A stretch of DNA of 63,596 nt from Fonticula alba ATCC 38817 (Eukaryota; Protista; Nucleariida). The stretch lies in the NCBI GenBank assembly GCA_000388065.2, contig KB932202.1. One strand, given 5' to 3'. The notes beneath the pieces were generated by a model, which ran no database searches, was not told the origin of the DNA, and was given only the letters and a program-made list of their open reading frames with translations. Position 1 is the first letter of the stretch. Each line of letters opens with the position of its first letter. The position numbers and the translations under genes were made by a program. Positions 1 through 63,596 of the stretch are shown here, in pieces.

Positions 1-344
1 CCCGGTCCCCCGGGGGCGGGCGGAGGAGGGACTATGCGCCGCCCGGGGGTAACTGCCGGTTTCTTGACGCGTGCCCCGCCGGGTGGGTGAGCGGGCCTCG
101 GCGGCGGCGGCGGCGGCGGCGACACGCGAAGGAGCGACCTGCCCTCCGGGCTCCTGCCGCGCCCCGCCGCAAGTGCGCACGTCGCCTCCTTGTCGGCCAC
201 CGATGCGCACAGGAAAGACGTGCGGGGCACCTCGCGTCAGCCTCGGCATGCGCCTCCTCCCTGTCCCCTCTTCCCCTCCCCCGCACTTGCCGCCTCGCGC
301 CTCGCTCCCTCGCCGCCCCCCTGCGCCCGCCGCCCCTCGCCGCC

Positions 345-1178
345 ATGTCACAGTGGCCGCCGCCGCCGCCGATGCCCAACCAGGCGGGCCCGGGCCCAGG
401 CCGGATGCCGCCCCCACCGCCAGGCCGACCGGCCGCACCGGCCCCACCGCAGCCGCCGGGCAACGCTGTGGCAGCGCCGGCCGGCGGCGCACCGCCCACC
501 GTCCCTCGCCGGCCGGCGCCGCCCCCGCCATCGGCCTACAGCCAGCCCTCGCGCCCGGCCGCCCCGCCGCCGGTGATCCTGGCCCCGCGTCCGTCCAGCA
601 GCGGATCCTCCAGCGGCGGCAGCAGCAGCAGCAGCAGCAGCGGCAGCCTCGGCGCCCCACGCCCGACCGCCCCGCCGCGGCCGAACTCCGCCCTCCTCGC
701 GGCCGGCGGGACCACCCTCGCGGCCGCGCCGCCGCCGCCGGTGGCCCCGCGCCCGGGCTCCGGCATCCTGCCGGCCGGCTCGGCCCCGGGCCCGGGAGCC
801 ATGCGGCGGCCCCTGCCGCCACCGGCCCCAAGCGGCAGCACGCCCATGCGCGCACCGCCTGGCCCCGGCACCGCCGGGCCCCTGCTCGCGCGCCCGGTCA
901 CCAAGGAGCCGGTCCTGCCCTTCCGCCTGCACATCTCCCGGTCCACCAACGGCGCCCGCCGGGTGCGCATCGTGCCCAACATCCAGGCCGCCGATCCCTC
1001 GGCCCAGCAGCAGCAGCAGCAGCAGCAGCAGCCCATCTCGGTCGAGAGCTTGGTCTTCGCCGGGGGCGTCGCCGCACGCGAGAGCTTCTCCCTGACGCCG
1101 ACGCACACGCCTGGCCTCACGCCCGACAGCACCCCCATCTGGGGCGTCATCGGCGTGCTGCCCTCGCCCACTGGTCCG

Positions 1179-1225
<47 letters not shown>

Positions 1226-2705
1226 CCCCTCCGCCCCGGCATCTCGCCCAGCGCACAGTCTCCTCGCCGGGCCACTCCGCCACTGACATCCCCGCCTCTC
1301 GGCCTCTCGCGCCTCGGCGCACGGCCCGACCCAGATGGCGAGCCCCTGCTCGGCGTGGTGACCGGCGCCGCGCCGGCCGCCAACTTCCCCCTGGGGTTCG
1401 GCCCGCCCGGCCGGGCCGACCTCCGAGCCTTCCGCATCACGGCCGTGGCCTTCATCTCCCTGCGCAGCAGCACATACGACTCGCACTTGGAGATGTCGCA
1501 TCAGCGGGCGCGAGCGCTGGCGGCGGCCGCCGCCGCCGCCGCCGGCGGGACCCCCGGCTCGTCGGCAGGCCCACCGGCCCCCGGCGCTCCCGGCACCGCC
1601 CCCGGCTCCGAGGATCTCCACGCCCAGGCACACCCGCTGGCCGATGTGCTGCGTCTGTTCACCGCCTCCGGCGGGAGCTTCTACTTCGCCGGCCAGGGCG
1701 GCGATCTGACGGCTTCGTATGCCCGGCGCGAGCGCATCCGTCGCGCCGCCCCGGCCGGCGCCAACCCCGTGGTCCTGGACTCGCGCTTCCTCTGGAACGA
1801 GTACATGGTACGCCAGTGAGCCTGCCCCGCCCCCCGGCCCGAGGCAGCGCCGCGTGCTCCAGATCCCGGCCCTCCTGCTCTCGGCGTCCTGGCCCTGACG
1901 CGCGCACCCCGGTCGCCCTCCTCCCCTCCCCTCCCCCCCCCCCTCCTTGCGCTTGGCCCGCGACCCCACAGCTCCGCGACATCATCCACCTGTTCCCGCT
2001 GCACGACTTGCCGGCCCCCTCGGCCCACCAGGCGCCGCCCCTGCTGTACCTGATCCGCGGCTTTGTCGGGACACATGGGGTCCGGCCGCCGCCGCCGCTG
2101 GCGCACTCGCCGCAGCCCGCCCTGCCGGAGCACCTCCCCCGGCCGGCGCTGGTTGGACTGATCGCGCGCATTGCTCACGGCCGCGCCGGCACGCGCTTCC
2201 TCTCGCGCGGCGTCGACGACGAGGGCAACACCTCGAACTTCGTCGAGTCCGAGCAGGTCCTGGTCCTGTGGCAGCCGCAGCCGCAGCCGCAGCCGGCCGC
2301 GGCCGCGGCCCCGGCCGGCAACCGCCTGCATGTGCTGGCCTTCCTGCAGGTGCGTGGCAGTGTCCCCCTGCATTGGGAACAGGCCGCCACCGGGAGCGTC
2401 CTGTCCGGCATCGGGTCCCATCGGATTCTCTTCAGCCGGGGCGCTGAGCAGCCGCCGGAGCCGGCCGTCGGCCAGGCCGCCGGGGGGCACCTGGCCCCCG
2501 GCGTGGCCGCCGCCGACCCCGTGCCCCTGATGGTGCCCTCGCTGCTACGGCACTTCTGGCTGCTGGACTCGAACTATGCCTCGACCGGGCCGCGGCAGCT
2601 GTCCACCACCCGGGCCAGCTGCGTGCAGGTGGTCACCCTGATGAACATCCAGAAGGCCGGCGAGCGCACCCTCACCGAGGCCTACCAGCGGTGCGTCGGC
2701 GGAGC

Positions 2706-2799
<94 letters not shown>

Positions 2800-3779
2800 N
2801 NNNNNNNNNCCCGCGCGCCTCCCCCGCCCCGTGTGCACGATGGCCCTGCCCATCTAACCCCCCGATGGCCATGCCCCCCCCCTTCCCGGCCGCCGCCCCT
2901 TCCAGCGCCCTCAAACACATGCCCTACCAGGTGCCCTTCTTCCACTACGACCTGCATAATGAAACGCGCGCCTTCTCCGGGGCCGGTGGCGACGCGGCCG
3001 GCAATCATGCCAGCCCGTCGGACGCCCAGTCCTCGGCCGGGCTGGCCCTGCGCAAGCTGGTGGCCCGACTTGGCGACACCATCCCGGACATGGGGATGCT
3101 GCACACGGTGAATGCCATGCCGGTGCCCCGGCGCGCGGCCAGCCCCGGGACCCCCCCGGCCGATACACCGCCCGGGCCCGGGGCCGGGGCCGAGGTGCGC
3201 GCCCGCCAGCAGGGCATCTTCCGGGTCAACTGCGTCGACTGCCTCGATCGCACGAATGCCGCCCAGCGGGCCATCGGCACGCACGCCCTGCGCGCATACC
3301 TGGGCACCGCCTTCGCCGAGGTGTTCGGGTCTCTGGTGGCCGGCGACGCCGGCGGGCTCGGCTACTCGCCCTCCACGCCGAATCTTGTGCTGCCCGCGTC
3401 GGGCGGCCTGGCCCGCACCAGCTCGGCCGATGGCCTTGCCGGGCCCGACCCCTCGCCCTCCATGCCCAACCTGCGCCTGGGCCCGGGCCGCGATGACACG
3501 CATGCCGACGCCCCGGCCACCGACCCGCGCCTGGCCACCGCCTACTGGTCCACCATCGACACCCTGCTGTCGAACTTGTGGTATGTGGCCGGCGACCAGA
3601 TCTCCAAGTCCTACGCCGGCACCGGGGCCCTGCGGTCCAGTGTCACCAAGACCGGCAAGCAAACTTTCTCCGGTGCGTACGTGCGCGGCCAGGGCGGCCG
3701 ACATGGCGGACTCTCGCTGGCTTCCTTTTGCCCGGGCACATCCGGCCATCTTCTGACACCCGCTGGACCGGCTTTCCGC

Positions 3780-3821
<42 letters not shown>

Positions 3822-3823
3822 TA

Positions 3824-3883
<60 letters not shown>

Positions 3884-6800
3884 ACCCCTCCCCCCCCCCC
3901 GCCCCATCCCCGGGCCCTGGCCCAGGTCTCCTGGACGATGTCATCAAGAACGTCGGCCGATATGTAAACAACCAGTTCCTCGATGACTCGCGCCAGACGG
4001 CCACCGACTTCCTGCTCGGGCGCTGGATCTCCGCGGTTCGGTCGTGTGACGACGGCCAGGCCGGGCCCCGGCTCAGCCGCCAGGCCGATCACCGGCTGCT
4101 GCGCACGGCCTTCTCCGAGGCCATCCGGCCGAAGCTTCACCACCAGTACGCCCTTCCCCGGCCTCCCTGGCATTTCCTTCCCTTTCCCCTCCCCCCCCCC
4201 TTCTTTTTATCTCTCTCTCCCTCTATCTTCTCTCCGCTCCCCTGTCCACATGCACGCCACACCACACAGACAGACGCATGCTCACTCGGCCTCAGACTCC
4301 TGCGCTTCCGCGAGCGACACTCCTTTCACATTGTGTGCGGATCATGGAACGTCAATGGGCGGCCCTTCAACCCCTCTATCGCGCTGGATCACTGGGTACA
4401 GATGCCGCAGTTCTTCGACGGTGCGCCCCTGGAGAGCTCTGCCGGCCTCCATCCCCCCTCGTCCTCCCGCCTGCCCGGTCGCCCGTGCCGCCACGCATCC
4501 CGGCCACGTGCCTCCATTTCCCCTTTTTTTTTTCCCTCTCGTCTCACTTCGTCCCGGCCTCCACTCACACATGTGCATGCCACTTCCCCGGTCTGTCGGC
4601 AGTCATTCCCGACATTGCGGCTTTCTCCTTCCAGGAGATCGTCCCCCTGTCGGCCCGGCAGATCGCCAGCACCGATCCCCAAACACGCAAGGTATGGGAG
4701 CTGGCTCTGGGGTCGGCGCTGACGCGCCTGGTGCGCCAGCATCCCGGCGCGGCCAACTCCCCCGCCAACGCGGTCGAGTACCACCTCCTCTGCTCGGAGC
4801 AGCTGGTCGGCGCGTGCCTGGTGATCTTCGTCCGGCCGCACATCCTGCCCCTTATCCGCAATGTTGAGCGCGCGTCGGTCAAGGNNNNNNNNNNCCCCCC
4901 CCCTGCCCGCCCGCCTGCCCCCATAAAGCGCGTCTCTGGCGGGCCGGCGTACTCGCGTCCGGGGACCATCCGCGCATGCCCATGGAAGCCGCCCCCGGCC
5001 GTAGCAGGGCAGCCAGACATCAGACCCGCGCCCGGGGCCGCCGCCCTGCCCTGCCCTGCCCCCCCCCCCGGCCGCGGGCGGCCGCGCCCGCGCCCCCGCG
5101 CGCGCCATTCCATTCCCCCGGGTCGCCACAGCACGGCCTACCCCACGGGTCCCTGCCAGTCTCCCCGGCACGGGGGCGCCCTGGCCAGCGGCGCAGGCCG
5201 GCGAGCGGGCGAAAGGCACGGAGCCCGGGGGAGGAAGGCGAGCGAGACGGAGAGACAGCGAGACAGGGCGCTGTGCGATACTCGATCACGCACGGCGGCG
5301 GTGCACGGGGCGGCGCGGGGCGCAGAGAAAGAGAGCAAAGAGCCCGGCGGCAGGCGCCCGTCCCGAGGGTTAGAAAAGGGGCAGGGTTCAGCTCGGCGGC
5401 CGGAATGTTGTCGGGGGCGGTCGGCCCCTCTCTGCCCCCCCCTGGGGGGGGGGGCGCGCGGCGCGGCACGGGGAGCGCGCCTACCCCGAGCCGCGCCCCT
5501 GCTCTCCCCGCCCAGGGCTGGAGGGCATTCTCCGGCACGAGCACCGGCAACACCCCGGGCTCCCCGGCCCCCACACGGGCCGCCGGAGAGAGCGGGACAC
5601 AGACCGTGTATGCCACAGGAACACCGCCGCCCCCCCCCCCTCCCGGTCGCGGGCGCGCCGGCCTGAAACCCAACGCCAAGATGCGCAAAAAAAAAACCGC
5701 ACTTTATATTGGCACGTTCCCCCCCCCCCGCTGGCTCTGGACGTGTGCGTATATATGTGTGTGTGTCGCGCCCCGGGCCGGCACGTCCCACGAAGCGGGG
5801 GAAAAATAAATGTGTGGATACCCAGAATCGAACTGGGGCCGAGTGGGCCACAACCACTTATACTAACCACTATACGATATCCACTTGTCAAGTGGCCACT
5901 CCACACGGCTATTTATCCCCCACCCCGACGGAAAGCCGCGCGCCGCCATTTCGCCCCGCCCGCCCGACGACTGTATCGTTGGCAGCAGATCGCGGCCCGG
6001 CTTCCCGCGCCTCATTACTTGCGCTCTTCCTGGCCCCCCCCCCCCCCCCCCCCCCCGGCGCCGGGCCGCCTGGCCGGGGGCGCGTGTGGCTGTGGCCTCG
6101 CGCGCTTCGGGCTCGTGGGGCGCCGGGGCCCCGGCTCCTCACTCGATGACCTGCANNNNNNNNNNGGGGGGGGGCAGGTGGTCTTCCGCCGGCCCGGCCA
6201 CGGCGCAGGCGTGCGTCGCGCCCGCACGCCGCGACACCGCGCTCAGGCGCCGTGTGAGGGAGGCCGGGCCCGGTACAAGGGGGGCGCGGTTCGTCGAAAC
6301 GGACGCGCAAACCGACCATGCCCCTTGTCGGCCGCCGACCGAGGGGCGGGGGTGGGGCTACGCCGGCTAGGGGCCTCTTATGAGAGCCCCCCTCCGTCCA
6401 CCATAGGGGCGGGCTCCGGACGAGGGGCGGACGCACACCGTTCCCTGCCGCCGCCGCCCCCTTTTTCCTCGGTCGGTGGCCGACGAGCCGCGAGGGGCGC
6501 CGGCCTGCCATCATCGAGACAGCGGGGGGGGGGGGGGGGCGGCAGCGAAGTACGCGCCGTGAACGCTTGGCGAGGGCCGCGCGCCATTCTCCCCGGCCGC
6601 CTCGGGGAAGGGCGGTCGGGAATTTTCCGCCCCGCTCCCTCGAGAGGGCGGGCCCGGCCCGGCGCGGTGGTGCGTCCGTCTCCTCCCGCCCGCCCCCTGG
6701 GGGGGCGGGGGGGCCTTTCCGGTGGGCCTGATCCGCAGGCAAATGCCGCCGCGCCTCGCCTCGCCCGCGGCGCGTGCGCGTGCGCGTGCACTCGTGCTCG

Positions 6801-9399
6801 GGGAGAGGCGCCGCCCGCGCCACCGCCGGCCGGCAGGGGCGGAGGAGGTGCCAGTCCACCCTCGAGCGCGGGGACGCGCCCCCGCGCCCTGCCCTCCCGG
6901 CGGACTGTATTGTGGTGGTCTTCCCCGGCCTCGGGTGACAAGACATAAAAAAAAAAACAAGCGCGAGCACCGAGAAAATAACCGCCCCCCGAGGCGGCGC
7001 CCTCTCCCGCTCTCGCTCTGTCTCTCGCAAGCTTGCGTGCGCGCGCGCGCGCGCGCGCGCGCGTGTGTGAGGTTGGGTGTGGGAGCGGCTGCCGCCTGGG
7101 AAGGGGGAGGGAAAATACAGGGGCGGACGAACAGCCTCGGGGCAGGGGGAAAAAGGGGCAGGATGCGCGCGCACCGGCCAGCCGGCGCGGGTATCGCGTT
7201 GCCGCCCGGCCTCCGAGGCGGCGGGCGGGGGGGGNNNNNNNNNNCCCCCCCCCCCCCCCCCCGGCCCGCTTCCTCTCTTGCCCTCGGAATCCCCTCCCGC
7301 ACGGCGTCTAATGTCGCTGCCCGCGCTCGCCCCCGGCTCCCTCCTCGGCTGCTGCCTGCTCGCCCTAGACCGGCCTCTCCGGCATGGCCGGCAACAAGGG
7401 CGGCGTTGGGGTGCGCTTTGACCTGGCCGGGGCGGTGGCCAGCCCCGGGCGCGGGGCGGCCTCCCTCGCCTCCCCGCACCCGACGGCCCCGGCGGCCGGG
7501 GTGTCGCTTCTCTTCATCGGCGCCCATCTGGCCGCCGGGCAGTCCAAGACCGCCGACCGGGATGCCGACTACCAGGTGATCGCGGGGAATCTGCGCTTCG
7601 CCGCGCTGCCCGGGCTGGATGCCGTCCACCGGCCCGGCAATGAAGCCCCCCCGCCGGCGTGCGGCTACCGCGACCACCGGCACATCTTCTGGCTCGGGGA
7701 TCTGAACTACCGGATCGCCCACTTTTCCAATGGCTTCATCCGCCAGGCCGTGGCCGAGGGGCGCTTCGATGCCCTGGCCCGGTATGACCAGCTGCGCCAG
7801 TCTCAGGGCCAGGGCCGTGCCTTTGTCGGGGTGCTGGAGGGCCCGCTGCGCTTCCCGCCCACATACCGCTATGACATCGGCACCCGGCAGTATGACACCA
7901 GCGAGAAAAACCGCTCCCCAGCATGGACCGACCGGATCCTGTGGGAGCCCTCGACCGGGCTGGCTGGGGCCCCGGTGGCCGGGGCCCCGGACGCCCCGGC
8001 CGCCCCGGAAGAGGCCGTCCTCCTGGGCTATGACCATGTGGATCGGCTGCTGCAAAGCGACCATCGGCCCATTCACGCGCTCTTCCGGCTGAATGTCGGC
8101 CTCCTGGCGGACACCTATGCGGCTGCCATCCAGGAGATGAATGCCGTGCTGGCGGCCGGGTCGGACACCGGGGCCGGGCCCGACGCCGCGGCCCTGCACC
8201 AGTGCCTGCTGGAGAGCCGGTTCCAGCTGTCCGAAGCGGATGCCCTGCTTGCTGAACGCTATCGCGGCCCGGCGTCTGCCTCCGCCTCGCCGATGCCCCG
8301 CCCGGCGGCGGTCTCCTCCTCCGGGCGCCGGAGTGTCGCGCCGGAACCGCCTGGCCCGCGCTCGGCCTCCTCCTCGGCCGCTTCCTCGGCATACGGGTCG
8401 CCGGCTGCCGGCATGCTGACGCGTCCCGGCCCGGTCCCAACCGCGAGCCCGGCTCCGGCTCCGGCTCCGGCCCCGGGCCCGGCGGTCGGCCAGCTCCTGG
8501 ATTTGGATCAGACCTCCACCCCGGGCCCGGGCCCGGGTCCCGCTGCCAGCGGCCTGCTGGATCTGTTTGGCTTTGCGGCCAGCCCCGGGCCAGCTGCCTC
8601 GCCTCCGGTCGGGGCCGTGCGCCGCGACGAGGACGAAGACGACGAGGATGTCGATGAGGCGGCCTACGCCGACGCCTCCCATGCCGGCCACCAGGCGCCC
8701 GAGGAGGAGGACGAGGAGGACGAGGACTACACCGACGCCTCCTCCATGTCGACCACCGGCAGCGGCACGCACCCCTTCCTGGCGAGCTCCGGCTCGTCGG
8801 TGTACTCGGCCGACTCGGTGGACATGGCCCTGGCAATGGCTCCGGTGCCCGGGGCGGCCGCCGGCATGGATGGCTCCCCTGCCGGGCCGGCGGGGCACCT
8901 GCTGCTGGACCTGGACCAGGGCTGGCACACCGGGTCGATGCCGGCCGCCACGCCCCCGGGGGTCTTCGACATCGCGGATCTCATTCTCGGTGGTGGCCCG
9001 GCTTCTCCACACGGGCCGGGGGACCTCTCGCCGGCCGACGGGCCCGAGGATGATCCCTTCCTCTTCCCGAACGGGGCGCCTCCCCCGCTGCGTAGCCCCT
9101 CGCCAGGGCGCTTCCTGCCGCCCGGGGCCCCCCCGGCCGGGCCGCACACCCTTTCCCAGAGAGAGCTGGATACCATCTTCGGGACTTCCCCGGCCCCGGC
9201 CGCCGGCAGTGGCATGGTCTTGCCGACACCGCCGACGCGCCCGGCCCCGCCCATCCCCCCGGGCGGCGGCTCGCGCGGGCCGCCGCCCCCTCTGCCCCGG
9301 GGCCCGGCCCCGGCGGCCCCCCCGGCCGGACTGGTGGCCTCGGCGGGTCCGCGCCGGCCGCCACCCCCGGCCCCGCCCACCAAGCCCCCGGGGACTTAG
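345..9399 (+). CDS. SYNJ1: Synaptojanin-like phosphoinositide phosphatase (Sac1 domain + inositol polyphosphate 5-phosphatase + Pro-rich tail), multi-exon
   Basis: ATG at 345. Sac1 motifs DSRFLWNEYM, RAGTRFLSRGVDDEGNTSNFVESEQ, FLQVRGSVPLHWEQ and catalytic CX5R(T) RVNCVDCLDRTN (~3222-3257). Linker LLDDVIKNVGRYVNNQFLDDSRQTATDFLLG. 5-phosphatase motifs GSWNVNG, FSFQEIV, SVK|TGLSGMAGNKGG, FWLGDLNYRI, PPTYRYD..YDTSEKNRSPAWTDRILW. Example introns 1808-1971 and 4884-7368; last exon 7369-9399. Other internal boundaries approximate because of poly-C runs and gaps. Confidence 0.93.
5813..5884 (-). tRNA. trnH-GUG: tRNA-His (GUG)
   Basis: Reverse complement GTGGATATCGTATAGTGGTTAGTATAAGTGGTTGTGGCCCACTCGGCCCCAGTTCGATTCTGGGTATCCACA: 7-bp acceptor stem GTGGATA/TATCCAC, D-arm TAGTGGTTAG, anticodon stem AGTGG/CCACT with loop TT-GTG-GC, T-loop GTTCGAT, discriminator A, then a TTTATTTTT Pol III terminator-like run. 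Confidence 0.95.
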
Positions 9400-10105
9400 T
9401 GCTCATATGGGGCGCGTGCACGGCGGCTCCCCCCTCGAAAAGTCCTTCCTCTCCTCCTTGTGATCCACCCTGCCCACGGCTCGGTGTCTGCCATCCGGCC
9501 GGCATGCCCGTCTACCATCTCCCAATGCCGGCCGACAATATACATGCACCAAAGCACCCTGCCATGGTCTTAATTGAATGATGCGCCTTTAACTCGGCCC
9601 GGTCCGCCGGCAGACCGGGCAAACATGGGGATCGGCCGCCGCGAGGCCGGGGGCAGGGGCCCTCACCATGCGATTGGGGCTGCCGGTCCGCCCGGGGCTC
9701 CGGCTCCCCTCGGCAAGAGCCGCCCCCGGGGCGGCCGGACACCGGGAGCCGAGGAACGAGACCGCCGCGCGCCCGGGACGAGGGGGGGGGGGGCGAGTCC
9801 GAGCGAGGTTCGGTGGGAGCTGGGCGTGGAACAGCGGGGCCCGGGCCTCGCCTGAGAAGGGCGGGCTGCCTGCCCCGAGCGGGGATCCCGCCCGGGCCTC
9901 CCCTGCCATCCCGCCGTCCGCCGCCCCCCGATCGCCACCCTGCTCTGCCTCCTTCGGGTTCGTACCTTGCCACCCTTTTGTCGCACACTGCGTATGCCCC
10001 AAAAGCAACCGGGCGCATCCTGACACACACACACACACACACGCGTGGCACCCACACCCTTCCCCCTCCCCTCTCTCTACCTCACACACACACACACGAC
10101 GCAGC

Positions 10106-10675
10106 ATGCACACCAGCCGCCCGAAGACCGTTATCACCATGCGCAAGTCTGCGGCCAGCCACCCGGCCAAGCCTTTCTGGTATGACACGCTTGTGTTCCT
10201 GCCGTTCTTCCTGTCGCACGCGTTCTTCGCCGTGTGCGTGGACATCCAGCCGCTGTTCTCCAAGGCCTTCCTGGAGCAGTATTACCCGGCGGCCCTGCGC
10301 GGCCTGCTGGACACGTACCTCCGCCTGTCCGGCGACGTCCTGATGGCCACGGCCCCCTCCTTCTTCCGGTCGTTCCTCATGCTGGAGCTGGCCTTCCAGC
10401 TGCCCTTCTGCCTGGCGGCCGTGTATGCCCTGCTCAAGTCCAAGGAGTGGATCCGCATCCCGGCGGTGGCCTATGGCGCCCACACCCTGACCACCACCGC
10501 GGCCTGCCTGCTGACGCAGTTCGAGTCCTCGGTCATGGACAGCCAGCAGAAGATGGTGTCCATGGCCCTGACCGCGCCCTTCTTCCTGATGTCGATTTTC
10601 ATCCTCATCCGCTTCGGCTACGGCCCGAAGCTCGGCACCGCCGGGCAGGCCTCCGCCAAGTCCAAGACCAACTAA
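10106..10675 (+). CDS. TMEM97: TMEM97 / sigma-2 receptor-like EXPERA-domain membrane protein, intronless
   Basis: VCVDIQ, SGDVLMATAPSFFRSFLMLELAFQLPF and EWIRIPAVAYGAHTLTT match the remembered TMEM97 pattern (DPL..PP.WFKSFL.CELVFQLPFF; WIR.PAI.Y..HT.TT). Four hydrophobic segments. C-terminal KSKTN fits a KxKxx ER-retrieval signal. Start could instead be ATG at 10139. Confidence 0.88.
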   Translation: MHTSRPKTVITMRKSAASHPAKPFWYDTLVFLPFFLSHAFFAVCVDIQPLFSKAFLEQYYPAALRGLLDTYLRLSGDVLMATAPSFFRSFLMLELAFQLPFCLAAVYALLKSKEWIRIPAVAYGAHTLTTTAACLLTQFESSVMDSQQKMVSMALTAPFFLMSIFILIRFGYGPKLGTAGQASAKSKTN

Positions 10676-11618
10676 GCGCGCGTGTCCGTGCGCGCGTGCC
10701 GGAGGGGGCCCGGCAAGAGATGCCGAACGGGGGCCGGGGCATCGGTCCGGCCCCGGGAGGGCGCGAGGGCCAGGCACACCTGCGCACTTTCCGCGCGGGA
10801 GCGCCCGCTCCTTGGCCGCCTCCTCCCCCCCTCCTTGCCTTGCGTGAGGATAAATCGAATGAACGTGTTTCCATCTGCGTGTGTGTGTGTGTGTGTCCCC
10901 TCTTTGCTGCGGGATTCGTGTGGGTGTTGGGGAAAAGGGGGCCGCGGGGGGAGGGAGGCGCGCTTTGGAAGGGGGGCTCTGCATGGTTGGATGAAAAGAG
11001 GAGACAATCCACGGTGGATGTCCTCTGCCTTCCTGTCCCGGCGTCCGCGCAGGCACGCACAGACACGCACAAACACTTACACGCACAAACACTCACACCC
11101 ACATACACTTGAGAGGGAGTGCCAAAACAAAGACGCAGAAAGTGAACCAGCGCGGCGGCCGATGCCCGGGGGGGGGGGCAAGAATGGAAGGAAGGAAGGA
11201 AAGTAGGGTATGTGTATTTTCCACAGACCCCCACGCGCGCACGCGCATGAGGGGCGCCGTGTGGCACACACACGGAGGAAGGAGGAGGAGAAGAACACCA
11301 TGCACACAGACAGGCACAAAAAGGTGGTCTCACGCCTCTCGCCCTCCCTCTCGCGCGCGCGCGCCTACGCGCATTGCCGGCCTTCACACACCCCCACACC
11401 CACTTCGGCCCCTCTCTCTCGCACATGCAGACATGCACAAGAGAGAGCGAGAAGGGAGGGGGAGGGGGGGAAAAAGCCGGCCGCGGCCCGCTACACACAC
11501 CACCAGAACGCGCGCGGACAACACGCTCCCGGCGGAGAGGGGGCGCGCGCACATGGCATGGCTAGCAGCCGCTACGCACACACACACACACGCATACAGG
11601 GGGGGGACACGTTGTCGC

Positions 11619-13900
<2,282 letters not shown>

Positions 13901-15382
13901 TCAGGGGCCGCGGCTGGGGAGGCCGGCCGGGCCGGGGCCTCCCCTTATCCCCCCACCCGGGGCCGCTCGGGGGACGCACAGCAGGCGCGGCCGCACACAC
14001 AGGGGCACCCCGCCCCCNNNNNNNNNNNNNNNNNNNNNNNNNNNNNNNNNNNNNNNNNNNNNNNNNNNNNCACGGCCGCACACGGCCGCACGCAGTTAGG
14101 CATAGCCACGGACGAGCCCGACCCCCCCCCCCCCTCGCGACCGTGGGCCGCGTCAGGGCAGGCAGGGACCCGAGTGCTGCCGGCTCCCATACGCGGGAAT
14201 CTCACCCTGCCGCCGCCCGCGCGAAAGGCAGGTCGGTCGATCAGCGCGCACGCACAGAGTGCCGGCCTTCCTCGGGGGCCCGGGGGCGAGCGGGGGAGGG
14301 GGGGGGGGGCAACGCGCCCTGCGCAAAAAAGCATGGGCCTGTGGTCATCCCGCGCGGTACCTCCCCCGCCGACGCGCGGGCGTCTCACAGGCTGGAGACG
14401 CGCGGGGACGACAAACCGGGCGTTCAACCCGGGCTCACGGCCCCGGGCAGAGGCTAGCGCTGAAAAACGGCCGCCCGTAAACACGCGCGCTCGGTCCGCC
14501 CTCCCCAGGGTGGCAGGGCCTCCGGCCGGACAGGGCAGACACGCGCCTGCGCCGCCTGGTCACATCTCCAAAGGGCAGGGGGCTCCCCCCCCCCCCCCCC
14601 CCCCCCCCCGGCCTGGCCGTGGAAGGCCGGGGCAGAGGACGCCACGGCGCACATGCACCCACGCGCTTGACCAGCATGGGCTCCGCCTGCGCCCGAGCCC
14701 ACGCGGGGGAGGCAAATCCCAGAGAACGAGGAAGGCGCCCACGCGTCGTACGTTGACGCGCGCGCCGGGCGAGCAGGAAAGGAAGCCCCCCCGCCTCCCC
14801 TGCCGGCCGGCCGGCCAGCCGGCCCGCCGCCGGCAAGAACCCCGGCTATCCTCCTCTAGTCGCCCCCCGGGCTAGACCCTCCCATGTGCCCAGTTCGGCT
14901 CCCCCGCGCGCGCGCGCGCGCGCGCGCGCGCCACGGTCAGCCGCGGGGGAAGAGAGACCTTCGGCGGGCGGTGGCCGCGCGAACATCTGCACCAATGTGC
15001 GCCCACGTTGGGCGCCCCTCTAGAAGCATCTATATGTGCTAGTTTCCCCCCGCCCGGCCGCCCGTTGGAGAAAACGCCGGAGGTTCGTATCGGGCACGAG
15101 GCGCCCAAGTCCGAGTAGGCTAGACGCGACTGCCACCGTGTCTTCACGCCCTTTGGCCGCGCGCGCGCGCGGGGGGAGACACACATGCCGCCCCCCCTCC
15201 CCCCCGCCGCGCATGCATGCACGGCCGACCGCCAAGGTGTCCCCCCTCGGGGAGAGTCTGGCCCTGCCGGCACATCAGCCCGCGGGGATGTGTTCTCACC
15301 AGAGCCGAGCACGCTGCCGAGGCGAGGAGGCCGCGCCGGGGCAGGCCCGGGCGGGGCCCAGCCCCCCCCCCCTGCAACCAGG

Positions 15383-15422
<40 letters not shown>

Positions 15423-16898
15423 AAAAGAGCGAGAGAGGGCCGTCCTCGCCCTCGACCTGGCCTACTACCAACCAACCGCCCGCACGCAGGACAACCGGCT
15501 GGACCGGGCTCCCGGGGCCCGGGGCGGGGTCTGCCCCCTGCCGCGGCCCCTTTGCCGCCACACATGCACACAGGCCCCGACGCGGGCACGGCGGTGGCGA
15601 CAGCGAGGACGCGCATGCGGCCCGCGCGGGCCGCACCCACCTGAAGACACGCCGACGCGAGACCCCCCCCCCCCCCCGCTTCCGTCCACACGCGCGCCGC
15701 CCCGGATAGAAGGCCTGAGGCGAACCAAGGTGGGCTGGGGCTTTCAAACGGGGGACCCATGATGACTGGCGAGAGCCGGGCGGACCCGCCGGCCGGCCTG
15801 GTCACAGACACACACACACGCGCACAGGGAGAGTAGGAGGGGGAACCCTTGGTGCACCCGCCGCACGTTCCCCCCAGTTCAGCGGGGATTCCTCTGGAAA
15901 GGCCACATTAATATGGGCTTCTATGTTGCTGCCGGTCGGGCGAGGGCGCACCCGAGCCAAAGTCCGCCCCCACGAGGGCCCCGCCTGCCGATGATGAGCC
16001 GACACAATTGAAATAAAACAGAAGCCAGCCCCCGCTCTCCAGGGGCGGCGGGGATTCCCCCGGACGGGGCACCACGCCAACCCGCGCGCCCGGGCGCCCA
16101 TGCGCGGGCCCACCGATACCCGTTGTCCCGCCCCCCCCCCCCCCCGCGTCCTGGCGGCCAGAGTGGCCCTGTCGAGGGGAGGGGCGGGGGGCGACGCGGG
16201 ACAAATGATGTTTGTGGCCCAGGGGTCCCAGGTTGGGGACCGTGCGTTCGGAATCGCGAAACACCATTTCCACATCACCACCCTCACGAAATCACCTCCA
16301 AAGTCAGCCGCCTCGATGAGCACACATCACGCGACCGTCGGACTAGATCGAGAGGTGCCCACTGTTTTTTCCTGCCCCGCCGCTCCAGGATCCCCCCCCC
16401 CCCCCAACACTCACACCCCCATACCCCCCCCCCCCCCCCCCCGCCCCCCCCCCCCCCCCCCCCCCCGCCCCGCCCGCCGGTTGCTGGCCGAGGAAGCCCC
16501 CCCCCCCCCCCACACGGCCAGACACAGCCGAGGGAAGTTCGGCACGCAGCCTGCCGAGCAGGCTCGCGGGCAACCGCGACGCGCGACACAGGGCGGCGGC
16601 AGGCGCGCGCGCGCGCGCGCTCGTCCAAGCACGATCGGGAGGGGCTTCAACAGCGCGGGTTGCCGCGCCGGGAGGCCCCGGTCGCGGGGGTTTGGGGGCA
16701 TCCTTCTCCTCCCCTCCTGGGCGCCGATCTCCCCCCTCTCTCACCTTGACCCGCGCCTGCGCCAGCCTCCCCGCTGCACGGCCCGCCACGGCTTCCCCCT
16801 CGCGCCGGCCCTACGGGCCAGATCTGCCCCCCCCCCATCCATCTCTCTCTCTCTCTCTCTCTCCTCCTTCTCCCTCCCTCGCAGGCCATCCGCCCCCC

Positions 16899-17683
16899 AT
16901 GGAGAGGGCGGACACAGCGATGAACGCCCCTCCGGCCGGGCTCGGCGCGCCGCGATCCCGGCTGACCGTCCTGCCGGATGCGTCCCCCCCGCCGGCCGGT
17001 GGCCCGGGCCAGCGCCTGTCCAGCCAGACGCGCAGCTCCCTGTCGGGATTCTACTTTGACTTGGAGTCCGATTCGGATGGCGGGTTTTCCTCGGACACCG
17101 GGGACGAGCCGGTGCCGATGGCCATGCCGGTGCCCCCGCCGGCCACTCCACCGGCGACGCGGCGGCAGGGTCGCGCCTCCGGACGCCTGCGTGGCCGTCC
17201 GGCCGGCCCGCGACCGCCCCCGGCCTTCGCCGACTCGCTGGATCTGGTCACCTCGCCGCTGGCGTGCCATATGTCGCGGGTGGACTCCTCGCGAGCCCTG
17301 CTGTCCAGCTTGCTGGCCCAGCGCGCGCCCCTAGCCGAGGGGGCCTGCCTGTTGGGCGGCTTGGAGGTGATGCGCGCCGCGCCGAGCGCCGACCGGCCGA
17401 TTGCCCGCCGGCCCGGCGCCCGGCCGGCCCGCCTGCGCCTCGGCCCGAACACCCGCTGCCATGTGCATTCCCTGCGACACAGCATCGTCGCCTGCTTGTC
17501 CCTCTCGCGGTCCATGATGATGACCTGCAAGTATGTGGACGGATTCCGCACCCTGTCGGACCTGTCCTTGGACATGTGCGTCGCCTGCTGGCCTGGCTGT
17601 CGCGTCTCTAAGCCTCGCCCCCTCCTCCCCGGGCCATGCATGGCATCCCGGTGCCCGGGCACTAACCCCCCCCCCGAGCACAC

Positions 17684-17724
<41 letters not shown>

Positions 17725-20700
17725 ACCCCCCCCCCCCCCCCCCCCCCCCCCTCCCCCGCCCCCCCTGCGCCCTGGCATGTGCAGCATCGAGCGCGTGGTC
17801 TCCTGGCTGTCGGTCCCGTATCGCGTGGATTCGGCCGCCGATCCCGGGCTCAGCCGGGTCATCCACCCGGCCGTGCGGCTGTCCGTCATCATGGGGGCCC
17901 TGGCCGCCGTGCACGGAGTCGCTCTCAGCAGCGAAACCCCGACGGAGGACATCCTCTCCACGCTGGGCATCCTCCGCCGGGCCCTGCTCCAGCGGGAATC
18001 CCTCCTGTCGGCGGCCACCGGTGCCTCTGGCGACATTCCCCTCGTGTCGGCCATCGATCTGGCCCTGGCGGCGTTGCGCATCCTGCCCCGCGATGCCGGG
18101 CGCACCATCCTCCTGATTAGCGACGGCTCCGAGGGCCCCTGGTCCGATCGCGTGGATCTGGCCGCCCTCAGCCGGCGTATCACGGCCGCCGGCGCCACGG
18201 TCGTGGCCATCCTCGTGTCTTCGGCCTCCCCGACCGGAGCCGACAGCTCGGTATGTTGCCTGTCTCTCTCTGTGTCTCTGTGTCTCTGTGTCTCTGTGTC
18301 TCTGTGTCTCTGTGTCTCTGTCTCTCTCTGTGTCTCTGTCTCTCTCTGTGTCTCTGTCTCTCTCTGTGTCTCTCTGTGTCTCTCTGTGTCTCTCTCTCTG
18401 CTTCCCTCACCCCCTCTCGCCCCCTCTCTCCCCCTCTCGCCCCCTCTCGCCCCCTCTCGCCCCCTCTCGCCCCCTCTCCAATGTGCTCATGCAATCGCCC
18501 ATGCCCTCGCTCCTTCACGTCAGACCCGGCCCTTCGGTAGTGTGGCCAACTTCGAGCCGGCCTGCTTCCTGGCACAGGCCACCGGTGGGCATATCCTCCT
18601 GGCGGATGACATTCTCCGGATGCCCATGCCGCCGCACATCGGCGCAGTCGATGTCATTTACTCCGGTCATGCGGCTCCTGGAGCACAGCCACGCCTGACG
18701 GCCAAGTTGTTTGCCTCGCTGGCGGACCGGCCCCCGGGCATCGAATTGGTATGTGGCTGTCTTGTGCCCTCGTCGCATGCGTCCCTCCGCCGTCACCTAC
18801 TCACCCTGGACGCTTGACCCTGCCCGTCTCCAGCCCACTTCCAGTGGCATCCCGCGCGAGGGGTACATGGAACTCGTTCATGCCGGTCCGTGCAATCGTC
18901 TTCACACACACACACACACACACACAGTCTCTCGATGTCCCTCTCCCCCGCCCCGCCCTCCCCCCCCCCTCCCCTCTCCGGCGTCTTGCACAGGCACCAC
19001 CGCCTTCTGGTCCGCCGCCCCAGTCGCTGACTCGTTGCCCGCAATGACACAGCCTTCGCCCAGCGCTATCCGCTGGCAAACCCCCTGCAGCAGGCATGTC
19101 TCGTGCGGGACTTCTCCCTGACGCTGTCGTTGCCACCCTTGCCGGCCGGCCTGTCGGTGATGCCGCTGCCCGGCGTGGACGCCCTGCCGGAGCTGGTCAA
19201 CCAAGCCGACGACCTCCGTTCACACACGGTCACATTGCGCACATACTCGCTGGCTGCCCCATGGACGCACCTGGTCTCGGCGCGCCTGCGCAGCGGCTTC
19301 CTCATCCGCGATGTGTCCCTCTCGGCATGTGGCAAATTCGTGCGTCTCCTTCTTGGCCCNNNNNNNNNNNNNNNNNNNNNNNNNNNNNNNNNNNNNNNNN
19401 NNNNNNNNNNNNNNNNNNNNNNNNNNNNNNNNNNNNNNNNNNNNNNNNNNNNNNNNNNNNNNNNNNNNNNNNNNNNNNNNNNNNNNNNNNNNNNNNNNNN
19501 NNNNNNNNNNNNNNNNNNNNNNNNNNNNNNNNNNNNNNNNNNNNATGGGTCTCTCCATCAGCTGCTCATTCGGCTGATGCTTCTCCTCCGCCCGGGCGCC
19601 TGCCTGGAGTATCACATTCACTCACGGGTGCCGGACAACCGGCAGGCGGTCCGGCGGGCGCGGGCCCTCGCCCAGCGGGCTGGGGCTGCCTCCCGGCGTC
19701 CGGCCATGGACGGCAGCCGTGGCCCCCGCTCTCGGGGCCCCGGCCATGAGGGCACTTCCACCACCCCGTCTGGATCGCTGGATGAGCTGCACGGGGGGCG
19801 CCGGTCGCCGGTGGCCTCGGCGTCGCCTCTCAGCGGCGGCCTCGGCCGGAGTGCCTCATCGACCAGCCCCCTGTCACCAGCAGGCGGATCAGCTGGCCCC
19901 CGCGGCCGGGGGGGGGCCCGTGCAGGGGCGGTGACCCCGCGCGACCATCGCGCCGGGCCGCCACGGTCGCCCCTCACCCCGGACGGTCGGCCGGAGGAAA
20001 CGCGCACGCGTCGGCGCCGGTCGGTCCCCGCGCTGGCTGTCAGCCCTGCAACCGGCATCGAGGCGCTGGCCGTCTCCGGGTCCGGGTCTTCGCCGGATTT
20101 GCTGGCCAGCCTGGGGACTTCGACAGGGGCCGCCGGGCGTCCCGGGCGCCTGGGCGCCGACATCGGCATCAGCCACTTGTCCTCGGACTCGGGCCCCAGC
20201 GACGGCGAGCATGAGGATTCCGAGTGCGAGGACTCCGAGGACCTGGCCATGTACGATCGGGGGTTCACCCTCGACGGGGGCAACGACCTGGACACCGACG
20301 ATGAGGACTATGACTATGACGAGTATGGCGAAGAGGAAGATGGGCCCGGGGAGCATGGCGACGATTCGGGCCCCGGGGTCGACCCGTCTTCCGGCTTCCC
20401 CGACACCGACCCGTTGCTGGTGGACCCCCACTCGGAGGAGGATGCGGCACGCCAGCACTCGGAGGTGGTTATCCTCCTGCGCGGCTGGAAGGCCCTCATC
20501 GAGGCCATCTCCCTGACGGCCACGGCCCAGGCGTCCGGGCTGTATGAGCACCTCCGGTCCCCGATGCCGGAGGACGGGCTGGCCGGCGCCCCGGCCGATG
20601 CCGGGGCCGCCTCGTCCCCGGCCGGCGATGCGTTGGTCCTGAGCTCGGGTGACCGGCGTCGGCCGGCGCCGACCAATGGCGGGGGCCGGGTTTCCTTCGA

Positions 20701-23700
20701 GCCTCTCAGTGTTTCCCTGGACCAGCCGCCGCGCAAGCGTCCGGCCCTCGGCCGTCCGTGCGACCCCTATGAGGCCGCGGCTCAGCGCTACTTCGAGCAG
20801 GACGCCATCAGCGGCCCGGGCATGATGGGGTCGAGCGTGCCGCCGACCGCGGTGGCCACGCCCTCGGCCGCCACCACCGGCCAGGGGGCAATGCTTTCGA
20901 CGGCCGTGCCCCCGGGCCAGCAGCCCCAGCCCCTGGTGTCTGGCACGCAGCCGACGGCGACGGCTGCTGCCGTGGCGCACGAGGCCAGCGCCGAGCCGGA
21001 TGCGACCGGCGCCCTCGCCCGGTCGGGCAGCCCGTCTCCGGTGTCAGCCACCAACATCCGGCTTTATGCCTCGTCGCTGCAGGTGCGCAGCACTCTGGAG
21101 TCGGTCCTCGAGGCAGATCGCCACTTCGGTCTTCTTTGTGCGTTCCAGACCTCCCGCGGTCGTGTTGTTCCGGTTTACCCCCATCATCCTGTCCATGCAT
21201 CCCTCTCTCTCTCTCTCTCTCTCCCCCTGTTTCTTCCTCTCCATGTCCAATGGCTCCCTCCGGATTCCGCGCTCGTCCGCACTCCATGTACCTGACGCTG
21301 TTTCTGTCCCTCCATTCCCCCTCCCTCTTCCCCTCTCGTTCCCGTTGCCCTATGCAGTCGCCATCCCGCCTGAGGGGGTGTGCTCGGTGCCGTTGCGTTT
21401 CCGCGCGTCTCAGTTCGGCGCGCACGAGGTCGTGGTGCCGCCGCAATTCGACCACATGGCTGGCCTGGAGTCCGGGTCCTCGGGACCCATGGCGTCGGCC
21501 CCGTCGGAGGGAACTTCCTTGTCCTTGTGGCGCGAGCCGCCTGGGCCTTCGGAGTCCGGGTGGCCGGGCGCCCCGACAAAGGTCCCCCTGCTGTCGGGGC
21601 CCGAGTCCCTGGGCTCGGGGGCCGATGTTGGTCGGCCTCCGGGGCCCGGGCGCGAGGTGATCTCCTCCAGCTCCTCCGGCTCCTCCTCTTCATCCGCTGC
21701 CTCCTCCTCGTCCTCCTCCGGCTCCTCCTCGGCCCCGGACCCCCCGTCGGGGCTGGACGCCGGGATGGTGGTCTCCGACTCGGGCCCTCTGTTTGGCATC
21801 CAGCCGCTCAAGGGCGAGCAGTCCTTCTTCTCGTACTGGCACCGCATCGCGCTGATGTTCATCTCGGCCCAGTACCACCAGCGCATCCTGACGCACCTGG
21901 TGTCGCCGTTGCCCTCGGTGGATGTGGATGCCGGGGCCGCGGCCTCCGGCGGGCGGGACACCGCGGCTCGATTGCTTCCGGTGTCGGCCACCGGCATCGA
22001 CACGGACCCCCTGTCGGAGCCGCTGTTCACGTCCTTCTCGCGTGCGCGCTTCACCGTGGTCCTCGGGCCGTCGGCCGGGTCGTCGGCCAGTTCTTCGCCG
22101 GCCGGCCAACTGGCCGGGGCCCTGCTTGAACACTGGGCCAGCCTGGCCGTGGCGTCGAACACCCTGGTGCGGACAATTGCCGCGGGTCCCGGTGCCGGGC
22201 CCGGGCCTTCCTCGGTGGCCCTGGCCGCCGCGGCCGAGGTGCATCACCAGCAGCACGGCCAGCATGGGCACTTGGGGGAGTTCCCGGGGCCCGGGTGGCT
22301 GGGCGCCGGGTTGTCGCCCGGGGCAACGGCCGCGGCCTCACGCGGGGGATCGGTTCCTGCCTCGCGTCGGGGCAGCCCCTCGGCCTCGCCGACGGCCGGG
22401 GGCCACACTCCGACCGGGCGGCCGGGGGCAGGCTCGAATGGCGTCATCGCCACGACCTGGCTGCCGCCGGTGGTGACCACCTGCCCGGCTGGCGGGTGGA
22501 TCGGCCTCGAGAGGCCGGTTTTCAGCGAGCCAGCCGCTCTGGGCGCCTTCCCCGAGCCGGACTCGCCGTCCTCCTCGTCGGCATCCTCGCTGTCGGCGTC
22601 CTCCTCGTCGGCGTCCTCCTCGTCGGTGTCCGGCGCGCCTGTGGGGGCGGTGGCAGGGTCGTCGGCCCTGGCGTCGCTCGCCGCGCCGGGCGACTCGGCC
22701 ACCGGGCCGGCCCTGCCGACCGACGGCCTTGAGTCGCAGCAGCCGCAGCAGGAAGAGGAGGGCTTCGTGGCATTGCAGCTGATGTGGAGTGCCCCGCGCG
22801 TGGTGCGGGTGGAGCTCTTCTTCTTCCGGGTGCCGGATGCGCGGGTGCGCGCGCGCGAGGTCAATCTCCTCCGTGCCTTCATCAACCGTCTTGGGTCGGA
22901 CGTGGCGCGTGTTTGCTCGATGGTGCGTCTCTCTCTCTCTCTCTCTCTCTCTATGTGTGTGTGTGTGTGTGTGGTTGTTTCCCCCTCTCGTTCTTTCTTT
23001 CTCACTCTTTCTTCCTTTCTCTTCCCCCTCCCCCTCTCGCCCCCTCTCTCCCCCTCTCTCCCCCTCTCTCCCTCTCTCCCCCTCTCCCCCTCTCCAACTC
23101 TCCCTCTCACCCTTTCTCGGATTGCCTGTCTGTTCATTACGCATCATGACACACATGCTTGGAACAGCCCCTCTCCATGTTGCTGCATCCGCTGCCGGCG
23201 GATCTGGCTCGGTGTGAGCCGCTCCCAGCGCGCTACTTCGAGTCCATGGTGTCACCCTCGGCCAACATGACGGCCCAGGCCCGGAGCTTGGTCTTCTCGC
23301 TGCCAACCGCCGCGCCGACCCCCTCACTGCTGAAGCTCCGCCAGTGGATCTGGCTGCCGGGGTCGGCCGGCTCTGCACCCAGCAGCACCGGGCCGGAGGC
23401 TGACGGCCCACAGGCTGTCTGGCGCCGGGAGCTCTTCCTGGCCAGCCTGGCCCGGCGACGTCTGGCCCAGGGCTTCTCCGTGGTGGCCGAGTCGCCCGGG
23501 GGACGGCTCTTCTATCATGAGGTGCCCTTGCTGGCGCTGCGTGCGCGTGGGTCCGTGGCGCAGGCCATCGCGCTGGCCGACCATCCGGATCGCCAGCCGG
23601 CCGTGGCGGCCCTCTACGCGCTGGAAACCCTGCCCGGCGGGGCGGTCCGAGTGCGGCTGTGGGCCGAGTCGCGTTTTGCTCGGGGAATGGGCTTTGCCCA

Positions 23701-25782
23701 GGGGGCCGGCCTGGCCTGCTCGGCGGTGGCTCTCGGCCGAATCATTGACACCGAGGACCGGGCCATTTGGACGGAGTGCTGCTCGCACGCGCGCATTGCC
23801 CTGCTGGCGGAAAGGTGCGCGGCGACCAGCGCGGCGGCCGTCACCCTGGATGCCGCCCCGTCGGTGGGTCCGGGCCCGGCGGCCGGCCTCCTGACCAGTA
23901 TTCCCGGCTTCGCCGCGGGCCCCGGCGAGAAGCAGGCCTTCCTCCACCGGACCGGCTCGACCCTGTCCATCGAGCGCGAGCGCTTCGAGCTGGCATCGCT
24001 CCTGCGCTCGGCCAAGGTCGGCTGCATGGCCTTCCGGCTGATTGCCCCGGGCCAGCTGGGCCCCGGGCTCGCCGACGGGCTACGTGGCCTGGAGGCGGCG
24101 CAATTGGCGTGCCCGGGAAATCCGACGCCGCCCGCCGGCTCGGCCGTCCAGGTGGACCGCCTCCGGGCCAATGTCCGCCTTTTCGAGCTGTTCGCCTCGT
24201 CGCTGGTGGCGCCGCTTGGGGGGCAGCTGGCCCGGCAGCTGGCCGCCGCCGGGGCCCCGATTGGCGGGCAGCTCATGCACCTGGAACTCCCGCGGTCCTG
24301 CATGAGCTTCCCCCTGTCGCTGGTCCGGTCGTTGTTGCCACTGTTCCCGGAGCACCCGGGGCCTGGGGGCGAGGTCGACCGGCCGGAGGCCCTGTCCGCC
24401 TGTCTGCGAGTGCCACTCCCGCGCAAGCCCACGGCCGAGGTCCTGCAGGCGGCATTGCAAGCCTCGCGCGGCTTTGTCCGGCGCTTGGACGAGGAGTGTC
24501 ACCAGTTTGTCTTTGTCCTGGGGCCGCGCTCGGCCGGCGATCAGGGCCATCCAGCGGGCCGGGTTTTTGGCCCGGCCATCGGGGTCATTGTGTTTGAGAC
24601 GCACCGGCCCCTGTTCTTCGAGCCGACCTCCATGCTGGCCATGCTCGGGGAGCTGACCGACCTGGGGCAGTCCCCGAGCGCCGGGAGCCCGCTCCTCCGC
24701 CGGGGCCACACCGGCATCTCGTTGCTGGATCTGTCGTCGCTGTCGGAGCCGGCGCCGACCGGTCCGGGCGACGAGCCGGCCCCCCTGGGCGCGGGGTCCT
24801 CCTCCGAGGCGCAGCTGAAGTCTTCGAATGTGCGTCTTTCCGTCCTTGTCGCCGGTCTTCCCTTCCTCATCGTCGGCTGCATTTGGCCTCTTGACGCTCC
24901 GCCCGTGGAGCTGGCTGCTCGCTCGTGCACCCCCCCCCCTGTGCTGCTTGTCCATGCACGCATGCGCTGTCTCACTGTCTCGCGGACTTGCCCGCCTCTT
25001 TGTGCACTTGCCTGCTCAATCACCTACTCACCTGCTCAACCGCTCATTTCCCCGCCCGACCACCCACTCAACCACTCATCCCTTCACCCGATCACCTTGT
25101 GGCATGTGCCTCCGGCTCTTTGGCCTGGCGTCGGCCACGGATGACAGATTCTCGTCCCCATGCTGACAGCGCTGCACCGGTTCTCCTTCATCCGCGGGGT
25201 GTACTCGGCCCTGGCTGGGGCCGACTCGCCGGAGAAGGCGGCCGCGCTGGTCAATCGGGCCGATCTGTCCCGGTGCCTGTTAAACTGTGCTGCCAGCCGG
25301 CAGACGGTGGATTGCACGCATCTGGCAAACATCGTGGCGGCGTCATGCGGCCCGGCGACGCCGGAGTCGGCCACCGAGTGCGATACCGCCGGTCGCCTGC
25401 GCTTGGCCATCCAGCGGGGCTTCTTTGCCGAGGTCCTGGCCGGGCAACTGCGCCCCGTGCAGACGGTCGCCCTGGATGGGCGCCAGTTCCTGGTGTTCAC
25501 TTGGCGGCCGGGGGCCGAACAGTCTGGCATGGCCAGCGCCTCGGTCACCGGCTGCGGCTCCGGCGTTGGGGTTGGCGCTGGCAGCAACAGCAGCAGCAGC
25601 AGCAGCAACAGCAACAGCGGCGGCAGCGGTAGCGGCGGCGGCGGCGGCAGCAACGCTGGCGGTGGCAGCAACGGCTGTGGCGCCAGTGGTGTCGGCACTG
25701 GCAACGGTGCCGGTGCCGGCGTCGGCAGCGGCGGTGGCACCTCTGGCACCGCCGCCGGCACTCCCGGTAGCAGCGGCACCAG

Positions 25783-25815
<33 letters not shown>

Positions 25816-25821
25816 CAGCAC

Positions 25822-25859
<38 letters not shown>

Positions 25860-28752
25860 GTACCGCCACCACCACTGGTGGCGGCAGTGCCAGCGGTGGA
25901 TCCACACTGGCGTCGGTCTCCGCTGGTGCCGGCCCAATGGAAGGCCTTGCCGAGCGGATAGTCTGCGGGTCGGAGGCCGGGCCACCGGGACCCGGGGAGT
26001 CGGCCCTAGCCAGTGTGCCCGGTGGCCCGGGACCGGGGATCCATCCCGGCCGGGTGGCCCTGAGCCTCGACAGCCAGCCCTTCCCACTGGCATCGGACGA
26101 TCCGCGCATCTGGGAGCATCCAATCTTCATTCGGTGTGTCAATCGTGTCGGGGCCCTGCTTGCCCATGTCTTTCCCTCGTGTTGGCACTGTCTTCCCTTC
26201 TCCGGCCACTAACCCACTTGCCGGCGTGCGGCCCAGGCTGGAGGTTCGCGTGCGGCCGGACGGCCAGGACCCGAGCGGCGAGCTGCGCTTCTCGGCCTGC
26301 TCGCTGCCGGTGTCCTTCGTTGGTTTCGAGGGTGACTGTACGGTCGTTCTTCCGGCCTTTTGTGTTTTCCTTTCCGCCAAGAGAGAGAGAGAAAGGGGGA
26401 GAGAGGGAGCCTGCCGTGCTGTGTGTCTGACCTTCCTCTCCTCGGCGTCCCCCCCCCCCCCCCCCCCCCNNNNNNNNNNNNNNNNNNNNNNNNNNNNNNN
26501 NNNNNNNNNNNNNNNNNNNNNNNNNNNNNNNNNNNNNNNNNNNNNNNNNNNNNNNNNNNNNNNNNNNNNNNNNNNNNNNNNNNNNNNNNNNNNNNNNNNN
26601 NNNNNNNNNNNNNNNNNNNNNNNNNNNNNNNNNNNNNNNNNNNNNNNNNNNNNNNNNNNNNNNNNNNNNNNNNNNNNNNNNNNNNNNNNNNNNNNNNNNN
26701 NNNNNNNNNNNNNNNNNNNNNNNNNNNNNNNNNNNNNNNNNNNNNNNNNNNNNNNNNNNNNNNNNNNNNNNNNNNNNNNNNNNNNNNNNNNNNNNNNNNN
26801 NNNNNNNNNNNNNNNNNNNNNNNNNNNNNNNNNNNNNNNNNNNNNNNNNNNNNNNNNNNNNNNNNNNNNNNNNNNNNNNNNNNNNNNNNNNNNNNNNNNC
26901 TGTCCTCGCTGGCGGGGCATGCGCGCACACGGCGTTCCCGGCCCGCAGGTCACCTGGCTATCCCGCGGTCGATTTGCGACTGCACGCAGGAGCTGTCCAC
27001 CGAGCCAGTCCCTGGTGCATCGGAGGCCCTGCGCTGCGTGTCGGAAACCACCCTGCAGACCGACTCGCCAGCGGCCCCGGAGCCGGGGTACCTTCCGGCC
27101 CCGGCCGACTCGCGTGTCGCCGAACTGGCGTGCGTCCCGGCCAGTCTCCTCGCCACAATGTGCCAATGTGCCCTCTTTATGCTGACTCTGGCTGTCTCCC
27201 GCCCCCCCCCCCCCCCCCCCCCCCCCCTGCTCGCTGGCCGCCAGCAATTCTGCTCGGCAATTCCTTCGCCGGCAGGTGGTGGACCTCCTCCGGCGGCATC
27301 CGGTTTCTTGCCAGTCGCTGGCCTTCATCCGAACCTGCATCGAGAGTGGATGGTGTGTGGGCGCCGTGTGGCTCTTGCGCCTTTCCCCTTTTTTCCATTG
27401 CCCCCTCCCCCCCACCCTCCCCCCCCTGTGCCGGCATCCAGACTGACTCCCTTCCTGGGCCATCCCCTTCGGGCACATGTTCCTAGCTATTTCCCATACA
27501 AATCGCTGTTCAGCATCCCGCTGCCGCTGGTGCACACGCGCCGTGCCGCTTCCCTGCTGGGCCCCTCGCTCGGGGCCCTGGCCCTGACGCCGCTGTCGCT
27601 GACCCGGCTGCCGGGGGATGTGTTCTTTGTGGACGACCGCAGCGACTTCCTCACCTGTCGGGAGAGCTATGAGTCGGAGCAGCGGACTTTGGCGGGCGGC
27701 GTGACCCCGCCGGCACGCCTGGACAACCCGGGGCTCGAGGGGCGTGGTGCCGGGCTGCGCGCCGCGCAGCAGCCCGTCATCGATGTCATTGGCCGAGTGC
27801 TGTTGTCGAGGCCGCGTGGCGGCTGGCGGCGGATCCCCAGCAGTCGGGCATGTGCCCGGTGTCGCATGGCCCGAGGTCATTCCTTCTACAGCCTGTGCTC
27901 GGCAGATGGCGAGTCGCAGCGGGCCCTCGAAGATGGCCAGGCCGATGGCCATGCACCTGCGGAGGCCCTCGTCAGCCAGGACGTCGAGCAGCATGCCTGC
28001 TCGGTAAAGGTACGGCCTTTTTGGGAGGGGAAGGGGGCGCGGGGGCGCCGGGGGCGCCGGGGGCGCGGCGGACGCGGCGGACGCGGGGGGTGCGGGGATT
28101 CCCTGACTGTGGACCAACATGCTGACCGCCTTGGCCGTCATGTAGCCGAACAAGCTGCCCTTCTGGATTATCTTCTCGCTGAAGGCCGACTCGCTGGAGT
28201 TCTACTTCGCCGGGCCGGCCGGGGTGCTTGTGCAGCCGGAGGACCGCGACCGGGTGCTGGACGCCGTGTGCACGGCCCTCCTCCGGGTCACCAACCGCGT
28301 GAACCGGCAGATTCTCCTGCTGCACGCGTGGCAGACGCACCGGTGCTCGAAGTTGCTCATGCCGCCGGACGGGGTGCTGGTGGCGTCGCCGTCGGCCGGA
28401 GCCGGGGGCGTCGGGGGCGGGTCCAGCGGCTCGGCCAGCGGCCCGGGCTCCGGGTCCTTGATGTCGGGCTCGGTGGTGAGCACGCCGGCGTCCAGTGCGG
28501 TGGCCGGGGCCGGTCCCGGTGGGCCGGGCTCCGGGCTCATGTCCCCGGTGGCCGGAGCCGGCCCCGGGGCTGGGACCGGCCCCGGGCCCGGGGTCGGCGC
28601 CAGCTCCAGTGGCGGCCCCTTGGCCTCGGGCGGGGTGGGTGCCTCGGCCGGCCCCGGGCCCGGGGCCGGTGGGCTGAAGCATTTCACCGGCGGCCCGGCG
28701 GCTGGCGGCCACTCGGGCGTGGCTTCGCCGGTACCGGGAGGCACGAATGCCG

Positions 28753-28788
<36 letters not shown>

Positions 28789-29317
28789 CGGCAGCCGCCG
28801 CAACCGGCGGCATGGTGGTCGATCTGGCGGAGGAGTTCTCCTCGGAGGATGATGATGACGACACCTTTGTCGGGGATTATTCCTCCAGTGCGGCCCTCGG
28901 GGCCGGGCTGCTGGCGGGCATTGAGGCTGCCCGGCGGGCGGCCTGGCAGATGGGGCTCCCGCCGCGGCGGGCAGACCAACCGGGGCCCGGGGCCACCGGC
29001 GGCGTTCCCTGCCGGGCGGCCATCCAGCAGCAGGTGGCCCCGACGCAGTACCCGGCCCTGGTGCTGCACCTGACACGGAATCGTGGCTTCCGGGTGGGGC
29101 AGTTCGCTTGCGACCGGGTGCACCGGGTGCAGATCCCCCTGCCGCCGCGGCTGCGCGCGGCCACGGCGGTGTCGCAAATCAGCGCCCAGCTGTCGACCAT
29201 GGCCGTGACCAACCGACAGAATACCTTTGTCTACCGGCACCGGGACCTGATCTTCCTGGTCCGGCTGAGTGGCTTCGATGATGACAATCAGGCCGGGACC
29301 GGGGGGCCCGGGCCCGG

Positions 29318-29354
<37 letters not shown>

Positions 29355-29531
29355 ACTGCAGGAACCAGCAGCGCGCCGGTGTCGCTCATCGGCACCCCCG
29401 TGCAAATGGGCCTGACTTCGGTGGCCGCGTCGCAGCCGTCGTCCGGCTCGGCGTCGCCGGTCCCCGGGTCCGGGACCGATCGGCAGGAGGATGTTCGCCG
29501 CCGGCGCCTCGGGGCCGGAAGCCAGCTGCGT

Positions 29532-29569
<38 letters not shown>

Positions 29570-32500
29570 CGCTCGGCAATCCCAGCTGGAGGTGGCCGCC
29601 CGGCCGAGCCTGCGCGTGGCGCTCGGCGACCACCCGGGGTCCGGGGCCGGGGTGGCTCCCCCGCCGCCGACGCCGGACGCGGCGGACCAGGCCAGCGGCC
29701 GGCCCTTCGCGCGCCTGGTCCGGCGGCTGCCCTCCTCGACGCTGGTGGTGGAGATCTTCGGCATGTCGCGGCCGCGCGCCGAATTCACGTCGCCCTTCCT
29801 GCACATGATCCAGCAGAAAACCGTGCAGCTGGGCCTGACGGCCCTGTCGACGCAGCTGTCCCGCCATGCGACCCTGCGCTTGGGCCCGGCGGACTTGGCC
29901 TTCCTCTTTGCGCCGAGTCTGGACGGCGGGGCGCCGGAGCAGGTGGAGGCCGTTGCGGCGGCGGCCGCGGCGGCGGCCGTCGCCACGCCCGAGCTCCACT
30001 CTCCCCTGGCCGACAGTGTGTCTTCCTCCTCGAGCGAGGTGTTCGGGTCCACGTACCGGGCCCGGGCCGCCCTGCCGGCCATCTTCGCCCGGGACCCGCA
30101 CATGCTGCTGCTCTTTGTCAAGCAAACGGTGTCCAGCTTCCTGGTGCCCTTGTCGCTGGCCAGCGAGTCGGAGCCCCTGATCCGGGCCTTCTTCGAGCAA
30201 TTGTACGTCCGGTTGCGCCCCCGGGGCGGCGCTGCCGCCGTGTGCCTGCCCCCTGGCCGGCTGTCTGACATGCCAGTGCGCCCCCGCAAACCCCCCCCCC
30301 CCCAAAAAAACAACAACAACTAACAAACAAAAAAACCCCAACAAATCCCGGCGCTTGCCCCCGGCCCGCGCAGCTACCACTACCCCTCGACCGGGGGCGG
30401 CCCCGGTTCGGGAGCCGGCGCGCCGCCGGGCACCGACGAATCGCCCCTCCCATCCCCGGTGGCCGACGCCACAGGCCCCGGCCAGCAGCATGACCCGGCA
30501 GATGTGGCCCACACCCCGCCGGTGGTGCTCCCCGGGGAGTACTGCTTCCTGTACAATGGCAGCCACCCGCGGTCCGGGCCGGTGGGGGCGCACGAGCCGA
30601 GCTTCGGCTCCGGGGTGGCCTGCGTGCACCTGTTCATCGCCAACCACCGGGGCGAAGCGCTGTTCAGCTACCCGGCCGACCGGGGCTGCCAGCAGCCCCG
30701 ATGCCCGGCACGCTGTCATGCCCAGCTGGACGCCGGGTGGGTGGCCTCCGTGTCGGAGGACATCAACACCATGCCCACGGCCTGGGCCGACTCGATGGAG
30801 GCCTGCCCGGTGCCCGGGTGGTCCCTGGGGCCCGAAGAGGGTGCCCATGCCAGCGGCCCGGCCGGCCTGCACCCGGCCCGTGGCTTGCACTTTGGCATCG
30901 ACATCTGGACGCGCGGGCCAATCAAGGCCCAGGCTCTGTGCGAGCGCCTGCAATTGGCGGTCAAGCAGAGCTGCCACGACATGCTGGTGGAGCTTGTGCG
31001 TGTTTCGCCGCCGCCGCCGCATGCGCGCTGGCCTCGGTTCCCGCCACCGCCGGGCCCATGCCGCTGACGCCTCCTCGCGCCATCTAACCATCATATCATT
31101 CTCCCTCCGCCTCTCCTCCTCTCTCTCTCTCTCCCCCCCCCCCCTCGGGTTGACTCATGCGCATGTGCCGTTTGCCGCGCGTTCTCGGCGCTTCCTCGGC
31201 TTCCCACTGCCCGGCGCAGCTCATGGCCGAGGCCGATCAGATGAGCAACACCGGGTCTGCGAGCGTGCACTCGCCTCCGGCCGGGCCGATGGTCCCGTTG
31301 TCGCCGCTCTTCTCGCCCGGCGGCCAGGGGAGCATGCTGGTGCCGGGCCTGGGCCCCGGCAGCCCCTGCTGCCAGTTCTGTGCCGGGCCCGAGTGTCCGG
31401 CCGGGGCCCGGTCGCTGGCCCTGGTGTCGGATCTCCAGGATGAGGACCTGTGCGAGTGCCACCAGGCCGCGGCCGGCATGCCAGGCGCATCGGCCCTGCT
31501 TCCAGGGGCAATGGCCGCGGCCGCTGTGCCGGCGGCGGCAGCGGCGGCAGCGGCGGCGGCAGCCTCCCCGGACGCCGGGCCGCGCTCCCGGTCGGAGGTG
31601 GTTCAGCGCCTGCTGGGCAGTGCCCCGGTCGGGGGCCGCTGGCCCGGGGCGCCCTTCTACATCGGCGGCGCGAGCCAATCGGCCGGCGGGGACCATGTGT
31701 CGCGCTTTGTCCGGGAGGTGGTCCGCCCGCTGCGGGTGTTGCTGGAGGCCTCGGCCCGGCTGGGGTCCCCGAGTGTCGACGCGCTGGCGCTCGGGCCGGA
31801 GGCCTTGGTGTGCCTGGCCGCGCGCGATCTGTCCCAGGTGGAGGTGGGTTCGGGCGCTGGTGGCCCCGGCCTCGGCCCCGGCCCCGGCCCCGGCCCCGGC
31901 CCCGAGTCGCCGGGGGACTCGCCGCTGCCCGGGTCGCCTGGGCCGGCCCCGGTGGCCGACCTGCCGGCCCCCGGCACCAGCCGGTCTTTCCCCCTGCCGG
32001 TGACCCTGTCGGATTTGGCGGTGTGCGGACGGTCGGCCGTGCCGCGCGCGCAGCATGATGTCTTCGTGCGCGGCCTGTGCGACTCGGTGTCGCAGCTCCT
32101 GTCGGATTTGGCCACGCCCATTCTGCTGACCCTGCCGAGTCGCGATGTGCGACCCGACCGGGTGTCCCTGCCACGGGCCCACACCTCGCTGGCCCTGTCG
32201 GAGGACTTTTCCCTGTGCGTCTGCCCGGGCCCTGTCCCGCCGTGTCGCGATTGATGCTCCCGGTTTTGGGGCTTTTCCCGGCCACTGCCCCCCGGGGAGT
32301 TGCTTTCCTCTTCCTCGCCCCCCCCCCCTCCCCCTCCTCCGGCCCGCCTCTCTCCCTCTCTTTCTCTCTCTCTCTCTCTCTCTGTGTGTCCTCGCCTGGT
32401 CATGCCCTTTCCCCGCGGCACGGCAAGTCACTCGGTCATTGTTTGCGGCCTGGAGCATGTGTGTGCCAACTACGGCTTCTGCCCGCACCCGGACCAAATC

Positions 32501-35500
32501 GACGGCCCGGTGGGCGAGCACTCCACCGGCCAGTCGGTGGCCAACCAGTCGGTGGCCGGGTGTTCCGGCGGCTCGGTGGCCTCGGACGGGTCTTTCATCC
32601 ACCTGACATCGCCTTTGTTCACCGGCGAGGTGACCCTCCCCGGGTCGTTGGAGACCAGCGGGTCGCCGGTGTTTGTCGGCTCCCCGGGCAGGGGCCCCGG
32701 CGGGGTGCACCTGGCCCTGGCCTCGTCGTCGCCATCGCTGGCGCCGTCGGTCGCGCCGTCGGTCGCGCCGTCGGTCCACCCGTCGCGCCGGTCGTCGGTC
32801 TTCTTCGGGGCCGGAGCACCGGCCGGGTCGGGCTTCGGCGACCTGGCGGGCGATCCGACCGACGAGGGCCCTGGCGCATCTCATGTGCTGGGCTTCCAGC
32901 CGACGGCCGGGGCCCGCGCTTCACCGGGCCCCGAGCGCGGAACCTTCACCGGGGCCCTGCCGCCCGGGGGGGCGGCGGGTTCGCCTGCGCCGGTGGCCGG
33001 GCCGGGGGCGACGGCAGCGGCGGCAACCCCCGCCACTGCCACCGCGCCGGTGTCCTCCCTGCCGGACGCCAGCAGCCTCCTGCCGGATCCGATGCCCTAC
33101 GATGCCTTCCCCCCGCCGATCGGCTCGCCAGACCCCTCGGTCTACATGTCCCCGGTGTCCGGGGGCCTGGCCCAGGCGGTGGTCTCCCTGCCGGGGGCTT
33201 CGAGCTCCGGCGCCGGGCCCGGTGGGGCGGCCTCCTTTGCCGGGACGCACTCCGGCTCGCTGCTGATGTTCGGCGGCGGCGGGGCCGGCGGGGCCGCAGC
33301 GGCGGGCGGTGTCGGCGGCGGCGGCGGCGGCGGCGGCGGGACCCTGGCCACCGGGCTTGGCACCGGCACCGGGGCCGGCCTGGCCGCGCCGGTGCTCGGC
33401 CCGAACCAGGCGCTCGATGTGCGCCGCGGGGCCTTCCTGCTGATTTCCCTGACCGCCAGCACGGTGGAGCTCCAGGCATACAATGTGTCCCGGGCCCTGG
33501 TGGATGCCGTGTCCATGAGCATTGTCCGGCATGTGAGCTGGATGGTGGCCCGGCGGACGCTGATGGACCTGGCCTCCCTGCAGAAGCTGGGTCTCTTTTG
33601 CCGGGCCCGGCTGGATGCCCCGGCCCTGGGGCTGGTCCTTTCGCCGCCCTCCTTCGCGCGGCGCTTCCTGCAGTTGCCGGCCTTTGTGATGCCGGCGGCC
33701 GGCGGGCCGGGCCCTGGCCCGGGCGCCAGCACCGGTCCTGGCCCCGGTACCGGGGGCCCCGGGGCTTCCGGGTCCAGCAGCTCGGTGGCGGCGCCCTCGG
33801 CCGCCCCGGCGCGGGCCCTGAGCGGCAATGATGGTGCCGCGGTGTCGGGCCCGGGGCCGGCATCCGGCTCGGCCAGTTTCCGGCCTGCTCGCTCGACCAA
33901 GCACATTGCCGCGGTGCTGTCCCAGTCGCGGGCCGGGTCGGTGGCGGGTGGCGGCCATCCGGGCCTGGCCACGTCCCCCGGCACGGGGCCCGGCTTCGCC
34001 GAGCTGCCGGACCCCTCCGGGGACCAGGGCGATGGCCTGGCCGGGGGGGTGTCACTGCCTGCCGGGCGCCTGGTGCACCAGCTGGGCAAGCAGCCGGCCG
34101 CCGGGGTGACGGGCCCTGGTGGGCTCTTCCTGCCGGCCGGCGGGCTGGTGGGCGGGTCGTCGCCGTTGGCCCCGGCGTCGCCGCAACCGGCGGCCCCGGC
34201 AGGCGCGCTGGCGGTGGCCGTGGCCGGGGCCGCCCCCCCGGCCGATCCGCTGCTCAGCCAGGGCGACATCACCACCGTGGTCCTGAGCATTCAGGGGGTG
34301 CACTTTTTCCTGAGCTTCGGCACCCTGCCGAGTGGGGCGCTGCGGGTGAGCGCGGCCTCGGCAGCCGCGGCGGCAGCCACCGCGGCGATGGTGGCCGCCC
34401 TGGGCCCGGGCTTCCTGCCGGAGTCCGGGCCGTCTGGGGCTTCGTCGCCGGGCGGGGCCGGGCCGGGCCTTGCCACGACCCCGGGCCCGGGTGCCGGGGC
34501 GCCTGGCCCCGGGGCCCGGGGGTCGCGCGGGCTGAAGCACCTCCAGCTGGCCCCGCGCGTTGGGGTGCGGCTGTCCTTCGCCCTGCGGCCGGACACCATC
34601 GACCAGTTGATCCAGCTGCCCTTGCCACCAGCCCCCGGGGCCCTGGCGGCCGGCGTGCAAACGACGGCGCCATCTGTCGGCGGGCCCGGCGGCCAGCCGG
34701 CCAGCTCGAGCACCCTCTCGGCCGCCGGTCAGCTGGGCACTGTCCCGGGGTCTGGCGGCGCCTCGACCGTCGGCGGTGGCGGTGGCGGTGGCGGCGGTGG
34801 CGGCGATGCCACCCCCAGCGGTGGCGCCAGCCATCCGCAGCTCATGACCTCGCCGGCCTCGTCGTTGCTCCTGCCGCAGATCCAGGCCGGGCTCTCGGCC
34901 GGGGCGCGTGCCGCCGGTGTGGGCGCCCCCTCGACCGGGCTTGCCTCGCCCTCGAGCCGGCCGCAGCTGGCCCTGCCGACTGCCGGGGCGAGCGCCGTTG
35001 CCATGACGGCCAGCTGGCCGGGGCCGGTCCTGCCGGCCACCCGGCGACCCGGCGCGTCAGCCCGGTCCCAGCGTCTTCTGGCGCGCCTCGGCGTTGCTCC
35101 TCCTGTGTTGGCTCCGGTGTGCGTTTTTTTCTTGTCGTGCCCCCCCGCCCGGGCTGGGCCCTGTCCGCCCGTGTCCCGGCTGTGGCCGGCTCTTGATCTC
35201 CCTCCCCCTCTTTATCTCTCTCTCTCTCTCTCTCTCTCGTTCTCGTTCTCGTTCTCGTTCTCGTTCTCTCTCTCTCTCTCTCGTTCTCGTTTTCTCTCTC
35301 TCTCTCTCTCTCTCTCTCGTTCTCGTTCTCGTTCTCGTTCTCGTTCTCTCTCTCTCTCGTTCTCGCTCTCTCTCTCTCTCGTTCTCGTTCTCTCTCTCTC
35401 TTTCGCTCTCTCTCTCGCTCTCTCTCATGCCGCTGACCATCGCCGCCATAGTCACCCCACCGAGCCGAGCACCTCCCCGGCGATGGGCGACCCCGCCGCC

Positions 35501-38222
35501 GGGGATGGCTCCGCCGCGACGCTTCCCCCGCGCTTATCCTTCCTGGACCCGGACTTCGGCCTCTTCAGCATGGTGGCCGAGCCACCGGCCGAGGATAAGC
35601 CCACGAGCAGCGACCCGACGCCGGGAGCGGCGCCCACCGCGGGGCCCGAGCCGGCCGAGCACCGGGTGATCACCATCTCCCCGGCGGCGGCGGCGGCGGC
35701 CGAGATGTCGGGCGCGGCCCCGGTGCCCGGGTCGTGGGCCGGGCCGGGCCGGACCGGTTCCGATGCGGCCCCCCCGGCCGCCGGGCCGCCGCCAGTGCAC
35801 TCGGCGCCCCCGGCCCCGCGCCGGAAGCTGGTGGACCTGCGCCTGCTGCTGCGCGATGTGCACTTCGCCCGGGACCTTGTTGGGCTTCCCCAGTGGCAGG
35901 TGCTCCTGCGGTCGGGCAGCTTCCTGTCGGCCTTCTCGCGGCGGGCCCTGCTCCGGCCGGCCCCGGCCGGGGACCCGGTGGCCGCGCTGGCCGGCGACCT
36001 CCGCGGGCTGCTCTTCGCCGAGCGCGACCTGGCCCGGGTGGTGGCCGCCTGGAATGCGGTCTGCCTGCGATGGGTCACCATCGATCGAGACCGGATGACC
36101 GGTGCGCGGGCGAGCCGCCTTTCCCTCTTTCTTTTGATTGTCTGCTCCCCCCCCCCCTCCCCCGTCTTCGGGAGGCCCGACGTGTGGCTGACATGCTCCG
36201 CCCGCCGTTTCTTGCGTGCCCCCCTGTCGGATGGGCTTCGGTTGCCCCGGCGCAGCCTCGGACATCGCCCTGCTGATCCAATCCAGTCGGGTGCTGTTTG
36301 TGGTCCGGGCGCCGATGTTTGCCTCCAAGCAATCTGGCGCCATCCGGGAAATCCATCCACCGGCTGGCGGGCTGGTGCCGACGGGCCGCGGCGCCCCGAG
36401 CACCCCGGCCGCCGCGGGCCCCACCACCGTGCAGTATGGCCCGGTGGACCTGGTGGCCGGGGGCGAGTCGGCGGCCGGGGCCGAGGGCGAGTCGGCCGCG
36501 GCCGCCCAGTCCTTCCTGCTGCCTGGCGTCCTGGAGCAGTTTGGCCGGCTGCGGCTGGCGGCCGGCATCGACACCCCGGCCCCGGGCCATGGTCTGATCA
36601 ATGTCTCGGATCTGGCGTACTGCACCGCCGCCGCGGTTGGCGGTGACAGTGCCAGCGGCGGCGGCGGCGGCGGCGGTGACCCGGCCACGCCCGGCGCCCC
36701 GGCCGGCGCCGGCGCCGCCACCGCCGCCGCTGCGGACAGCCCCTCCGGCCTGACGGTGGCCGAGTGGTATGACCAGCACCTGAGCCAGTTCCTGGCCGAC
36801 TACCGGGCCTACGCCGATTTGATTGGCATCGAGTTTGCGCACGAGGCGCCGGGCGGGCAGGCCGGGGCCGGGGCCGGGGCCGGGGCCGGGGCCCCCGGCG
36901 GCCCGGACGGCGGCGGCGGCGGCGGCGGCGCGCGGCTCTTCCTCTCGCCGACGGCCTTCGTCGGGCTGCGCGGCCCCGGAGATGCGGTTGCCCGGCGGGT
37001 GTACTTCTCCCGGCCATACACGGCCCCGAGCGGGCGTGTGGGGCTGCTGCTCTTCGAGCTGGGGTTCTACGACACATCGGCCCTGTTGAGCGGGAATGCC
37101 ACCATCTCGGCGGCGGTGTCCGGGCCGCTGAGCACCACCCATGTCGGGTCGTTGCTGATCGGGTTCAATGTCTTCGCCGTCCGTCAGCAGCACCCCCGGC
37201 AGCGGGCTTCGAGCGCCATGATGACGGCCCTGGCCTTCCGGGCCCGACCGAGCCAGTCCCTGTCGATGACGGCCCCGCTGCAGCGGCAGCACTCGGCCCT
37301 GCGGCCGATTTTGGCCCGCGGCTCCGGTGGTCCGGGCTCGGGCTCGGGCTCGGGCCCGGGCTCGGGCTCGGCATCGGCCGGACTGCTGGCCGGGTCCACG
37401 GGCCGGGGCTCGTCGCCGCTGGTGGCCCCCCCTCGGGCGGGCCTTGTCGTGAATGACGAAGACCCGGAGCCCTCGGCACCGGGTGGGACGGCGGCCGGCG
37501 GCCCCCCCGGGACCGCTGTCGCCGCTGCTGCCACCAGCAGCACCACCCCCCCGACGGCCGGCACGGCCGGCTCCGCCAGTGCCACCGGGCCCGGGCCCCT
37601 GCTGCCCTCGGATGCCGGGGATGTGCGCTTTGTCCTGGCCGAGGGCAAGTCGCCGGAGGCCATGCAGCTCCGGGCGCGCATCGACCGACGCAAGGTGGTC
37701 GATGAGCGGGCCCAAATCGACGCGGCGTCCTACTGGCGCCGGCAGATCCAGCTGGAGGTCTTCACGCTGGACTTCTATGTCCGGCACTTCCAGCGTCTGC
37801 TGGAGCCGGAGCTCCGCTGGTCCAGCCAGTATACCCCCTCAACCGGGTACGCCGGGGGCAATGCCACGCGGCGGGCTGGGGCCGGCCCGGCGAGCCCGGC
37901 AGATGCGGCCTCGGCGCCGCCGCGCGGCGGCAGCCCCGGCATCCCGACGGCCATGCACCCGGCGCTGGATGTGGTGCAGCAGCTCCACCGGTTTGTCAGC
38001 CTGGCCGGGGTGTCGCCGCAGGCCCGGTCGCGCATCTACTCCGGGGTCATTCCCCTGCCGGACAGCTCCATGAGCCGGGAGGCCCTGGTGCAGTATCTGG
38101 CCCGCCAGTCGCCGGACTTCCACCTGCGGTCCATCTGGAGCGCCTGCCCGGAGGCGCGGCTGGTTTTGCGCTCTGGCCCCCGGGCCGGGGGCATGGCCGA
38201 CGGGCCGGACCCGGGACCAGGG

Positions 38223-38275
<53 letters not shown>

Positions 38276-41200
38276 CCCGGCCCCGGCGCCGCGTCAGCGC
38301 CCGGCCTTCTTCCGGGTGTCCTCGCAGGCGGACTTCTCGGCCCCGCCGGCCGGAGTGTCGGCCGACGCCACCACCACCCCCTTCGTCTATACGCTGGTGG
38401 TCTTCCCGGAGGCCGGGGGCCATGCCGCGCCGCTGGTCCTGCGGTACATCCTGCTGGTCAGCAACCTGGCCCATGTGTCGCCGCTCCTGCGCGATGAGGC
38501 CCTGTACACCCTGTCGTCCAAGTGCAATGGGCACCTGGCGTCGCCGGCGCTCGAGGAGCCGGTTGTGCCCCGGGCACCGACGGCCGGCCCGGTACGCGAG
38601 GAGTCGCCCGGTGACTCGGTCGCCACGCTGGCCGGGCTGCCGGCCGTGGCCGCGCACTTTGCGGCCCTGCTGTCGGCCTCGGCCGGCGGGGATCTCCCCC
38701 GGGTGGAGGCCCTGCTGGGGGCCCGGGTGGATGCCCTGGCCGCCGAGGTCGGCGCCGCCCGGGGCCCGGTCCTGCAGGCGCTGCTCAACCGCCGGGACGC
38801 GGTGTCCGGCGAGACGCCGCTCTTTGCCGCGTGCGCGCGCGGCCATGCGGCCGTGGTGGACCTGCTCCTGGGCCAGGACCAAACAAACGTCAACTACCCG
38901 GCCCGGCTGCCGCTGCATGTGCCCTACTCCTCGTCGGACCCGCTGTTCATGGGGCCGATCTTGCCCGGGGCCGCGAGCGTGGCCGCCACCGGGGCCGGCC
39001 CCGGCGGCGCCGGGTCCACGTGCCACCCGTCCCGCGAGTACTACCGCTTTGAGCGGGTATGGTCGCCGCTCTTCGGGGCGGTGGCCTTCGGCCGGGCGGC
39101 CGTGGTCCGGCGTCTGCTGCAGGACGACCGGCTGCGGCTGTCGCGCTCCGGCGCGGCCGGCCCCCACAAGCGCGGGTCCCTGCCGGCGGAGCTGTGGCTG
39201 CGCAACCGGGTGACCTCGCTGGAGGAGGAGCTGCCCTTTGCGTTGGAGTACGCGCGCCGGGTGCTGGCCACGCCGGCCGCCTTCGGCCGGATTGCCGGCT
39301 GCCTCGGGGGGTCGATCTGCTCGGACCCGGCGGCCGCGGCGCAGGTGGTGGCCGACCTGACCGCGGCCGCCGGGCGGCTGGTGCCCCGGTGCCCGGCCCT
39401 GGCGGATGTTCTGCCGGGGGCGGTGCCGGCACCGGACGCCGCGGACCCCGGGGTCCCGCGGCTCACCCTGCGCCCCGGGTCCGGGGCCGAGCCCTCGCTC
39501 CTGCGCATCATGGCCGACCTGGACCTCCGGTCGCCGGCCCTGCTGTACTACTTCCACGAGCGGGCCATCGGCCTGAGCCGGCTGTTCGCCGCGTCGACCG
39601 GGTGCTGCTTGGCGCACGCCTCGCGGCTGATGCTCCGTCGTGAGGCCGATGTGGACCTCTTCCCGGGGCCCCCCTCGGCCGGGGACCCGGGGCTCGGAGC
39701 CGGCGGCCAGGCCAAGTTCTGCTGCGCCTTCTTCCGCCAGCTGGCCGTCGATACCCCCGGGCCGCGGATTTCCCCCCGGCGCCTGCGCGGCCTGCTGCTG
39801 GCCGTCCGTGCTCTGGCCTTCGATCCGCTGTGCGACGCGGGCACCTACTCGCACCTGCTCCCCTCGAAGCACCGGCTGCTGCTGGGCTGCGAGACCTTGT
39901 ACGTGTCGCATGTGTGCCCCCCCCCCCGTCTCCCCCCCCCGCGCCCTCCTCTGCCGGGGTCTTCGCCGGCCCTGTCATCCCTCGCCCAGGCTCCCACTAT
40001 GCCGTCCCCCTTCCGTCTTATCGTCCTGTTCCCTCCCCCTCTGACCTTCATGTTTCTGCCTCCCTTTCCTTTCGCCGCTCCTCGGTTTGTGCCTCGCTGT
40101 GTGCGCGCCCCTCCTCGCGTGCGTGCCCATGCTGCCCCTGCCTTGCCCACTGGCTTCACCTCTCCCCCCCTCTCCCTCCCTCTCCCTCTACAGCCTGCAG
40201 AAGGTCCTCAAGAATGTGCGCATCCAATTCGAGCGCGACGAGCTCTGGAATCGGGCCCTCCTGACGGCGGCCGGTGGGTGCCTGCGCACCGACAGTCCCC
40301 CGGTCCCGATGTCCTCGGGTCTGGTGGACTTCCTCCGCGCGGTGGAGGACCTGGGCACCGGGACCCCGCTCGGCCGGCCGCCGGGCTTCCACCACGCGGA
40401 TTTGATGCGGCTGCTGGATTTGTGCCGGCACCGTGCCGCCACCGACATCGACCCCAGCCTGCACGAGCTGGTGTCCATGCTTCCCTGGCCCGGCACGGCT
40501 CTCTTCCTGACCCAGGCCTTCGGGGTACGTTTTCGCCACAGCCCGAAGACATGCCCACGCCCACGCCCATGTCCACGCCCGCTCGTGCACATGCACCCGC
40601 CCGCCCCCCTCCCCCCCCCCCCCCCGCCCCCTCCGCGCCCATACTGACAAGCACTCGGCCATGTGCCCGCGCGCGCCTGTGCGTCCATGCACCCGGGGGA
40701 AATGCAAAACCCCTGCACCAACCACAACACACAAACAACCTGCCCCACTTCGGATCGCAGCCGGCCTGCCTGCACTTGACCGACACCGACGACGCGGCGG
40801 TCCCGCTGGTGGACTTCTCCCTCTCCGGGCTGAGTCTGCCGCCGGGCGAGGCGGCCTTGGGCGGCGATGTGCCGGCCGGGTCGCCGGGCGACCCGTGCCC
40901 CGGGCCCACGCTCCCCGCAAGTGGGCCGCTCCAGGGCGGGCTCCAAACGGGCGGGCTCCTCCGGGCGCCGCTGCCCTCCGGGGGGGCCGGCGCGTCGGCT
41001 CGCTTGCAGCACCATCTCCGGCCCGACTCGCGAGTGGGGTTCCTGCTGGTGCCGCTGGTGCCGGACACGGACCTCCTGCTGGTGGTCCGGTATAGCCTGG
41101 ACGGCCAGCCGCTCGATGTGGCCAACAATTCGCCCGGCCCCACGGGCCCCGGGGCCGGGCCCTGCTCCCCGCGCTATTGCGAGTTTACATTCGTGCGCCG

Positions 41201-41642
41201 GGCACCTGCGCGCGGCGGCGGCGGCGGCGGCGGCGGCGCCAGGGCCTCCGACGGGGCCGCCGACAGCGACAACACCAGCGACATGTGCCAGCGCGAGCTC
41301 CGCCATGTGGGCCGCCTTGTCAACATCCTGTCCTTCCTGCTGTGGCAGCGCCTGCTCCTCGGGCCGCGGCGGCCGGGGGCCGCCGGCCCGGAGCCCGACA
41401 TTTGGGCTCGGCTGGGTGGCCCCGGCGGCGGCCCGGCCGGGTCCTTCGACTTGGCTGGCAGCGCGGCCGCCAGCCCCCCGGCCAGCCCGGCCATCTCCCA
41501 ATCCCCGTCCATGGTGTTCGACCAGGTGGCCGACATGCCGGCCTCGCCGCGCGCCGGGGCCGCCGGGCGGCCGCGCTCCTCCACCGGCTCCGGCCTATCC
41601 GGCCTGCTGGCCGGGCTGTTCCCCTCAGCAGGCCGGCAATGA
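16899..41642 (+). CDS. SZT2: SZT2 orthologue (KICSTOR complex scaffold), very large multi-exon gene interrupted by two N-gaps
   Basis: Ordered similarity to remembered human SZT2: LRLGPNTRCHVHSLRHSIVACLSLSRS; LALAALRILPRDAGRTILLISDG (cf. [21 protein letters not shown]); PFGSVANFEPACFLAQATGG (cf. [20 protein letters not shown]); LVSARLRSGFLIRDVSL (cf. VSVRLREGYSVREVTL); LLLRPGACLEY; STLESVLEADR; C-terminal VNILSFLLWQRLL (cf. VINTACFTLWTRLL). Phase-consistent GT-AG introns checked at 17576-17784, 18251-18523, 18749-18833, 18886-19052 and 39899-40193. Stop TGA 41640-41642. Start ATG provisional because an acceptor-like ctcgcag lies at ~16884. Confidence 0.85.
18265..18480 (+). repeat. Intronic compound microsatellite (TCTCTG/TGTCTC)n followed by (CCCCTCTCG)n
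   Basis: Directly visible within SZT2 intron 18251-18523. Confidence 0.9.
35215..35425 (+). repeat. Intronic compound microsatellite (CT)n/(TTCTCG)n
   Basis: Directly visible between the GTGCGT donor (~35119) and the catag acceptor (~35450) of SZT2. Confidence 0.9.
38665..39135 (+). other. Ankyrin-repeat module (about 3 repeats) inside the SZT2 coding frame
   Basis: LLSASAGGDLPRVEALL; GETPLFAACARGHAAVVDLLLGQDQTNVN; WSPLFGAVAFGRAAVVRRLLQDDRL fit the G-x-TPLH-x-A-x-x-G-H-x-x-V-V-x-x-LL consensus. Confidence 0.8.
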
Positions 41643-41987
41643 TGTGTGGCCGGCTCCGGTGCCGGCCGTGGTTCCCTCTCCCGGGTCCGGGGGAGCTGGG
41701 CTCGGAGGGAAGACAAACAAAGTGTGGTCTATTCAAGGGCGTGAAGCAAGCAATACACCGACACACCCATGCGTGAGCGTGTATGTGCGTGTGTGTGTGT
41801 GTGTGTGTGGGTGCATGGTAACATACGAAAGAGGGGGCTGGGCGGACGGAGGAGGGAAAGGACAGAGGGGGGACGGGAGAAGGACGGGCGGGACCGCCTC
41901 CTCCTCGCCTCACCACACGGCAGGGAAGGGGGGGGGGGGGAAGGGGAGGTGGCATGCGGCGCGGGGAGGATCCGCCAGGCGGGCACA

Positions 41988-44329
41988 TCACTCGTCGGCC
42001 GCCGTGGCGGCCGGGCCGCCGGTGGCCGCTTCCAGCATGGCGATCAGCTTCTCATTGATCTCGGTCAGGTACTGCACATCGGCCCGCAGGGTTTCATTCT
42101 GGGTCTGAAGCTCCAGCAGTTCCTCCGGCTGGGCAGCAGCAGCGACAGGGGCAGCGGGGGTCTTTTTTTCCCCCCCGAACGGCAGGGAGGGCGGAAGGCA
42201 GCCACAGGCGCGTCAGCGGGACATCAGACAAGCACACGAGCAGAAGCCAGGCAGGGGGGGGGGGGGCGGCAGCGAAAAAAGCGGAGAAGAAAGAAGTCAC
42301 ACAGGGGCGGAGCAGGCGACCAAGGCCCACACGGCGGAGAGCCACGTACCGGCTGCTTGTCGGCAACGGCCGCCGGGCCCGGGCGCCCGGCCAGCAGAAG
42401 CGCGGCCGTGGTGCGATCCTCCCACCAGAGAGGCTCAAGGGGCAGAGCCGCGCCGGCCGGACCGGGCGAGTGCCCGGCCACCGGCGCGTGGACCACCCAC
42501 CCGGCCAGGTCCTCCTCGCGCGAGCCGGGAACCGACACCGGCGGGAGGGCCACATGGCGGCGGACTTGCGGAGCGGCCAGCGCCGCGGCATTGCCACCTC
42601 CAGCATGCGAGGAGCCGGCCCCCCCGGCGCCGGCCAGGCGCTCCGGCGTCGGCCGAGCACAGGTGGCCAGGGCCAGCGCCTCGGCCTCCGGACGAGGAAG
42701 CAGCTGCAGGAAGTTCACCGGGCCCGGGCGCTGTGGCAGCGACCGGACCACCTGCCTGGAGACCAGGTCCCACAGAAGCAGCACGCCATCCTGCGACCCG
42801 GAGGCCAGGAAGGCCCCGTCCAGGCTGACCGCCAGCGCGGTCACCGGGGCCTTGTGCACCGTGAGCGCAACGCGCAGGTCCCCCTCCGCCGAGCCGGCGG
42901 CCCAGGACCCGGTGGCATCGGTCAGCCCGCCGGTGGCACCGCCGTCCCCATCGGACGCCAGGCTGACACCGCGCGCCAAAATCACCCGGTAGATGTGCCC
43001 ATCATGGCAGCCAGCCCACACGGCCCCGGTGGACGGCTCGAACACCAGCGACAGGGCCACCGACGGCAGGTTGTACGTGAAGAGAAGGGCCCCCGTGGCC
43101 AGGTCCCACATCTGCCAGGCGGCCCATGACCCGACGGCCGGCAGGGGAAGCGCGTGCAAAGGTGGCGTCAGCATGTGGGGGCGTGTGCAGGCCAGCGGCG
43201 GCTTCGCCTGCCTGCCTGCCCCTCGTGGTGCCGAGGCCGGATACATGGAGGCCGCAGCCAGGAGCCGAGGGATGTGCACGCACCTTCAGGGTCTTGTCAT
43301 GGGAGGCCGACAGGACGCGAGCCGAGTTCAGCCCGCCCGGGGTCAGGGCCACCGCCGAGATGGGCAGCGAGTGCTGCGAGGACCAGGCATGCCGAGGAGG
43401 GACACTGGCCTCATCGGCGGCCCCGGCACCGACAGCATTGCGCGCGATGGCATTGAACACGCCCACCAGGGACCAGGCAAAGACCGAGGAGTCATCCGAG
43501 CCGGACACAAACCCCAGCGAATCGTCGGTCCACTGGATGCATGTCACCCGGGCGTAGTGCGCATCCCACGACTGCACAAGGGCCCCGGTGCCGGACTGTT
43601 CCCGCGGCGAGATCGAGCCCGTCCGTTGGTCAGTATTTCAGGGGGCCAATGGTGGGGTATGGATGTGCGTGCGACCGGGCGAGTGAGCGAGGGAATGAGC
43701 GTGTGGATTGCAGACGCACGCGGCATGCAATGCACACACACACACACACACACACACTCACGCGCTCACCGCCACCCCCCTGACACACTTGCACACTTGC
43801 ACGCCCACACAGAACAGAAGACAAGAGCAAAGACATGGTCACGTACATCCCACAGATACAGCCGGCCAGAGGCGCCGCCGGCCACGGTCCATGCGCCACA
43901 GGGCGACCGCGCCAGGCAGGCCAGGCGCTCCGGGCCGATGGCCCGGTCCACCGGTGCCTGGCGATCCCACCGCCACGCTTGCATGATGCGATTGTGCGAG
44001 GAGATGGCCACCAGCGGCGCGGCGGCCAAGAAGCAGGGGGGCATCTGCGGCGTCGGGGCCGGGGCGCCGGCCGTTTCCGGGACCAGCGTGGCCAGCGGCA
44101 TGGCCAGCGGCACGCGCAGCACCGACACACACCCCGGGTCCACGAGCAGCGGGCCGAAGGTGCCGAGCGGCGCGCCAGAGGGCACCTCCAGCAGGCTGAC
44201 CACCGCGTCCGGGCCGATGTGCGTGCTGTTTGACGAGACCACCACACCGGGCGGGGCCCCGTGGCCAATCGCCAGGGCGAACTCCAGCGGAGAGCGGCCA
44301 GCCACCTGGGACAGCAGACCCGCGGACAT
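41988..44329 (-). CDS. WDR18: WD40 protein WDR18/Ipi3 (Rix1 complex, pre-60S processing), about 4 exons
   Basis: AGGASGRLYLWD; SGTGALVQSWDAHYARVTCIQWTDDSLGFVSGSDDSSVFAW; HAWSSQHSLPISAVAL; RVLSASHDKTLK|IWDLATG; HKAPVTALAVSLDGAFLASGSQDGVLLLWD; C-terminal coiled-coil-like ELQTQNETLRADVQYLTEINEKL. ATG 44329, TGA 41990-41988. Confidence 0.87.
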
Positions 44330-45523
44330 GTGCGGCGAAGGGGGGCGCGGCGCGGAAGCGGGGCGAAGGGGGCGGGAGGAGGGGGAGAGAAGGAGGAGGG
44401 GGAGGAGGAGGGCGGGGATCCACGCGAAGCGGATTGCGCAGGGGGCCGGAGGAGAGCCGGGAGTGGGAGGGAGGGGGCGGGGAGGAAAGGCAGAGGGGGC
44501 GGGGGGGGGGGGGGGGCCGTGTTTGGGCGAGCCAGGGCAGATCGCTGGGGTCCACCCACGGCGCAGATCTAGCACCAGGCGGGACGGGAGCGCGCGGGAG
44601 GGAACACCACGCCGGGCGCCATCGCACACGCGCGCGCCGCCGCCGCCGCCGCCGCCGCCACCGCCGCCGCCGTCTCCCGGCTGGCGCGCTCGCACACGCC
44701 CACCCGGCCACGAGAGCGCCGGCAGGCATGTTCCCGCGCGCGAGCCGGCCGGCGTCCAGCGGGCGCGTGGTGTCGAGCCCCATCCGTCGGCACGCTGCCG
44801 CCCATGCAGGCGGCTTAACTCGGGCGCCGATTAAGCCCGGACATGATCGCCGGCAGGTGGTCCGGCTTTAGGTTCGGCCTGGGGCCTGCGTTGGGGGCTG
44901 CGGCCCCGCGGCTCGGGGCCTCCTGCCGGCTGCGGCCCGGGCCGCCATCACCGCGACCCGCCGCGCGGCCCTCCCCCCCCCCCCCCCCGGGTGCCCCCCT
45001 GCCACCGGAGTGCATGGGGGGGGGGGCGGGCGGGCGGCGAGGAGAGGGGCTACACAGGCGACACGACCATTGCACTCGGGTCTCGAGGCGCGAGCGTGCG
45101 TGCGTGCATTCGCATGCGCATGCGCAAGGGGAACGGCGAGGTTCTCTGCCACATGCGTGGCGATGCGTTGGCTAGGAGCCTGGTCGGCGCCCTTTTTCGG
45201 ACCCCATAGACACGGGGGTGATCCACGCGAGGGGACCGGCACCTGCTCCTCCTCCCCCCCCCCCTTTCCCTCTTCCTGCCTCCCTGCCCTGCCCGTGTCG
45301 CCTGCCGCTGTCGCGCGTCTCCTCCACCGCCCGCACGCCCGCCTCCCTCTTCCCCCCTCCTGATCTCCTGCTCGCACATCCACAGGGCGCGCTCGCCTGT
45401 CGCAGTTGGTCGCGCACCCCCCTCCGCCGGGGCCTCCGTCGGCCGCTTTCCCGTTCCCCCCTCCCCTCGCTCCTCCTGTCCCCTCCCCCCGTGCCCCGCG
45501 TAGACACGCCCCGCGCGGCCGCC
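44330..45523. promoter_or_regulatory. Divergent (probably bidirectional) promoter region between WDR18 and POLR3B
   Basis: Start codons point away from each other about 1.2 kb apart. Contains the palindrome TGCGCATGCGCA (45115-45126) and an inverted repeat GGCTTAA..TTAAGCC (44812-44837). Confidence 0.55.
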
Positions 45524-51291
<5,768 letters not shown>

Positions 51292-51943
51292 NNNNNNNNN
51301 NNNNNNNNNNNNNNNNNNNNNNNNNNNNNNNNNNNNNNNNNNNNNNNNNNNNNNNNNNNNNNNNNNNNNNNNNNNNNNNNNNNNNNNNNNNNNNNNNNNN
51401 NNNNNNNNNNNNNNNNNNNNNNNNNNNNNNNNNNNNNNNNNNNNNNNNNNNNNNNNNNNNNNNNNNNNNNNNNNNNNNNNNNNNNNNNNNNNNNNNCCCC
51501 TTCCCAGCGCACCATCTTCATAGACTTCTGCCCCGCTGCGGTGGCCCCCTCCCTCCTTGCTGTGTGCGGGCGCCTGCGCAGGGCAGGAACCACGCCCGCG
51601 GTGTGTTTCCCCGCCCACGGCCTTCCCTCTTCCCCCTTTGCTCCTCCCTTTCGCTCCCTGTGCCACACGTATTCCCCTCCTGTAATAAATCCCAAAAAAA
51701 AGGAAACCCCCACACCTCGCCCTGCACCTATGCCAGCCACATATGCCGGCCATCGGAAAGACACACATGCACAGACACAGGGAACCAAAGGAGAAAGGGG
51801 CCCTCCCCCACGCCGGCCGGCGCGCAAGTCGCCGTACCTCGGCCGCAGGGGAGGATGGCAGGGAAAAATCTAGTGTGCCGCAAGGGCGAGAACAAGGAAG
51901 AGAGGGAAACAGAGGAAGGGACATCGGCGAGAATGGTCGACCA

Positions 51944-53018
51944 TCAGGCGGACGACCCAGCGGACCGGGAGGCATGATACTTTTGCACCCGGGCCACGAG
52001 CGACGCCCTGCCAGGGAGTACCAGCTCACTGGGCGAGGGGGGCCGGTCGGCCGGTCGCCGGATGTATGCATTTTGAAGGAGGGTCTCGGCAGAGGGCCGC
52101 TGGGGGGGGGGGGGGGGGAGAGGGAAGCGAGTCAGCGAAAGTGGGCGATGCAAGGGGACCAATGGCTCGGGAAGGGGGGCACGCGTGCCGGACGAGCCGT
52201 ACCGTCCGGTAATCCTTCTGCAAACACTGAGAGACAAACTCACGAAACTCGGTGCTTGCGTCGGGGCCAGACCCCGTCGCGGAGGGGGCGGTGGATGGGG
52301 GCCCAGCGCGGCCGGTGACACCGCCGCCGCGCGAGTCGGCCGGCGATGACCGCCGGCCAGCTGCTCCGGGAACCGGCGGCGGCTCACGCACGATCGCATA
52401 CAGCGCGCGCATCGGATGCAAGTCCGCATGGGGCGGGCGCCCATCGAACAGCTCGATGGCTGTGATGCCCACCGACCAGATGTCAGCCTGGCGGCGGCGG
52501 CGGGGGGGGGTCACAACCACCGGCAGCAACAGAGAAGGGGAGAGGGGGGGCCGGCGGAGGGAGGGGAAGGAACACATGTCAGCTTGGGTGCACACACGGA
52601 CGGCGGGAATGCATGGCCAGGACGAGGGGACATACACGTGTGTCATAGCCAACGTGGGTGATCACCTCCGGGGCCATCCAGGCCGGGGACCCGGCGAAGG
52701 TGGATCGCCGGGCCAGCGACCCGCCAGACAGCTCACTGGCCACTCCGAAGTCGCAGAGCTTCACCTCGCCCCCGAGCGACAGGAGGATATTGGCGGCCTT
52801 CACGTCTCGGTGCATCTTCCGCTCCCGGTGGAGGTAGAGCAGCCCACGCAGGACGCCGGTCATGACAATGGCGATCTCTGGCTCGGAGAAGGGGCCGGTG
52901 TGCTGAAGCTGGGTCGGCATGGGGGGGAGGGGGCGGTGAGTGAGCGAGCGAGCGAGCGAGAGAGAGAGAGAGAGAGAGAGAAGGAGAGGGAAAAGACATA
53001 AAAGAAAGGGAAGACAGG

Positions 53019-53061
<43 letters not shown>

Positions 53062-55196
53062 CACGCACCAGATCAAAGGCAGAGCCGCCGTTGACATACT
53101 CCATGACAATCCACAGCTGCTGACGATTGGCCGTGCGCCACGCACCATGGTACTTGGTGATGTGCGGCGACTCGACCTTCGACAGGAAGGCAATCTCCCG
53201 GCGAACGGCAGCCAGGGCCCCTCGCGAGGGGGCCGTCGACTCGTCGGCCGCCGAGGACAGGTCCTCCGCCGAGAAGTCCGCCCGACCAAGGGCTGGCAGA
53301 CCACCGTCGGCCGGCCCGCCAGGCCCACCACCGGGGCCGGCGGTCCCACCGGCAGGGCCACCATTGCCGGCGACCACGGCCACCGCCGCGGCCAGGAGGC
53401 GCTCCGGCCGCGAGGGAGACCCAGCCCCACCGGGCCCGGCGCCCGTGCCCGTCGGCACCAAGGAAATGATCTTGATGGCCACCTGCTTGCGGGTGGTGAT
53501 GTCGGTGGCCTTGAACACCTCGCCGAAGGCCCCGCGGCCTACCCACTGGAGCTGGCGATATCGGATCTCCGGCGGCAGGAGGTGGCGTTCCTCGACGGAG
53601 TCCGAATCCTCGTACTGGTCAGCGACGGCAGCCCCAGCAGCGCCGCCGAGTGTCAGCCGGCCGGCCGCGATGGACGGGCCAGCCGCCGGGGCCGACGAAC
53701 TGCCCACCGGCGCCGGCAAGCTGACCACCGGCGCCGGCGAGCTGACCACCGGCCCGGCTGCCACCACGCCAGGACGAGACACACGAGGGGCTGACGGGGG
53801 GCTGTCTGTCCGCGAGGAGAAAGCCCGGATGAGCTTGGACACGGAGGCACGCGGTTCGACCGGAGACGAGGGGGTCCCCGGGCTGGTGGGCGTCAGGGCC
53901 GTGGGCTGCACAGACCCGGGGCCGGGCCCGGAGCCCGGGGTGGCGCTGGCGGCCGGCCTCGACGGGCCACCCCCGCTGGATGCCACGATTCGAGACAGGT
54001 CCAGCGACGAGGGGGAATAGTCAGCCGAGGCACCGGGCCCAGGGCCTCCGGCCGGGCCAGCTAGCCCCACCCGGCGGGGAGGATACCGCGCGCTGCTGGT
54101 CGGAGTCATTGAGGCGCTGGCGGGGGTCGCAGCCGAGGTACCGCCAGTCTTCTGGCCCACATCCCCAGGGCCCTTGTCTCGTTGCAGTTGCCCCAGGACC
54201 CGGTGGAAGGGGGTCATACGGTGCCCTGGCGTCCCGGCGCTGCTGGCGGGCCCGGTGGTGCTGGCGGGCCCGGTGGTGCTGGCGGGCCCGGTGGTGCTGG
54301 CGGGCTCGGTGGTGCTGGCGGGCCCGGTGGTGCTGGCAGCCCCGGTGGTGCTGGCGGGCCCGGTGGTGCTGGCGGACTGGGTGGCACCGACAACACCGGC
54401 GGCATCGGCAGCACCGACGGCACCAGCGCCAGGGGCAGAGGCAGTAACCTTGTCACCCGCCCCGGAGCCGCGCGGAGTGACCACTTCGTCGGCCGACATC
54501 TCGGCCAGAGACAGCTCGTCATACGACGACCCGGAGGACGACATCGACGAGAGGACCACATTCCGGGACAGCCGATGGGATTCGCGCTCGCCGGGGCCCG
54601 GGGGGGGCGCCGGCTCGGCCAGCGCCTGCGACATGGCATCCGTGTCGGCGAGCAGGCGCAAATGCATGTCGGAAATGGGGAAGCTGTGGCGATTGCGCGA
54701 GGAAGTTTGCGAAGAGCCTGACCCACCGGACAGGGCCACCGTGGCCAGGAAGGGCGACCCACTGGGGACACTGGACAACGACGAGCAGGAGGTCGACGGG
54801 CTGAGGGACACCAGGGAGGTCGGCGAGCAGGAGGCCGAGGACAGCGGCGAGGACAGCCGCATGGACCCGGACAGCGGCGATGAGGGGGACATCAGCGAGG
54901 TGAAGGACCCATACAGGCCGCTGGTGCTGCCGCCAACCGAAGCCCCAGCCGAAGCCCCACCGGCGGCCACCCCGAAGGTGTGACCCACCGGCGAGGACAG
55001 CGAGAAGATGGACGATTCGCTGGAGGTGCTGGCCATCAGCGATGTCACCGACCCCGTCAGCAGGGAGGTGTAGGCCTCGGTCGAGGCGGACGTGGGCCGG
55101 CTGCCGGCGCTGGCCCGATCCCGCCGGGGCTGCTGGAGATTCGGCTCGCTGCCGGCCCCGGCCAGGGGCGATGGCCGCCCCGATGGGGGAGGCCCG

Positions 55197-55234
<38 letters not shown>

Positions 55235-57054
55235 GGCCGTGCCCTCCTTGCCGGCCAAGCTGCCGGCCGGCGGGGCGGCCGCATTCCCGACCGCCGGCGG
55301 CCCCGCCGTCGAGGGGGGAGCACCAGTCTGCCCCAGCGTCGACAGGGTCGGCGAGGAAGCGGTCCGGGTGAGGACACGCCCGGTTGAGTCCGGCCGCGGC
55401 GGCAACACCGTCACCGTGGATGACGACGCAAACACCAGGGCATCGATCTCGGCCAGGGTGGCGTCGGCCGCGGCCCGGGCCAGCTCCGCGCGTTGATCCG
55501 CCTGCAGTAGACCACCCCCGGGGACCGGCGGGGGCATGGCCGCCACCAAGGGCGGGGGCACATGCATCGGCCGGCCGGCCGGGGCGGCGGTCGTCATCGG
55601 CCGCGGCGGGAGCACCGGCTGCCCGGCGCCAGGGGGGGGCGGTGCCGCCATGGCGACCGCCGATCCGGCCGGTGGCGGCCGGCCACCGCGCGGGGCGAAG
55701 GGCGACACGGCCACCGCCGCCGGCCCGGCGGGGCCTCCCCCGGGCCCGGGGTCCTCCGCCAGGCCAGCCCCACCCACCGGGCTCAAGGGCCCGGTGTCAT
55801 ACGTGAGCGAGGTGATGTCCCCGGCGCTGGGGAAGGAGGACAAAGACCCCAGGGCGCCAGGCCCGCCGGGCCCGGCGGCCCCGGGCGGGCCCAAGAAAGC
55901 CGGGCCACCGGGAACATGATGCCCGGACCCGAGTCGTGCCGGGAGGGTCCCATACCGGGCGGGGGCCGCTCCGCCCGACGGCAAGCCCACAGGGTACGGG
56001 CTCGGCGAGGGGCCATTCCCGGGGCCGGGGTGGAGCGGCACGCCGGCCGGCCGGCCGCCGGCCCCATGGTAGGACGGCTCCCACGGGGAGATGGGCACCG
56101 CCGGGGAGGGAGCAGTCGGGGGCACCCCGGCGGCGGGGGGCTCGGCCCCCGGGCGCAAGACCGGCCGGCCGACGGGAGGCGGAACCATGCCACCGGGGCC
56201 GAGGCCGCCGGACAGGGCCACGATCGGCGGCGAGGGGGTCGACGACACGACGGCCGTTTGCGAGTGCGAGAAGGAGAAAGGCGTGGCAAAGTTCCGGACC
56301 GGGGTCGGAAGGAGGATGACAGTGGGGATGTGCGTGGAGGCCGGGGGCGCCGCCGGGGCGGGGAACTCGGCCATCGGGACCACGGCCACCGGGACCACGG
56401 ACGCTTGCCCGGGGAGTAGGGGTCCGCCGAGGGCCGCCGGCACGCCGGACTCCGGGCCCGGGCCCGGGCCAAAGTTGGCCGGCTCGGTCTTTTGGTACTG
56501 GAAGAGGGCATGCGCGCAGCGCTCCCACGCTTCGTGCCAGTCGTCCGGGGGCTGGTGCCAGCGGGCCAGGAGGCTGGAATACTCGCCGCCCGGGTTGAGG
56601 GTGTCGATGGAGGCCTGGGCCATGAGCGGTCGCACCGGGGCCGCGGCTTCCAGCTCGGCGCACGCCCGGCAGGCGGCAAAGCACTGGAGGCAGGCGCCGG
56701 CCAGGTGCGCCGGTACTCCGCCAGGATCCGACGACCCCTGGGCATCGGCCCCGGGCCAGGGAGGGAGGTGGACCACCCGCACGGCCGCCGCCGGGAGCAG
56801 GCCCAGCCGGCCCCGGTGCTCGGCCACAATGAAGCCCTGGTTCCGGGCGGCCGCACGCACGGCCTCCGCCACGGAGGTTGATGACGTGCCGCCGGAGGCG
56901 CCGGACTCGCCGGAGCCACCCACCGACCCGGCAGATGACGAGGACACCAGCACATCCAGGATGGTGATGGTGTCGCCCCGGCGGACGGCCAGCTCTCGGG
57001 CCGACATGTGGGGGCGCTCGATGTTTGCCACGACAATGGCCTCAGGGAGGTAGC
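51944..57054 (-). CDS. SH3-like domain + long low-complexity linker + C-terminal STE20/GCK-like Ser/Thr kinase; 5' end unresolved. Exons 57054-53069, 52908-52636, 52487-52203, 52099-51944
   Basis: Kinase motifs [85 protein letters not shown]|[38 protein letters not shown]..|RPSAETLL are typical of MST3/4/STK25-like kinases. SH3-like [13 protein letters not shown]...[11 protein letters not shown] at ~57045-56775. GT-AG introns are phase consistent. Confidence 0.9.
54242..54374 (-). repeat. Coding 18-bp tandem repeat, about 7 copies, encoding (ASTTGP)n
   Basis: Plus-strand unit GCTGGCGGGCCCGGTGGT repeated with two variant copies, inside the kinase-gene exon. Confidence 0.9.
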
Positions 57055-60000
57055 CTACAGAGGGGGAGGGGGGGGGNNNNNNNNNNCGCGCAGTCCCGCA
57101 CACGCACGGACGCACCAGCTCATTAGCACTTCCGAGGGAGGGACCGGCCCCGCACCACGTCACAAAGGTCCAGACTGCGCGGCCCCCTCCCCCCGGGGGG
57201 GGGGGGGGCGACCGAGGGCGGGAACGAACGCCCCACCCCTGGAGGGGGCTCCCCTCCCCCGGGCGGTTGGCCCCGCCAAGGCGACGAGAGCCCGCCCCCG
57301 GCCGCCGGAAGATCGCCCCCGTTGCCGGCCCCTTGCCCGTGCTCTGGCGGGCGGCAATCACGGATGCCGGAGGCAGGAATGCGCCAGCCAACCGCACGGC
57401 TGGGAGCCCTTGCGCGGGGGGCCGGCCGCGCTGCCGGCGCCCCCGGACGGGGCGCCGGCCCGGGGCGACAAAGGCGAAATCAAAATAGAGCCCCCCTCGG
57501 CCGGCTGGCCGGCCGGCCGGCTCTTGCCGCCCGCACGAACGCGGGCGTGCGTGCCCCCGCGCCCGGCGCGGGCAGAAGCCAGGGCGCGCGCTCCCTCGGC
57601 GCCGGGAGGCGCATTCGACCTGGCCGGGGGGGGGGGAGGGCGCCGGCGCGAGGGGAGCTGTGCGCACGCGCTCGAACGCGCCCCCGGGCACACAAGAGGG
57701 CCGGCAGGGGCGGCATGCGCGCCCTGCGTCCTGGCACACCAGCCAAGGGTGTCATGCCTTGGTCCCCCCCCCCCCCCCCGCCCGCCGGCTGCCCCTTTGG
57801 CGCCCCGTACCCCCGGAACGGCCGGAAGGCCCCGCGCGCCCCTCTGCCCCCTCCTCGCCAGGCACACAGCAGGCCCAGCAGGGGAAGCATGCAAGGACGA
57901 CGCGGACGCCGACGACACCTTCGGCTCCCTGCCCGGTGGGTCGGCGCGCGCGCGCGCGCGCGAGTGCGGAAAAATGGCCCCCTCCACTGGCCGGGCCTCG
58001 GTGGCGCGGGCCCTGGCGCCGGCGCCCGTCCTGGGGACCTGGGGGCCTGTGCCTGCCCACTGCCGGCCCCCGGCCGGCCGCGGCGACCAGGCCCCGGCGG
58101 ATATTGTGTTCGCTCCTCGGCGGGCACCGACACCCCCCGACCCGGCGGTTGCATTTGCGCCCTCCCCCCCGCATCGGGAAACGGCCGCGAGGGGGGGGGG
58201 GGACGGCGAACCGGTGCTCTGGGGGGAGGTGCCCGCGCCAGCCGGGGCCCGCGCCGGCGCGCCGCTAAGTGCCGACCCACCTCCCGGATGCTGCGGGATG
58301 CAGAGCGCGCGATGCGCCCGCCGGCCTCCGCATCTCGGACATGAGTCACACCGGCCAGGGACAGACGGGGGCGGGCGCCCGCGCGGCCTGGCTCGCGACC
58401 GGGGCCGGGGGCAGGCAGGCGGAGCAGGCCGGGCCGGGCCGGGCCGGCGGATCGCTCCCGGGCCCCCCCTTCCGGCCGGCCGCTGTTGCCAACACGGGTC
58501 CGCGGTGGCCGCCGGCACACACGCGGCCGCGCCCACTGCGCATGGGGGCCCGGGCGGGCGTTTCGCCGCGTGCGTACACGCGCCTCCGCCGGAAGCCGCC
58601 GGAACTTCCCCGGAAAAGCCCTCCCCCTCCCAGGCAGGCATATTAATTCGCGCTCTGCCCGGGGGGCAGGCAGAAGTCGGCGAAGACGGCCAGACAGATG
58701 CGCAACGCGGCCGCCAGGGAAGGCCGGCTCCTCCAGAAAGGCAATATGCCTCCCGGGCATACCTCCTCGTGGCACGCGGGCATACGTGTGCCCAGGTGGG
58801 TGTGTGTGTGTGTGTGTGTGTGTGTGCCTCGGGGCTTTTTAGCCGGTCTAGCCCTCGACGGGCGCGGAGGCCCCTGGCGCCAGAGCTCAGAGGCAAGGAG
58901 CGAAGGGCGTCCGGGGGGGGGGGGGGACCGGAACTCCGGCCAGAGAGAGAAAGGCCGCCCCGCCGAGGGGGGATGTAAATATAATAATCCGCCAGATATA
59001 TTATTCCCGAGGTGTTTGCGAATGCTCGCTGCCCCCGGACTCGGCCAAGGCGTGGCCCGCTGGAAAGGGCGCCCGGTGTTTGTTCATGTGCCGCATTTGA
59101 CAGGGCTTCACACTCGGGCGAAGGGCGGGCCCGGGGTCGGGCGGGGCGGAGGCCCGCGCGCACTCGGGCCGCGCGATCCCGCCTCCGCGCTCTCGCGCAA
59201 ACGCACCCGGCTCATGGTGCGTGGCCACCCTCGCCAGCAGATGGCCCTGGCGGCCACCGCGAGTCCTGGGGGGGGGGGGACGGGGGTGCCGCGGGCACCA
59301 CGCCAGGTGTGGCGCCGGCGCAACGGTCCGCCCAGCCTATCGTGCCCTTGCTGCCCCCCGCCCCCCCCCCCCGGGGGGCGGGCGGGGTCGAGGGGCAACC
59401 GGCCGCGCCCGCAAACAAAGGCTCACTGCTCTTTCCGGTGACAAGCATATGTAAGCAGCCGTCGCTGGCTGCGCCTCTGCGTCGACCCTGGCGAGAGCAA
59501 CGGAGGCGACGGCGGCGGCGCCGCAGATGTGCGCCACCAGGCAGGGCCGCCTCCGGGTGGGGGTCGCCGCCGGCGCGCGCCCGCACCCATGGCGCCCCGG
59601 CCCCCGCGTCCCCCCTCACCGGCCCCGCCAAGGGGGCAACCGTCGAGCCCGGGGGCCCGGCACCGGAGTCTCGGCTCCGGGCAGGCGCAGGGTGGTGGGC
59701 TCTCGGCGCGCCCGGAGCGCGGCGCGTCTGCCCAGCGAGAGCGTGGGGGATTAATTGGCCCCCGCGTTCCCGGCGTAAGGGGGCGGGCGGGGGGGGGGCG
59801 GAGGTGCGGCTGACGCCGAGCTGGGCTGCGCAGCAGCAGCAGCAGCAGCAGCAAACCGCGCGCATAGCGGCTATCCTGCTCCGCATCACGTCCCCTCTCC
59901 TCGGCCGGCCCGCCGGACTTCCGTCAGTCTGCGTCGCGCCCTCTCCTCCCCCGCCCCTCCGGCCCCGAACACCGGGTGTTCCCTGGGCAGGGGGATATCC

Positions 60001-61171
60001 TCCTCGAGCCGTCGGGTCCCGCGGTGTGCGGCGCCGGCCCTGCCTGTCGCACGGGGCCGCGACCCCGGGCGCGTTCCGCCCTCGGACCAGGCGGCGGCCA
60101 GCGAGCATCCCGGCGTACGTGGTGAGCTCGGCCCCCGCGCCCTTGCGAGGATGTGGTGGCCAGCGACAAGGCAGCAAGGGAGGTGTATGATCTCGCTGGT
60201 GGCCTGCCCTGTGTGTCGTCGCCCCTCGATGTGCGGGCGGCCGCCGCTCGTGCAGGCCTCCGCCGCGATTCCCCCCGTCCGGGCGGGCCCGCCGTCTGGG
60301 GAGGCAGTCCGTGTCGCGGGCGGAGAGCACCCCTCCAGCCGCGGGGCGCAAACAGTGTCCCAGGCGGGAGGGGGGGGGGGGGGGGGCCGGGCAGCAAGGA
60401 CCCAAAGGTGGCCCCACCCCGTCCCGTCCAACCCTCCCCACAAAAACCGAGGGACACCCCACCAGAGGAGCGAAGAGAGGGGGAGAAGCCACCCCAACCC
60501 CCCCCCCAACAGACAAAAGGGAGCGGGCCGAGAGGGGGGGGGGAGGCCCGAGGAGCCGACGCCAGGGCGCCCCCCTGTTCCCTCCTGGCCCGGCCTCCAA
60601 AAGGGGGCCTCCGGCGAACGTGTCGCCGCGGGAAGGGCGCGCGCGCGCAGAGCGCGTTCCCGGCCCCTCTGCCGCACTCCCCCCCCCACCCCCCGTGCGC
60701 GGGCGTATTTTGATGCCCCCGCTGAGAGACAGCCGGAGCCGCACCCCACTGCTCCTCGCGCCCCTGCTTGGCGGGAATAGGAGAAGGCCCCAACTCGCGG
60801 TGCGGTCAACCCCCGGGGGCCGGGGGAGGGTAGAGGCACCGGCGGGCGCGTGCCGGGCGGCGGCGGCGGCGGCGGCGACGGCGGCGGCGGCGACGGCGGC
60901 GGGGAGGGGGGGGGGACACGGCTGTTGTCGCGGCCGCCCGCGCTGCACCCTCCGCCGCCCCCCGCCAGCCCCGGCCCCCTCGGTCGGCGCCTCGCGGCCA
61001 GCCGGCCCGGGGTGTTTCAACCGACTGAGACGGCCCGTCTCCCTCGGGGGCCATGATTGTAATGCAACCTCCGGCCGATCCATGGCGAGTGAGCCTTGCC
61101 AGTAATATCCGCCGGAGGGAGGCAGAAATCGACCACTTTTCGGNNNNNNNNNNAGGGAGAGAGAGGGGGGG

Positions 61172-61202
<31 letters not shown>

Positions 61203-61214
61203 CAGAGGACGCAC

Positions 61215-61359
61215 CATTGGCATCGGGGCTGATGCCGACGGCCTTGGAAAGCTCGCGCGCCCGGAAAAAGCGCAAACCGCGCCGCGTGATGAGCCCCTCC
61301 CGGAAGGAGAGCTCACATTGACGGAGGGCCTCGCTGATGTCCAGCGGAAGGGCGGTCAT
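61215..61359 (-). CDS. First exon encoding a DIP2-type DMAP1-binding domain; downstream exon uncertain
   Basis: MTALPLDISEALRQCELSFREGLITRRGLRFFRARELSKA aligns by eye with DIP2 LPAEVRESLAELELELSEGDITQKGYEKKRAKLL. In-frame TAA just upstream of the ATG; GTGCGT donor at 61214 (phase 1), then a (CT)n tract and an N-gap. Confidence 0.7.
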
Positions 61360-61965
61360 CGGCTCAATTTAAGACATAGATGTGGACCGGCGGACGAGGG
61401 CGGCGGCGGCGGCGGCGGGAAGGAGGAGGAGGAGGAGAGGAGGGGGAGGGGCAGGAGGGAGAATCAAAGAGAAAGAGAGGGGAGAAGAGGAAGCAGGCAG
61501 GGGAGGTCGGGCGGGGAGGGGCACAAGGCGCGGCCGTGCGGCAAGCGGGCAGGGTGCGCGTGTGTCTCGGGGAGACGGAAGCAAGTGCGGGGAAGCAGGG
61601 AGGCAGCGCGGAGGGAGCGGGGAAGGGTGGAGGGGGGGGTGGCAGGCAAACAACGGAAGGAGCGAAGGGGAGGCGGTTGTTGGCGCGAGGAGATCCCTGC
61701 GCGAGAGAGAGGAATGTTTGACAAAAAGCATGTCCACGGAAAGGGATGGCACATGTCTCGTTTGCTATGCCCCAGCTTGCCAGGAGCCGGCGGCCCCGGG
61801 GTGTGGCTCTCTCCCTTTCTGCGCTGGGGCCCGGGCGGCGCGAGATCTCCCTCAGTCCGCGCCGGGGCCCGTCCTCCTGGTCGTCGGCCGTGGCTGTGCC
61901 GCTCCCTGCGTGTCCCGGGCTTCGTGCCGACCTGCCCACCGCTTCTTGGGGACAAGAGGAGGACC

Positions 61966-62003
<38 letters not shown>

Positions 62004-62904
62004 CAGAGAGAGAGAGGCAGAGAGAGAGAGAGAGAGACCCCCGGCTTGGGCTAAAACGCGTGCACCGATCGCCAGGAATTCGACCGCCCGCCGGTTCCCC
62101 CGCCCCCATCCATGTCTGGGCGGCTGGGGAAGAGGCCCCGGCACAGATCGGCACCTCATCTCGCGTCGCGCGCGGCCGCGGTGGGTGCAGCGGTTATTTC
62201 GGGGGCCGGCGCACCCTAGATCCTAAGGCGCCCCGGGGGGCGAAGGGGGGGGGGCGGGGGAACCGGCGGGGGGGCGGGGGGCGGGGAACAAGAGCGCGGA
62301 GACACGGCCGAACCCAGAGACGCGCACAGGCATGCAAGCGCCCAAACGCAAGGACGACTCGGCCACACGGCGACATGCTTCGGTTTCGGCGCACGCGCCC
62401 CGGCCTGCGTGCTCAAGCGCGGAATTAATGTGGACGAGACCCGCGAAAAGCGCGCGAGACGCCGAAGCGGGGGCAGGGGGAACGAGGTCCAGGGGGCGAG
62501 GACATCCTCCCTGTGCCCTGTACCCCCCCCTCCCTGCTCCGCCTGTGCCGGTGGGGAAAGGGGGGGCGGGGGCGGGGGCGGGAGCCGGGGGCCGGGGGCC
62601 GGGGGGCCCGGGACCCGGCAAGATGCGCACCCAGCGCTGACCTCCGCCCCCCACCCGGGGGCGCCGCCCCCGGCGGAGGCCCGGGGCAGGAAGCAAGGGT
62701 GGGCGAAGAGCCGGAGTGAGCCCCGCGCATAGCATATTATCGGCCGGGTAGGTTTCCATGACCGCGGCACTTGCCAACTCTCGGCCGTCCGGGCCGGCTG
62801 GTCGGCGCGCGCGCGCGCACACACACCAAAAAAGACCCACCAAGAACGTGGAGCGCGGCGTAAGCACGCAGGGCGTTGGCACCTTGAGGGAGGCACGTGT
62901 CCCT

Positions 62905-63596
62905 TTTTAACCCGTGTCTGCTGTTGGAGAGGGCCGAGCGTGGTCACGCGACATTCCCGGAGGGTGGCATGTGTAGTGGTATCCCCCAATCTCTATAAAC
63001 CAAGTCACAGGTTGAATTACAAGATCCCCACGTGAACGGCCCCGTGGGAGATTATGGCATGCTTGAATGGCATTCCTCCTCAGGAGGAATGCGGGGTAGA
63101 TCGACAGCCAGATGGCCGCCGAGTACCGGGCCAGTTCGGTGGCCCAGGAAAGGAGGGAGACACGCGTGCGCGCGGGGTTCTCAGATCCACCCCACGACCA
63201 ACCCAAGGTCAAAAGGGGGACTCCCTGCGGGAGCCTCCTGAGAGCGAAGACCTTAGCAGCTATGACGATGTTGACTATGTTGACGATGTTGAAGTATACG
63301 CTTGTATGCTAAGACAACCTGACAGAGTCTCAGCCCAGCCTGCGAACATCTGTTCTAAGGCTTCCTCTCGAACCCCTTTTGTTACACGAATTGCTTTCTA
63401 TTTTGCCCCCCCCCCCAAACCCCCCCCTAGGTCGAGTTACCTTGTCTCGTCGCTAGTAATCTCATCACCCTTCTGGTTCGGTACGCCCTCCTTCATGCCC
63501 GAGCGGTCCCTAACCAGTAGTAAGATTTCCGGTATAGCTTCCGTCAAAGCTTCACTCCTTTGACGTAAGACTGGATCCGTGAGAACCCTGCTACAG
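62905..63596. other. Compositionally distinct (less GC-rich) segment at the window edge; candidate mobile-element or foreign sequence
   Basis: Abrupt drop in GC by eye after ~62905; several hairpins; a stop-free minus-strand frame runs in from the edge to TAA at 63439-63437. No diagnostic transposase, RT or integrase motif seen. Confidence 0.3.

Follow-up and report, generated by a model that had tools for sequence, protein, structure and literature searches.

A GCK-type STE20 kinase gene with an SH3-like domain and a candidate 48-codon first exon in Fonticula alba

Introduction

The nearest described relatives of the kinase reported here are the STE20 kinases of the GCK-II and GCK-III groups (MST3/STK24, MST4, STK25, MST1/2). 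Their kinase domain is N-terminal and is accompanied by a SARAH domain or, in GCK-III kinases, by a C-terminal dimerisation/CCM3-binding tail. In the PAKs a regulatory N-terminal region is connected by a long linker to a C-terminal STE20 kinase domain. Another N-terminal module, the DMAP1-binding domain, is to our knowledge poorly understood and known only from the N-termini of DNMT1 and DIP2, where a methyltransferase or ligase body follows. The DIP2 of nucleariids is reported to be devoid of this domain (Mondal et al., 2022; PMC9342972). Therefore, a free-standing or otherwise attached copy in such an organism is not absurd. A literature search found no paper connecting the DMAP1-binding domain with a kinase or an SH3 domain.

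Here we analysed a stretch of 63,596 nucleotides from Fonticula alba (the window). A first-pass annotation had joined an orphan exon, read as a DIP2-type DMAP1-binding domain, across two assembly gaps to an exon coding for an SH3 domain and a STE20 kinase, and had proposed that all three are parts of one protein.

Results

The kinase is encoded by four minus-strand exons, A to D (Table 1). Read directly from the sequence, they have open frames all through and together yield one continuous kinase domain. All protein searches were run exon by exon. The Pkinase family (PF00069) scored above the Pfam cut-off with exons A, B (E 3.7e-24) and C (E 7.1e-05). The translations contained the entire catalytic set, i.e. 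the Gly loop, the VAIK Lys and the alpha-C Glu of the N-lobe, HRD, DFG and a STE20 signature before APE. About 85 residues are inserted between beta-3 and alpha-C. The best PDB matches of exon B were STK24, MST4 and STK25 (E 2e-25), those of exon C were MST1/2 (STK4), STK25 and MST4 (E 1e-12). Over the kinase exons the top ranks were held by STK24, MST4, STK25, MAP4K1 and STK4, and PAK1 was weaker by five orders of magnitude (1e-7 with exon C). HRD, DFG, the activation-loop Thr and the WMAPE-type signature are common to this kinase and the GCK-II/GCK-III kinases. The first-pass annotation had called a STE20 kinase with no stop up to its end, and this was borne out. On sequence grounds, the gene is a real one of a GC-rich protist and codes for a complete STE20 kinase of the GCK type.

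Table 1. Features of the kinase locus and of the assembly around its putative first intron.
Feature	Position	Strand	Description
Candidate first coding exon (exon 1)	61215..61359	-	48 codons + 1 base, phase 1; from translation and composition
Putative intron 1, start	61154..61214	-	GTGCGT donor, (CT)n, C10, then contig end at gap
Assembly gap	61144..61153		10 N
Contig between the gaps	57087..61143		4,057 bp, non-coding, probably misplaced
Assembly gap	57077..57086		10 N
Putative intron 1, end	57055..57076	-	C9 T C5 TC TGTAG acceptor tract
Exon A	53069..57054	-	1,328 codons: SH3-like domain, Pro/Ser/Ala/Gly-rich linker, kinase N-lobe
SH3-like domain (in exon A)	56762..57043	-	Divergent, about 38-residue Ser/Gly-rich insert; Pfam SH3 families below cut-off
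Kinase N-lobe (in exon A)	53069..53560	-	Pfam Pkinase E 6.9e-12
Exon B	52636..52908	-	HRD catalytic loop, DFG, activation loop, GSPxWMAPE-type STE20 signature
Exon C	52203..52487	-	Kinase C-lobe with low-complexity insert
Exon D	51944..52099	-	Kinase domain end, short tail, TGA 51946-51944

Outside of the catalytic core the protein differs from the GCK-II/GCK-III kinases. The kinase domain is C-terminal, followed by only about 45 residues, and a SARAH domain or a GCK-III dimerisation tail is absent. The N-lobe insert, the SH3-like domain and the disordered linker of about 1,060 residues which separates SH3-like domain and kinase are features of this protein. The layout is that of a PAK, yet the kinase domain is clearly closer to the GCKs, and Pfam detected no PAK-type CRIB/PBD or PH domain in the exons. 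A word-based protein search with the N-lobe was blank or gave one weak fungal match; neither the annotated protein of this organism nor an orthologue was retrieved. The kinase gene appears to be moderately unusual and lineage-specific.

SH3-like domain and kinase N-lobe reside in one long exon as had been proposed. The domain assignment itself stood only in part. SH3_9 (E 0.0038, 17.5 bits vs a cut-off of 30), SH3_2 (E 0.0086, 16.2 bits vs 21.8) and SH3_1 (E 0.14, 12.3 bits vs 22.9) were the top three Pfam matches of the region, but none of them reached its gathering score. In the ESM Atlas, a protein-language-model look-alike search, every named match was an SH3 cluster (score 0.90). PDB matches were weak and split between the SH3 domains of spectrin and vinexin, and an AF2 model computed from the single sequence without alignment had a pLDDT of 43.6, too low for use. 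The alignment extended over positions 4-54 of the 55 of the SH3_2 profile and included the strand order and the motifs GD-x-I-x-I-L and G-x-x-G-L-L-P. Unlike in canonical SH3 domains, a loop carries the long insert and, from reading the sequence, the aromatic ligand-binding residues (the Tyr of ALYDY, WW and the Tyr of SNY) appear to be replaced. We use the term SH3-like because all Pfam scores stayed below the cut-offs.

Exon A begins inside the SH3-like fold and no ATG is ahead of it, thus an upstream exon is needed. The acceptor (AG 57056-57055, next bases GC TAC) requires phase 1. The neighbourhood contains a single orphan 5' exon on the minus strand, and of the genes there only the kinase lacks a start; no other headless gene was found on the same strand within 83 kb. 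The orphan exon starts with the ATG at 61359, preceded by an in-frame TAA at a distance of 12 nt, and ends with ...AAT G/GTGCGT, i.e. with a donor GT at 61214-61213 in phase 1. The exon boundaries, the matching acceptor phase and a competing GTGCGT donor at 57115 were all found as the first-pass annotation had described them. With C at -3, this ATG has a weak Kozak context. GC contents at codon positions 1/2/3 were 0.65/0.50/0.81, compared to 0.67/0.46/0.85 in exon B, and the codon score was positive with a model trained without exon 1. The exon is single-copy in the genome, and Rfam had no match over 61000-63596. The 48-codon exon looks coding. By chance, phases match in one of three cases. 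Another phase-1 acceptor in the same neighbourhood, that of COX5A exon 2, has a better partner of its own. The 48-codon exon was considered as the missing first exon of COX5A and rejected: with six acidic residues its peptide does not resemble a presequence, and another contig carries a much better candidate, which is presequence-like and agrees in phase and donor.

The claim of a DIP2-type DMAP1-binding domain in this exon was not supported. PF06464 (DMAP_binding) was its sole Pfam match (E 0.27, 12.5 bits vs a gathering score of 27). Residues 2-29 aligned with positions 3-30 of the 111 profile positions, i.e. with the conserved profile start, and the location at the extreme N-terminus is shared with DIP2 and DNMT1. 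Yet the match takes in just a quarter of the profile and neither a ligase nor a methyltransferase body is behind it. Because exon 1 stops at residue 48, most of the Pfam domain would be absent. A full HMMER search (phmmer) with the peptide against 1.84 billion representative proteins retrieved no real relative, DIP2 and DNMT1 included. Its two matches were translated tandem repeats with scores summed up from many weak matches and were discarded as artefacts. The PDB contained no match and the ESM Atlas no usable one; in a six-frame search of the genome PF06464 matched nothing and the controls were likewise silent, which makes this search uninformative. From these sequence comparisons, the DMAP1-binding likeness of the first 28 or so residues is a motif-level resemblance, too weak to call as homology.

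The contig between the two gaps was examined for DIP2 ligase-like domains, of which the first-pass annotation had seen none. None of its nine long ORFs matched a Pfam family, and its coding potential was low. The tandem FAAL-like (AMP-binding) domains of DIP2 were not found downstream of exon 1. In a six-frame search of the genome with PF00501 (AMP-binding) only single-domain loci were hit, all far away; divergent domains may escape such a search.

An intron of 4.1 kb across both gaps, as implied by the proposed join, was made doubtful by features of the assembly. The last 65 bp of the 4,057-bp piece (61079-61143) are identical to L002:3652-3716, and the genome has no third copy. The second copy directly follows another gap and constitutes the start of a non-adjacent contig 6 kb away. 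Composition shifts abruptly at the edges of both gaps. Neighbouring genes are split as well: exon 1 of COX5A is separated from exons 2-5 by an intruding contig and poly-C junk, and in a Spa2/GIT-like gene five contigs lie between the SHD exons and the coiled-coil exons. Redundant contigs spanning either gap edge were absent from the genome. The exon-1 contig also shares 91 bp with a contig at a distance of 8 kb. This overlap was dropped as evidence of mis-ordering; it is part of a dispersed repeat present in at least 40 copies and consequently is uninformative on order. The 4.1 kb layout probably arose during assembly, and the join, still unproven, becomes more likely as a result.

A shorter path was found by tiling. 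The last 33 nt of the intron 1 start are identical to the end of a third contig (L002:5001-6244), and the first 17 nt of the acceptor tract recur 144 nt inside this contig. Tiling by these two overlaps, which are exact yet of low complexity, results in an intron of 194 nt with 92% pyrimidine, GTGCGT...CTGTAG. The next intron of the kinase gene has 160 nt and 86% pyrimidine, and six known local introns range from 103 to 185 nt. The bridging contig diverges after the 17-mer, therefore it would need to be chimeric; instead of reaching the kinase, it runs on for 1.1 kb through non-coding DNA. That the kinase contig directly adjoins the exon-1 contig was rejected since an exact dovetail is lacking, and the sole link is the indirect one via the third contig. 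Of the join as claimed, strand and compatible phase stood. It is not provable because the scaffold is inconsistent in this region. All in all, exon 1 rather probably belongs to the kinase.

Discussion

With slightly better than even confidence we consider the locus as one minus-strand gene in which the 48-codon exon, a short pyrimidine intron, the SH3-like exon and the STE20 kinase follow each other, the 4,057-bp piece being misplaced. The 48-codon exon would most likely be the first coding exon, and the real intron 1 would probably measure about 0.2 kb and consist almost entirely of pyrimidines. The 4,057-bp piece would belong elsewhere, and at long C/G and CT runs the contigs here would be in the wrong order or chimeric. 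A scaffold that is correct as it stands, with exon 1 spliced to the SH3 exon over a genuine intron of 4.1 kb or more, is very unlikely. The order is that given by the scaffolder, the 4 kb contain no gene, and first introns can be long; against this stand the unique 65-bp dovetail with another contig, the short local introns and the composition changes at both gap edges.

It is easier to imagine, though still unlikely, that the 48-codon ORF lies outside the kinase gene. It might be the first exon of another gene, the rest of which is in gaps or on a misplaced contig; it might also be a chance ORF of an upstream region. In either case the true kinase exon 1 would be located in a gap. The contig which shares 33 nt with the exon-1 contig leads into non-coding DNA, the order of the scaffold cannot be relied upon, the ATG has a weak Kozak context and the peptide found no relatives among the 1.84 billion proteins. 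However, the composition is coding-like, the donor is consensus, a second headless gene on this strand is not available within 83 kb, and the kinase requires exactly such an exon. More doubtful is the reading in which a nucleariid-like protist has a true DMAP1-binding module of the DIP2/DNMT1 type fused to an SH3-like domain, with a GCK-type STE20 kinase at the C-terminus. The join is plausible from the tiling path, PF06464 is the one family which exon 1 matches, at its conserved start, and with a nucleariid DIP2 that lacks the domain another attachment is conceivable. The match is far below threshold and limited to 28 of 111 positions, phmmer produced nothing but the two tandem-repeat artefacts, PDB and ESM Atlas returned no usable match, and the exon end at residue 48 leaves most of the domain missing. 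If such a fusion were true, the module would have been a mobile unit for protein binding, either predating its attachment to DIP2 and DNMT1 or independent of it.

If the full architecture were real, it would present a new context for the DMAP1-binding module and a GCK-type kinase put together back to front, with the catalytic domain C-terminal and an SH3-like domain N-terminal. This would bear on domain shuffling in the assembly of opisthokont signalling proteins. Long C/G and CT runs are the places where the assembly is locally scrambled, and these sit in first introns. Therefore, a gene is often parted from its first exon, and independent support is required for gene models or 'novel architectures' crossing 10-N gaps in this genome.

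In the one-gene reading which we favour, the product would be a large serine/threonine kinase of the STE20 group (GCK type), about 1,600 residues long, with a short helical N-terminal peptide, a divergent SH3-like domain, the disordered proline-rich linker and the C-terminal kinase in this order. The kinase domain contains all catalytic motifs and is predicted to have catalytic activity. Protein binding or targeting may be the role of the N-terminal peptide and the SH3-like domain, and the PxxP-rich linker possibly provides intramolecular control.

A kinase gene with an SH3-like domain

The window corresponds to C2:2069510-2133105 of a 31.3-Mb assembly (214 contigs); G+C is near 72% and spliceosomal introns are short, which would fit a nucleariid such as Fonticula. 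Window numbering was kept, i.e. positions beyond the end (63596) are given as 63596 plus the position in L002, the sequence past the window end, which was extended further by L003. The sequence elements described in the first-pass annotation, the ATG at 61359, the donor at 61214, the acceptor AG at 57056-57055 and phase 1, were all confirmed by reading the sequence. The ATG opens a 48-codon exon (exon 1); because an in-frame TAA is located 12 nt upstream it is the coding start in its frame. Exon 1 ends with AAT G/GTGCGT in phase 1, and the SH3 exon (exon A), which begins with GC TAC, requires phase 1. The introns between exons A-B, B-C and C-D are 160, 148 and 103 nt long.

Positions of the features in the window and in the adjoining sequence
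Feature	Position	Strand	Remarks
Exon 1	61215-61359	-	
Exon A	57054-53069	-	mapped in sequence
Exon B	52908-52636	-	mapped in sequence
Exon C	52487-52203	-	mapped in sequence
Exon D	52099-51944	-	mapped in sequence; ends TGA
Gly/Pro/Ala-rich kinase insert	53290-53545	-	
Gap 1	57077-57086		10 N
Piece between the gaps	57087-61143		4,057 bp
Second gap	61144-61153		10 N
COX5A exons 2-5	70740-69934 (L002:6338-7144)	-	one contig
COX5A presequence-like first exon	73060-72979 (L002:9383-9464)	-	27 codons, phase 1, GTGCGT donor; two contigs away
Spa2/GIT-like gene, two GIT_SHD repeats	L003:396-800 (contig part L003:1-800)	-	E 5e-15
Spa2/GIT-like gene, long coiled coil and C-terminal region	L002:1448-3641	-	separate contig
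Dispersed repeat	63397-63596		end of exon-1 contig

Pfam searched with the whole of exon A returned no SH3 family at E 1 or better. With the first 105 residues the three best matches were all SH3 families, SH3_9 (E 0.0038), SH3_2 (E 0.0086; profile positions 4-54 of 55, with an insertion in between) and SH3_1 (E 0.14), each under its gathering score. A phmmer search of the PDB gave weak half-matches, correctly placed, to the spectrin and vinexin SH3 domains, and the named matches of an ESM Atlas look-alike search were SH3 clusters without exception. An alignment-free AF2 model of the region was too poor for use. The SH3 domain proposed earlier is accepted here as a divergent SH3-like domain. 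One of its loops holds an insert of about 38 residues, and the aromatic residues that normally bind the ligand seem to have been substituted.

Pfam Pkinase matched in exons A, B and C. The nearest solved structures were STK24/MST3, MST4 and STK25 for exon B (E 2e-25) and MST1/2, STK25 and MST4 for exon C (E 1e-12; PAK1 just 1e-7). Gly loop, VAIK, alpha-C Glu, HRD, DFG, activation-loop Thr and a WMAPE-type signature were all found. Therefore the protein is, judged by its sequence, an active-looking GCK-type kinase, and the STE20 assignment was borne out. It is certain that one gene encodes the SH3-like domain and this kinase. Unusual are the C-terminal position of the catalytic domain, a preceding disordered stretch, rich in Pro/Ser/Ala/Gly and about 1,060 residues long, and an insert rich in Gly/Pro/Ala (about 85 residues) between beta-3 Lys and alpha-C Glu. 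Another low-complexity insert is found in exon C, within the C-lobe.

Connection of exon 1 to the kinase gene

The first-pass annotation had joined exon 1 to exon A across 4.1 kb and two gaps. In favor of the join, the phase fits, and within 83 kb on this strand the kinase is the sole start-less gene and exon 1 the sole orphan 5' exon. A codon model trained without exon 1 scored it like real exons, and its G+C at the three codon positions (0.65/0.50/0.81) resembles that of coding sequence and comes near that of exon B. The 4.1-kb layout, however, is probably an artefact of the assembly. Coding potential between the gaps is low on both strands and none of nine long ORFs there matched Pfam. The last 65 bp of this piece (61079-61143) match exactly the opening 65 bp of the contig that begins at L002:3652 (L002:3652-3716); the genome has only these two copies, and the latter also adjoins a gap. 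The piece is probably misplaced in the scaffold.

The sequence just past the 65-bp stretch recurs where a third contig starts (L002:9042-9100) and then diverges into homopolymer junk; on the minus strand it ends in a Kozak-like GCCATGG. At the extreme end of the 4-kb piece (57110-57122, minus strand) ATGAGCTG is followed by a consensus GTGCGT donor, which cannot feed the SH3 exon because it is in phase 2. ATGAGCTG may be the start of whatever gene truly lies downstream of the piece.

The region from 57 to 74 kb comprises ten contigs of 0.4-4 kb each and is scrambled. Between the first exon and exons 2-5 of COX5A (cytochrome c oxidase subunit Va) lie an unrelated contig and poly-C/G junk. In the first-exon contig a branch-site-like motif leads into about 80 consecutive C within the first intron, and exon 2 also has C runs in front of it; the gene is split by the assembly, and its contigs look chimeric at poly-C/G. 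Similarly, in what looks like one Spa2/GIT-like gene, five unrelated contigs come between the GIT_SHD repeats and the coiled-coil part; they hold all of COX5A, which lies on the same strand. The kinase-gene introns are for the most part (CT)n and runs of C (52909-53068, 61154-61214, 57055-57076), and GTGCGT is the commonest donor. Contig breaks fall at such tracts; first exons are therefore easily separated from their genes in this assembly.

A path across a short intron was found. The first 33 nt of the exon-1 contig are identical to the end of contig L002:5001-6244. On the minus strand, 144 nt into that contig, an exact 17-mer equals everything from gap 1 to the TGTAG before the SH3 exon; the 167 kb that were searched contain it three times. 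Tiling yields an intron of 194 nt, 92% pyrimidine, GTGCGT...CTGTAG, which closely resembles the next intron of the kinase gene (160 nt, 86% pyrimidine). Yet both overlaps are of low complexity, and the path would need a bridging contig that is chimeric within a long run of C, which is plausible in view of COX5A. We consider it somewhat probable that exon 1 is the first exon of the kinase gene, most likely joined over a short intron that mis-assembly conceals rather than over 4.1 kb.

Resemblance of exon 1 to the DMAP1-binding domain

The sole Pfam match of exon 1 was DMAP_binding (PF06464), with E 0.27 and 12.5 bits versus a cut-off of 27; residues 2-29 aligned to profile positions 3-30 of 111. 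The profile agrees here with the eye of the first-pass annotation, and the likeness is real at the level of a motif; homology is unproven. Searches of the PDB and the ESM Atlas gave no match, and no paralogue was found in the organism's own genome. Phmmer against 1.84 billion representative proteins returned two matches, both translated tandem repeats in which the 48-residue query matched in 5-10 stretches each. These were rejected as relatives, their scores being sums of weak repeat matches; such sums can reach E 1e-14 without homology.

In the published literature the DMAP1-binding domain is known only from DNMT1 and DIP2. DIP2 of nucleariids was reported to be devoid of it (Mondal et al. 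2022, PMC9342972). A six-frame genome search with AMP-binding (PF00501), as a sign of a DIP2 ligase-like body, yielded single-domain acyl-CoA-synthetase-like loci only, although divergent FAAL-like domains may escape it. The claim of a DMAP1-binding domain was not sustained: even if exon 1 belongs to the gene, a true domain of this type is possible but doubtful. As both uncertainties combine, the complete reading, DMAP1-binding domain, SH3 domain and STE20 kinase in one gene, is unlikely.

A dispersed repeat next to exon 1

The exon-1 contig terminates in a lower-GC repeat with at least 40 dispersed genome copies (73-100% identity), for which Rfam returned nothing. A 91-bp overlap of this contig with another was dropped as a clue to contig order because it lies in a dispersed repeat of at least 40 copies. 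Several copies of the terminal repeat end at contig edges, and a gap of 1,034 N follows it here; it probably represents a mobile element or the terminus of one.
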